Part shown: one piece after another, positions 1 through 64,000 of the stretch
How positions within the stretch are numbered: the stretch's first letter is position 1
Layout: every line of letters starts with the position of its first letter
Source of the DNA: Octopus vulgaris
Taxonomy: Eukaryota
Assembly (NCBI GenBank): GCA_951406725.2
Contig: OX597822.1
Location: 110,546,001-110,610,000 of the forward strand
Direction of reading: 5' to 3'
Length of the DNA: 64,000 nt
The notes under the pieces: generated by a model
What the model was told of the DNA's origin: nothing
Databases searched by the model: none
The model's input: the letters and a program-made list of their open reading frames with translations, nothing else
Position numbers and translations under genes: made by a program

Positions 1-350
1 TACATTACAAACAATATATTGATGACAATCTTGTCATTACTTTCATAATTTGTAAAAGTGCAGGTTGAAATATTGGTTTTCTCCTTCATTGAAAATATAC
101 ATTGAACGCAATATGAGATTAATCTACAGTTTCTGTTCAGTTTTGTCTTAATTCTTAAATCGAACATGGCTTAATGACAGAGAATTCAATATTTAGACCT
201 GGAATGTTCATATGCAAACATGGTAGGATTACCCAGCATTCTCTCACAATACTGCTATAATAATATTTCTATGTATCAAAACTTCTACAATTAAATAATA
301 TTGTCTTGGCAACTTATTTCCGTTGCGTTGTGTATTTCTGGCAATAATAT

Positions 351-426
351 CCCGGTCTGGGAATCGAAACCGCGATCCTATGACCGCGAGTCCGCTGCCC
401 TAACCACTGGGCCATTGCGCCTCCAC
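351..426 (-). mobile_element. tRNA-derived SINE head fragment (same family as 15495-15872, 52275-52648, 59592-59982)
   Basis: Reverse complement GTGGAGGCGCAATGGCCCAGTGGTTAGGGCAGCGGACTCGCGGTCATAGGATCGCGGTTTCGATTCCCAGACCGGG has Pol III A/B-box-like motifs and is near-identical to the heads of the full copies. Confidence 0.85.
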
Positions 427-806
427 CGTCACCAAATACATATCCCAGTAAGGAAACCATTTCAATGAATAAAATATTCAAAAACCGGTAATGAAGTTAA
501 ATATATTGTAAATATTTTAATGCTGTTTATGAATGATGTTGTCATTATACAGTTGTTATTTTCTTGTTTATCCTAAAACCATTCAGGTAGTGAATAATTA
601 TTATGAAGAGTTTTATTTGCATAGAGTTTTAGAAACAATGTACTTCATTTATTCGGAAAATAGCGTGTGGTTCGAGTGTATTTCACTGCTACTTCTAACA
701 TGCCGGACAATCATGTTGAATAAATATTGTATCGATTGATAACTGGTCCCAAAACAACAGCATGCTTCAAAAATATTAGAATTTATTACAAACATTCTAC
801 ATGGTA

Positions 807-1327
807 CCGTAAATCCTCGAGTATAATCCGCATTTTTTCCCCAAAATTTAAAGGTCAAAATCCCTAGTGCGTACTATATACGAGGTTAAAAAAGAAAATT
901 ATTTTCTAAGCAATGTCGGAGTCCCTATTTTGCTGCCCCGCAATGTTTATTCAGATGCATTTTGTGATGTAGGGCGCGAAAATACGTTAAGCTAAGTCTG
1001 AAAGCAACGCAGTCATAAAGGAATCATCCTTAACTTGCAGTAAGCAACATTTATTAAAATAAAAGTATTCAGAACACTGAATAACATGTAACAAACACAA
1101 TTTGCAAACATTTACATTCCCATATAACAGTTAAGAACACCACTATCAGTGTATTGCTCATGCGCGGAAGTGTTTGTTCGACTAGTTACTGCTGGCTTAA
1201 TTATGCACGACTCAAGTTAGAGAAAGGGTGCGTATTATACACAAGGTTTAGGTTTTTCAGAAATATACCCCACTAAAAATCCCCTGCGTATTATACTCAA
1301 GGGCGGATTGTACTCGAAGATTTACGG
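807..1327. mobile_element. Non-autonomous Tc1/mariner-superfamily (Tc2/pogo-like) MITE, 521 bp
   Basis: 25-bp TIRs CCGTAAATCCTCGAGTATAATCCGC / GCGGATTGTACTCGAAGATTTACGG (2 mismatches), TA on both flanks (805-806, 1328-1329), internal subterminal TGCGTA(C/T)TATA repeats. Confidence 0.85.
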
Positions 1328-3247
1328 TATATATTGATATATCGAAAGCGTTCCTTAAGAATATGAAATTTAAATGTCATTTACATTTATTATGAAGAAT
1401 TTCATAAAGTTTACAAAAACTATGAGGACATCTTGTCTGTTACATTCGGAGTTGTTACAACCGATATTTCCTCATAAATGGAAATGATCCACATTCGGAA
1501 AGTGAAAACTAAATACGCTTGAATGTAATATTAGACAACATTTAATTGACCGGTTTCGAGATTTCCCCTGGTTATAAATCACATCATTCGAAAGCAGAAA
1601 ACAACAAAAAGAAAATAAAAATGATTCAGGCAGGTGAATTGCTATTGTGATTGTATGTGTACAACGAATGACTATGCCAAAATAACTACATTGTCAAGAT
1701 CTTTATTATCCATCAGTTCTGAAACCTAACATCATCTCGCTTTTCATTGCATACCCCACGATAACTAATATATTTGACAACAGTAATTTAGAAATTACGC
1801 TACAGAGTTTTATCATTGCAATAAAAACAATATTTCATGTTGAACATCTATTATTACTTGAGGGAATATCACTGTTAATGTCTTCATGTCATCATTGTAT
1901 AGACGTTTTCATTGTGAATATCTTTTTTCGAAATAGTTATGATTGAATTCATTTGAATTCTCTCGATATTACAAGTACTGACATATTGCAACAGAATACC
2001 TGACTCGGTGATAAATACCGAGATTACTACTGCTGACATTATCACCAATCTAACGGTAAATAAATCTATATATCATCTACAATAAATCATTCTATAGGTT
2101 TTATTCATGCCTTAATTCATATGAAAAAATGTTAAAAATTGTTTAGTTCTCGGTAATGCTATTTTCTAAGGTTGATTTCATTCATTATTCTTCCACTACA
2201 AAATTTGAATTATGTAACATCTTATGATGTGTAAAATACATAGATATAATTTTAAGAGAAAGTTTTTAAAAAATTAATTACTTATGTGCGTTCGGGTAAT
2301 TTGCAAATATTTGATTATCTTTTTCTAAGTTAAGGTATCAGGGCATTAGCTTGGAATCGCACGAAGAACCATGATAAGAACATCCAAACAGGTTTTGTAC
2401 TACATTGTAGCTGAACACTTTACGCTACCATAGAAACATCGTGTCTGTATAAAGTAAATCAGTATGACACAACGGAGAATACATCTGGTATCACATCTAC
2501 GTTTTAGATCTGGTGGGATTAATGAATGCGATTACTCCCCGCCAAGAAAGACTTGCTCAAAAACAACATTATGGTATTAGAAATAAATTGTCACACTCAT
2601 TAAATAAATAATTAACAATTTATGCGCCACTCCAGGGTAGAAATAAGACGTTTCGATAAATCTATAAAGAAATGAACGTTAAGGTAGCCTAGAAGCGAAT
2701 TCAGGGAGCATTCTCTCAGTGGTGGAGGTCATCATTGATGATATCAGTGAATCACTGGCCAGTCTCTATTGTTTCACTGGAAGATGTATTCGAATAGGTT
2801 GTGGTCAGGTCACAGCAGATAGCAGCTAACCTGACTCGATAGGTGCATCTGGAATCATGCATTCTCATGCATTTAATAACAAATATATAGATATCTGTTC
2901 ATATTACACTCTCCCCTCCACTTTGACCCTAGACTATATGATATTGTCATTGCATATATTAACTCTATTCTCAATGTAAATTTGGAGGTGTTTGTAAAAT
3001 CACATGAAGCAAAAAAAAAAAATGAAAGAAAGAAAACAAATATTATGGTATATCAATGAAAACATATGTGGGTGCAGCTCTTACGAGCCCAATATAATAT
3101 AATTCGAGAAATACAGTCATATGACTCTCAGTTTCCTAGTCGTAGAAATTTCCCAAGTTTCAAGTAACGATGATAAAGGTTAACCGCCTGATCACGGGCG
3201 CACGCAGTTATATCTGCCGTTGACCAGCATTGATTGTATCGACGAGT

Positions 3248-3585
3248 GTTTCATTTAGTTTCAGCTCACGAGTTGTGGCCATGCTGGAGCACCGCCATTT
3301 GGTGTTGTTACATAATTTTACTTCACGAATGCTTTTTAGCAATTGACATTTGGTGCATGAGAGAGTTTGATGCAGCTGCTCTCATCTGCACCTCGTGCCG
3401 CGAAGTTGGTTCATCTGGGACACCCGACAGGAAGAGGTCCAGCTTTATTTTGAAGACACCTGCATCCACCCCATACAGGTCTCTCAGATCCTTCGGGAGG
3501 ATATTGAAGAGCTGTGGACTTCTAAAGCCCAGGCTATTGCAGTATCTTGTCTTACATCTTGATGGCAAATTTGGAGTCTTTGTTG
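3248..3585 (-). mobile_element. CR1-group LINE, 5'-truncated 3' end
   Basis: ORF 3323-3652 (TPNLPSRCKTRYCNSLGFRSPQLFNILPKDLRDL...AAASNSL) is near-identical to the C-terminus of 47712-48518 and has the same 3' UTR. Confidence 0.9.
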
Positions 3586-4330
3586 ACGTTTCATCTAGCT
3601 GCAGATCGACAATGATTAAAATGGACTTGAGAAAGGCCTTACTGTTACACACTCCCCCTTACTTTTGGCACAAATACGGTATGCAGTCAATATACAATAG
3701 TGTAAGATTCTTCAAAATATATAAAATATATTTAAACCGTTACATTTCAGCTTGGAGAAAAGTTACCTAACAAAATGATGAGATAAGATAATTTAAGACT
3801 TTTCATAAGTCGTACCAACATACCTGATGGTGGTGTGATGACTTGATATAACTATCTTCGAATTAGCACACCTTTTAAAGCACAAAAGATTAAATATTGC
3901 ATAATATTGTCAGAAATATCGATAAATATAAAAATACCTAAAGTGACAGCGAGTGGTTTTAATGAAAGTTCAATAGACCAGACCTTAATTGTAGAGCCGT
4001 CATATTGGCTACAATATTATAGAGAAACATTGCGGCAGAAAGAGATTTTTATCGACAGGAAATCAATATTACTGCATCTCTAAGTAATATTATCCGTAAA
4101 TTTAATCAATTGCGCTGTTCCATGTTAAAATACGATTAGAAAAAAACAAATAAAACAAATCAAAACAAAAAGGAGATCACTTCTACAAAAAATATGGTTC
4201 AAGTCCAATAAGGTATAGCTTAGTATAGGAATAGGATGAACAATTTTCATAATTATATATCATATCTGCGCATATCTTTATATACATGCATACACACATA
4301 TATACTTACATCTCTCTCTCACCCACTCTT

Positions 4331-4389
<59 letters not shown>

Positions 4390-4415
4390 TATGTATAATA
4401 TACATATATATAACG

Positions 4416-4446
<31 letters not shown>

Positions 4447-5077
4447 ATATATATATATATATATATTTGTTGAAATGGAAAGATGAATTATCTTGTTACG
4501 GATTATTCAAAAGTTTAACCGATACCTGGGTAGCAAAAATCACAGCAGAAAAAACACGGTTGGAGTTATGACCATAGGGTGTTGCAACCGTGCGTTGGCG
4601 CGGATAATTGAAGTTTAATATAATTAGTGAATGGAAGAAATGGAGCTGAACGAAGATTCTACAGAAATCATTTTATTACATTCTACACATGTTTCAAAGG
4701 CCACAAATTTCCAAATTCTGATTGAATAAGGATACCATATTGCAGCTTTCTCTTCAGGAAAATCCAGGAATTACGATGTCCAAACAAAACAAAGGCGCAG
4801 CAAGCAACTCGAACAAGAACGCTCCCTAGGAGCCCATGAAGTGGGGTAAACTGTTTCTTAATGCACGTTGAAATCGAGGGGTTGGTGGAGGCCGAAAAAA
4901 AAGTCCGTTGGAATAAATCAAGGTCAGGCCGCGGTCAAATCTGGTAGGTGAGGAAATAATGAAAACAAGGGGTGTGAAGATATTCTGTGTAACCAAAGTT
5001 ATATATATATATCATATCTGCGCATATCTTTATATACATGCATACACACATATATACTTACATCTCTCTCTCACCCA

Positions 5078-5835
<758 letters not shown>

Positions 5836-5855
5836 ATAAAGATGCAGCACGGAAT

Positions 5856-5906
5856 TTTGTCAGTGAACAGGTCACAGTCTCAAAGCGACGAAAATATTTT
5901 GGCAAA
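5856..5906 (+). ncRNA. Minimal type I hammerhead ribozyme motif, G3-C8 core variant
   Basis: TTTGTCA-GTGAACA-G-GTC(acagtctcaaagc)GAC-GAA-AATATT-T-TGGCAAA: stem I TTTGTCA/TGGCAAA, stem II GTC/GAC, palindromic stem III. Confidence 0.6.
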
Positions 5907-6022
5907 CTAAATTTAAATGTTGAAAGGAATCTAACGGTTTTTGTGTGTTTCTTCAATAGCTTATAAACACCTTCCACTTTGCATTTGTTTTCATTCCAGC
6001 ACACAATCTCAGATATATACAT

Positions 6023-6219
6023 GGGGAGAATTCACACAAAAAAAAACAAAAGACGAAGACAGGTGCTTTAGACAACAAACAGATGTATTAGTATAACGCT
6101 CGGGAGGTGAAATTGTCTTTAACGTTTCGAGCCTACGCTCTTCCACAGAAAGGAACAGAGAAAAAACAAGGAGAGAAAATAAAGAATGTGTAGTGGTGAG
6201 CGATCTATCATGACGAATG

Positions 6220-6221
<2 letters not shown>
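6023..6221 (-). mobile_element. Solo Penelope pseudo-LTR/3' terminus carrying a CUGUNGA hammerhead-like motif (6116-6153)
   Basis: Homologous to 25660-25892, which terminates the Penelope-like element at 23334; lies next to (TA)n. Confidence 0.7.
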
Positions 6222-6264
<43 letters not shown>

Positions 6265-6542
6265 AATGAAACATCAAAATATTCTACCGGTTCCCTTCTT
6301 TTACAGCATGACTATATCGTATTAAAACACCTAAAACGGCAGCACATATTGATAAAAATCTATTTTCCTTCTTTTATTCATACGTTTCTCAAGCATTTTG
6401 TTCGTTTTGTCGACTCACGTATATAATATATATGTATATATATATATATTCTTACATATATGTGTGTGTATTATGTTTTAAGTGTTAATATGGCTATATC
6501 TCGTTGAAGTTATATGTAAATGCACACACATAAACACACAAT

Positions 6543-6575
<33 letters not shown>

Positions 6576-7700
6576 TAATTATTAATCAGTGACACCCGTA
6601 GATAGAGGGAACGAGAGTGGGGCAAAAGGAGAGAAAATTTGTTATATAAATCATGGTCTATTCACGATTCAACAAACAGGCTACGCATTATAAACGATAT
6701 ATGGATGTTAACTTATTTCTGAGCTCTAGACTCAATTATGATACAGTAACCTGTTCGGTTCACCGTCTTTTATTCATTGTGTATCTATGACGAACTAGAA
6801 TTATAAAGATAAGCATGATATATGGATCACAAGAAAAAAGGATGTTAGGTAAATATCATTGGGTATATAGAAGTGTACAAATGATTAAAACAAATAATAA
6901 TAATTGGATTTCCTAAAGTGACGTGGAGAATAGATATAGAAACTACAATAAAACAGTGGACTGTATTTATAATAGAACCTATTACAAGCCCTTGGAAGCA
7001 TCACAGCAGAAACTAACATGTATAATACATAAAAGAAAGAGTTACAAGAGAGATTATAGCTTACAATAAATGATTCGCAAAACGTGGGGGAAATAATATA
7101 GAACACAAGGAAGAGATATGCAGAAAGCAGCAAAATCTAAAAAGAAATTGTACACCTGAAGTGTCCATAAAAATAAGAAGCCAAATATATAGCCATAGCG
7201 AGAGTATAACTCTGGACGTCACACCTAACGACAGGTGTAATAAAACATGCATCACAACAAAGCAAAAAGGATGATGATGCGTAGGGCATAAAGAAAAGGA
7301 AAAAAGGAACCATAAAAGAAGAAAAAAAAGAAGATGCAAACAAGGAATTAACATGGATCAACGGAAAACCCTGCCCGAGTTAAACACCAATAATTGCAAA
7401 TATTAACAAAAGATACACGGGGGAAGGCACTTTGAAAAGTTTGAGCGCTTGTTTCATAACAACAAAATATTTGAATCAAGTATTAAAAGATTTTACAGTA
7501 ATATTAACATTGACAAACATAAAATTTGGTGCATGAGTTTCAACGAAAATGTGAACCTGTTGGGAAGGATCATGGAACAAAAGCATACAGCAATTAAGGA
7601 GCACAAAGTATCCGGTAGGGAAAAGGAAAATATATAAATGAAGCACAATAACGTCTCATAAATCAACCATAGGAATGCGTGGAAAAAAAAAACTAATATA

Positions 7701-7871
7701 GGCGTAGGAGTGGCTCTGTGGTAAGTATCTTGCTTACCAGCCACATCCTTCCGGGTTCAGTCCCACTGCGTAGCACCTTGGGCAAGTGTTTTGTACTATA
7801 GCCTCGGGCCGCCCAAAGCCTTGTGAGTGGATTTGGTTGGTGGAATCTGAAAGAAGCTCGTCGTATATATG

Positions 7872-7943
<72 letters not shown>

Positions 7944-8130
7944 TGTATATGACTGTGTGTCTGTGTTTGCCCCCCCTCCCTCCACCAGCATCGCTTGACA
8001 ACCGATGATGGTGTGTTTATGTCCCCGTAACTAGTGGGCTTACAAAGAATAAGTCCTGGGGTCGATTTGCTCTAGTAAAGGCGGTGCTCCAGCATGGCCA
8101 CAGTCAAATGACTGAAACAAGTAATGAGTA
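7701..8130 (+). mobile_element. tRNA-derived SINE with internal (TA)n(TG)n (family A)
   Basis: Head GGCGTAGGAGTGGCT..GTGGTAAG...GGGTTCAGTCCC, tail GGCGGTGCTCCAGCATGGCC-CAGTCAAATGACTG-AAACAAGTAA; many copies in the window. Confidence 0.9.
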
Positions 8131-8195
8131 TAGTGCAACATATAGAAATTAAGGAGAGAATATTAGGAAATTATAACACAGAGGAATTAGACTAA

Positions 8196-8412
8196 TATTG
8201 ATTTCAAATTTTGATACAAGGCCAGCAATTTCGGGGTGCGGGTAAGTCGATTGCATCGATCCCAGTACTCGACTGGTACTTATTTTATTGACCCCGAAAG
8301 GATGAAAGACAAAGTCGACCTCGGCGGAATTTGAACTCAGAACGTGAAGACGGATGAAATGCTGCTAAGCAATTCACCCGCGTTCCTTACGAATCAGCCA
8401 GCCTGCCGCTTT
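8196..8412 (-). mobile_element. SINE family B copy
   Basis: Reverse complement contains GTTCTGAGTTCAAATTCCGCCGAGGTCGACTTTGTCTTTCATCCTTTCGGGGTC, shared with 14912-15142 and the 37-38 kb array. Confidence 0.85.
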
Positions 8413-9043
8413 GAATTAGACTAGTATGAAAAAACTGAAGTGAAATCTAAAAGTATGATAAAAGATATAGTAGTCATATCAGTTGTACATAATACATCAA
8501 CCCCAATGCTTGAATTGTAATACAATGGAATACACTTGTCCCTAAGACAAGAAGGACATGGCCTAAATGTTTCCTTCATTCAAGGTAAAGAGCAAATATA
8601 AAACAGAGACTGAAATGACAACGTGTTCTGAGGAAGAACGAAAAATAGTGCTACGAGTTTTGTAAAAGCTGCAAAACTAAACTAAATATGGGTATATAGA
8701 AATACGATGGAATAGTAATGCGAAGCAAAGCCATTACATGGTTAATATATAAAGCAACTGCAAACAGAGTGAAATTCTATTAGAAAAGTACCCCACAGAG
8801 CTGCAACATTGGCTGAAAAATGCAGAACGTAGAACATAGATTGTGGGGTTCATGCTTACGGCATAGAATGGAAGACTTCCCAAGATATAAGCAAAATACA
8901 TGAAGTAACTGCAGAATATGTGTAGTTTGTTGTTCCATTTTCATTAACTGAAGTCAACGTATTACATTTAGAGATATAATAGAGATGGGGTACTATGTCA
9001 GTCTTATCTAATGTCGATTGGTAGTATAAACATATATTCGAAC

Positions 9044-9524
9044 AATATCAGAGAGGACACAGAAAGTGTGCCTAAAGCCAACTGGAGACGATGATCTCCT
9101 GGGACTAAAAGCTACAGTAACACCCACCCTTAGTGGTTAGACATATTGAGATGGTTAGTATACTTTATGTTGTCGAGCCGTTACTGTTTCCATCTCGTTC
9201 AGAGATTTATTATTGCTTGCAGACAGTTTTTCGAAACCAGTGACGAAAGTTACTGGAAAAAACATTAGATAGATATTTGCAAACAGGTCTCTCTTCATCG
9301 AAAACCGGTGATTACCATACGTTGACAAGAGGCAAATACCTCGAAACTGCAGTCCGTGCGTATCACTTAGGTTTACGAGAGAGGGATGACCTCCCTTTGC
9401 AAATATCATAAGGGCACAGAAAGTGTGCCTAAAGCCAGGTGGAGACGATGATCTCCTGGGGCTAAAAGCTACAGTAACACCCACCCTTAGTGGTTAGCCA
9501 TACTGAGATGGCTAGTATACTTTA
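9044..9524 (+). mobile_element. Retrozyme-like element: about 1.3 units of a 357-bp structured monomer with one hammerhead
   Basis: About 120-bp direct terminal repeat (9044-9167 / 9402-9524, offset 357), internal HHR and multiple hairpins, no ORF. Confidence 0.7.
9318..9358 (+). ncRNA. Type I hammerhead ribozyme, U3-A8 core variant, GUC cleavage triplet
   Basis: TACG-TTGACAA-GAGG(CAAATA)CCTC-GAA-ACTGCAGT-C-CGTG: all three helices formable, stem III palindromic. Confidence 0.8.
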
Positions 9525-9698
9525 CAAAATTATAATACTATGAGATAATCCAACATACAAACTGAGAAGTCAAAGCTAAATGATACTGTAACATCTTTTA
9601 TCCTTCACTCGGCCTAGGATGCTGGGTGTGTCTGGGAAATTGATTGCAACACACATGCAGATTAAAAGTAAATAATAATAATAAGAATGATAATAATG

Positions 9699-9754
<56 letters not shown>

Positions 9755-9758
9755 AATA

Positions 9759-10104
9759 AGTGGGGGAGCATCATAGCCATGTGTTGATAGGGATTCTTTG
9801 GGGTTTGAATAATTCACCTCTGGAAACATGGGTGTTTCATTCAACATCCTTAAACAACCCTTATTCAGGGACCTTTTGAGCAGGATGGGTTACTCGACCT
9901 GAAGAAAATTCTAAGTGGGCCCCACCTGCAAGGTCATGTGCTGCTTATCTTGATATGAGATCACCATGTCGCGCACATACGGTTGTGATGCATGTGCCTA
10001 GTGTAACCTTATCAGACGGGTAGTCATGATGGGTATACTGGTATACTGGGCTTCGTATATTTTACCCCAGTGTCACTTTGATGGCATGAACTGCTCTCTC
10101 ACTC
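9759..10104. mobile_element. Unclassified short interspersed element flanked by (AAT)n on both sides
   Basis: About 345-bp higher-GC block between (AAT)n tracts 9670-9758 and 10105-10146; single copy in this window. Confidence 0.45.
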
Positions 10105-10147
<43 letters not shown>

Positions 10148-10511
10148 TTGCGAAAACCACCGAGAAAGAACATGTACTTTTAACCAATAGACGATTAAAG
10201 TGTCTGTCAAAGAAATGTATAATTTGAAACAGGGACAAGCAGAATGCAGGAAGCTGGAAAGAGGAATACTCCATAAGTGTCGTGTGAATGATTAGTGTCA
10301 GGTACACGAAAATATGAGCAAAATTCCTGATTTTTTTTTTTATAAAACATGTACATCATGCAGAAGATAGCAATGCAAAGGAACTGCACGCCTACAACAT
10401 AGAACATTGTTATTACAACAGAATATAGAAAACAATCTAAAGCCAGAATGCGACTCAGGACCACGTGCCCCCTGTCGGTCAGACAATGAAAACACATTGT
10501 AATAAAAAGGC

Positions 10512-10527
10512 ATACTACTACTACTAT

Positions 10528-10563
<36 letters not shown>

Positions 10564-10578
10564 CAGCACCACCACACC

Positions 10579-10610
<32 letters not shown>

Positions 10611-10754
10611 CACCACCACACCACCACAACTACTACTACTACCACTACTACCACCACCACCACCACCACCACCACCACCACACCACCACACCACCACACC
10701 ACTACTACTACTACTACTACTAATACCACCACCACCACCACCACCACACCACCA

Positions 10755-10796
<42 letters not shown>

Positions 10797-11010
10797 CACC
10801 ACCACCACACCACTACTACTACCACCACCACCACCACCACCACCACAACCACCACCACCACCACACCACCACTATTACTACTACTACCACCACCACCACC
10901 ACCACTACTACTACTGCTGCTACTGCTGCTACTACTAATACTACTACTACTGACAACAACAACAACAACAACAGCATAAACAACCACATCAGCAAGAAGA
11001 AGAAGAAGAA
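10512..11010. repeat. Compound trinucleotide microsatellite (TAC/CAC/TGC/CAA/GAA)
   Basis: Seen directly. Confidence 0.97.
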
Positions 11011-11919
11011 GGATATTAATTACTATTCTCATTATCATCGTCGTCCAGGCCAACCCCTTCCTCATCGCAGTTATTGTCCTCCACGAAAGGGCCATTCCTC
11101 AAGTGTTCCTTTGACTGTGAATCTTCTCGCTCTTCTGCAGACCATAAGCAGCTATATTTAAACGCTTCATATTTTGAGTCGGAAAAGAAAAAGAAAAAAG
11201 AAAAAAATGTGGTTCTCGATAAATTTTATGCCAAAAAAAATATTATAGACTTTACGATTGAATCCTAAATTAGCTTGACGTCATATCTGCCTTTCGAATA
11301 TGCTGCTACCCCCTTATTAAGCCAACTATTATTTCTTACAAAATAAATTAAAGAAAACAAATAAAAGGGGAAAGTAAAAGAAATGGATTCTAGAAAAACG
11401 AATAACGCCTTGAGCATTAATTCAAACTTTGATTGCTTTTAAAGATTTAAATTCTTTGAAGACAATTATACGACCGGAAGCACATCAATGAAATTCAAGT
11501 AACTTCAATGAAATTCCAGAGAATATTGTTTTTCATTCTAACTGGTATAAGAGTCTTAGCATGACAACATATTTTGGATCCTTGCATGTAATTCTTATTG
11601 AATTTTCTATTTTAAAGATTTTATAAATTCCCCGCCCACTTATCCGTGTAATAATAATTTTACAACATTTAATGATAGCAGTGAAGGAAGAAGCTAAAAC
11701 GTAAAACTATTCTGTCTTAAATGGAAAAACTCAATAGAAATAAATTGTAGAGTAGCGTTTAAATTTCAGTTTTATGTTACAGTACATGTTCTAATTTTAG
11801 GACCATTTAACAGAAATGATAATGTCACTTCAATTCCTTGTCAAAGGAATTAGGTAAGGAGATGCGATATTTTATCGTGGAAGAGATTACGTCACACAGC
11901 AGACAATGAATAAATTAAT

Positions 11920-11920
<1 letters not shown>

Positions 11921-11979
<59 letters not shown>

Positions 11980-12170
11980 ACTATCTATCTATCTCTCTAT
12001 CTGACTATCTGACTATTTATCTATATATCTATATATCTATATATCTATGTATCTGTCTATCTATCTATATATCTATCATTCTCTGTCTGCCTGTATGTCT
12101 GTCTATTATCTATCTGTATATCTATCTATCTATCTTTTTATCAATCTATCTTTTTATTTATCTAGGTATC
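11921..12170. repeat. (CTAT)n microsatellite, degenerating distally
   Basis: Seen directly. Confidence 0.95.
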
Positions 12171-12330
12171 TGTGTGTGTATGTGCGTATGTGTGTTCGTG
12201 TTTTTATGTGCGCGCGCGCTTGCGTGACTCTCTGCTTATGTATTCACCGGCTCGTGATGTATTTAGTAATACTGTACGTCTATAGATGTTAACTTGTGAA
12301 GAATGTTTCTATTTGGAAGGCTTTCAACAA

Positions 12331-12375
<45 letters not shown>

Positions 12376-12522
12376 GTGTGTAGGTGTGGATATGCATACA
12401 CCCCACCCACACCCACCCACACACATATATATACATTTATATAATTAGTATTTAGCAGTAGCACCAGATAGAATCAAGGACGGAAAGTTTCGTGCATCAG
12501 CACTTATCACTGACAAACACAC

Positions 12523-12554
<32 letters not shown>

Positions 12555-12585
12555 CCATTCACACACTCACACGTACACACGTATA

Positions 12586-12981
12586 CTCTTTAATCTTTTA
12601 CTTGTTTCAGTCATTTGACTGCGGCCATGCTGGAGCACCGCCTTTAGTTGAGCAACTGGACCCCGGGACTTATTCATGTAAGCCCAGTACTTATTCTATC
12701 GGTCTCTTTTTGGCGAACCGCTAAGTGACGGGGACATAAACACACCAGCATCGGTTGTCAAGCAATGCTAGGGGAACAAACACAGACACACAAACACACA
12801 CATACATATATATATATACGACAGGCTTCTTTCAGTTTCCGTCTACCAAATCCACTCACAAGGCATTGGTCGGCCCGGGGCTACAGCAGAAGACACTTGC
12901 CCAAGATGTCACGCAGTGGGACTGAACCCGGAACAATGTGGTTGGTTAGCAAGCTACTTACCACACAGCCACTCCGGCGCC
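12586..12981 (-). mobile_element. SINE family A, full-length
   Basis: Reverse complement matches 41584-42032 from head to tail. Confidence 0.92.
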
Positions 12982-13639
12982 TATATATATTTATATATAT
13001 AGAGAGAGATATACTCATTATATATATATCTAGCTATTACCACACGGCTTCGCCTTCTCCTATATATCATATAAAAAACTTACATTCATATGTTGGGTCT
13101 CACAGAAAAGATGACTAACGACTGAGGATTTGCCGGGGTCTAGACAACCCGTTCGGCTAAGTCGAATCGTGATCAGAAAGGCATGCGGCTTCTGTTTTTA
13201 TATCTCTGTACATAATCTATCCGTGATCAATCTCTCCGCAACAACTCATCTCCCTAACATCCCTCCTCCCATACATGTGTTCACTTGCACTATTCCTCTC
13301 CACCGTACCTCGTACTCTGCCTTTACCCTCTCTAGAACTTGTCTACACACAAGTTTCCTTGTCGAGTGAACTTCCTATTACATTTCATCGTAATATCCCA
13401 CCCTCTACCTGTGTTCACTTACAGTATTCCCCTTCTCTTCCTCTCCCAATCCCTTTTTCTCAAATTCGCGAACTTATCCAGTCTTCGGTTTCACTTCTTT
13501 TATATACACGCCCCGTCATATCACCACCACCCTCTCTTTCTCTGGGAGAACCATGTATCTTCTCTTCAGCAAGGCACTTGTTTCTCTTCCTCTATTCATT
13601 CTGTAACCACTCCTCGTCCATAGGCGCCTCCCACAATAC

Positions 13640-13885
13640 ATCATCATCATCATTGTTCGACCGTGGTCGAGACAATGGAATTTACCATGCTACGCCAGAC
13701 TTCACGGTCCATCATAGAATTACTGAGGTCCTGTTGCTTGATGCCTGTATCCCTGGAGATTACATCAGGGTAGGAGAGTGTGCGCCTTCTGGTATTGCGA
13801 GTAGATGGCTTCCAGAGGAGAAGAGTAAAAATTGCCTCGTTTTCAGCTCTACAACAATGTCCAGCAACAATACAACTCGCTCTTC
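13640..13885 (-). mobile_element. RTE-clade LINE 3' fragment
   Basis: Minus-strand translation AGHCCRAENEAIFTLLLWKPSTRNTRRRTLSYPDVISRDTG...MMDREVWRSMV is RTE C-terminus-like and is followed by a (GAT)n tail. Confidence 0.8.
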
Positions 13886-14227
13886 AGTTTGAGTCATTGG
13901 CTTTCAAATTACTTGGTGATCTCACTGCTGCTGTTACCACGTAACAAGTACCTATGACATTCTCTATATTGCATTAGAATGGGCATCCAAAGGTAGAAAC
14001 AGTGATCAAACAGGCAGTAAAGTTTAATGAAGTCTTCTGAGTTGCCAGCTACTTCCAAATCGCTCAACCCATGCCATCATTGAAGAATAACTTACTTTTG
14101 AATATTCATCATTAATCATACATTTCTAAGAATGTGGCAAGGATTTTGAAAGAAATGTATGTGTATGAGAAAGGCGAACACTGATGCGAGAGTGAGATTG
14201 AAAGAGAAAAAAAATAACAAATATGAA

Positions 14228-14448
14228 TATATTCTTTTCTACTCTAGGCATAAGGTCCGAAATTTTGGTGGAAGGGGCCAGTCACTTAAATCGATCCCAG
14301 TACACAACAGATACTTAATTTATCGACCCCATAAGGATGAAAGGCAAAAATCCACGTGGGCGGAATTTGAACTCAGAACGAAATGAGAGATCAAACACCG
14401 CTGAACATTTCGCGCGGCGTGCTAACGTTTCTGCCAGCTAACCGTCTT
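14228..14448 (-). mobile_element. SINE family B copy
   Basis: Homology to the 37-38 kb array unit, including the TGTGCCTAGAGTAGAAAAGAATAT-type tail. Confidence 0.85.
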
Positions 14449-14525
14449 CAAACATATATTGTCTAACAATGTATAATCAGTAAATTATTTTTATGACAAC
14501 AATTGAATAGAGGTCGTATAGAGAG

Positions 14526-14564
<39 letters not shown>

Positions 14565-14911
14565 GAGAGCGTTGCAAAGGAAGGAATGAATATGAGAGTG
14601 CTTTGGAAATGACGAAGAGTTGCAATTGGAATTACACGGCAAGGGTTATGAACAAAGTGTGGACGTAAGAGAGCGAAAGAGGAAGACCGTAGGGTGGAAG
14701 ACAAAACAAACATCAATATATAATACCTGATAATGAACACATTATAGTGTAAAAATTACAAATATTGTACAAGTGTGTAAAAGAACTCAGTAATTATTTC
14801 TAATGAAAACAGTTGAACAGTGTGGTAGAGAGCGGTAAAGAGACGGACATATTCCACAGGGATTTAAAAATTATTTAGTGATTGATGCAGTGAATAAAAT
14901 ATAATTAGTTA

Positions 14912-15142
14912 GGCGGCGAGCTGGCAGAAACGTTAGCACGCCGGGCGAAGTGCGTAGCCGTATTTCGTCTGCTGTTACGTTCTGGGTTCAAATTCCGCCG
15001 AGGTCGACTTTACCTTTCATCGTTTCAGGGTCGATAAATTAAGTGCCAGTTACGCACTGGGGTTGATGTAATCGACTTAATCCGTTTGTCTGTCCTTGTT
15101 TGTCCCCTCGGTGTTTAGCCCCTTGTGGGTAGTAAAGAAATA
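14912..15142 (+). mobile_element. SINE family B copy with alternative tail
   Basis: GGCGGCGAGCTGGCAGAAACGTTAGC head, GAGGTCGACTTTACCTTTCATC core, tail CCCCTTGTGGGTAGTAAAGAAATA. Confidence 0.88.
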
Positions 15143-15494
15143 TATATTTAGTGACTGAAACGTGTACTTCAAAAATATTTTGTTTAAAATACATTAAAAT
15201 TTTTAAGTTTTAGGAATTTTAAAAACTTTATAGTCAATGTAAACTTTGAAAAATTACATTCTTTTAGTAAAATTATATAATTGCAACTAATTAATAATTA
15301 GCTTTCTCCACTGTGGTGTACATATATATGTAAATATATACATCCATACGCACACTCATATTTGGATATCGTTAGGGCGATCCTACTAAAACGGCAGCAC
15401 TCTCGACTTCGACCACAATACCATTGTAGATTTTATTGCAGTGTTAATATTTTGTCTAATGATAGAATCCAAAGAAACTGGTGGCGGTCTACAT

Positions 15495-15872
15495 GGAAGC
15501 ACTCGTTACGACGACGAGGGTTCCGGTTGATCCGATCAACGGAACAGCCTGCTCGTGAAATTAACATGTAAGTGGCTGAGCACTCCACAGACACGTGTAC
15601 TCTTAACGTAGTTCTCGGGGATATTCAGTGTGACACAGAGAGTGACAAGGCCGGCCCTTTGAAATACAGGTACAAGAGAAACAGGAAGAAAGAGTGAGAG
15701 AAAGTTGTGGTGAAAGAGTACAGCAGGGATCACCACCATCCCCTGCCGGAGCCTCGTGGAGCTTTAGGTGTTTTCGCTCAATAAACACTCACAACGCCCG
15801 GTCTGGGAATCGAAAGCGCGATCCTACGACCGCGAGTCCGCTGCCCTAACCACTGGGCCATTGCGCCTCCAC
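15495..15872 (-). mobile_element. tRNA-derived SINE family C, full-length with 13-bp TSD
   Basis: TSD TGGCGGTCTACAT at 15482-15494 and 15873-15885; near-identical to 59592-59982. Confidence 0.95.
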
Positions 15873-17294
15873 TGGCGGTCTACATAGCTAAGTCGTTTAT
15901 TAACAATGCTACATTTTACCAACTCTGTGATAGTACATATACACTATTTACTTTTAGATATTGTGAAGGACTGTTGAGTTGATGGTAGCCATAGCAGTTT
16001 TAGCTTGCAGCTTGTTATTTCATTAAGCAGGTATTTTCCGTGATGATAATATGATAATGCAACAGTAATGAGCAAGAAAACATTTGAAACATGATAGTTA
16101 GTATGCCACATGAATCTCCGTTGAATAATATTAAATTCTTTTCCTTTTGCAGTCTCCATGTGTGCCTCATTAAAATATAAAGTAAATCGTTAACTCTGGT
16201 TAATTTAGAAGGAAATGCTGAAAATAAAGCAAGGAATTGCAATATCGGTATGATAGAATAACCCACAAATGCAGCCAAGATATAACTGGATAGCTTTGAG
16301 TAATTTGTTACTAACGAGAATGTTTAGATTATCAAAGTAAATTTGAGTCTTAACAGCGAAAATGGCATTGACTTTCATATAAAATATGATATATATAAAT
16401 CATTTACCTTATTTGATAATTATGAAAGCAGCTTTATCATCGTGTTGTTATGAATTCTCTTGCAATGCATCCCATCGCGAGGCTATGATATTTTCTCATA
16501 TCAAAATCTTATAAATATATAATGCTGAACATTGGATACTAAATACCAACCAAACATTTTATCAAATTCTTTTAACATTCAGTTCTTGGACTTTGTAGTG
16601 AAAACGAATTGTTTTTGGCGAGGTGCAAAAATATCATTTGCATGGGCAGATGTGACTCAATCAAAATCAATATATTTCATGAATCACTCCTAGAGTTCAC
16701 TTAGATTACTTTGTTCATAAACTTACGTAGGCTCTATCCAGTAGATTTATTACTCGACACACTTGGCGCAAGACTATCTTTCCTTTTGCCCAATACGCCC
16801 TTTCCTAAAGCTAGTATCGCGTATTTGTGTGATATTTGGCTGATATTTCTGACATTAAATTCCACCCCCTTTCAGCTTGCTCTCAGTAATTTATCTTGTA
16901 AATTATACTTTACAATATATCATACTGCCGCAAGCCCCGTTTGGCCGTGTTGTTGGTATATTCCATACAATATGGTAGTAAATATGGTGGATCAAGTGTT
17001 GTAAATGTCAGTGGTTGTAGCAAATATTGAAACTGTATGCTTATATATCAGCTGTTTACGTGCTAGGGCATGCATAGTTTTCACAGAATAAGTAAGTTCA
17101 ATGTGGTCGAAATCTATACCTCTGTCGTTTTATTTCGTTACGTCTAATTTCTGCCTTCTATTGTAGAGCTCTATCTCCATTTTACATTTTGCTATTACTT
17201 ACACGCCCTTCATATGTCTGAAAACACTTTCAGGGACACCCCATTTCTTTTCCTAATTGATAGGAAAATTGGGTAATTTTTATGTTTCTCTCTG

Positions 17295-17698
17295 TTTATA
17301 CAATTCCTAATAAGAGTTTATTATAAAAATCATCATAGATTTTTGAAAAATTCAAATGGCTATGGAGGTCCAGTAGAAGAAAAAGGAAATCAAAGGGGTC
17401 CACATACCCTGATTATACCCGTTGGCTTATCAGAGTCTAAAGTTGGAAGGAGACAGAACTGCACACCGCTTCACTGGTACTCATTTTGAGCTAAGTAACC
17501 TTGAGCAACGTGACATGGACTTTCCTAGTGAAGGACAAAAGACACTTCTCGAAATCGAACTCACGATATTTGATATATTAAACCTATTTTTAAACGTATG
17601 CGAAATCTCGTAAGGGACGACCTAAATCTGTTAAACCACCTCCCCAAATCCATTAATAATAAATAATGCTACTATTGTATCTTTTGACGTGGCAAACC
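17295..17698 (+). repeat. About 400-bp inverted duplicate of 20368-20770, including the start of a Penelope RT fragment
   Basis: Paired ORFs 17422-17613(+) and 20452-20643(-) are near-identical; the distal part reads VRDDLNLLNHLPKSIN...ATIVSFDVANL. Confidence 0.9.
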
Positions 17699-18093
17699 TA
17701 TCTCAACCACCGACGTACGTCTTTATCTGTTTTATCCAATTCTCAATGTGGTACTGTAGTTGTCTTTGTTCCACTCCTCGCAGCACACAATACTTTCTAC
17801 TTATGCAAACCTATAGGGTGACTGAAAAATGACACATGACTTCGCACACGCATATGGACAGACACAAACACACACACACACACGCACAAGCACACACACA
17901 TGCACACACGCAGACAAACAAACACACATGCCCGCACACACGCAAGTCTCTAAATATGTATGACATGTAAACCTTCAGTTTCAACTTTCTTTGATCATTA
18001 CGCCTTGAAACGAATGCTTAGGAAAAAAATATGAACTTTTATAGTAAAAGTTCTTGTTTTGCATATCTACACACACATACACACACACACAAA

Positions 18094-18124
<31 letters not shown>

Positions 18125-18338
18125 GATCGCCATGTTGATTCGCTAGCTTCTCCACGCATTTTTTTTCTCTCCTTGTTTCTCTCCGTGTTTCTTTTCTGTG
18201 TATCTTTCTGTTGAGAGCGTAGGCTCGAAACGTAAAAGACTTGTTTTATTTATATTCCTGAGCTCCATACTAATACAATTGTTTGTTTGTATTCCACCTG
18301 TCTTCGTCTTTTGTTTATTTTCATAAAGCTTCCCGTTA
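18125..18338 (+). mobile_element. Solo Penelope pseudo-LTR/3' terminus inside (TA)n
   Basis: Closely similar to 25675-25892; flanked on both sides by (TA)n. Confidence 0.75.
18203..18239 (+). ncRNA. Minimal hammerhead motif, A6U variant (CUGUUGA)
   Basis: TCTTT-CTGTTGA-GAGC(GTAG)GCTC-GAA-ACGT-A-AAAGA. Confidence 0.65.
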
Positions 18339-18342
18339 TATA

Positions 18343-18401
<59 letters not shown>

Positions 18402-18406
<5 letters not shown>

Positions 18407-20500
18407 CAAGTTATTTTATTCCGCACGAGTAGAAATATAGGAAAATTAGAAGTTGAAGATGCACTGGGAATAGTCAAAGTAGTTTTTATTATTATATTTA
18501 AAGATTTAATCGGTTTCACACTTTACATTGACTTTCGAAAAGTTGAAATAGAAGAAGCTGTCTTGATTCTGACTTGTGTTTGAAGCTTCCCCTATTTTTA
18601 TAGGGAGTTCATTGCAAAAATTACTGTATGTTTTGAATAAGATATGATTGGTAGAGGACAGTCAAAATTTTGTAGGTTCCTCGCTACATCCGTGTGTTTG
18701 GATGAAGTGAACATATTTCACGTCGTAAGTTAAGGCTAACACGGTTGACTGAACATGTCCAAACAATCAAGGCTCTGAATGTTTTCTGTCAAGTGTTTGT
18801 AAAGAATGAACCCGTGATTAAGTTGAGAACCTTTTGTATGTTTCCCGCTACGTCCATGCGTTAGTGTCACGTGACAGTATATTTTGTGCCTACAAAGACA
18901 CGTTTGAGCGAACATGTTTAGTTTCAATCAAGGCATTCCAAATTGGAGATTGGACAGGAGTTCTTTGAATGTAATTCAGTGGGTAAAATTTCGGCTGTTA
19001 GCTCTGTTGATTTCTCATGTTAAGTGGCAGAATGAATTTTGTATGTGAATAGTTATTTGTTGATGTACACTGTTAAAGTTTGTGAAGACTTGGTTTGTTC
19101 TTTTGTATGAAAATATTTTCTTTGTTTATCCGTGTTTCATGAGTGGTATTCAATGAACATAGGTAGAGTGGGAAGACCTGGAATTTAGGGTACTTTTTTT
19201 TTGTATTTATATCTATGTATCCACTCAGTGGAATCTGTCTAGTTCTGGTGTCTCGTATTTGTTGTCGGTAAATGATCAGTCTATTTCTTAGAGTAAGCTT
19301 TGTTTGACCTGCGTAATCTTGATTACATGCTTGACATTTGATAGCGTATATTAAATTCCCTGACGAACATAAAATGATTTTTTACAGCAAAAATTTGTCC
19401 TGATTTGAATTTGTATGTTGTGTCTTCAATAAGGTTCGCAATTAGTGCGGCCACACATTTTGACTGTTGGTGTAGGAATTGTGGGGCTTTTATTGTCTTT
19501 TACTTTTGATTATTTTATGTATTTCGCAAGTTTATTTCATCCTTGGGTCTTGTTTTAGAAGTAGGATGTTTGGGTGGATAATATTGTAAACCGCTGTTTC
19601 TTCGGTTGTGTGTTGTAATAAAGGGAAGAGTAATGGATGTATCTGGAGCGTTTTCTTCAATATTTATTCCTTAGGCACATTCTACTCCGTTCCCTATTAA
19701 CATTAATGAATATTGTCTTTTAAGTAGTATTTGCTTTAGTTCCTGGAGTCTTTTATTTCGGGATTCAGGGTTTGAAACAGTTGTGCAGATTCTTCTTGCT
19801 AGATTAAAGAGAATATTATTCTTCGTGTGTTTGGGATGGTATGAGAACAGGAAATATTGTTTAGAATTTGTTTGTTCGGAATGAATATCTGTTTCAATGT
19901 TTTTAACTATTTTGATGATTAGTATATCTAGGAATGGTAGTTGAGTTTTAGTGTATTCCATGGCGAAATTGATATTGTCTATGCTGTAGATTACGTTTTT
20001 GGAATCTATAAGTTGTTTAAATGTGTGCATCCATAGGATCAGGCAGTCATTTAGGTAACGATTCCAGTTTTCTAGTAGGAATTTGTGGAAGTTTAAGCCA
20101 TATTTTAATTTAGATTGTTCACATATTTGAACCTCCATATATACCATGACTAGATTGGCGAAATTTGGAACAACTTTTTGCCACATCGCAATCTCAGATA
20201 TTTGTTTGTAAATATTGCCATCGAAGTCAAAAAGTTGTTTTCAAGAATTAACATTAATCCTTCAGTGATGAAACTCTTTTCAATTATGTCCGTAATTTGA
20301 TGAGGGAGATTTTCAAGCCAGAAATTTATTGACTCTAGTCCATATTGGTGTCGATTGTGGCATTGAAGTTTGCCATGTCAAAAGATACAATAGTGGCATT
20401 ATTTATTATTAATGGATTCTGGGAGGTGGTTTAACAGATTCAGGTCGTCCCTTACGAGATTTCGCATACATTTAAAAATAGGTTTAATATATCAAATATC
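18402..20500 (-). mobile_element. Decayed Penelope-like element (RT + GIY-YIG + 3' region)
   Basis: PNFANLVM..., WNRYLNDCLILW, LPFLDILI, HPKHTKNNILFNLARRICT; downstream NLIYAIKCQACNQDYAGQT (GIY-YIG); 3' end homologous to 51750-52275. Confidence 0.88.
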
Positions 20501-21002
20501 GTGAGTTCAATTTCGGGAAGTGTCTTTTGTCCTTCAGTAAGACAGTCCATGTCACGTTCCTCTGGGTTACTTAGCTCAAAATGAGTACGAGTGAAGCGGT
20601 GTGCAGTTCTCTCTCCATCCAACTTCAGACTCTGATAAGCCAACGGGTTTAATCAGAGCATGTGCTCCCCTTTGATTTCCATTTTCTTCTACTGGACCTC
20701 CATAGCCATTTGAAGTTTTCAAAAATCTATGATGATTTTTATAATTAACTCTTATTAGGAATTGTATAAAATATATTAAAATATTTTGTGTATTGTACAA
20801 GCATAAGAGATTTATTGCACATACGTTTTAACAACAAAGTCTCATATAGACCCCCATGGGTCATGTGCATCCTACTTGGGAACCATTGGGTTACATAATA
20901 CGTGGGTCGTTCCGAGTGTCTATTTGCTCGCGACTACACAGGCACCTTAAAACTATTTGCGAATGCATAATACAAATTGCTCTCCAGTGACGGCTGGCAT
21001 TT

Positions 21003-21063
<61 letters not shown>

Positions 21064-22089
21064 ATCACGCAAACACACTCACACAAACACACACACACGC
21101 ACATAGAAACACGCACGCACCTAGGGATTTACTTTGATACTACAAAGAGTTTCTGCTGTGTGTATGTGCTCAAGCAAAATTTATTGTAGATGTTTAGATC
21201 GCATTAAAACAAGTTTGGTCACATATTAGTGTTATATGTGAGTTCATATATAATCTTAACGTCATATATATAACCTTAACCTAGCGTGTGGTTCATCGTT
21301 TAGCAGGGGATTTATACATGGGGTGAGATAACTTCCAATCTTAATTTTACAGGTCACACAAAATATAGTTTATAGGTGGTAACATTTTTCCAATAATGTG
21401 AGTTTGTATTTCAAGAGAAATAACCAATCTGTGTGTCAGATGACCCGAGAAGAGTCTCTTTTTTATGGGAAAGGAAATACTAAATTTTCGCCGATGTGGA
21501 ACGTAGAATATTTCGTGTTTTGTACTCTTGACGGTAGCTGATGAGCTATTCAAAATTTTTTTGTGTGCGACATAAATCGTACATAACGTCGCTGCTATTA
21601 TATATATCGACAATGCTCCATTTTATAATCGCATAGATAATTCCTTATTCATTTTCGATATGCATTGCGGCAGTAATCTAATTTTTTGCATATGAATGAA
21701 TATGTTGTGTGTATCAGGCTTTGAGGTTGTTTATTCACATTCCTATTTACGTTATTCTAATCCCATACATTGTTTTCGTTACAGTTCTATACACAAGTAC
21801 AGTGGATAACCATCTCCAAAGAGAGAAGATATCAATGTGTTTCTAGAGTTGCATTCATGTTGTGATATTTTTGAGCGGCTGAGATTATTATCTAGACTGA
21901 ATTTTGGCAGCAGAATTTGGTTTCTTGTGAAACGGAGACGTGACTTGAAACAAATTTACCAATGTTTATATGCTTTTATGATCTGGAGACGGATGTCGTT
22001 CCTAGAATTTTCGTTATATTTCAGTTTATCTTTGGCTAGTGTTATGTGACTGCAAAATAGCAGCTTTTGAATTATTTCTCTATTGTAAC

Positions 22090-22780
22090 ATCTTCTTCGC
22101 CCACTGGGTGGGTCGTGGTGGCAGAGTCCCCAAAGACGCCTTCCATCGGGTCCTGTTAGAAGATACCGTTTCCAATTGATACTTCTGGATCCCCAACCGA
22201 GCCCACCTGAACTCATGGATGTTATTCAACCATCTTGCTCGTGATTTACCTCTCAGTCACCAGCCGGTTGGTTTTGCCCGTAAAACTTGCTTGACAATTC
22301 TTTCCCGAGACATTCTTGCCACATATCCATGGTATCGGAACCGTCTCAATTCAGAGATATACTGGCCCTAAGTGGAACGCCTGTCTGGTCACACAGCCAC
22401 GCACACTATTGAGTGACTTTACTCCAAAGACTCTTCGGAGGCTGCCCATTTCGGCTGCTTGTATCCGCAATCATATTCTTTCGGCAATTACCATAGACAA
22501 GGGTAGACACGAGCACTGAACTGAAGATAGTTTAGCTTTTACACCTAACTCCCTTCTTCTGAGCACTGAATGTTGAAGTTGATGCACTACTATACAAGTT
22601 CCTGTAATTCTTGCACTTAACGCAGCCTCCTGCATTCCATTACTCGTGAAAACAGCTTCGAGGTACTTGAAATTCTCCACCTGTTCCTGCACCTCTTGGG
22701 CTTCCTTGAAAAGACGAGTGTCTCAGTCTTAGCCGCACTGATTTTAATTTCTACCGAGCATAACTCGACATTAACTGCAT
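22090..22780 (-). mobile_element. RTE-clade (Expander/Rex3-like) LINE 3' fragment
   Basis: KISAAKTETLV, QVENFKYLEAVFTSNG, GYVARMSRERIVKQVL, RGKSRARWLNNI on the minus strand, with frameshifts. Confidence 0.85.
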
Positions 22781-23064
22781 GTCGGAGATAACCAATTAAT
22801 AAAGAAATACCAAACATAATCGATATTTTCCGAGTTATTTAGATATTTTCAGCGAGTGGTTACGCCTCATATTGATGCAAATATATTTTTCTTACTATTT
22901 TTAAGTTACTGTTATCATAAAATTTGTTCTTTGTGTATTCTAAATATGCCATTTAATGTTCTTTAAGACAGTGTTCTTTAAAACATACCCATGTCTTGGC
23001 CGCTATGTGAAGATGCGGTTTGGTAACATCATATATCATGTTAAAGTTTTTTAATTTTTTTTAT

Positions 23065-23226
23065 TTGTTGCAGTCATTTGACTGTGACCATACTGGAGCA
23101 CCGCCTTTAGTCGAGCAAATCGACCCCAGGACTTATTCTTTGTAAGCCTAGTACTTATTCTATCGGTCTCTCTTGCCGAACCGCTAAGTGACGGGGAGGT
23201 AAACACACCAGCATCAGTTGTCAAGC
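23065..23226 (-). mobile_element. SINE family A, 3' half
   Basis: Matches the tail half of 12586-12981. Confidence 0.88.
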
Positions 23227-23439
23227 TACCTACCTACTTACCTACCTACCTACCTACTTACTTTCATACATACATACATACATACATACATACATACATA
23301 CATAAATACATACGTACATACATACATACATACATGAAAGCATCCACAAACCCAACAACCCTGGCCGCCCCATCATCTCCTCCTGTAACTGCCCCACAGA
23401 GCTCATCTCTAAATACCTCGATCGTGTCCTTGCCCCCTA

Positions 23440-24447
23440 GTGGCATCTCTTCCCTCCCACATCCACGATACCAACCATGCTCTCCGGCTTTTCAACTCTT
23501 TCTCCTTTCCTCCCGGCTCCTCCAAAATCCTTTTTACTATGGACATCCAAAGCCTCTATACTGTTATCCCTCACCACGAAGGACTGCAGGCCCTTCGACA
23601 CTTTCTTGACCTCCGCTCTAACCCTGTACCTGACACCTCCACACTCATTCGTCTGGCCGAACTTGTCCTTACTCTGAACTGCTTCTCGTTCGCGGGCGAG
23701 TTCTACCATCAGGTCTCGGGAGTGGCCATGGGAACGCGAATGGGCCCCAACTATGCGAACCTGTTCGTTGGCTATGTTGAGGCCCAAATATTCTCTAATT
23801 TCACTGGTCCCACTCCTGAACTATATGGTCGTTATATTGACGACATTATCGGTGCCACCTCACTCTCCCGCGAACATCTAGATTCCTTCCTCTCTTTCGT
23901 CCAATCTTTCCATCCAGCCCTCCACTTCACTTCCACTATCTCCAACACCTCTGTCTCCTTCCTCGACATTTCGGTTAGCATTCTTCACTCCACTCTTACC
24001 ACCTCCATTCACTACAAACACACAGACTCACACTCATACCTCAACTTCTCTTCCTCCCACCCAGAACACACCAAGCTTTCCATCCCCTATTCCCAATTCC
24101 TCAGTCTACGTAGGCTCTGTAGTGACGACCATGACTTTGAGACTCAGTCTCAACGTATGTCTCACCACTTCACCCTACGTGGATACCCCCTCACCACTAT
24201 CCACACTGCCCTTGCCAGAGCACGGTCCGTGGACCGTGTATCTGCTCTCTCTCCCCGAACCCGCCCTGTAGTCTCCCGCCTCCCTTTTCCCCTCACTTAC
24301 CACCCCACGACCCTACGTCTCCAACGCACCATTCTTCGAGCTTTCCGTCATCTCCAGTCCGACCCGTCCACTTCACACCTCTTCCCTAACCGACCCCCTC
24401 CCCTCTTTCAAACGAGCCCACAACCTTCGAGACCTTTTGGTCCATAG
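23440..24447 (+). CDS. Penelope-like reverse transcriptase (partial, frameshifted at both ends)
   Basis: MDIQSLYTVIP, GVAMGTRMGPNYANLF, RYIDDI, SFLDI, YKHTDSHSYLNFSSSHP, SIPYSQFL motifs. Confidence 0.93.
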   Translation: MASLPSHIHDTNHALRLFNSFSFPPGSSKILFTMDIQSLYTVIPHHEGLQALRHFLDLRSNPVPDTSTLIRLAELVLTLNCFSFAGEFYHQVSGVAMGTRMGPNYANLFVGYVEAQIFSNFTGPTPELYGRYIDDIIGATSLSREHLDSFLSFVQSFHPALHFTSTISNTSVSFLDISVSILHSTLTTSIHYKHTDSHSYLNFSSSHPEHTKLSIPYSQFLSLRRLCSDDHDFETQSQRMSHHFTLRGYPLTTIHTALARARSVDRVSALSPRTRPVVSRLPFPLTYHPTTLRLQRTILRAFRHLQSDPSTSHLFPNRPPPLFQTSPQPSRPFGP

Positions 24448-24890
24448 CTCCTTCCCTGACCCTACCTCCCAACCCGGCTCGTTCCCCTGCTCCCGCCCAC
24501 GTTGCCGCACTTGCCCTTACCTCTCCAACACCACCCGCCTCACTAGCACCCACCATCGACCCTATCCCTTCATCCACTCCTTCACCTGCACCTCCAGCAA
24601 TATTATCTATTGCATCTCTTGCTCTCTCTGCAATTCCTTGTACATCGGACAAACGGGACGCCGCTTGGCTGACCGGTTCGCGGAACACCTTCGTGACATC
24701 CACCTTGCGAACGACACACCGGTCTCACGCCATTTCCGCTCCACCGGTCACTCCTTGCAACACCTATCTGTGTTCGGTTTGTCCTTACACAGAGGCCATC
24801 CGGATTCCCGTTTGCGCCGTGAACGGGAATTAATCTTCTCTCTTCGCTATTATACGCCATTTGGTCTCAACTCTCCCCCCTCCTCATCTA
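24437..24890 (+). CDS. GIY-YIG endonuclease domain of Penelope-like element (frameshifted from RT)
   Basis: CSRPRCRTC linker, NIIYCISCSLCNSLYIGQTGRRLADRFAEH, RLRRERELI, PFGLN. Confidence 0.92.
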
Positions 24891-25580
24891 ACCCCCTCTC
24901 CCCCCTCCTCACCTATCCTTTCTCCCCCCGACCCCTACTTCTTCAGTCCTTCATCCTTTCACCCCTACTCCCCTTCCCTTCTTCCCTCTTTCTCCCTCCC
25001 TCTTCCCCTTCCCTCTGCTCCCTCACTCCCTCTCTCCCCTTCTCTCTCCCCTTCTATCTCCCCTTCTATCTCCCCCTCTCCCTCTTTCCTCCTTCATCCC
25101 CCCTCCTCCCCTTCCTTCTCCCCCCTCCTCTCCTCTTCCCCCTTCTCCTCCCCCTCTTCTTCCCCTCCCCTTCTCTCCCCCTCTTCTCCCTCTCCCCTCT
25201 TCTCCTCACTACACCACATGACTTTACACATCACATCACATATGATGTGCCATACTAATACACACACCAACTAATACATACTAATACGTACTAATACATA
25301 CTAGTACATACTAATACTTACACCAACCCTATACATACACACGTCCAGACCCCGCATACGCACTTATACTCTCTCACACACACACACACACACCTATACA
25401 TACCAATACGTACTAATACATACTAATACATACTAACACATACACCAACCCCATACATACGCACGTCCAGACCAATCCTACGCACTAATACTCTCTCATA
25501 CACACACACACACACACCCTTATACATACTAATACATACACCAACCCTATACATACACACATCCAGACCCCTCCCACGCA
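24890..25580 (+). repeat. Pyrimidine (CT)-rich tract followed by about 3 imperfect tandem units with CTAATACATA subrepeats, inside the PLE 3' region
   Basis: Repeated CACCAACCC(T/C)ATACATAC(A/G)CAC(G/A)TCCAGACC at about 25321, 25443 and 25539. Confidence 0.85.
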
Positions 25581-25754
25581 ATATTAGCTGGTCCCTCAAC
25601 CCTTTTATCAACCCTATTATCTCCCCTTATTTCGCTCTCGCGTCTCATGTTTGATCTTTGACCTCTGGCCGAAATCAGATCGCCATGTTGATTCGTTAGC
25701 TACTGCACGCATTTTTTTTCTCTCCTTCTTTCTGTGTTTTTCTCTCTCTGTGTA

Positions 25755-25792
25755 TCTTTCTGTTGAAGAGCGTAGGCTCGAAACGTTAAAGA
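25755..25792 (+). ncRNA. Minimal hammerhead-like motif (CUGUUGA-A) in the PLE terminus
   Basis: TCTTT-CTGTTGA-A-GAGC(GTAG)GCTC-GAA-ACGT-T-AAAGA. Confidence 0.6.
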
Positions 25793-25891
25793 CTTGTTTT
25801 TATTTATATTTCCTGAGCGCCATACTAATACAATTGTTCGTTTGTTTTCCACCTGCCTTCGTCTTTTTGTTTATTTTCATAAAGCTTCCCG

Positions 25892-25929
<38 letters not shown>

Positions 25930-26032
25930 ATCCGTTTATGAATTCGTGTTGCAAGATACGTGAGGTGAAACCGTGTGTTCAAACAGATATTGTTGCATTT
26001 AAAGATGGTCATTTCTTTAAAGAGGATGGAAA

Positions 26033-26077
26033 GTGCCGCTGAAGGGGTCGCAGGTGTGTGACGAAAGATTTTCGGAC
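26033..26077 (+). ncRNA. Degenerate minimal hammerhead motif in a PLE-terminus fragment (about 25930-26185)
   Basis: CCG-CTGAAGG-G-GTCGC(AGGTGT)GTGAC-GAA-AGATTT-T-CGG; stem II and downstream sequence resemble the 29267 motif. Confidence 0.55.
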
Positions 26078-26183
26078 AATGAACATAAGTTAGAATAAGA
26101 ACAGTAATAAATGAGCGGAGACCGAATATATAGTGCATGTGCCTATTTGACAAACAAGAAAAAAACAATACCAAAATACAATA

Positions 26184-26259
<76 letters not shown>

Positions 26260-26266
26260 AGTGTGG

Positions 26267-26313
<47 letters not shown>

Positions 26314-26862
26314 CACATATGTACATGCAAATATATTCCCATTTCCATGAACACGACACACACCTACATAGAGAGTGAAACACATGGAAGCATTCATCTA
26401 CATCAATATTCTCGCGGAAGAATTCCATTGTGGTTTTACTCCAACTGGAATACTTCCACAAAAAAAAAACTGTTTTTCTAAATGTCTAGCTCAATGTTTT
26501 TCATCGTAATGACAGCTTCAGTTGTAGAACGTCCGACCGTATTGGAGAAGGACATTTAAAATATTTCCAGACATGTACACTTACTTATGCATATAGAATG
26601 ACACACCTCTAGAGGGACACAGCCAACATGTACCCCCACCCCCCCACACACAAACACAAAGACACACAAACACGCTCACAAATATATAAGTACACATGTT
26701 TATATGTGTATTTACGCAAACACAGATGTCTGAATGTAGTAATATTAATATCCTTCGTAAATTGACAAATATTTCCCGCCTTCTACACACACATGTATGT
26801 ATAACTTTGCTTGGTTCTATGCGTGTGTATGATTGTGTGTACTTCTGTATGTGATGTTCATT

Positions 26863-26894
<32 letters not shown>

Positions 26895-27030
26895 TATATG
26901 TATATATATGTATATGTATATGGTGATATATATATTCATATATAGACACACACAGATATATATAATTGTGAGTGAATGTGTGACTGTGTGTATGTGTGTC
27001 TGTTGGTAATATTCACTTTATTGTATTTAC

Positions 27031-27067
<37 letters not shown>

Positions 27068-27935
27068 AGCATGAGGCTGCATGAATACATTACAACAACA
27101 GGTTTCCCACCACCAACTCTGGCCAGACATATACATATCTCAAACCAACAGTAGAATGAAATAGATTTAATAATATATTTTAAATAAATTCTTTTTAATA
27201 TATATATAATTTGCATATATATTATAGAATATTTTTTATAATTTGATTTCGGCGTAAATATTAACGGAAGATTTCCTTGGAATATATAATAAAAAAGATA
27301 AACCCCCAGACAAAGCAATTATGGCGGCTGTGCAAGTAGCATAAATGTTGCATTCACTTTTTCGAATTACGGTCTTAATTATATGATATAAGTATGAGAT
27401 CAACCTTCAGTGATAAAATAGAAAATTGAGATGATATGGTAGGACAGAAACATTTTTATACGAGTTGTTATATTGGATGAAGATTATAATATACTAACAC
27501 AAAGACATACCTATACACGGAAAAGTAAGCATGCGCACGCATACTCTGTCTCACATTCCATCTACATGGATACATACATACATACATACATAAATTCATT
27601 CATACACGCACGCAAGCACGCATGTACACACACACACACACTGCGACAGATATATTTCAGTAATTTATTGTTTATCGTTTGAAACAAGAACTTATAAATA
27701 TCATACAGTAAATTTACCTACATTATAATATCTTTGTGAGTGTATATACATACATACATTCATACATACATACATACATACATACATACATACATACATA
27801 CATACATACATACATACATACATACATACATAGACTATACACTCATACATACAAGTGTATCTCTATATATAACTTCAGACAGACGGAATCCTTGTAAGTC
27901 TTTTTGATATACGGATACTGAAAGAAGTTTGTCGC

Positions 27936-28004
<69 letters not shown>

Positions 28005-28109
28005 GGGCTTAGTAAAATAAATTACTTTGCCACATACTGAACTTTCTAGAAATAGCAGCCAAAAAGGTTTTAGCCATTTCCACTACTTTAAGATATATAT
28101 ACATATCCC

Positions 28110-28748
28110 ACGCTATTATCCTTCTCTTCTCCACTTTTGCCCGACCCCACCTTGAATACTGCTGTCCACTGTGGTCTCCCTACACAAAACAAAATATTAT
28201 GAGAATTGAAACTCCCCAAAGGTCAATCACAAAAAAGATAGATGGCATGTCAGACCTTGACTACTGGGGTAGACTAGAGAAGCTGAAATTGTATTCACTC
28301 CAACGACGCCGTGAACGCTACATTATCTGTATGATGTGGAAAATATTCCATCAGCACTGTCCGAATGATGTTGGCATCACCTTCAAAATACACCCAAGGC
28401 TTGGACCACGTGTCATCCGTCCACAACAAAAATCTAAATCGCATCACATAACGACAATACGACACAACTATTTCACCTCAATTGGACCCGCTCTCTTCAA
28501 CATTACACCAGGACACGTCAAAAAAGAAACTGACCACACAAAATTCAAGAAGTCTTTGGACAAATTCCTTCAAACAGTACCGGACAAACCACCCACACCC
28601 GGATATGTCTCTGCAAAAAATAACTCTCTGCTCGAATGGGCCTTGGTGCCCAAATCCTGAACTGAAAGACTTCGCCAGGTGGTGCTATTAAGTTAGACAT
28701 GGCCTGGCCCAATACTGGCCAAAACCTTTCTAAGTTATTCTAAGTTAC
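28110..28748 (+). mobile_element. CR1-group LINE 3' fragment
   Basis: PHLEYCCPLWSP, LDYWGRLEKLKLYSLQRRRERY, GPALFN, FKKSLDKFLQTVPDKP, NSL; short-repeat tail (TTCTAAGTTA)2. Confidence 0.92.
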
Positions 28749-29109
28749 TTTCATATGTGTGTGCGTGCGCGCGTATGTATCTATAGCTGAGACATCATAA
28801 AAGGAGTTGGAGAATTATAAATTTGTTTATTATACTATTCGCATTAAATACCAGTCCGACCCCGGTTTTTGCGCGACAAGTAACATAAGAAAGGAACATA
28901 CTAAGCAAACAAGACAGACACGATCAGTTTGACGTTATTATTCTATAAAGCGATTCCGATCATGAAACGGACTTAGCGAGATTTTATATTTTAGAATGTA
29001 TTATTAGTGAACTTCCAGAAATGTAGGGAAAATTATATGGGGACAACGCACTCTTTACTGAAATATATATCCAGAGAGATCCCGGGTAAGATCCCTAATA
29101 GAAATCGAT

Positions 29110-29900
29110 TAAACATAAATGATAAAAATAATATTAATAATATGTATTGTTGTATTTAGAAATGGTCATTTTGCCAATTTAGTCAACAAAATCACACGCA
29201 CTATACATTTGGTGCTAATTTGCTTCAGCTTTATTTATTTTTTACATTATTCTCAATCTTATTTCGGCCAGAGTTCTTTCGTCACACTTCTGTGACCTCA
29301 TCAGTGGCTCTTTGCTTTCTTCTTGCTTATTTGTGTAATGTGTTTATGCCTATTTATTATTTTTTTGTATTTAATTAAATTTTTTTTTAAATTTTGTTAA
29401 TGCATATAGTTATTTAATTCCATTTTTTTATCTGTGTATTTTATTATGTTTTGTTTATATTGTTATCTGTTCGTGGGGATCTTATTCTGTCATATGTTGT
29501 GGTGTGTTGGCGGTGTGTGCTAGTGTTCCATTCCAGTTTATTATTCAGACTAGGTTTATCTTCTATTAAGCGTGTAGCTTCTGCAATTTGTCTAATTGTT
29601 GCGTCTGTTCTATGTGTGGACAAGATTTTAACTTCTATGTTGTTGAGTGAGCACCCGTGTTCCTGCTCGGCGTGCTGGTACAGAACCGATGAGCTCTTCT
29701 CTTCCTTAAGTGCCGTCCAATCTCCATTTACCCGCTCTCCTATGCTCCGTGCCGTTTACCCTACGTACGACGTTGTCTAGATACTGCATCGTCCCTCTGT
29801 ACATCTTATACTATAGACTGCATTTCTGGCTTTACAGTTTGTTTGTGGGCTAAATCTACACACAGTACAGTTCCTACCCGCACAGGGCGTTCTACTAAAA
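29110..29900 (-). mobile_element. Penelope-like element 3' fragment (GIY-YIG + HHR terminus)
   Basis: PCAGRNCTVC, CKARNAVYSIRC...SYVG*TARSIGERV, RQIAEA...KPSLN on the minus strand, followed by a hammerhead. Confidence 0.85.
29267..29308 (-). ncRNA. Minimal type I hammerhead ribozyme, canonical core
   Basis: Reverse complement GCCA-CTGATGA-G-GTCAC(AGAAGT)GTGAC-GAA-AGAACT-C-TGGC. Confidence 0.8.
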
Positions 29901-30213
29901 GAGTAGCTTTTAGTAGAATTAATTATTAAATTTAATTTAATAATTAATAATTTTACCAAAATTATTAATTATTAATTGATTAATTAATTTTGCCCTTTAT
30001 TTTTATTGATAATATAATTTTCACCCTGATAGTAAACTGCAGTTTTCTGCGGAATTTACTCGTTGGCACACGTGGATGATTGGGAAGGAATACGAGATCT
30101 TATTCCTCTGTTTAAATTCGGAAGTACTGGTCCTTGGATATATGCTACCTGGTGGTGCTTGATCGAATGCGTATGTTAATTATCAGTGCTCTCAAATTTA
30201 AAATTTGAAATAG

Positions 30214-30292
30214 TGTACTGGCGAAGGGAATAAGTGAGTAGAAATATGATTTTACACATTTTACATATCTTTAACCCCGAAACGCGTATACA
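30214..30292 (+). ncRNA. Hammerhead motif with long stem II (A6G in this copy) in a PLE-type terminus ending near 30455
   Basis: TGTA-CTGGCGA-AGGG...CCCC-GAA-ACGCGT-A-TACA. Confidence 0.65.
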
Positions 30293-30497
30293 GTTAATCA
30301 GAGCAGGGTGGAGTCGTTATTGTTTTCTCTTTAACTGCGTGAGTTGTTGAGTATTGCTGTCTGGGAGATATCTTATGTTAGTGTAATAGTATTTTAACAG
30401 CTATTTTTAAATTTCGGTATGCGGTGAAGCAAAGTTTGCTGAACCCTAATTATAATTATGCTCATAATTATAGAATTTTTGTATCTATATATATATT

Positions 30498-30760
30498 GCG
30501 TGTTGTGTTCTTGAGCAAGACACTTTATTTCACGTTGCTCCAGTTCACTCAGCTGTAGAAATGAGTTACGACGTCATTGGTGCCAAGCTGTATCGGCCTT
30601 TGCCTTTCCCTTGATAACACTGGTGGCATAGAGAGGGGATCTCGGTATGCATGGGCGACTGCTGGTCTTCCTTAAACAACCTAGCCCAGACTTGTGCCTC
30701 AGAGGAGGAGCTTTCTAGGTGCAAACCCATGGTCATTCGTAACCGAGGTGGGGGGAGTCT
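30498..30760 (+). mobile_element. 5'-truncated SINE (family D body, distinct tail)
   Basis: TGTTGTGTTCTTGAGCAAGACACTTTATTTCACGTTGCTCCAGTTCACTCAGCTG is shared with 61006-61268. Confidence 0.8.
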
Positions 30761-30765
30761 CCGAG

Positions 30766-30827
<62 letters not shown>

Positions 30828-31455
30828 ACACACAGTGAAGCTATACTATAGCGTCGTACATTATCGTCTGCTTTTCGAGTAAATAGTAGTGCATAGTTGT
30901 ACCACTATCATATATATACATACGTATATATATGTATACACACACATACACACACACGCACACTTACATACACACACACACACATATATACATATAAATA
31001 TATATATATATATATATATTTATTTATTTATATATAGATACTTATATATGTATTGATAATATATCTAACATTGTATTAAGCACACACGTGCATTCAGATA
31101 TCAAAAATGAAATCGAAGCGAACTAAGAGAATAAACTGTGAGTGGTCCAGTGGTATGAATTGAGAGAACAAAACGAATCAATGTATATTAAATACTGTAC
31201 GGGATATATTGGTGATCGGTTGAAATCATCTTTTCTATGTAAATTCTGGGGATTTCCTGATTATAGAAATTATCATTCGTCATTATAAAAGAGACAAGAG
31301 AAGCGAAGCTGAACATACCCCTATGCCAGACGAAGGAAGATTCAGGCACATCTAGGATTATAGCCGGAGAAAGCATCATTATGTTGTGGAATTTAAATCT
31401 CTTGCTAATCAGATCGTATGTTTGTAGAAAATGTCTAAAAATCCCGAATGAAATT

Positions 31456-31523
<68 letters not shown>

Positions 31524-32242
31524 GAGAGAACATTTAAGGAATAAGTACTTATTAAGACAGATTTTCTGGAAAAAAAAGACCCCAAAAACCGAGCAGAATG
31601 GAGCCATGAAATTTGAATATGTTGAGAAGCACCATCTCATCGGAATAACAGAGTACAAGTTGTGTAGTTGAATTATTGCCAACGAAGCAACTAATATTTT
31701 CAGCATCGCAACTGTATAGTTGATCATCCTGCGTTTTATGATGAAGATAAATATAAATATTTGCCAAGTGTGAGCGCATAGACATCCATCTCCAGGTTTT
31801 CTTATATTTTATTCATTTTAGCATTATCCTGAAACTAATGCAGTTTTATAGTGATAACCAGCTGTCTTTAATGTTTTACTTTTATAGTAGAAAAAGGCGT
31901 AAAAAAATAAAAGCTGCTGATGTATAACATCATGCATTTTTAACTATAAATTTTCGGGCACACATGGATATTTAAGATTTTTGCTTCTAAAATTCCAGTT
32001 GGCGATCGATTGCATATTTGCTTCCCGTGTTTTTCGTTTGATTACAAGTCGCTGGGACAAACTGACCTTTTAAAATGTTGTTTTACTGTTCTTCTGTTTT
32101 TGCATATCGATATAGTTGTGGGTAGTTGCACCAGTAATTATTGTGCATGAAAAGAGTGCAACTACGGTGCTTACTCTTTACGCATCAAGATATTCTTTTT
32201 GCATGTAACACGTACGAAACTAATTTTGAGTGACTATGTATG

Positions 32243-32276
<34 letters not shown>

Positions 32277-32359
32277 TGTATCTATCTATCTATCTATCTA
32301 TCAATCTGTTTGTCTGCCTGTCTATCTATTTATCTATTTTTCTAGCTATGCATGGCTAG

Positions 32360-32406
<47 letters not shown>

Positions 32407-32409
<3 letters not shown>

Positions 32410-32558
32410 AGAGTTTACGAAAAAAAAACAAAAGACGAAGACAGGTGGTGTAAAAAACACGCAGATGTATTAGTATAACGCTCAGGAATAGAAAAAGTAT
32501 TTTACGTTTCGAGCCAACGCTCTTCTACAGAAAGGGACACAGAAAAAACAAGGAGAGT
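32407..32558 (-). mobile_element. Solo Penelope terminus fragment (CUGUAGA hammerhead-like motif about 32500-32535)
   Basis: Homologous to 6023-6221, 18125-18338 and 25660-25892; abuts (TA)n. Confidence 0.7.
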
Positions 32559-32605
32559 GGTAGAGTAATATGCTTTATTTTAAGCAGCAGAAAATTCAAC
32601 AAAAT

Positions 32606-32643
32606 CTGTTACTCTGAGTTTCTCGTTGCCGTTCATCAGACAG
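32606..32643 (-). ncRNA. Minimal type I hammerhead ribozyme (inverted twin of 33599-33636)
   Basis: Exact reverse complement of the 33599-33636 motif. Confidence 0.72.
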
Positions 32644-33598
32644 TTTTTGCTAGAATGGAACTTATATATTAATTCAATCTATACTCTTACAAACGCTACA
32701 CCTTTAAAAAGAAATGGACTTGTTTGATTGGCCCTTTAGAAAAAACGGTCAATCTTCGAGCGATAAACAAAAAGGTCAAAAATATATGTATATATATATA
32801 AAAAATGTCTTTCGTATATATTTTTATTAATGCACCCATTTTTTAAAAGCAATGTTTTTTTTTAAAAAAGCAATGTTGTCAAAATTAGAATGTTTATATA
32901 AGTATGTGTATAGCAAAGCATATGTATTTGTAAGCATGCGTATCTGTGTATGTGTAAGTGAAAGTATGCTTGTGCTTAAGCACACATATACACGACGGTA
33001 TGTATATGTATCAATTCAAACTTGTGTATGTGTACTGGTCTCTATAGATGCCAATAACATCGTTACAAGTTTTTCCCAACCCCTCCTTCGTTCCTTTTTC
33101 TCTCTTTCCCTTTCTTTCGTTCCCCCTCCTTGCTCAGTATATGAGAATTGCTACATAGATGAATTTTAGCTTGCGTGCGAGACGGTTTGCGTGAATATAT
33201 GTACACATGCTTTTATGTGTATATTTAGATTCATATTCATACGTCTGTATATGTATGTATGGCGTTTACGCGCATCCTTTTGTGTATGTTGATATATATA
33301 TGTGGATTTTAATATAAGTATGTATTGCAGTATTTATAACAGGTTTAATTTCTATGCATTAATTTGTACTGTCTTCATTAACGGCAATAGGTTTTTTCCT
33401 CGGTTTTTTCCTCGGATTTTATAATTTTTATAAGTTTTTTTTATATATATATACATATATTTTTGACCTTTTTGTTTATCGCTCGAAGATTGACCGTTTT
33501 TTCTAAAGGGCCAATCAAACAAGTCCATTTCTTTTTAAAGGTGTAGCGTTTGTAAGAGTATAGATTGAATTAATATATAAGTTCCATTCTAGCAAAAA

Positions 33599-33636
33599 CT
33601 GTCTGATGAACGGCAACGAGAAACTCAGAGTAACAG
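33599..33636 (+). ncRNA. Minimal type I hammerhead ribozyme, canonical core
   Basis: CTGT-CTGATGA-A-CG(GCAA)CG-A-GAA-ACTC(A)GAGT-A-ACAG; stem I extendable by CAAAA/TTTTG. Confidence 0.72.
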
Positions 33637-33668
33637 ATTTTGTTGAATTTTCTACTGCTTAAAATAAA

Positions 33669-33741
<73 letters not shown>

Positions 33742-33754
33742 TATATATATCGGT

Positions 33755-34215
33755 CTATTTCGTTTCTGGGAGGGTCGTGTAGGTAGTGTTTCTCGATGAG
33801 GCTCTAACAACACCTAACACGACCCTATCGGAAGCAATCATCAAAAGACTTTCAGACTGAATTCCCAAGCGTGACCAATTGAGACTACGGATATTATTCA
33901 ACCATGTGTTTTTGGTCTACCCTTAGGCTTCCTGCCGGTCAGCTCGGATTCAAGAATCCGTCTTGCGATTCTTTCCAGTGACATTCTAATCTCACACCCG
34001 TAGTAGTGGAGTTGTGATCTCTCAAAAAAGAAAAGTCGGCACCACCCGGAGAGATTCCCCGATATCCGAGCAGACTGCGCACGCTGTCGAATAACGTTAC
34101 TCCAAAGACTCTGAAGAAATCCGTATTTTGTCCACTTCTATAAGCTATCGCACTCTTTCAGTCATACCAAACATTCATGATCATAGGTAAGAAAAGACAC
34201 GAAAACCGAACTGCA
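33755..34215 (-). mobile_element. RTE-clade LINE 3' fragment
   Basis: ERSQLHYYGCEIRMSLERIARRILESELTGRKPKGRP...WLNNIRSLNWSRLGIQ; related to 22090-22780. Confidence 0.82.
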
Positions 34216-35022
34216 CACATAAGGAAAAATTATTGACATGTTATATTAAAAACTCAGCTATGTTCAGGTTTGATCATTTTTATTAACGCTAGTTCAGTTT
34301 TTTTTTTTATTAGTCCTTTAAATGAAAATCGAATCTATATTACCCAATTATTCAAATATTTGAGACCACTCCAGTTTCATTTTTATAGTTATACATTGTA
34401 AAGTCTTTCACTCCAGAGTTTCTGTGGAAAGTTGCAATTTTATAATTGAAAAAATCAGCGACGCTTGATTTACGATTTCGTAACTGCACATCCCATAAAT
34501 TTCATAGCATCATTGCATATCTTTATGTGAAATATATTTGTGTGTGTAAATGAGGTTGGTACTCTGTTATTGGAAGAGCTTTCATTTTATATTTATATCA
34601 TAGAATTCTACGTGTACGGTCAGTTATTGTTTTTTACTATCAAATTATAACTTTTCTTAAGCCGTAAGGTATATATGTATGTTACTTTTGTATATATGTA
34701 TGTATAATATGCATATGTATTATGTAAAATTATGTATAAAAACAATATAGCATTAGCCTCAGTGATTGATCAAGATTTGTTTTTGGAACACATATCAAAA
34801 ATTTTGTCAGAACAAGATTGATAGTGACTTCGAACTATCAGCTTATTTGCAGTGATCAGATAGTGGATTACTTTGAAATATTAACCCACCAAAAACTATA
34901 TAGACTGAGAAAGAACTAAAGCAAATAATAGTCTAATGATGACACACAAGCTGAAATCCTTAATGTTTGAATGTATATTATATATATATATATATATATA
35001 AATATGTATGTATGTATCTATG

Positions 35023-35055
<33 letters not shown>

Positions 35056-35077
35056 GTAAAATATGTACGTATGTATC

Positions 35078-35126
<49 letters not shown>

Positions 35127-36633
35127 CATAAATAAGGGCAAACGAAAAAATTTCTAATACCAGATATGCCGAAAGATTGGACATATTGTCCATTAACCAT
35201 ATAATTTTTTGTTTTCATTTTTATATACAATGACAGCGTACGTACACTTTGATATGTATATGTATGTATGCATGTATGTTTGTATAAATATATACATATG
35301 CATATATGTACATATCTGAATGTATGTACACACAAACACGCACACACAAACACACGCACACACAAACACGCACACACACACATACACACACACACATGCA
35401 CACATACACACACACACATATGTGTTGCAAGTATATTTTAACACTTATAGAAACCGTCCAGCATGTGAAATGAAAATGAAGAGCGCAATTACTTCAAAGA
35501 CGAATACAGTTGAAACTAAAAAGAAAGAAAAAATGTCCATTGTTTGTCTCTAGTTTGAGCATTCGAATTTATTCTTGCAGCATTTACATACAGTGGATAT
35601 TCGGTTCATCTGTTTGTATACTATAAAAGACATAAAGCCTGTCAGCATCATATGAAAGTGATATTTAGATTTCAAACAAATTTCACGTAACGTAGCAGTG
35701 TAGCTCCAGATAAAACAGAATATATATGATTTATAAAATATACCCTCTCAAAATATTCTAGAATAACAAGGCTAATATAAGCATTAATTGACATTCAGTG
35801 ATATTTGTAAATAAAATAGATGTGAGATAAATATTTGGGATAGCAGGTAAAAAAATGTGGAAATGATATGGTGTATTTTGTAAAAGAAGAACGTCTAACG
35901 TAGTTTAAATCTGAAACGGTTTGGAAAAAGAGTGAAAATGAATAACGCACACTTGAAAAGAGATTTATGTTTCGCTTAGGTTTTTCTCAGTTCAAAGCAG
36001 GAAGGCGTGAAGTTGGTGAAATGATGTATATTTGTAAATAGAGCTATAATAAACGTCGCCAACCTTTGCAATGTATATACACACATACACACCCACGCAC
36101 ACAGTCACACACACGTACCCTAACATTCACACACACACACACACATATGTATTTTATGTTATGGAATGATATATAGGTGCCAGTTAAACTGAAGTATTCT
36201 GTAAGCATTAATCAGCATGTATCCGGCTGTAGAAATATCATGTAACTTGTTTGGAAGGGAAGTATATTCAGATTGGGGAAGATTTTCCTTGAGGAATTTA
36301 GCAGAAAAAGTAGGTTAAATTCTTTAAAAGAATAATCCTCTCTTAAATACACGAAATCTACATATTTATGGAGAGCGAATATCAATAAATGAACGGAAAT
36401 ACTGATATAGGTAAACATCATACAAACAAACACGCATTCACATCCACGCACGGATACACGCGCCCACTTACACGTAAACGTATAAACAAACATATCCATC
36501 TAGAAATGTTTATACGTTTATATGAAGATACGTACCACCCGCGTAGCTTGCAACCAACAAGGAAACATTTAACGCTTTTTTTACTGGCGTTCACGTTCGT
36601 GTTTACATGCTTTTCTTTTATACACATGCAAAC

Positions 36634-37055
36634 AGGTGTGGCTGTGTGGTAAGGAGCTTGCTTCTCAACTACATGGTTCCGGGTTCAGTCCCACTGTGTG
36701 ACATTTTGGGCAAGTGTCTTCTACTATAGCCCCGGGTCGACCAAAGCCCTGTGAGTGGATTTGGTAGACAGAAAGGAAAAGAAGATAGTCGTATATATAT
36801 ATATATATATATACTCATATATGTGTATATAATATATCTATGTGTATTTCTTTGCGTCAGTGTTTGTTCCTCCCCATCACCGTTTGACAACCGGTGTTGG
36901 TGAGTTTACGTCCCCATAACTTAGCAGTTTGGCAACAGGAACCGATAGAATAAGAAGTTTGTTTTAAAAAATAAGTCCTGGGGTCGATTTGTTCCACTAA
37001 AACATTTCAAGGCGGTGCTCCAGCATGGCCGCAGTCAAATGGCTGAAACAAGAAA
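36634..37055 (+). mobile_element. SINE family A, full-length
   Basis: Head, internal microsatellite and GGCGGTGCTCCAGCATGGCC tail. Confidence 0.9.
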
Positions 37056-37258
37056 GTTAACAAAAATATATAAGAATAGTTAAATGAGATCCAAGTGGAA
37101 ACCTTGTATAATGCTGTGCAAAGCTCATCCATTGTGAAAGTCTAGCTGATGTTATCATATCGTAGAAATGCTACTGATGCTGGCATATATCAGCAATTCC
37201 ATATTATCCGTAGAGTTTATATAAGCAGAAATAAAGAAAGAATATTCTTTGTTTAATG

Positions 37259-38215
37259 TTACTACAATTGCCGAGGTCGACTTTGCCTTTCATCCTTTCG
37301 TGGTCGATAAATTAAGTTCTAGTTGCGAACTGAGGTCGATCTAATCGAATGGCTTCCTCCCCCAAAATTTCGCGCCTTGTGCCTAGAGTAGAAAAGAATA
37401 TTACTACAACTGCCACGCCGGGCGAAATGCGTAGCCGTATTTCGTCTGCCGTTACGTTCTGAGTTCAAATTCCGCCGAGGACGACTTTGTCTTTCATCCT
37501 TTCGTGGTCGATAAATTAAGTTCTAGTTGCGAACTGAGGTCGATCTAATCGAATGGCTTCCTCCCCCAAAATTTCGCGCCTTGTGCCTAGAGTAGAAAAG
37601 AATATTACTACAACTGCCACGCCGGGCGAAATGCGTAGCCGTATTTCGTCTGCCGTTACGTTCTGAGTTCAAATTCCGCCGAGGACGACTTTGTCTTTCA
37701 TCCTTTCGTGGTCGATAAATTAAGTTCTAGTTGCGAACTGAGGTCGATCTAATCGAATGGCTTCCTCCCCCAAAATTTCGCGCCTTGTGCCTAGAGTAGA
37801 AAAGAATATTACTACAACTGCCACGCCGGGCGAAATGCGTAGCCGTATTTCGTCTGCCGTTACGTTCTGAGTTCAAATTCCGCCGAGGACGACTTTGTCT
37901 TTCATCCTTTCGGGGTCGATAAATTAAGTACCAGTTACGCATTGGCGTCGATGTAATCGACTTAATCCATTTGTATGTCCTTGTTTGTCCTCTCTGTGTT
38001 TATCACCTTGTGGGTAGTAAAGAAATAGAAGTAGTTATTTCGTCTGTCTTTACGTTCTGAGTTCAAATTCCGCCGAAGTCAACTTTGTCTTTCATTCTTT
38101 CGTGGTCGATAAAATTAAGTACCAGTTGCGTACTGAGGTCGATCTAATCGACTGTCCTCTTCCCCCAAAATATCGGGCTTTGTGCCTAGAGTAGAAAAGA
38201 ATATTATTACAATTG
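37259..38215 (+). repeat. Tandem array of SINE family B units, 204-bp period
   Basis: TTACTACAACTGCCACGCCGGG starts at 37401, 37605 and 37809, with partial units on both sides. Confidence 0.95.
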
Positions 38216-38499
38216 CTTCCACACATTCTCACATGTGTATTCCATAGGGGAAATGTACGATCATTCTCTTGCATCCATGGTCTGCAGTGCACCTCCTCGG
38301 ATGATTGTTCTTCGTTAGATCCGCTCGCCATTTCCCTCAGTCTGATACTGTATACCCAGATTGATGTATCATTTGTAGCAGTTTATATTATAACTAAAAC
38401 CATACGAGCAGTGACAGACAAGATAGATTACAATCAAAATACAAAACACATTGATAAAAAGAAAAACAAATAGTAAAAATAGACAAATGAAAATAAAAC

Positions 38500-39115
38500 A
38501 GTCCAGGTGCTGCCCACTGTGGTCTCCTCACACAAGACAAAACATCTCCAGAATTGAGTCACCCCAGAGGGCACTCACTAAACAAATTGAAGGCATGGCT
38601 GCTCTCGATTATTGGGATCGCCTTAAAGCCTTGAAACTTTACTCCCTCCAGCGTCGCCGTGAGCGGTACATCACTTGTACGATGTGGAAAATATACCGCC
38701 AACTTTGCCCAAACGACCTAAACATTAGCTTCAAGGTTCATCCAAGACTTGGACCACGGGCTATACGTCCCCTGCGCAATTCATGATCACAACATACATG
38801 TACACTGCAACATAATTTCTTTTCCTCAACAGGCCCTACCCTATTTAACATTGTCCCGAGAGAGATCAAAGAGGAAAAGGATCCCATCAACTTTAAACAG
38901 AGTCTGGATAGATTCCTTCAAAGAATACCAGATAAGCCACCCATAATTGGATACAACTCACCCAACAAGAACTCACTACTTGAACAAAACTTGACTTAAA
39001 CAAAACTTGACTTAAACAGGATTCGAATAATCCTATCAGGTGGTGCTATTAAGCTAGACATGGCCTGGACCAATCTTTGGTCGAAACATATCTAAGTTTA
39101 TCCAAGTTTATCTAA
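38500..39115 (+). mobile_element. CR1-group LINE 3' fragment (related to 28110-28748)
   Basis: CCPLWSPHTRQNISRIESPQR, LKLYSLQRRRERY, KVHPRLGPRA; tail (TATCYAAGTT)n. Confidence 0.92.
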
Positions 39116-39719
39116 AGGTCAGATTATCAGGGAGACTGACTAGAGTATAAATTATAGAATAAAATAAAATAAAATGCATAGAGATAATAAGTGTTAAGTA
39201 GTTCGAGAATTGACCATTTCAGTACATGTCAACTGTTTCTTTGTCCCCTTTAAGAACCCAAATTTATTTCCTTCACACCCCGACAAAAATGATAGATCCC
39301 ATCTTATACAGAAAATGGATCTTTATTTAAAGTTAATTTACTACCGCCTACTATAGTAGTTAATTTACTACTATACGATTCCTTGGAAGGATAAGAGGAG
39401 ATAGTGATAAGAGATGAGGTAGTGAGTATGCCCATCTGCCCCGCACATACATTGCCCCATACAACACTGCTCAATTGGTTCGGACTTTATTTTATCAATC
39501 CGAAAAGGATAAAAAAAACAAACTCGACCGTGGCGGAATTTGAACTATGAACGTTAAAATCGGAAGAAAGGCCGCTAAGTGTGCTAACGATTCTGACTGC
39601 GGGCTATCTGAAATCAAAGAACGTAATTATATTTTCAATCAGCCATTTTGACACGACATATTAAAGGAAAATGAGATTTTGAAATTGGGTTTAAGAAAAG
39701 TAGAACTCAAATATATAAA

Positions 39720-39921
39720 TCATTTTATCTTTTATTTGTTTAGTCACTGGACTTCGCCTATGCTGGAGCACCTCCTTGAGGGGTTTTAGTGGAATAGATT
39801 GAATCCTGTATTTATTTTTCTGTGTGGTACTTATTCTATCTCCTGCCGGACTGCTAAGTTACAGGGTAGTAGAAAAATTACACCAGTCGTCAAGCTGGAG
39901 TGGGGGACAAACACACACACA

Positions 39922-39958
<37 letters not shown>

Positions 39959-40180
39959 ATATATATATTTATATATACATACAGACATACACACACAGAT
40001 ACACACAGACACACACACATATACGACAGGTTTCTTTCAGCTTCAGTCTACGAAACCATTCACAAGGCTTTGATCGGCCCAGGGCTATACAAAAAGACAC
40101 ATGGTGGATGTGCCACGCAGTGAGACTGAACCTGAAACCACGAGGCTGGTAATCAAGCTTCTTGCACAGCCACGCCTGTA
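39720..40180 (-). mobile_element. Older SINE family A copy
   Basis: Diverged match to head, microsatellite and tail. Confidence 0.75.
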
Positions 40181-40612
40181 CCTATATTTATTTTAGCTTT
40201 ATTTATTCTGTTATATACCGAATTTTTACTAGTTTTGAATGCTTTATCGCATGCGTTTACCTGAGTCCCACATACTTTTTGTCCCAAGAGGCATAATATA
40301 TCTGACATAATAATATATTACCCAGTCCTACAAGCTGCGTCAGCCTAGTCATGTTTCTCATTAAAGAAATTCGTTTCAGCTGCATATGAAGAGCCAGTTT
40401 TACTCCCAAGACTCCAATATATCAACTAAAGAACTCAGTGACGTACATATGTTTACTGGAAACGTATATTACATCATTGAAATGTTTCCTGCATCTCAAA
40501 GAGCAAACGTATAAACATTTTCAAAGAATTGTCTGTATAAATAGTAGCAACTGCCATTGAAATTGTATTAGCAACCGAAACGAATCGTCGAAATAGTTTT
40601 GTAGTTTTGAAA

Positions 40613-40680
40613 AAAATTACGGATAGCAAAACAACAATTTAAAACACAGTTGCAATATCAAAAATTAATATCATACTTTC

Positions 40681-40769
<89 letters not shown>

Positions 40770-40770
40770 G

Positions 40771-40808
<38 letters not shown>

Positions 40809-40842
40809 TACATATATACACAAACACCTATATATATATATG

Positions 40843-40930
<88 letters not shown>

Positions 40931-41145
40931 GTATATATATATGTATATATATGTATATATATATATACATGTATATATATATATACATATATATACATAT
41001 ATATATATACACATATATATATACATATATATATACATATATATATACACATATATATATATGTATATATATATATATAGCTACATATATATATATATGT
41101 ATATATATATAATGACATGTATATATATATGTGTGTGTGTGTGTG

Positions 41146-41180
<35 letters not shown>

Positions 41181-41246
41181 AAAATATGATATTAATTTTT
41201 GATATTGCAACTGTGTTTTAAATTGTTGTTTTGCTATCCGTAATTT
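40613..41246. repeat. Fold-back inverted duplication centred on a (TA)n/(TATG)n tract
   Basis: 40613-40682 is the reverse complement of 41177-41246; the adjacent microsatellite pattern (CATACACACA / TGTGTGTATG) is mirrored too. Confidence 0.9.
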
Positions 41247-41583
41247 ATATATATATATATACATGTGTGTCTGTATATCTATACATACATACACAACACA
41301 CACATGTTCAGACGTATCATGTTGATTACAGGAAATTCTAATACTTATATTTTGCACAAAGCGGAGACAGCCGGAAATAATTTCTTTACATTTGCCAACG
41401 GGATAAGTAATTCTAATTAATTTTATTAAATATAATTAACAGTGCTTTATTAACTCACGTTCTATATATTACTTTAGTGTCGTTTCTCTGACTGTTGCAT
41501 AAACATTGGTTTGTCAACTAATACATAATTCACGACAATATAAACGTAGCGTGTAGGAAAATATATTTATACATGCATACATA

Positions 41584-42032
<449 letters not shown>

Positions 42033-42371
42033 ATACTTGTGTTTGTAAGCTAATACACACACACACACAAGACGCACACAAGACGCACTCATACGCACTC
42101 GCACGCTAAGACACACACATTAGGTCGTATATAAATAAAGAAATCCCGTCCCATTTTTCATGTCATCGTTTTGTGGGGACTTTTTGTGAGATTCAAGAAA
42201 GAATAAGTATTAACTTTTATACTCTGTTTTCTTCTTTCTTTACATTACTTTTCATTATAATGGCTAACGTATCGATTTTACCGTTTTAAAATAAGTTTAC
42301 ATTAGATCTGTATCAGACATTGTATGCAGACGCTGAATATAGACATGGTGTATGAATTCAAAAAGGGCTCT

Positions 42372-42625
42372 AGGAGTGGCTGTGTGTTAAGTAGCTTGCT
42401 TACTGACCACATGGTTCCGGGTTCAGTGCCACTGCGTGGCACATTGGGCAAGTGTCTTCTACTACAGCCTCGGGCCGACCAAAGCCTTGTGAGTAGATTT
42501 GGTAGAAGGAAACTGAAAGAAGTCTGTCGTTTGTATATATATATATATATACTGTTGTGTCTGGGGAGAGTCATTTCCTTTTTGTGCCTTGCAAACCAAA
42601 TCCCAACACGAAATATGTGTTATAT

Positions 42626-42678
<53 letters not shown>

Positions 42679-42736
42679 TGGACACACAAACACAGACACA
42701 CAAACATACACACACACACACACACATATATATGTA

Positions 42737-42804
<68 letters not shown>

Positions 42805-43581
42805 GAGTAAATAATTTCTATAAAGGCTTTTAAAAAAAAAACAATTATTTACTGGTAGAATTCGGTATGTAAATATAGCCGATTACCGGCAGGAACTTCT
42901 GTAAAGTTCAGTATATATATTGTATATAAGAAAAAGGGACAGGCAAACAGGTTGCTTGACCGCATACCGAAAAAATAGAAATAGCAGTCAAGAATGCTTA
43001 TTTCTATCAAAGTTGGACTCCGGGCATGACAAACCCTGTAATTCACGTATGCAAAACAGAAGGAATAGATAACGAAAACGAAGTCTGGCGGTTATCTGTG
43101 AACATCATGTTTCTGGATTATAAACATATTGAATATATATTCCATATATATTTTTGATATATATTTCATATACATTGCATATATATTTCACATCCTTCTT
43201 CAGCACAGCTTTCCATTGAAAAAGATTTATCATAGATTTATCAAATGCTACGTACCTCAAACCTTCTGACCATGCGACATCAAAATATTTGAAGAAAGTG
43301 AGCAAAAGCTAAATAGACGTTTGAATTCGTAAATCTTCCCTCCAAAATTTTGCCATGCGCATTACAAAAATAGTTCCATAAGATGGGGAACTATTAGGCT
43401 GTCATAATGTTCACAGATAACCGCCAGACTTCGTTTTCGTTATCTATTCCTTCTGTTTTGCATACGTGAATTACAGGGTTTGTCATGCCCGGAGTTCAAC
43501 TTTGATAGAAATAAGCATTCTTGACTGCTATTTCTATTTTTTCGGTATGCGGTCAAGCAACCTGTTTGCCTGTCCCTTTTT

Positions 43582-43639
<58 letters not shown>

Positions 43640-43860
43640 TATGTGTGTGTGTGTGTGTGTATGTTTGTGTGTCCAGCATCGCTAGACAGCCGACGGTGGT
43701 GTGTTTACGTCCCCATAACTTAGTAGTTCGGCAAAAGCCACCGATAGAATAAGTACCAGGCTTACAAAGAATAAGTCCTGGGATCGATTTTCACGACTAA
43801 AGGCGGTGCTCCAGCATGGTCAGTCAAATGACCGAAACAAGTAAAAGAGATATAAAAGAG
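42372..43860 (+). mobile_element. SINE family A split by about 1.1 kb of insertions in its internal microsatellite
   Basis: Head at 42372-42535 and tail at 43640-43860, both on the + strand. Confidence 0.7.
42924..43590. mobile_element. MITE-like or fold-back element with about 180-bp near-perfect inverted repeats ending in TA repeats
   Basis: 42924-43105 vs 43407-43590; mirrored ORFs 42849-43046(-) and 43466-43723(+) differ by one residue over the shared part. Confidence 0.8.
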
Positions 43861-43864
43861 ATGT

Positions 43865-44250
43865 AACTAAAAATGTTCGTTCTGTCTATGGAAATGAAGC
43901 TTTAAGTGCCTATATATACCAACTAGGTTTTTGCAGATACACCTCGATCTCTCAATATTAATATTTTGGAAATCATCGTTGAGGAAAATCCATAGGAGAC
44001 GGCACAAAAATTAGCAAGACAGATCAGTTGAAGACTTGGTTAAATCACAAAATATCTTCAGGTACTGGGAAATTTGTCCAAACATGGATAGTGGGTCCCT
44101 TAACATTCAGCTTAAGCAAAGTTGTCTTCCTCATCATTGAAGATTGGGCTTGGTATCAAACCTATCCTGGTTAGAGTCATCAGTAGGGATAACAATTGGT
44201 TTCACGCCGAGAGATCACCAATATGTCAAACGTATTGGATTATATCATCC
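43865..44250 (+). pseudogene. Decayed mariner-type transposase fragment
   Basis: NVRSVYGNEALS, LEIIVEENP..TAQKLA, WVP, LVRVISRDNNW (cf. mariner RIVTGDEKW) across frameshifts. Confidence 0.6.
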
Positions 44251-44379
44251 GTATACTCTAAAGTTGATATACCGTGAAAATCCCATTCGAAACAAATGAA
44301 GCAGAAATGTAAATAAATAGCTTTAATCTTTATCTTCGTTCTCTGATTTTGGCCACTGCTGTATGTGTGTGTGTATATA

Positions 44380-44778
44380 TCTATCTATATATATATATAT
44401 ATATATAAACGGCAGTTTGTCTGTGTGTGTTTCTGTGTGTCTGTTTGGTTGTACTCTCACTCTGACCACGGCTTTCAACCGATTCTGATGAAACTTGACA
44501 CACACATAGCCCAATGTCATAATTCAAAACTAACGCAGCGAAAATTTTGAAAAGTTCCCCTAGTTCTGAAAAGATCGATAAATTCGACATGGGGTCGACA
44601 ATCAGAAACACAAACCACAGATGGTCTAGGGGACGCAACTCGACCTTTTTAACTATCAAAAAAAAATTTAACATCATTTTTTTCCCCATTTTTTTGCTAT
44701 TTTTTGGCTATAACTCTCTAAAAATGCTTTATAGTTATTTCCCTTACAAACCCGAGCAACGCCGGGCGATGCTGCTAG
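44380..44778 (+). mobile_element. Non-autonomous Helitron
   Basis: A|TC start, subterminal hairpin CCCGAGCAACGCCGGG about 10 nt before the CTAG|T end, internal (CTGT/GT) repeats. Confidence 0.8.
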
Positions 44779-44794
44779 TATATATATATATATG

Positions 44795-45056
44795 ATGGAC
44801 TCTCCCGTCGAATGACCTGCACAAATTATTTGTTTATAGTGATCAAATGTATGTGCCGTAAATTAGCCCACTCCCTCCATCACATCGACGTCGTCTGAAC
44901 AGGTACACAATGGACCACGTGACTGATGTCGAAGTGATCACAGTGAAATGTGAAATGAAGTGTTTTGCCCAAGAACAGAACGCACCCCACCCCGTCAAGG
45001 AATTGAAACCGCGACCACGCACGTGCAGTACCTTAACCAATATGCCATGCATCCCT
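44795..45056 (-). mobile_element. Older tRNA-derived SINE (family D-like head)
   Basis: Reverse complement has GGTTTCAATTCC B-box then GTTCTTGGGCAAAACACTTCATTTCAC. Confidence 0.65.
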
Positions 45057-45249
45057 ATCATATACATACATACACACATAATACTTACATATAAACATAC
45101 ATACATGCATATATACATACATAAGTAAAAATTTAGATTCAATGAATGAGGTACTGAAGTTGAGGCATCAGAATTTAGTACGGTATTATCCATACAGTTT
45201 CAAAATAAGGTAATTAAAATCAAAATAAACAACAGGATATCCAGAGGAA

Positions 45250-45337
45250 ATGTAATACGATCGTTTCAAGCGACTCCATTTAATTGAACAACGCAACCAT
45301 TACACCACTTTAAATGCAGAGCAATCCTCAGCTGCAT
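45250..45337 (-). ncRNA. Hammerhead ribozyme with long stem II, canonical core
   Basis: Reverse complement ATGCAG-CTGAGGA-ttGCTCtgCATTTAA...TTAAATG-GAGT..-GAA-ACGATCGT-A-TTACAT. Confidence 0.7.
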
Positions 45338-46444
45338 AAATACATAGAATTAAATTAAATTAAATTAAAACAGATGGACACATTAGTATAACTTTACCTA
45401 AAACCTCCAAGAAGGTAAGGAGATAGACAAAAAACATGCTGTCTTCACTTCAGCTTAGAAGCTACTAAGGTATCAGGAAAAAAGACTTGTTAGAGATCTA
45501 GCTTGTCTCTGCTTTTTGGGGTCGGTTTTAATTTATAGTCTTGTTTATGAAATCTTTGTATATCAAAATCTAAGGCCAAGGAACAAGGAGCAGTATCTGT
45601 TAGGAAAGGGGCTCAGTGAGTCGACAGAAATCATAGTGGGTATAGTCATAAAACTATCAAGATTAATTTGAAGTAATATAATGAGATTTGGTAATCTTAA
45701 ATCAAGATGTTAGCTGACAATTAAATGGGCAAGATTCTAGTAAACCAATGATGATAATACAGGAGAAATTTTATCATGGGATACTATAGTTGAATGTTTT
45801 ATATAATATTGCCATATTGTATAAAGTTAAAATTTAGGATTATCAAGAAGATTATTAAGAAGAATATTATAACTAAAGGATAAATTATTCTGAATACTTA
45901 TGAGAATATACCAAATTTTACTACAATAGAGGGAGGAAAAGAAATTGCATAGAAATAGTTTAATATTTATACATATTATATACTTAAATATTAACTTATT
46001 AGATGATATCTATGAAGATTCATCATTGGCGTTTACTGGTTTTCAATAAAGGAGGACTGAGGCGAAAGAACATGCTAACTATATTTTATTTAAATTATAA
46101 TCTAAGCAGTATTTTGTGTTGTGAAGATACTGGTATTGTTTTTATAAGCTAAGTATGAATTTATAGAGATACAAAAATTAGGTTTATTTCATAAGGGCTA
46201 TTAGAAAATAATAAAATGATCAGGTAGGGTAGAATACCATAGAGAAGGTATAAAATAGCTTAATCACTAAATCCATGATGAAGTATATATACCATATTAA
46301 CCTCAATAGAGAAGACTTATAGAAAATGTATAATAATTCAAGTATTTAAATTAAAATTGTTTATTTACTTATTTAGCTTGTATCTATAAAGATTGATACC
46401 TGGTATTAACTAAAGGAATATTGGTGTTATAGGAATATCGGTGT

Positions 46445-48620
46445 TCAAACCGCCAACATGTTATTGAAAGGGCAGCTGCTGAACAAGAATCTTTTCTGTG
46501 CATGGCCCAAAAGATTGTACCACAGCTAACCTGGCTCCATCAAACTCAAACTCGCAGATGGAACTATCCACAATACACAAGACCGCCACAGCAAATAGAC
46601 ACCGCCGGCAACAGTATACACCTCACCTCGATGCTCCTACTGAACATCAGAGGACTGCTAACACTCAGTAATAGGACAAAAATGCCGTTCTTGAGAGACT
46701 TTGTCGCATGCAATTAAGCCTTATGCATAGCACTTACGGAAACACACCTGATACCGGACATAGCAGATGCGGAAATACACATACCACAGTATGTTGTAGT
46801 ACGGACCGACAGAAAAGAAAGGAGTCATGGAGGAGTTGCTATGTACATCCGTGGGGACCTCACACCCCAGGTCCTTTTGTCATAGTCAAATTCGGTGTGT
46901 GACACACTAATTGTACATATAAGGCAACTTGGTGTAGTTATATGTGCTACATATCGCCCTCCAGATGCCCCAAGCCATGTACGCGAGTTTGAAGACTGCC
47001 TTATAAAAATAGAAGAAGTTCTTGTCACATTAGAACAACATATAAGTGTACTTCTTATGGAAGACTTCAATCTACCCAATGTCAGATGGTCCAAGGGCCT
47101 TTCTCTCCCAGGAATGACACGATGTGAACGAGGACAGGCGAGGTCCCTCCTGGACCTCATCAACACTCTGTAGATGGAGCAAGTAATACTCCAACCAACC
47201 AGGGCAGGTAACATACTGGATCTCTTGAAGAAAATGACTTGCTGCATGACACCCAGCATGGTTCCCGACCAGGAAGAAGCTGCTTAACTCAGCTCCTACA
47301 ACACTATGACTGGGTGCTGAAACGATTGCTCAACCACTCAAATGTGGAAGTCATATATCTCGAAATTGCAAAGGCCTTTGATAAAGTCGTTCATGTAATG
47401 ATATGTCACAAACTGCGTGATCTTGGAATAGTTGGAAAATTGGGAGAATGGCTTCATGACTTTCTGAAGGATAGAAGTCAGTTGGTAGTAGCCAATGGGG
47501 CCACTTCCATTAACACGCAAATAGTGCGCGGTGTCCCGCAAGGCACTGTTCTGGGACCACTACTGTTCATAATGGCCCTCTCAGACATGCCTTCAGCCAC
47601 GCAGAGAGCCACGATCACAAGTTATGCAGATGATACAAACGTTTCACAGGCAATACAGAACCCTGAAGACACTAAACACCAGCAATATACAAGTGGGCTG
47701 AAAAGAATAGCATGCAGTTCAATGCTGAAACGTTTCAAGCTTTATACTATCAGCATCCAAAACTAAATGCAATACCCAATAAATACACTGGACCTGGAGG
47801 GATTGTAATCCCAGAGGCACAATCAGTGAGAGACCTGGGTATTTACATGAATGATGATGCAACCTTTCATGTGCATGTTGCTAAATTTGCAATGAAATGT
47901 AGGCGGCTGGCTGGATGGATTCTTAGAACCTTTAGAACAAGAGACCAGGAAACCATGATGGTCCTCTGGAGGACACTTGTCCTAAGCCACTTTGACTATT
48001 CCTCTCAGCTATGGTCACCATCCAGTGTCAAGTTAATCACAGAACCTGAGGCGATCCACCGAAGCTGCACGAAGAAGATAGCCTCTGTGCAGCATATAAG
48101 CCATTGGGAAAGACTCAAGAGATTGAGACGATATTCCTTAGAGCGTAGGCGAGAAAGATATGCCATAATATACATCTGGAAGATCCCAGAAGGACTTGTC
48201 CCAAACTTTAGCATCCAGAGTTACACAAATGCCAGAACTGGGCGCTACTGCATAGTGCCAAGTACTCCAAATTTGCCATCAAGGTGTAGGACAAGATACT
48301 GTGATAGCCTGGGCTTCCGAGGCCCACAGCTCTTCAATATCCCCCCGAAGAACCTAAGAGACCTGCATGGGGTGGATGCAGATGTCTTGAAAATGAAACT
48401 GGATCTCTTCTTGTCAGGTGTCCCAGATGAACCAACTTCACGGCAGGAGGTGCAGATGAGGGCAGCTGCATCGAACTCTCTCATGCACCAGATGACATTT
48501 GCTAAAAAGCATTTGTGAAGTAAAATCATGTAGCAACACCAAATGGCGGTGCCCAAGCATGGCCACAGCTTGTGAGCTGAAACTAAATAAAATAAAATAA
48601 AAATAAATAAATAAAATAAA
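46445..48620 (+). mobile_element. CR1-group LINE with APE endonuclease and RT, internally deleted and frameshifted
   Basis: LLLNIRGL, IALTETHL, YRPP, EDFNLP, GNILDL (APE); QHGSRPGRSCLTQLL, KAFDKV, GVPQGTVLGPLLF, YADD (RT); (TAAAA)n tail; junction deletion near 47228. Confidence 0.95.
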
Positions 48621-49204
48621 TATATACTAATTATAAACTAAGAGGTATATTATAGGATTTTAAAGCTTTTAGTATTAATCCATACATGAAATAGTAGTTT
48701 CTTATGGGTACTTAATTAGAAGAGCTACTTACATAAAGGCCTTTATAAATACTAAGATCAGGAGGTTGGAACACTTTAAGTAATAAAGTAATTACTATAA
48801 CCATGATGAAATCTCATCAACTAGGCAGTAAAATGCATATAGATAGTATACTAACTTTGTTTAGCACATTCACTATACTTTATAGTTTTTATTATATTGT
48901 AATATATGCAATGTGCTTTGATTTCAGACGAAAAATATTAAAAGTAAATATCCACTGAAAGTTCAATCACAAGACATATAAAGTGCTACTTTCAAAAATA
49001 TTTAAAAGTACGGGTGATACTATGTGTCCATGACACCCTAAGGTCTAATCTATTATTAATCAGGTTGCTCTTATTGTTATGCTTAAAACTATTCATATGT
49101 TTCCATAGAGCACAGCTCACACCCATATCTACTATTTCTATAAGGCTGTGCTTTTCTTATTATTTCCCATTTAAGGCTAAACCCAACGCTTCGGCTGATA
49201 TAAC

Positions 49205-50315
49205 CTCCATTATTGTTTTTCAGTTCAAGTATAACATTCCATTCCTTTCGACTGGTATTGGGCTTGGTTTTAGGGTGTGCAATTTCTTTGTAAAGGAATG
49301 TAGTTCTAAAATCAAAACAATTATCTAAAGATATATTCTTAACTTTCGTACGCTTGTAATTACTTTTGTTTCTTACTATTCATTGTCCCTGTTTTATTTA
49401 TCGTACATTCCGTCTGTTACGCATAGTTTTCTACAGAACTGTGAAATATCGTTATGTATATCATTGGAGTTAGGGTAGCTGTAGTGTTTGAGTAAGTGTT
49501 AGGTCTTTTGACAAAATATTCATTTCTTCTATTTTGAGAGTTTTTTGGATAAGTTAATTATCTTCGGTTTGTACCATCTGGTGTCGAGAACTCTGTCGGT
49601 TGGAGCTAAAAGAGAATTTTTCAAAGCTTTCCTGTTATTACTATTTAAATACCCAAAGACATTTTCTCTGTCAACTTGTTCTCTTTTGTATCGATTTTGT
49701 ACATTTGTTGGTCTGGATTGTGTTTGTTTCTTCCTGAAATTTCTTTTAAGTTGATATTATTTATCCGTTGCTTATGCCTTTGGTTTTGGGGAAAATTCAG
49801 TTCAATTGGAGAGAAAACTTCGATTCTTTCAGTTGGAATATTTTGTTGTCGAAGTAGTTCTGAATTCCCCTTACGAAATTGGTGACAATACTTCCTATAT
49901 TTGGGTGTTTGATTAATCTGTTGCGAACAGAGTTTGTAGATTTTAATTTTCTTGCGGAATGGATTCTCGGTAGAGTAATCGTTTTTGAAATGAGGCTCAT
50001 AATTCGAGGAGCTTCTAGCCCACCGTGAAGAGGTGTCAATTCTTCGTTTTCACTTTTTTCTCTCCAAAGTTTAATATTGTTTTATCGGCCTTCGGATGAG
50101 TTTTGAAATTTCTATTTGCATTTATGCGTCAATCGTTTATAGTTTCTCTTCGTTGGAATTTGCTCTTATCTGTAATAGCTGGGTTTCCATTCTGAATTTG
50201 TCGGGAGCCATCTTTTCTCTAATTTTATGTTTTTGCTCGTGTTCATTAGCGATGGGCTCTATTTGTAGTTTCTTTCGGAGGATGATCGGTGTTGAATTTA
50301 GCCATTTTCTACTCT
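49205..50315 (-). mobile_element. Penelope-like N-terminal region fragment, inverted relative to the adjacent RT
   Basis: KIINLSK..EMNILSKDL, DISQFCRKL, KPNTSRKEWNVILELKNNN resemble the PLE pre-RT region. Confidence 0.6.
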
Positions 50316-52275
50316 GCCCTGACAGAATTGAAAAGAATTTCATCACTGAAGGTTTAAAGGTTATTCTCTAAAACAAGTTTTTGACTTCGATGGCAACATT
50401 TACAAATAAACATCTGGGATTGCGATGGGGACAAAAGCTGCTCCAACATACGTCAATCCAGTTATGGCATACGTAGCGGTCCAGTTATACGAACAATCTA
50501 AATTAAAATATGGCTTGAACTGCCACAAATATCTACTAGAAAATTGGAAACGTTACTTAGATCACTGCCTAATCCTATGGACGCACACATTTGTACAGCT
50601 TATAGATTTAAAAAAATCTAATTAACAGCATAAACAATAATATTAATTTTATCATAGAACTCTGTAAAACGCAACTGCTATTCCTGGATATATTAATCAT
50701 TAAAATAGCTAAAAAAAATTAATACAGACATTCACTAGAAACAGATTCTAAACAATACTTTTTGTTCTCCTCATATAATTCCAAACAAACGAAGAATAAT
50801 ATTCCATTTAATCTGACAAGAGGAATCTGCATAACTGTCTCAAACTCTGAAACTCGAAATAAAAGACTACAGGAGCTAAAACAGATACTACTTAAAAGTT
50901 TATATGCATTAATGTTAATAGACAGCGGAATAGAATGTGCCAAAGCAGTAAATATTGAAGAACCACAGAAAACTAAAAACACTCCAGATACATCCAATAC
51001 TCGAACCTTTATTACACACAGAGGTTTACAACATTATCCCCCAGAACATCCCACTAGTTAAACAAGATTCAAGAATGAAACAAGCATGCGAAATGCACAA
51101 AATAATGAAAAGTAAAAGATAAAGTCCCTCAAAAACATCCTCACAAGTGCTAAATTACCTTCCACAATTCCTACAGCAACAGTCAAAAGTATGGCCGCCC
51201 AAATTTCAGGAATTATGGATGATACAACATATAAATTCAAGTCAGGACAGATTTTTACCGTAGAAAAGACACTTTAAATATTCTTTCAGGAATTTATTAT
51301 ACGCTATCAAATGTCAGGAATGTAATGAAGATTACATACGTCAAATAAAGCTCATTCAAAGAAAAAGACTGATCGTTAACCGACAGCAAATACTCGACCT
51401 CAGTACTAGACAGATTTCACTGAGTGGACACATAGACATATGTGCACAAATTAAGTCCACCATATCCCAGGTATTCCCACTCTACCTATGTGCAGCGAAT
51501 GCGACAGATTAAGCACAGATAATCAAAGAAAATACTTTCATACAAATCTATGAACCAAGACTTCCCAAACTCGAACGAGTACAAACACAAATAACTATTG
51601 ACACTCGAAACTCAATCCGGTACTTAAAATCCCATACATTCTGCCACTGGATTACATACAAACGACTCCTGTCCACTCTCCCACAAACAAGGATTAAGTT
51701 TGGAGTGCTTTGATTGTAACTAAACATATTCACTCAACCGGGTCGGTCCTCTTTTTAGGCACAAAGTATGCTGTTACGTAGCACTAACACACGAACATAT
51801 CGGGAGACTTACGAAAGATTATACATTTAATTATGTGTTAATTCTCTACAAAACACTTGACAGAAAGCATTTAGAGCATTGACAGTTTGAACACGCTCAC
51901 TCAACCGTGTCAGCCTTAACTTACGACGGCAAACATCGTCACTTGATACTAAAATACGGACGTAGCAGGCAGCCTACAAAAATTTCTAAGACCAGTCATG
52001 TGACTAACCTCTACAAATCAAATCCTATTCAAAGCATATAGTAATCTGAGCCATGAACTCCCTATAAAAACAGGGAAAGCTTCAAACTCCAGTCGGGACC
52101 AAGACAGCTGCCATATATGCCATGTCTTTCTATTTTAACTTTTGGAATGTCAATGTAAAATGTGAAACCGGTTAATGCTTTAAATGCATGAATAAAAATT
52201 ATTTTAATTATTCTCAGTGCATTTTCAACTACTTCTTCTATATTTCTACCCGCGTGGCATAAAATTACTTTGTTA
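50316..52275 (+). mobile_element. Decayed Penelope-like element (RT + GIY-YIG + terminus), same family as 18402-20500
   Basis: GIAMGTKAAPTYVN, WKRYLDHCLILW, NIPFNLTRGIC, YYAIKCQECNEDYIRQ; TATAAAA and a degenerate HHR (GAAACCGGTT, about 52165) in the 3' region. Confidence 0.88.
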
Positions 52276-52644
52276 ATGGCCCAGTGGTTAGGGCAGCGGA
52301 CTCGCGGTCATAGGATCGCGGTTTCGATTCCCAGACCAGGTGTTGTGAGTGTTTATTGAGCGAAAACACCTAAAAGCTCCACGAGGCTCCGGCAGGGGAT
52401 GGTGGTGATCCCTGCTGTACTCTTTCACCACAACTTTCTCTCACTCTTACTTCCTGTTTCTGTTGTACCTGTATTTCAAGGGGCCGGCCTTGTCACTCTC
52501 TGTGCCACGCTGAATATCCCCGAGAACTACGTTAAGGGTGCACGTGTCTGGAGTGCTCAGCCACTTACACGTTAATTTCACGAGCAGGCTGTTCCATTGA
52601 TTCGGATCAACCGGAACCCTCATCGTCGTAGCCGACGGAGTGCT

Positions 52645-52648
<4 letters not shown>
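52275..52648 (+). mobile_element. SINE family C copy
   Basis: Near-identical to 59592-59982, lacking the first few bases. Confidence 0.93.
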
Positions 52649-52698
<50 letters not shown>

Positions 52699-52874
52699 AA
52701 TCTTAGGGTAGCAAAAGCATTTTAGAAAAAGTCTTTGCTACGAGTGGTCTGGCGAGAAGAAGAAAAAACTAGTCAATAGACTATATATTATTCATATAAA
52801 AATACAGTGTACATTTAAACACATAAGAGATGTCCTGATATGGCCATCTCTTATGAGTATAAATGTACACTGTA

Positions 52875-53090
<216 letters not shown>

Positions 53091-53784
53091 AAGGAAGGTT
53101 GTGTGCGACTGCTAAAATGCAGTAATTTCGCTAGTGATATTTGAACCTTCAGGTTGATTTTTCCCACTCTGAGTTGATAATTGATTCCCTCACTTTGGAA
53201 ACTGGTGTTTTTAGCGAATTGAACTATATGAAGAACTTTGATTGAAGGTATCTTCTGCTACAAAACTGGACGAGTGTATAGTATTTCGTTAATGTTTTTC
53301 GTTAGTGTTATTTGATCATATTTATATCGATTTGTTAAAGGATATTTGCATGTTTTAATGAATGGGAAATCAAGACATCCAAACATGAAATTAATAAAGA
53401 AATATTTCAAGCAGGATTATTCTTTTAATGAAATTTATAAGGTACATTTGCGTTTCTACTGGTTACAAAAGTGATTTTCTTCTACGTTATAACAATTAGG
53501 CAAAAAACAAAAATCACTAAAAACAAAAACAAACAATAAACAACTTCAAATGGCAATCTAGGATTCCACCACGTGGGTCAGTGGAAACATCTATATCGAT
53601 TAGTTTGTTATTCACTTTTCCTTAAAAAGTGTTCTATTTCTTATTATCAGGATTTCGTATTTTCTCACAAACTTTCTCTCGTTCCTGAGTTGACATTTTT
53701 TAAAAAATTTGTCTTGTGCCATTCACCTTTTATACTTCCGCTATATCTTTCCAGATTTTGATTTAATATCAGTAAAATCAAATA

Positions 53785-53995
53785 GGTGAGCTGGCTGAAT
53801 TATTAGCAAATAAGGCAAAATGATTAGCGCCATTTCGTCTGTCTTTATGTTCTGAGTTCAAATTCCAGTGATGTTGATTTTGTCTTTCATCCTTTCGGAG
53901 TCGATAAGTACCAGTTGAATACTCAAGGGCCAGTTTAATCGACTTAGCGCTGCCCCCGAAATCGCTGGCCTTGTGCCAAAAATTGAAATCAATAT
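53785..53995 (+). mobile_element. SINE family B copy
   Basis: GGTGAGCTGGCTGAA head, TTCTGAGTTCAAATTCC, tail GGCCTTGTGCCAAAAATTGAAATCAATAT. Confidence 0.8.
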
Positions 53996-54201
53996 TTGTA
54001 AAATCAAAATCGCCTTTTTTATAAATATAAATGCATTTATTTTTAAATGAACCTCAGAAACCTGGAAAAGATTGTTATAGGACAAACATTTCGATAGAAG
54101 CATAAGGTTTAATTTCATTATAATTTCGGACAAGTATATAAAACCAAATTGTGTCATATGATTTCAGAGGGCGATATAGAAAATTACTGAGCCTTCATTT
54201 C

Positions 54202-54427
54202 ATTGTTTGCCAACATAGCATAGCAGTCCTGGTTTAGGACGAACGTTGCTGTAATTTAAGCCCCAGGAAACATCGTCTCCAGCTGGCTATACGACACGAT
54301 CTGTGTCCTTATATTTTCCTACAAAGAAATCTTGCATCTCCTGGCAGCTCAAAACAATATCTGTGTATCACGATTTCCGGGTTATTTCCCTTTACCAGTA
54401 CAGAATAATTGTTCGGCTAGAGGCAAA
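54202..54427 (-). mobile_element. Retrozyme-like unit (family 2), HHR at 54360-54404
   Basis: Reverse complement of 56014-56238; TCTGTA-CTGGTAA-A-GGG(AAATAA)CCC-G-GAA-ATCGTGAT-A-CACAGA (core degenerate in this copy). Confidence 0.75.
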
Positions 54428-55380
54428 TTCCTTATTACAATAATGAATATCACATAAAGAGTGGACAATACAGGACAATACACACAAATAATGTTATGAT
54501 AAGTTCGAATATAACTTATGGATTAAAAATATTGATGAAAGATATATATAATATATTCTAAGTTTAGGTTTTTGTGGGCATTATACTCGGTTGCCTCGAA
54601 GGCCCAGCGGCTATTCCTTTCCTTTTTCAAACGAGGATTAAGTAGGGTTATTTGCACCCACCTTTCTTGTCACAGCCTTCCATTTTACTCGAGCTCACTT
54701 TGTGACAGAATTCTCCTCTCCAGCCCTACCGTGCTCTTCAGATGGTGTCTGAACTATAGAAGCAGACCAGGCCCAGAGATGAAGGTTCCCGCCACGAGTC
54801 CTTGCATTCTAGTCTTCCACACGCATTATTTCAATACTGCAACTGTACAGAGGAAACATGCCTCAACTTCCGTTGAGAGTCCAATTGGCGATACAAACAT
54901 TATTATCGATTCAGCTGATAGCTGTTCTCTTCCTAGGTGTGACAATACGTGCTCAACGTAAATTATCAGGCCTGACAGCTTCCAACATTGTACAAGAGCG
55001 TGCTGTACGGTTTCCTCGTCCAGCCTACATCCTGGACATGTCGATGGCACTGACATTCCGTGCTTGGATGACATCTCGCGAACAGGTAAAGCGTTCCTAT
55101 AACACTGCTAGGTCAGGGATGTTTGGTAATTATCCAAATACCCTGGGCTGAAAATTTTTGAAAAAGGTTGGCAAGTTGGTTCTCGTCGAAACCCAGGACG
55201 TCATCGTTTTTACTCTCTGCCAGCCCTTTGTACAAAACCGAGATAGTATTCCCACTGCCGGCCTTGCCCGTCTTGTGGATAAGCACGAGTGCCTGTCGAC
55301 ACTCGTTTTGCCACTCAGTCAGATTACGTCTTTTAATGAAACCGGGTTTGAATCTCTCCAAGGAGGCTGGTCGCGGTAAG
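54428..55380 (-). mobile_element. Tx1/L1-clade LINE 3' fragment (ORF2 C-terminus + 3' UTR)
   Basis: CYRNALPVREMSSKHG...TCPGCRLDEETVQHALVQC (CCHC zinc knuckle)...CVWKTR, typical of Tx1/L1 ORF2 ends. Confidence 0.82.
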
Positions 55381-55689
55381 AATTCTTTCGCCTTATTGAA
55401 AGGTGTTAGAAAGGATATGGTAGATAAGCTTGTGCAATGGAAAGATGTAAAAGTGATAGACATGAAGGGAACGAAAACAGAAAAAATGGTTTTAGGCGCA
55501 TTGCTGCCAAGACACAGGATTAAAATAATAAGAAACGGTAAAGAAAGCGCAGAATACAGACAAATAGTATCGATATAAATGAAGTTCCGGACGGTATAGA
55601 TTATTATAAATTACTGGGCCTAATCAGCATTAACTTTAATTGGATATGAAAGGACGATAATGATGCTGCTGAGATGAGGTAAGTGGCAC

Positions 55690-55810
55690 ATCCTTCATAT
55701 ATCATTATCATGTATCATTCATATTTTTATAATTTTATTTTAATTGTTATATGTCCCCATATGTCTTGTGCTGTCCCCTCTATGTATGATATTTTTATCG
55801 TAATAAATAA
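55690..55810 (+). mobile_element. Second Tx1-like 3' UTR fragment
   Basis: TGTCTTGTGCTGTCCCCTCTATGTATGATATTTTTATCGTAATAAATAA aligns with the reverse complement of 54428-54477; left boundary uncertain. Confidence 0.6.
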
Positions 55811-55833
55811 TTTACCTCTAGCCGAACAATTAT

Positions 55834-55878
55834 TCTGTGTTGATGAAGGGAAATAACCCGGAAATCGTGATACACAGA
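55834..55878 (+). ncRNA. Type I hammerhead ribozyme (UUGAUGA core)
   Basis: TCTGTG-TTGATGA-A-GGG(AAATAA)CCC-G-GAA-ATC(GT)GAT-A-CACAGA; perfect 6-bp stem I. Confidence 0.75.
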
Positions 55879-56036
55879 TATTGTTTTAAGCTGAGTAGGG
55901 ATGCTAGATTCCCTTGTTCCAAAATATAAGGACACAGATCATGTCGTATAGCCAGCTGGAGACGATGTTTCCTGGGGCTAAATTATGTTTTACCTCTAAT
56001 AAATAATAAATAATTTACCTCTGGCCGAACAACTAT

Positions 56037-56081
56037 TCTGTACTGGTGAAGGGAAATAACCCAGAAATCGTGATACACAGA
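56037..56081 (+). ncRNA. Type I hammerhead ribozyme motif (CUGGUGA core)
   Basis: TCTGTA-CTGGTGA-A-GGG(AAATAA)CCC-A-GAA-ATCGTGAT-A-CACAGA. Confidence 0.68.
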
Positions 56082-57347
56082 TATTCTTTTAAGCTGAGTG
56101 GGGATCCCAGATTCCCTTATAGGAGAATATAAGGACACAGATCGTGTCTTATAGCTAGCTGGAGACGATGTCTTCTGGGGCTAAATTACATCAACATTCG
56201 TCCTAAACCAGGACTGCCATGCTATGTTGGCAAACAATCTTTACTCCAAAGTACTGTTGCTGAATATCTCTCGAGAGATTTTAAAATAGTAATTTTCTAA
56301 CTTCATTTCATTATTCCGAATAATTTTTTTCCCAAAATCTGACTATTCACTGTTAGTACGTAATTTTCCTACTTTCGCATTTGAAATCTATTGAAATGGT
56401 CTCTAATTTCGAACTTTACATGAAATACTAATGGTATACTAGTGGTGTACTGTACAGCGATCGACTGCATTCCTTTTCTGATTATACCTAGTCCGATATC
56501 ATACCTAGTTCGTAGCCATTATTTCATCCGCCTTCAGTCAGTAACATAAAGGCTGCAGTTCTGAAGCTGATTAAATCGGCACAGAATCTAATGTGTGTAG
56601 CCGGGGGTACAAAATTTAGAAGCAATTGTTATATCGTTTCAGGAACTTGTATCCAACATGTAACATCATTAAATATTAATGTGCTGAAAACTGTCTGTAA
56701 CAATTAGATAATTTTAATTAGATTTTTCCTAATACAAAGTCGCCATTATTGAAAGTGTATTATGCTAGGCTGAACAACAATATATCAAACGTTGGTGAAA
56801 CACATGTACGATACGTGTACATTGTACTAAACAATAAGTGTCAAAATGTTTATCATCATCAATAAGTCTTACAGAATATTTTTAGTTTTGTACGAGCGAA
56901 GGAGATGAAGTAATAACATAACATTTTCTACAGAACAAGTTATTAACAGTTAATAAGCTTTAGTACAATGTAAATGGTTAGATGGCTCCTGAAGTAGAAC
57001 ATTTCTCTCATAATATTTGGATCCGTGTCGACCTGTGTTCAAACCCTGCTTACTCTACTATTAGCAAAATAGCGACTGATTATATTACAAAGCACGCTTG
57101 GAAGTTTCACCTTTACACAGTCCTTCGCAATCCTTTAGCCAGCATCCATTCCCTTTTATGGGCTAAAATGTGTGTGTAATTATTGCTCTTTATCTACTCG
57201 TTGCTTGTATTCCCCATTAAACCCCTTATCTGTTAGGGCTCATGAATCATACCGGGTATATTTTTAACTCCTGAACTCTGGAAGCCAGAAAAAAAAATGG
57301 TGTGTATTACTTTTCAGAATAAGTAAAAAAAAATCAAAAAGTACATA

Positions 57348-57540
57348 GACGCAGGAGTCACTGTGTGATAAGTAGCTTACTAACCAACCACACGGTTCCG
57401 GGTTCAGTTCCACTGTGTGGCACCTTGGTCCGACAAAACCCTCGTGAGTGGATTTGGTAGACGGACACTGAAAGAAGCCCGTCATATATAAATATTATCC
57501 CTTAGTGAGTTGATTCCACAACCCCTAACTTACTTGTTGT

Positions 57541-57571
<31 letters not shown>

Positions 57572-57812
57572 ATGTGTGTGTGCGTGTATGTGTGTGTGTG
57601 TGCGTCTGTGTTTGTGTGTCTGTGTTTGTCCCCACACCAACGCTTGGCAACCGATGCTGGTGTGTTTACTTAGCGGTTCGGTAAAACCGACCGATAGAAC
57701 AAGTACTAAGCTTACAAAGAATAAGTCCTGGGGTCGATTTGTTCAACTCAAGGCGGTGCTCCAGCATAGTCGCAGTCAAATGACTGAAACAAGTAAAAGA
57801 ATAAAAGAATAA
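57348..57812 (+). mobile_element. SINE family A copy
   Basis: Head, microsatellite and tail with (AATAAAAG)n end. Confidence 0.9.
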
Positions 57813-57949
57813 AAGGATCCTTAATGTTATTACATTCCGTGTTTCGGCAGCAAGATAGTAGAGAACAGAATAAGAATTTCTTATACAAGTTTATTCCTAG
57901 GCTCACATATCGTTAGATTTAAAATTGTCTGTTGATCTTCCTGACTTAA

Positions 57950-58500
57950 TACAGTAAATTGCAGAAGTATATAAAGAGAGAAATACATGCGCATATCTTC
58001 AGAATTATACATGGTAACTAATAAATAGGTTTTGATTTTGTGGGTGCATTAGCGTAAAAAGATACGTAATTGAAAGATATATCTAAATTGATTTTATGTT
58101 TCAGATTTTTAATATTACAATAACAAACTTTTGTGACTGTTTCAGTATAACTGCTTATGGCATTGGTGTTGTAACGCGATGAATTTCGTTGATATAAAAT
58201 ACGTTTGATAGCAGTATAAATTTTGATGATTAAACGCGCCACTTTTCTTTGCAGTTTGCTTATATTAATTTCTTAATAAAACCAAAGTAGAAATGCCTGG
58301 AATGCCTGCTACTGGCAGAGTATTCCCTCTGATAGCTTATCAAAATCACGCATCTTAGAATTTGTAAGCTCTTAAGAAAGTGCAACACGGAACTTCCGGA
58401 ATAACAGATAACATAAGTGTTTGGCAAGATAACTATGTTCATCTTATAACCAGTGTTTTTGTTATTCTTGTAAGACGACACTTGATCGGTACAGCAACTT
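57950..58500 (-). mobile_element. Possible very old Penelope RT remnant
   Basis: ISFNYVSFYANAP (cf. ISFDVVSLYTNVP), SRHSRHFYFGFIK and KVARLI occur in the expected order. Confidence 0.35.
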
Positions 58501-59591
58501 TGTAGCTGGGTGATAAATCTAGCGTCAGTTATCATGATAGTTATAATTATCCAGGCGCTAAACGGAGTATTCAACATACCAAACTACGTTAGGATATATA
58601 TATATATTTTTATTTTGTTTATGATGGATCCAGTTACCGCTCGCTGATTATTTCTATATAATGTACACCAATTATAAAAATAAGGTCAAAGCTACCTGGT
58701 ACATGATGATAAAATATTACCTGATGTAATCCTAAAAAAAAAACAATAATAATAATAACTCGGCATTGATAAATGCTTATACATCAATTAATGAAACAAT
58801 GGAAACCCCCAGGCGATACAGCTTACAACAGATGAGATGTATATTTTTATAGCTTTTATATTATTGGTTTACAGTAGAATTCTAGTTTTCGTCCCATAAA
58901 ATTTTCTTTCGTTGCTGATGGTTAAACCAAGTGCAGCCTATCCCACCCCCAGTCTGGCCATAGCCGATTCCTTCCAGTGAAAAAGAACTGTTTTTGGTGA
59001 CCTCCTAAAAGAACAAAAACAAAAAAAATACAAAACAAAAAGATGACTTCGCTCGAATTTGAACTCATAGAGCTGTAACTGCCGGAATACATTCTTTCGA
59101 TATTCTATTAGTTCCCCACCTATGTTTATGAAGAAGTAGGCCGCTGAATAAATGCTAAGTACTGTGTAATGTGAACAGAGACTAGATGAGACGACTCACT
59201 GTCAACGTAACACTGGATCTACGATGACCAACATAAGATAGGTTTCAGTTTTTAGGGTGTTCTGTAAGCGAAACACAAGAGGAGAGTAACTGCGTTTTAG
59301 CATCTAATATCATCCAGCTTGCCTTTCATCTCTCCATATAAAATAATACGCGGCTTGCATCAGATCAATTTTTCATGGCTTGAATCGCTACTAAATTTCT
59401 TCCCTTACAAATCGATGACCTTATATAGTATATTCATTTCAATAACTAAATCTAGTCATAGATAACAACAAAAAATCCACGCAAATTATAGTGACAAAAA
59501 TACACTGACAGCACAAAGCAGATTTTGTTCTTCCTCTGATCGAGCAGCAATTATCGAAGGTTTTCCGTCAGTTGTCTTCTATCTGTTGTCG

Positions 59592-59982
59592 GTGGAGGCG
59601 CAATGGCCCAGTGGTTCGGGCAGCGGACTCGCGGTCGTAGGATCGTGGTTTCGATTCCCAGACCGGGCGTTGTGAGTGTTTATTGAGCGAAAACACCTAA
59701 AGCTCCACGAGGCTCCGGCAGGGATGGTGGTGATCCCTGCTGTACTCTTTCACCACAACTTTCTCTCACTCTTACTTCCTGTTTCTGTTGTACCTGTATT
59801 TCAAAAGGGCCGGCCTTGTCACTCTCTGTGTCACGCTGAATATCCCCGAGAACTACGTTAAGGGTACACGTGTCTGTGCAGTGCTCAGCCACTTACACGT
59901 TAATTTTACGAGCAGGCTGTTCCGTTGATCGGATCAACCGGAACCCTCGTCGTCGTAACCGACGGAGTGCTTCCATCCATCC
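59592..59982 (+). mobile_element. SINE family C, full-length with 11-bp TSD and (CCAT)n tail
   Basis: TSD ATCTGTTGTCG at 59581-59591 and 59983-59993. Confidence 0.95.
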
Positions 59983-60169
59983 ATCTGTTGTCGATCTATA
60001 ATTAATCTTCTTCTTTAAGGCAACGACGTCAAGAGGGAGAACTGAATGAACATGTAAATCATTTCTTGGTAAAGATATATTACTGCCTGTCTTTACTAGC
60101 ATAATCACCGACGCCTTGAACTCCTTTTGGTGTTTACTGAGACAAGATAAGTCTATTTATCTCTCACTC

Positions 60170-60720
60170 TTTCTCATCTTACACAAATCAAACGATCAAT
60201 TTCCTACTCTCAGTTCCGTCTCCGTCGGTTCTCTATTGACGACCATGCCATCGAAACAGTCTCAACTCATAGCTCTCCCCCTTCACCTAAGGGTGGTACC
60301 TTACTATCATCTAAGCTGCCCTCACCCGCACTTGGCCAGTTGATCAAACTCTCTCACCGCATCCATCCCTCACTTACCCGCCCCCTTTCCACTTACCTAC
60401 CGTTCCTACATCCTACTCCTCCAATGCACAATTTTACGCTCTCTCAGCGAACTCTTATCCGAATCCATCACCTTCCGCGTCTTCACCAACTTGCTTCTCC
60501 ATTCCTTCTACGCCCTCTTCCCCGCAAATACTCCCGGAACTCAATCCAGCCACTTCCATTGCTGTCGACCACGCTGTACCTGTATTTTCCTCTCTAACAC
60601 CATCGTCTTCACTCCTTTAATTGCTCTTCCAGGAATCTGATTTACACCAACCACTGCTTTATTTGCCAGTCACATGTACAAATAGATATGAATCCCCTTT
60701 TTCACATGTATCACCGTCTG
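60170..60720 (+). mobile_element. Decayed Penelope-like fragment related to 24050-24700
   Basis: C-rich and collinear with the young PLE (CTCCGTCGG..GACGACCATG, CACTTACC, CCACGCTGTACCTGT, CTCTAACACCA, AATCTGATTTAC). Confidence 0.7.
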
Positions 60721-61005
60721 CGTGATATTTCTTAACGTCGACAGCGTAGTTACATTAAAGGAAGACAAAGAAATACATACACACTATCAAGAAATCCATG
60801 TATGAACACTCATGTACGTGTTTCTGTTTATATTTTTGTATGTATTCATGAATTTATGGAAATGTATATCAAGCATATTAAACGGGGTGTCCTAAACATG
60901 ATAAAATAATCACTCGCAATATTGCGCTTCACCTATCGCGCCCCCAGTACATCGCGGATGTTTCTGGCTGATATACGTAAATTTATATCTCGCATACTTC
61001 AGTAT

Positions 61006-61268
61006 GTGGAGGCGCGTGACTTTGTGGTTAGGGTGTCATCATCATGATCGTAAAATTGTGGTTTCGATTCCTGGAACGAGCGATGTGTTGTGTTCTTGAG
61101 CAAAACACTTCATTTCATGTTGCTCCAGTCCACTCAGCTGGCAAAAATGAGTAATGCTGCGATGGACTGGCGTCCCGTCCATCTGGGGAACACATACGCC
61201 ATAGAAACCGGGAAAACTGGGCCCATGAGCCTGTCTAGGCTTTAAAAGGGCGCATTTAATTTTTATTT
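61006..61268 (+). mobile_element. tRNA-derived SINE family D with 12-bp TSD
   Basis: TSD ATACTTCAGTAT at 60994-61005 and 61269-61280; A/B boxes; GCGATGGACTGGCGTCCCGTCCA domain. Confidence 0.92.
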
Positions 61269-61553
61269 ATACTTCAGTATAGCACGGGTTTCTGTGGGCA
61301 ATAGGTACTTATGTTTTTTTTTAGATTTCTTTAATTATTTATGTGGTAAAATAAGCATTTTCACGCATAAATATTAATAAATTAATAAATAAAAATACAG
61401 TACTGCGCAGTATAACATATTAATTAAAATATATTAAAAGAAAATACGTAGTGTACCGTAGATGAGTAAACAAATAATCACACATACTCTATGGGAAACG
61501 AAACTCGGAAGGCGAGTGTGTGGTGTTGCTTTACATTTATGATAAAATAGATA

Positions 61554-61694
61554 TTAGGTTGTCCCAAAAGTTCGTAAACCTTTGCGAAAATTGAATTTTT
61601 ACTCGCCAAGTACTAACAAAAACAACAAAAATTATTCCTCAAAATAAAGACCATTATTTTCCAAGACTTTCTACGAACTTTTGGGACAACCTTA
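61554..61694. mobile_element. 141-bp mariner-type MITE
   Basis: TIRs TTAGGTTGTCCCAAAAGTTCGTA / TACGAACTTTTGGGACAACCTTA, TA on both flanks. Confidence 0.9.
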
Positions 61695-62904
61695 TATATA
61701 CAGCTTATAAAAATGATAAGAAAATATATACAGTACTGTTTCTAACTCGTGGATTTTCGCCTATCGCAGATGAGTTTGGAACGTTACACCCACGATAGTC
61801 GAGGGATTACTATAATCCTTACGAAGTATAAATTAATCTGTCGATACGGTACATAAGGCGCTAGGAATGAAAGCGTATGAGTAAAAGTATGAACAAGCAT
61901 AAAATGCGGAGACTCACAGCTTAAATAAATGTAATGGACATTAAAGGCGTCTACGAATTTTTTAAGCTGAAAAAAAAAAAAGGTTCAATAACAATCTCGT
62001 CTCTTATAACTATGAGTGTCTCGTTAGGTAATTGTATTTAATGTGTCATAGCCTACTTCTACCTAGATTCAATAATGTGTAATATTTTGTATAAGAAACG
62101 GAAATATGCACAAATTCACCACAGGAAGCCACTGATTAAATGAAAACACCAATAAATGTTATGAGGTGTGTTAATGCAATTGGAATTCTTGACAACACTA
62201 TATGTACTCATAGGTGTTGCATTGGCTAATTAGGCAGGTATGTTAAAATACCCACTTTACATTGGTGCAGAAATGGATGGTATATGATTACAGTATGCAA
62301 ACATATGTATCCCTTGTGATCTGGATACTTAAACCAGACAGGTTTATGATTGAAAACACTACTAGTTTTTTTTTCCTTTCTTTTGAAGTATTTATGTAAA
62401 AAAAAAAAAAAGATTCCGCAGAAATTGAATATCCCTGTAATGTTATTTAAAGTATTTTTAATGAAAAACAGCCGCTTAACTCACTAATTTTGAATTTCCT
62501 ATGTTGATGTAATGAGAGATTTCCCTTGGACCAAGAAGGGAGTCGGGAACATTGAAACTAAACTCTTTTTATTGCAGTACATTGAAATCTATTCTATAGA
62601 TTAGATGAAAGGAAAGATAATCAGCATGAGCGAGGTTTGAACTAAGAACGGCAACATACTTCTAAGCTGGTAACCCTTGTACACTGAGAATATTCACATT
62701 AAAATATGCGTCTATGGATTTTCAGGGCATGGTTGATGCACACATGTGCTTGTGTACAAATGGAGGCACACAAACACTCAGAAATATACATTTGTGTTAA
62801 TGTGCATACCTACACTTAAGTATATACGCATACATATACATAGGTGTATTTATACAACGACGTGCATGTATTTATGCAAATATGCATACACACATTGTTT
62901 GTTT

Positions 62905-63203
62905 TTGTTTCTTCTCGAGCCATGCCTGGCTCATAAGGGCCGGTTTCCCGGTTTCTTAGCGTATAGGTTCCCCACCTGAACGTGACGCCGATCCATCGCA
63001 GGTGAGCTGCAAGATGCAGGAGGAAAGAGTGTGAGAAAGTTGTGGCGAAAGAGTCAGCAGAAGTTTCGCTATTACCTACTCCCGGAGCCGCGTGGAGCTT
63101 AGGTGCTTCGCTCATAAACACACACATCGTCCGGTCTGAGATTCAAACCCGCGATCCCTCGACCGCGATCCGCTGTTCTAACCACTATGCCATGTGCCTC
63201 CAC
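62905..63203 (-). mobile_element. Chimeric SINE: family C head/body with family D tail
   Basis: Reverse complement has GTGGAGGCACATGG head and AAGCTCCACGCGGCTCCGG body (C), then GCGATGGATCGGCGTCACGTTCAGGTGGGGAAC...GAAACCGGGAAACCGGCCC (D). Confidence 0.85.
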
Positions 63204-64000
63204 CCTACATACATTTGCAGATAGAGATGTCAATCGGAAATAAAACACTAGCAAATGCATATACATATATGCAGACATAGACAGTAAATTTGAACATGAC
63301 GTTCTGGAAACTTTAAAAGATGAAGAATAGGAAGGAAAGATGGGAAAATTCATTCTCATCTTTCAAAGCAGATACGCATTTCACCTGGGTAGATACAATC
63401 ATCACTGAAAAAAAATCAATATATTTGATAATGGAAAGTTGAAAAGCTTTCTGCGAATGATACAATCGTCAGTCGAGAACGACAATTTACGTAGACTCTG
63501 TTTATTTCAAAGAAAGAGAAATTTATGAGAGAATTATGATAAGAAGAGAACAACTAAGACCATAAAATGAAATGAAAAATTATTTTTTTAAGAAAATAAG
63601 AATTCGCTTCATTAAGATTTTTTTTAAATGTCTTTCTAGTTTAATCACAAATTAAATTTTCAACGAAAAGAAGCTATACATAATTGTTAATAATTCGGAA
63701 TGTAAAACTGGGAAAGGATTTTTACATGCTCGCATATGCCGTACTGATGATGCGATTAACGGTTAGAAAGACGTTGTAGATTGGAGCCAGTTATACGAAT
63801 TGCTTGATCAGGTTTAGTATAAATATTCTGTAAGACAAATTTGGTCCAGAAATGTTGCGACATTGATTCTATGTCTATTGATATTTCACAACCGAGAAAT
63901 ACGACAAGGACCAAAATGTATTTTAGGATATATTTCATAATTTAATAAAAGAAATATTCTCTTGAAAAGACCAAATCTATTTTTTTTTAATTCTGCAAAA

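Follow-up and report, generated by a model that had tools for sequence, protein, structure and literature searches.

Two stretches of the window analyzed here (64,000 nucleotides of an Octopus vulgaris contig, OX597822.1), at 9412-9516 and 56132-56235, fold into similar series of hairpins downstream of hammerhead motifs, which raises the question of what the shared structure is and what it does. The original prediction saw in it a four-hairpin domain held in common by two retrozyme families and perhaps acting in reverse transcriptase (RT) recruitment, ligation or stability. The likeness of the two stretches turns out to be plain homology, since 73 of 101 aligned bases are identical, and it is the whole monomer, not a separate domain, that is homologous. 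The hammerheads upstream do differ in sequence as described, yet they are homologous type I motifs in the same place in the monomer.

Retrozyme families and the insertions in the window

The elements at these two places, which we call families A and B (Table 1), are homologous type I hammerhead retrozymes of ~355 nt. A first look at the 2.8-Gb, microsatellite-rich genome assembly gave 1517 candidates for family A and 2183 for family B, 40 of each being scored. A profile run over the fetched loci added families C, E and F (2709, 1226 and 1195 first-look candidates), a family H and the single copies D, G, I and K. The structured module was found in about ten related families of this genome, a count of those met in the fetched loci that may miss families beyond them, and its identity among the five families with a consensus (A, B, C, E and F) is 63-72%. 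Diverged copies at L120:496-649 (minus strand), L170:992-1144 and L127:3061-3118 may mark further families.

Tandem loci gave monomers of 353-361 nt, each with one type I hammerhead at the same position in all. Copies of families A and B are 3´-anchored, 5´-truncated and frequently head-to-head. Hammerhead cores and stems are present in the consensus of A, B, C and E and can also be read in copies of family H; the consensus hammerheads class as type I and are predicted to self-cleave. The core is of the U3-A8 form in the consensus of A and C, and is decayed in the window copies of family B. Such U3-A8 covariation is known from the hammerheads of Penelope-like elements (PLEs; PMC4209133; this and the other sources, apart from Frangieh et al., 2024, are cited for the sections available to us). 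No retroelement protein accompanies the module: tblastn with two PLE proteins against 120 module loci returned a single match, an unrelated PLE on the opposite strand, and did not find the RT and GIY-YIG ORF of an autonomous PLE in these loci. No residual coding signal was evident on reading the module. By every testable criterion (hammerhead, tandem monomers within the short range of about 170-400 nt, no protein), the elements are non-LTR retrozymes.

Family A was also present in assembled contigs of runs with four different organism codes, and joints going back 354 nt were seen in 4/4 runs; contigs of this kind are silent on transcription, circles and strand. A pattern scan of metagenomes gave 0 matches. 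In families E and F, for example at loci L153 and L134, the interval between hammerhead and hairpin 1 holds a GGGG-UUCGCU-CCCC segment, which we take to resemble a tRNA T-arm or B-box and which could bear on transcription of the elements.

Table 1. Features of the family A and family B insertions, in window positions
Feature	Position	Strand	Basis
Family A retrozyme insertion, partial tandem of ~1.3 monomers, 5´-truncated, ending at the short 3´ end	9053..9526	+	alignment, family search
First module copy, complete including tail, long end near 9217	9055..9217	+	P3 forms in fold of copy
Long-range stem P3 in first copy	9114-9121 with 9180-9187	+	fold
Hairpin 5 of first copy	9192-9206	+	fold
Hairpin 6; same place in families B, C, E	9237..9256	+	fold
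Type I hammerhead, core UUGACAA (U3-A8 variant, as in family consensus), predicted cut after 9354	9316..9360	+	sequence
Hairpin 1	9412..9430	+	fold
Hairpin 2, near-invariant AGCU/UGG internal loop	9433..9463	+	fold, conservation
P3 5´ strand (original "linker"); partner absent from 9412 copy	9471..9478	+	fold
Hairpin 3; deleted in family F	9481..9493	+	fold
Hairpin 4, GCCA/UGGC stem nearly invariant	9495..9514	+	fold, alignment
Short 3´ end, foot of small hairpin 4b; putative first RT start	9518..9526	+	end mapping
12-bp target-site duplication	54190..54201 (left copy); directly after 56300 (right copy)	.	flank comparison
Family B copy, short-ended arm of head-to-head insertion; hammerhead core decayed (54392-54398)	54202..54423	-	alignment
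3´ part of L1/Tx1-type LINE (zf-RVT, AATAAA tail), joined to retrozyme ~25 nt 5´ of hammerhead core	54425..55391	-	Pfam, junction
Second LINE tail, abutting other arm at same site	~55748-55813	+	junction
Family B copy, long-ended arm, local 203-bp duplication, both hammerhead cores decayed	55815..56300	+	alignment, fold
Long-ended arm hairpin 1	56133-56148	+	fold
Long-ended arm hairpin 2	56153-56182	+	fold
Long-ended arm P3 position	56189-56196 with 56255-56262	+	stem not formed: substitution in strand
Long-ended arm hairpin 3	56200-56214	+	fold
Long-ended arm hairpin 4	56215-56232	+	fold
Long-ended arm hairpin 4b	56242-56253	+	fold
Long-ended arm hairpin 5	56266-56279	+	fold

The 9412 copy is incomplete, ending ~50 nt before full copies do. 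The family B copies at 56132 and 54205 are not independent of each other, being the two arms of one 2.1-kb head-to-head unit (54190-56312) with LINE sequence between them and a 12-bp duplication. Upstream retrozyme sequence is not evident between the arms, and ~350 nt (55392-55747) lie between the two LINE segments. PLE machinery may have copied it from a chimeric LINE-retrozyme RNA; alternatively, it may reflect two later LINE insertions with a deletion.

The window holds other repeats as well. A Neptune-type PLE that is young and highly abundant is represented by a 5´-truncated copy at 23366-25893 (plus strand), with a minimal hammerhead near 25760-25790; this PLE has 18045 first-look candidates, with open frames of >1100 aa elsewhere. 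Two old, broken Neptune-type copies of another family are at 19070-20488 (minus strand) and 50380-51572 (plus strand), and 37270-37960 contains 3.4 tandem copies of a 204-bp unit that are 97% identical and related to a common dispersed repeat.

The predicted fold and its covariation

The four hairpins first described at 9412-9516 and 56132-56235 fold as written (z = -2.3 and -2.75 against 200 shuffles), and the third copy, the reverse complement of 54205-54310, folds less well (z = -1.7) and adopts an alternative fold. Four hairpins understate the module, which has at least six together with a long-range stem. TACAG(T/C)AAC, regarded originally as a linker, pairs with a downstream strand, held in the tail that the 9412 copy lacks, to form this stem, P3; it encloses hairpins 3 and 4, together with the small hairpin 4b, in a junction, after which comes hairpin 5. 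Separate folds of the five family consensuses gave the same topology, with P3 pair probabilities of 0.85-1.0 in A, 0.81-1.0 in B, 0.9-1.0 in E, 0.62-0.72 in F and ~0.5 in C. In the predicted folds of four whole circular monomers the P3 probabilities are 0.87, 0.99, 0.74 and 0.97. Family F has lost hairpin 3 and kept P3. Hairpin 1 of A and hairpin 5 of E are present in the folds despite motif look-up probabilities of zero, which reflect an imperfect consensus. The circular monomers fold into a rod of ~50 bp with the hammerhead at one end and the module at the other, and it is the whole monomer, not the module alone, that keeps one architecture. Mean identity by monomer bin is highest in hairpin 2 (71%), where the AGCU/UGG internal loop lies within the best-conserved sequence of the monomer, and is 64% in the hairpin 4-4b region and 37-51% along the rod.

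Covariation had been claimed from two families. For that pair there is little of it: hairpin 2 hardly differs, GCCA/UGGC is retained in hairpin 4, and hairpin 3 is not alignable in one register. The signal emerges with the added families. When 34 copies are aligned on sequence alone, 82% of the cells pair, compared with 32-43% in slid controls, and two-sided changes fall in 7 of 8 helices and in 23 of 44 pairs, 6 of the 8 in P3 included, a count reached by 12 of 500 shuffles; the structure scored was drawn from the same sequences, and the cells count copies of about seven lineages, not events. Two-sided changes rise to 36 of 44 pairs on 85 model-aligned matches, and reading the family sequences in one register gives 5 of 8 P3 positions changed on both sides. 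RNAalifold recovered 11 pairs and not the architecture from the sequence-only alignment, which is misregistered.

The behavior of P3 varies among copies and tests. The cognate partner is the best one for 3 of 5 linkers, those of A and C pairing better with the B strand. P3 did not fold in the single copies of D and G and stayed below 0.5 in H, the family F strand took another partner in a sub-fold, and shuffled-tail controls matched P3 in 3-24 of 60 trials for copies other than D and G. The module matched no Rfam family (window at E<=1; seven loci at E<=10), in scans that missed the hammerheads too and were thus of limited sensitivity. Taken together, the comparisons, when extended beyond the first two families, support an RNA structure that is conserved and covaries in hammerhead retrozymes, and on this modeling we regard the fold as real and undescribed, within a known class of element.

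Insertion ends and the role of the fold

All five families have two 3´ end sites, one in hairpin 4b within the junction and the other 45-55 nt (~50 nt) downstream. Insertion ends spread over several bases at each site, and both keep their place in the fold from family to family. Head-to-head insertions account for 62 of 117 distinct loci (120 fetched minus 3 duplicates). They combine a long with a short end in 54 cases and two long ends in 5, with none having two short ends and 3 being other or unclear. These counts carry a bias from the queries: those for A and B stopped at the short end, with which short-short pairs would have shown (0 of 38), and those for C, E and F included the tail, with which long-long pairs would have shown (2 of 24).

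Target-site duplications, scored as a shared flank of at least 7 nt, are present in 27 of the 33 long-short loci tested (from 34 of families A and B), compared with a mean of 0.95 for shuffled flanks; three of them are TA runs. The inferred duplications are ~9-16 bp long, and the flanks at short ends have an AT content of 78% vs 63%. In a comparison of whether one template or two supplied the arms, differences shared from arm to arm number 2/19 in A, 4/137 in B and 5/31 in C, the values between insertions being 0/167, 63/2430 and 7/242. The combination of inverted copy, one-sided tail and duplication is the "tail" pattern of PLEs, and ties retrozymes to PLE-type integration. We also considered LINE-driven mobilization of the retrozymes and rejected it: poly(A) is absent, and both the tail and the inversion are of the PLE kind.

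These features could be explained as follows. Non-autonomous hammerhead retrozymes would be mobilized in trans by a PLE RT-endonuclease. The ~355-nt RNA would take the shape of a long rod that ends on one side in the hammerhead and on the other in a multibranch head, which comprises hairpins 1 and 2, the junction (hairpins 3, 4 and 4b, enclosed by P3) and hairpins 5-6. The PLE protein would bind this head as its cis-element and find there two internal starts, the one at hairpin 4b within the junction, the other beyond hairpin 5, ~50 nt downstream. AT-rich DNA would be cut by the endonuclease in a staggered fashion, and the two nicked ends would prime separately, one using the short site and one the long site. 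The resulting insertions would be 5´-truncated and in many cases head-to-head, with a tail on a single arm and a duplication of ~9-16 bp. We infer that the copying enzyme is a PLE protein, that it binds the fold and that the RNA is produced and circularized; the two ends would be RT starts by analogy with the Anolis PLE, PAc, discussed below.

A helper was sought in a Pfam GIY-YIG scan of the genome, in 40 longer stretches and in 30 copies of the abundant Neptune family of the window. None of 88 distinct GIY-YIG loci, which are nearly all Neptune-type and include no Poseidon-type, is an autonomous PLE with the module; only unrelated insertions lie nearby. The 3´ ends of three Neptune elements are AU-rich, unlike the module, and the published Naiad_Ovul end is without it in a by-eye comparison. 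These results weigh against the explanation above, in which the helper is the main gap. Either the helper is unsampled or recruitment is by shape. Several candidate partners were set aside. At loci L099 and L095 the module next to a PLE ORF turned out to have inserted separately, and two family E pairs 2.3-2.8 kb apart, possible pLTR-ORF-pLTR arrangements, have a LINE between them. The scan also brought out a young Neptune family (loci L091-L098 and L107) with CCAAT-rich pLTR repeats, a U3-A8 minimal hammerhead and a 781-aa RT-EN frame, which is preceded by an overlapping frame of 330-480 aa in another phase.

As to what the fold does, we lean, with modest confidence, toward an RNA element that draws in the PLE reverse transcriptase in trans and fixes where it starts. 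Among the three roles originally put forward for a functional RNA module, RT recruitment fits best because both insertion 3´ ends map onto the fold. Ligation fits poorly: the hammerhead cut site is across the ~50-bp rod from the module, and published retrozymes are circularized mainly by RtcB (PMC7229834). Selection could instead act on the life of the RNA circle (stability, a free hammerhead, host-protein binding or export), with the PLE starting at local sequences inside the fold. Retrozyme circles are abundant and highly self-paired (PMC7229834), the one architecture belongs to the whole monomer and the sampled autonomous PLE ends lack such a fold, all of which this explanation would accommodate. 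It does not account as well for the concentration of conservation in hairpin 2 and hairpin 4-4b over the rod, or for the fixed place of both ends in the fold across five families, and we consider it unlikely, if deserving of serious weight.

The element might also act as DNA, whether as an internal promoter, which dispersed copies require, or through hairpins and tail that serve the endonuclease or the cDNA during second-strand synthesis. The Drosophila virilis Penelope endonuclease required the tail on DNA (as cited in PMC11167929), and G-U cells do not exceed A-C cells (85 vs 86), leaving no strand signature of RNA-level selection; CpG decay and misalignment blur that count, however. A promoter has no need of two-sided changes in six stems, and the polarity of the module matches the hammerhead strand in every family, so an action as DNA seems improbable. 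More doubtful still is that the likeness reflects shared ancestry only, the hairpins being inherited, unselected palindromes. The first two families are indeed 72% identical with few two-sided changes between them, and folding z-scores of single copies are modest (-0.8 to -2.8), but stems still pair across families that are 63-72% identical, the two-sided changes reach nearly every helix and separate folds arrive at the same topology. We give least credence to the junction being a second, undescribed self-cleaving or processing RNA that makes the 3´ ends. A four-way junction near a near-invariant internal loop would look ribozyme-like in outline; the ends are dispersed, though, the Rfam scans described above, which passed over the hammerheads too, matched nothing, and one long plus one short end per insertion fits two primings rather than cleavage.

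Beyond recruitment of the PLE reverse transcriptase by the fold, a wider reading can be offered tentatively, as a possibility that we rate as rather doubtful in its entirety. Retrozymes could be long-lived, satellite-like RNA circles, not leftover pLTRs, whose own conserved fold, through its shape and not through any sequence resemblance to a helper, recruits the PLE reverse transcriptase, a relative of telomerase, and offers it two starts, one per strand of the staggered cut. They could carry upstream foreign RNA with them, such as the LINE piece of the 2.1-kb insertion, and serve in turn as the fixed target of a Tx1-like LINE.

Relation to known elements

The LINE found in the family B unit represents an L1/Tx1-type LINE present at one fixed site, ~25 nt 5´ of the hammerhead core, in several retrozyme families. 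The module directly follows 25 of 30 LINE 3´ ends (that of the query included), and of the remainder 3 begin with the target motif and 2 do not; for comparison, 362 kb of PLE loci contained three copies of the module. Duplications of 13-15 bp flank two copies (loci L171 and L172), and tandem re-insertion was also seen among the LINE loci (L171, L172, L173 and L205-L234). A LINE inside a retrozyme dimer would be flanked by two hammerheads. The protein has Pfam domains RVT_1 and zf-RVT, and from its layout the LINE is presumably of Tx1 type. Tx1 elements target other transposons and snRNA genes, and target-specific members such as Tx1L (into Tx1D), Tx1-Mar and Keno resemble the LINE here in their fixed site in a repeated element and duplication of ~13-15 bp (PMC4494074, in the parts available). 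The difference lies in the target, a hammerhead retrozyme, with our clade label drawn from protein layout. In a mostly open-access literature we found no published link of "retrozyme" and "Tx1", and a LINE targeting retrozymes would extend the targets of site-specific LINEs by a new class.

Metazoan non-LTR retrozymes share with these elements a type I hammerhead, tandem monomers of ~350-360 nt and no PLE protein homology (PMC7229834; Li et al., 2026, bioRxiv 10.64898/2026.07.22.740005), mussel monomers measuring 350-390 nt (PMC7229834). Their mobilization by PLE or LINE has been proposed (Cervera and de la Pena, 2020, PMC7229834), as has, on sequence, their derivation from PLE pLTRs (Li et al., 2026). 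Published descriptions, in the main-text sections available, give minimum-energy folds and pLTR sequence likeness, without a conserved covarying fold, a two-end rule or duplications; a similar mussel fold may be in the supplement of PMC7229834. In the octopus, by comparison, most copies are dispersed, truncated and head-to-head, and we found no related pLTR among the 88 GIY-YIG loci. We found no published account of this fold in the mostly open-access literature, and Repbase entries may hold these elements as unnamed Penelope derivatives.

The comparison bears on how animal retrozymes enter new sites and on which RNA signal the PLE reverse transcriptase recognizes. Support for retrozyme mobilization has come, in the sources available, from co-occurrence, pLTR likeness and one PLE studied in vitro with a 172-nt window and no structure. 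The present data add insertion scars that link retrozymes directly to PLE-type integration, and a covarying predicted fold with both ends mapped, in about ten diverged families. The fold yields specific mutants that are testable in the existing assay, and a compact, portable RNA handle for the PLE reverse transcriptase would matter for RNA-templated insertion tools.

PLE insertions in general share with the retrozymes the inverted 5´ copy, the tail at one end and the target-site duplication (Arkhipova, 2013, PMC3846280; Craig, 2021, PMC8557442); PLEs also have a microsatellite bias, and their pLTRs suffice in cis for mobilization in trans (same sources). The elements here differ from PLEs in having no RT or GIY-YIG ORF, canonical instead of minimal hammerheads and a GC-richer, structured 3´ region. 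The closest parallel that we can draw, likened by description, is to PAc, a Poseidon PLE of Anolis, in which two internal RT starts, one of them in a stem-loop, define the tail downstream of the hammerhead, with extension of both strands and mostly uncleaved RNA as template (Frangieh et al., 2024, PMC11167929). Unlike in the retrozymes, the region is coding in PAc (the first 172 nt of the ORF), and the main text describes no conserved multi-helix fold. PAc nevertheless has the same outline as the octopus elements: a hammerhead upstream, two end or start sites with a tail between them (45-55 nt here vs 30-40 nt described) and AT-rich targets.

Follow-up and report, generated by a model that had tools for sequence, protein, structure and literature searches.

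L1/Tx1-group LINEs inserted at a fixed site of hammerhead retrozymes in the Octopus vulgaris genome

A head-to-head retrozyme insertion with a truncated LINE in each arm

The window, a 64,000-nucleotide stretch of the Octopus vulgaris genome, carries at positions 54193-56312 a single head-to-head insertion of a hammerhead retrozyme, with a truncated LINE in each arm and its middle lost. The insertion is bounded by an exact 12-bp target site duplication (TSD; CTTCATTTCATT), a 12-mer found exactly twice in the window, with a left copy at 54193..54204 (plus strand), which shares its final 3 nt with the end of unit 1, and a right copy at 56301..56312 (plus strand). The inverted arm holds family-A retrozyme unit 1 (54202..54424, minus strand), running from the target site to unit position ~226, with a core at 54398 mutated to CTGGTAA and a predicted cleavage after 54366. 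It is preceded by LINE-a (54425..55389, minus strand), a 5'-truncated and decayed L1/Tx1-group 3' end comprising the ORF2 C-terminus with its zinc knuckle, the 3' UTR, and an AATAA tail. LINE-a matched bases 4166-5103 of the full-length copy L125 at 82% identity, and zf-RVT was found in the homologous frames of L125 and L133. Comparison with L063, L064, and L125 placed a 5'-to-5' junction with 3-4 nt of microhomology at 55389..55392, beyond which lies LINE-b (55390..55813, plus strand), the 3'-terminal 424 nt of an element from a second family, whose tail is related to that of LINE-a. LINE-b is, we infer, probably a short derivative with ORF1 only, and its three closest copies elsewhere, among the matches listed, likewise sit at the family-A site. 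Unit 2 (55814..55985, plus strand; core TTGATGA at 55840, predicted cleavage after 55872) is broken at unit position 175 and is followed by a duplicated tail/target junction (55986..56016, plus strand), which repeats the unusual tail variant of the unit-2 junction and lacks the upstream half-site. Unit 3 (56017..56303, plus strand; core at 56043 mutated to CTGGTGA, predicted cleavage after 56075) extends to unit position ~290 and bears a one-sided "tail" of ~55 nt. The three units are 88-89% alike, and all three cores are mutated.

An earlier note on the window had described three hammerhead units, one on the minus and two on the plus strand, each with a LINE-type tail directly before it on the same strand, and had read the minus-strand piece as an ORF2 C-terminus with its UTR. 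Both descriptions were confirmed, the second by the match to L125. The units had been placed as starting at a TTT 23 nt before stem I; this distance is correct from the TTT, but these three bases are part of the LINE tail (AATAAARARTT plus 1 nt), and the units start at 54424 (minus strand), 55814, and 56017. The second UTR, seen as homologous to the first, does have a related tail but belongs to a distinct element, LINE-b, joined 5'-to-5' to LINE-a at ~55389-55392. In place of the tail-only insert with a 9-bp TSD proposed before unit 3, we found the duplicated junction: the sequence upstream is the broken unit 2 with no target half, and the 9-bp repeat includes bases of the tail itself.

The window junctions are not independent, because they belong to one head-to-head insertion with a 12-bp TSD (54193/56301) and share private variants. 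Units 1 and 3 have in common variants present in only 2 of 51-62 copies, and each of the three junctions in the window has a final T, as does only 1 of 22 others. Together with the duplicated junction, these features led us to reject three independent insertions. The possibility that the arms derive from one insertion plus local duplication, which the earlier note had named as a reason to abandon its reading, thus holds in part for the window and leaves the genome-wide targeting unaffected.

The hammerhead unit and its empty sites

The hammerhead unit is a non-LTR retrozyme of ~350 bp that has no ORF and is mostly found empty of LINE, with tandem periods of 350 (family A), ~357 (family B), and 362 bp (family G). 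The empty arrays that the earlier note had proposed to look for were thereby found, and the family-A empty site reads GCGCC^ACCTCTAGCC. Based on the motif, stems read by eye, and folds, a type I hammerhead core with stems I-II and a palindromic minimal stem III was recognized in families A, B, C, F, G, and H. The core CTGATGA is retained in 38 of 51 family-A copies, and in this family an A faces a G at the base of stem II. The fold of family G shows the three stems and a U3-A8 variant of the core (z -2.6). An Rfam scan of the window returned nothing at gathering score, including at the three mutated hammerhead copies, and a tRNA scan of it found none. Family-A reads were plentiful in three RNA runs (unstranded, mostly <95% alike) and showed no pile-up of ends at the cleavage position.

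Most empty retrozyme loci (29/39) are arranged head-to-head, and a 9-16-bp flanking repeat was observed for 17 of these 29 insertions compared to 37 of 1,482 mismatched pairs. In 17 of 20 family-A head-to-head insertions, one arm ends at ~235 and the other at ~290, and the window follows the same pattern. Insertions of the Penelope type are described as having an inverted 5'-truncated arm, a one-sided tail, and a TSD of ~8-16 bp (PMC3846280; 10.1101/2021.04.23.441226). Judging by the shared structure of inverted arms, one-sided tail, and TSD, the octopus retrozymes spread by a Penelope-type route.

LINE insertion at the retrozyme site

With a LINE-only query, for which 30 loci were extracted out of 44 matches, the retrozyme site lay directly after the LINE tail at 26 of 29 non-self loci. 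The 3' flanks of the LINE copies, whose tabulation the earlier note had proposed, are thus not random. The insertion point precedes the hammerhead core by 24-32 nt and the cleavage position by 56-62 nt, and the TSD measures 14-19 bp. LINE insertions were found in at least seven diverged retrozyme families; the distance from insertion point to core is conserved across families that are only ~70% alike, the downstream ribozyme is always left intact, and LINEs re-insert in tandem at the same site. The full-length copies with a TSD that had been predicted were also found, with retrozyme sequence on both sides, the older ones being L125, L128, and L133 in families A and B; L044 is a truncated copy with a TSD in family C. 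The loci sampled are the best matches listed from each search, and the counts hold for those rather than as a census; as extracted, L233 lacks the start of its C2 array. Most 5'-truncated copies have neither an upstream half-site nor a TSD, a loss that plain target-primed reverse transcription does not predict.

The clearest case is a young subfamily of 5,358 bp with an intact ORF2 of 1140 aa. All 19 of its exact tails are followed by a family-G retrozyme starting at base 1-2, and the same TSD of 16-17 bp recurs at 12 of its 5' junctions; family G provides 1,101 exact empty sites against none for the reversed control. Together with the 26 of 29 loci above, the single site used by these 19 tails supports the central proposal of the earlier note, a Tx1-like LINE that inserts at one defined nucleotide of a hammerhead retrozyme. 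LINE targeting of the retrozyme holds genome-wide, although the window is a poor witness to it.

The LINEs are 5.1-5.4 kb long and encode an ORF1 with a CCHC knuckle upstream of an ORF2 with an APE-RT-zinc knuckle layout. The intact ORF2 of L227 contains Exo_endo_phos (2.5e-14), RVT_1 (9.7e-33), and zf-RVT (3.6e-10) domains, the 512-aa ORF1 of the young subfamily contains zf-CCHC (3e-05), and the window LINE copy is 77% identical to the L227 ORF2 over 757 nt. For P0002, a full-length homologue, the best match among solved structures was human L1 ORF2 (E 3e-70, versus 4e-25 for R2). The nearest named match is a Danio "pol-like protein", BAC82613.1, to which the intact ORF2 is 29% identical over 853 aa. 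We take this accession to be one of Kojima and Fujiwara's Tx1-group entries, and a literature search for its clade label brought no confirmation. Domain layout and the RT match to L1 place the LINEs in the L1/Tx1 group, and Tx1-like is a putative label that follows from group-level domains and site-specific insertion.

Retrozyme targeting is specific to certain subfamilies and not clade-wide. Among the matches listed from a protein search, 4 of 28 loci were at the retrozyme site and 18 belonged to a young 1148-aa subfamily with a different target; those listed for LINE-b comprised 28 distinct loci, of which family A accounted for only 3, a tRNA-like SINE for 11, and a mariner ORF for 5. The targets of the sister subfamilies (the SINE, the mariner ORF, and another LINE-like repeat) contain no ribozyme. 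In a LINE tree, the target label requires 9 changes among 32 rows, with one starred clade combining targets C, A, and E and another B, C, and A (L104, L143, and L155, for which the aligned stretch is missing, are omitted, and three rows were cut without a located junction). Because target labels are mixed within clades, targets are chosen and not merely inherited. By analogy with L1/Tx1 biology, the APE domain would nick the bottom strand at the retrozyme site and prime reverse transcription, and LINE subfamilies would have shifted their specificity as retrozyme families turned over. Very probably, then, the abundant hammerhead retrozymes serve as a multicopy safe haven for a radiation of sequence-specific L1/Tx1-group LINEs and for their short derivatives with ORF1 alone.

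Two other views of the unit were weighed against this one. Many truncated copies show just a LINE followed by the unit with no upstream half-site, as would be seen if the unit were the LINE's own 3' end or if one old insertion had been copied repeatedly. However, the empty tandem arrays and the 1,101 exact empty G sites, the TSD on both sides of full-length copies, and the occurrence of one LINE clade in several unit families and of several LINE families in a single one make this view extremely improbable; the empty sites and TSDs refute the unit as the LINE's own 3' end. It is also unlikely, although less so, that the unit is no free retrozyme but belongs to an autonomous Penelope element as its terminal repeat (pLTR). 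Inverted arms, a one-sided tail, a 9-16-bp TSD, insertion in microsatellites, and a minimal type I hammerhead are all pLTR traits, and animal retrozymes have been proposed to derive from pLTRs (bioRxiv 2026.07.22.740005). Against it, none of 25 GIY-YIG loci (of 6,136 candidates) contained a match to units of families A-D that could reveal a Penelope partner, matches to Penelope protein were limited to 3 of 161 loci (besides unrelated places in the window) with no visible pLTR arrangement, and the units form perfect tandem arrays without an ORF. The targeting result stands whether the unit is a free retrozyme or a pLTR.

Possible ribozyme use and hitch-hiking, and known systems

R2 elements combine a restriction-like endonuclease with their own 5' HDV-like ribozyme and, like the octopus LINEs, insert site-specifically in a co-transcribed tandem repeat. 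R2 encodes its ribozyme, whereas in octopus the target supplies the ribozyme, a candidate for use by the LINE. The earlier note had suggested that the LINE borrows the flanking hammerheads to free its RNA from a co-transcript, as R2 does with its own. The downstream ribozyme that is never disrupted, its conserved distance to the insertion point, the family-G fold, and full-length LINEs flanked by ribozymes both upstream and downstream (L128, L225, L228, L230, L234) would fit such a dependence. We nevertheless consider it rather unlikely and so far unsupported, as the LINE carries its own 5' UTR and AATAAA tail, LINE-TSD-LINE tandems occur without a ribozyme (L122, L123, L043, L236), no ribozyme lies upstream of many full-length copies (L133, L134, L135, L226), sister subfamilies prosper in ribozyme-free targets, and the window cores are mutated. 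In a weak test at the old family-A locus L133, RNA from three raw runs and one contig set (unstranded, possibly from another species) showed no pile-up of ends at the ribozyme; empty-site joints were present in all three runs and LINE depth was low.

Re-mobilization of the LINE along with retrozyme RNA would add to site-specific targeting and not replace it. Here, a LINE inside a retrozyme would be copied as cargo by Penelope-type machinery, LINE and downstream unit forming one RNA or circle, and the window would be such a re-insertion; Penelope terminal repeats are described as mobilizing captured sequence in trans (PMC3846280). The data suggest this process, to which we give somewhat less than an even chance. 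Pointing toward it are the head-to-head LINE composites of the window and L138, with exact 12- and 14-bp flanking repeats and a one-sided tail, the rare variants and T-ended junctions shared within the window, and the monomer right after the LINE in L225, L231, and L232, which differs in haplotype from its neighbors. Moreover, the truncated LINE of L232 meets an empty multimer in inverted orientation at a 7-nt microhomology, and L229 and L239/L245, on different contigs, have a distinctive unit haplotype in common. However, the window arms hold two different LINE families, the arms of L138 share no rare variant, two-site empty head-to-head pairs are common, L229 shows that separate hits on both arms are possible, and some variants may stem from misassembly. 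In L227-L230, one haplotype is found on either side of the LINE, as both models permit. The missing upstream half-site, considered as proof of Penelope re-mobilization, was weakened by the SINE-targeting control, in which truncated copies kept the half-site in L089 only and not in six others (L080-L083, L085, L088), so this asymmetry is not specific. With boundaries set by BLAST, 2 of 34 LINE composites showed a unique flanking repeat of at least 12 bp, 2 more lie in uninformative TA runs, and the remaining 30 stayed at background apart from one TA-rich repeat of 10 nt.

For the window itself, we see an even chance that two LINE RNPs invaded both outward-facing sites of an existing insertion, and a somewhat smaller one that LINE-laden retrozyme RNA was re-inserted by Penelope machinery. 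More tentatively, a three-tier parasite system is conceivable, in which LINEs tracked retrozyme families at a ribozyme-fixed site since that site lets the LINE join the retrozyme RNA cycle, be freed by flanking hammerheads as linear or circular RNA, and be dispersed by Penelope RT with a fresh target copy.

Dewa and Mutsu target tRNA and 5S arrays, and TSDs in the Tx1 group are 15-20 bp. Keno, Kibi, and Koshi target U2 snRNA and microsatellites (PMC4494074). These five resemble the octopus LINEs in their sequence-specific insertion in multicopy sequence and tandem re-insertion, but the octopus target is a selfish ribozyme repeat and not a host RNA gene or microsatellite. Tx1L of Xenopus laevis targets Tx1D, and the crocodilian Tx1-Mar, Tx1-8_Crp, Tx1-4_AMi, and Tx1-9_AMi target Mariner-N4, LTR elements, and Harbinger (PMC4494074). 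As far as that text describes them, they are likewise APE-type LINEs with a preferred site inside a mobile element and sister families with other targets. In octopus, however, the target is a hammerhead retrozyme, the insertion point keeps its position with respect to the ribozyme in at least seven diverged target families, and the host element is itself an RNA-mobilized repeat that may carry the LINE. Known metazoan non-LTR retrozymes are tandemly repeated units of 170-400 bp that carry a type I hammerhead, lack an ORF, and are probably linked to Penelope, and the accessible portions of these sources mention no Tx1 or LINE insertions into them (PMC7229834; bioRxiv 10.64898/2026.07.22.740005); cephalopods are absent from the accessible text of the preprint (0 term matches). 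A literature search returned no account of hammerhead retrozymes or pLTRs serving as LINE targets, and subscription journals, Repbase entries, or supplements might contain one, for example behind the "Sat" targets listed among Tx1 targets in the legend of Fig. 3 of PMC4494074.

The hammerhead retrozyme is thus a new kind of target for a LINE group already known for precise insertion, and ribozyme-bearing mobile RNA joins the target list of sequence-specific LINEs. The LINEs carry closely related APE endonucleases, of which intact copies exist, and their targets range from seven retrozyme families to a SINE, a mariner ORF, and a LINE-like repeat, a natural series in which the encoding of APE specificity and its change can be studied. 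The young pair of 5,358-bp LINE and family-G retrozyme allows tests of whether a retroelement can exploit the ribozyme of another and whether Penelope machinery carries multi-kilobase cargo within retrozyme RNA. For repeat annotators, consensus building will fuse the LINE and retrozyme elements. Finally, L134, L135, and L084 are short derivatives that, like HAL1 (half-L1; PMC5753468), retain only ORF1 and a LINE-like tail and, unlike it, share the site specificity of their autonomous partners.

LINE junctions in hammerhead retrozymes

The family A unit, ~350 bp long, occurs in tandem arrays and is mostly empty; a first look gave 1,824 candidates in the genome, and the empty site is GCGCC^ACCTCTAGCC. 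The unit's type I hammerhead combines the core and stems I and II with a stem III that is minimal and palindromic. The related families B, C, D, F, G, and H can be aligned along their length (A and B at 70%), and family E was assigned by alignment only. When LINE sequence alone was used as the query, a retrozyme site directly followed the tail in 26 of the 29 non-self loci examined (family A, five; B, nine; C, seven; D and E, one each; a half-site and then another LINE, three); the others comprised two without their 3′ end and one with a different flank. Full-length LINEs of 5.0–5.2 kb (L125, L128, and L133) lie between two unit halves with a target-site duplication (TSD) of about 16–19 bp. 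A truncated LINE in family C (L044) and the ORF1-only, 1.7-kb L134 also lie between unit halves with a TSD, as does L135, with a shorter repeat. The junction is 25–26 nt before the core in A, B, and C, about 24–26 nt in H and F, and 32 nt in G, and site sequences differ among families despite similar spacing. When 32 LINE 3′ ends were placed on a tree, target labels were clustered (9 changes versus a shuffled mean of 16.4), and starred clades contained mixed labels. L134 and L135, together with L091, L113, and L140, are HAL1-like short elements with a CCHC-like knuckle in ORF1 and no ORF2, which occupy the same retrozyme site in both family A and family B. At L043, at least four internally deleted LINE copies are stacked within a single family B site.

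A protein search located a young subfamily of 5,358 bp, whose copies are 98–99.9% alike; ORF1 encodes 512 aa, and ORF2 encodes 1140 aa that include APE, RT, and a zinc knuckle. Its exact tail occurs 19 times in the genome, followed by family G at base 1–2 in 19/19; 12 5′ junctions share the same TSD of 16–17 bp, and 1,101 exact empty family G sites were found, versus 0 for a reversed control. Young intact LINEs in family G (L225–L232 and L234–L248; e.g., G000:C15:61018000-61027900) are the best experimental material. Tandems have periods of 5,374 and 5,735 bp, and one array spans C2:73046800-73068800. At one locus (L229:338–419), a 69-nt LINE tail with a 9-bp duplication lies in the inverted arm, and the direct arm holds a full-length copy.

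These counts bear out the claim of an earlier note that a Tx1-like LINE targets a hammerhead retrozyme at a fixed nucleotide, and its expectations of non-random 3′ flanks, of units occurring without the LINE, and of full-length copies with retrozyme on both sides and a TSD were likewise upheld. Because of the fixed-site junctions, TSDs, empty sites, and mixed-target tree, the hammerhead unit is the LINE's target and not its own 3′ end. Tx1 elements targeting other mobile elements are already known, according to the available part of PMC4494074. No hammerhead retrozyme or Penelope terminal repeat was described as a LINE target in the literature searched, which excluded Repbase and supplements, nor in the available parts of the retrozyme papers and of an octopus repeat annotation (PMC13282606). 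The hammerhead retrozyme would thus be new as the target of a Tx1-type, mobile-element-targeting LINE.

Structure and history of the window locus

The window (G000:C9:110546001-110610000) holds three hammerhead-bearing units (54202–54424, minus strand; 55814–55985 and 56017–56303, plus strand) with 88–89% mutual likeness by sequence comparison, each preceded by a LINE-type tail in the same orientation. By their predicted features these units are retrozymes; the CTGATGA core, kept in 38/51 family A copies, is altered in all three. The only close named homologue was in Argonauta hians (70%). LINE-a (54425–55389, minus strand), a decayed ORF2 C-terminus with UTR, meets LINE-b (55390–55813, plus strand), of a second LINE family, 5′ to 5′ through 3–4 nt of microhomology. 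The whole 2.1-kb structure is evidently one head-to-head retrozyme insertion, since an exact 12-bp repeat bounds it (54193–54204 and 56301–56312) and its arms terminate at unit positions ~226 and ~290. A second head-to-head LINE composite of this type (L138) has a 14-bp flanking repeat.

The three window junctions did not prove independent: they share one bounded insertion, units 1 and 3 have in common three variants (one in the catalytic core) absent elsewhere among 51–62 copies, and T is the last base at 3/3 window junctions versus 1/22 elsewhere. The third case, described in the earlier note as a tail-only insert with a 9-bp TSD, was rejected as a separate insertion. It has no half-site upstream, and its tail shows the same variant as that of junction 2, so it is a duplicated junction.

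Empty retrozyme insertions look Penelope-made, judging from their arrangement. Head-to-head copies made up 29/39, and a 9–16-bp flanking repeat was found in 17/29 of these versus 37/1,482 mismatched pairs and 1/10 single-arm loci; in family A, 17/20 paired an arm ending at about 235 with one ending at about 290. This asymmetry corresponds to the one-sided tail, a Penelope trait in the available parts of its descriptions (PMC3846280; 10.1101/2021.04.23.441226). Decayed Penelope-like ORFs with RT and GIY-YIG matches lie in the window at 19070–20488 (minus strand), 23366–24835, and 50380–51593 (both plus strand), and no autonomous partner carrying a unit of families A–D was found among 25 GIY-YIG loci. 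Intact 781-aa frames are present in a young Penelope family (L168, L173, and many other genomic places), which has repeated TGATGACGTC blocks in its 3′ region, where a scan found no canonical hammerhead core.

Two LINE RNPs may have entered two outward-facing sites of an existing retrozyme insertion, whose middle was then lost. We give this history an even chance: the window contains two LINE families, retrozyme pairs with two sites are common, and L229 carries separate hits in both arms. LINE-laden retrozyme RNA could instead have been put back into the genome via a Penelope route, a course we rate somewhat short of evens. It is consistent with the shared window junction base, with the young loci L225, L231, and L232, where the monomer directly following the LINE has a foreign haplotype, and with the truncated LINE of L232 joined to an inverted empty multimer via 7-nt microhomology. 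Most truncated LINE copies lack the upstream half-site; this would fit the Penelope route, but the same lack in the SINE-targeting family weakens it as support.

Possible ribozyme borrowing and sister targets

The earlier note also proposed that the LINE borrows the flanking ribozymes. The geometry permits this: insertion spares the downstream ribozyme (cleavage position 56–62 nt past the junction), L128, L225, L228, L230, and L234 have one upstream as well, and family G, which has a U3-A8 core variant and is located in TA runs, has the predicted fold expected of a hammerhead. Dependence on hammerheads for RNA processing is nevertheless unlikely, given the LINE's own UTR and AATAAA, ribozyme-free LINE tandems, sister subfamilies with ribozyme-free targets, and full-length copies without an upstream ribozyme. 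RNA reads on the old family A locus L133, a weak test with unstranded libraries, showed no end pile-up at the ribozyme. A three-tier reading, in which the LINE would track retrozymes, be released by hammerheads, and be dispersed with its target by Penelope RT, is offered tentatively.

Retrozyme targeting is confined to some LINE subfamilies. The 28 distinct loci found with LINE-b divided into family A (3), a tRNA-like SINE (11), a mariner ORF (5), and elsewhere (9); SINE insertions use a fixed site near the SINE head, with a TSD of about 14–15 bp. Among the matches listed, 28 protein-search loci comprised 18 of a second young subfamily (ORF2, 1148 aa), 4 retrozyme sites or half-sites, and 6 elsewhere. 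This 1148-aa subfamily (L189–L214 and L217–L224; e.g., G000:C5:29.18–29.21 Mb and C9:59.21–59.25 Mb) forms long head-to-tail arrays with a period of 5,277 bp and a 14-nt spacer. The repeat that it targets resembles the 5′ terminus of a different LINE-like element, and no hammerhead was seen in it at the inspected loci. By analogy with the available part of PMC4494074, the family set resembles a Tx1-type radiation with target switching.

The window also contains tandem family F hammerhead retrozymes (9000–9520; period about 355 bp) and an empty tRNA-like SINE copy (57348–57800). Elsewhere, L204 carries a LINE at the family F site equivalent to that in other retrozyme families, and L080–L090 hold an ORF1-only element of about 1.45 kb at a fixed site of the abundant tRNA-like SINE. 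At L071, L072, L074, L076, and L078, a sister-family tail is followed, by eye, by a constant position inside a mariner/Tc1 transposase ORF.
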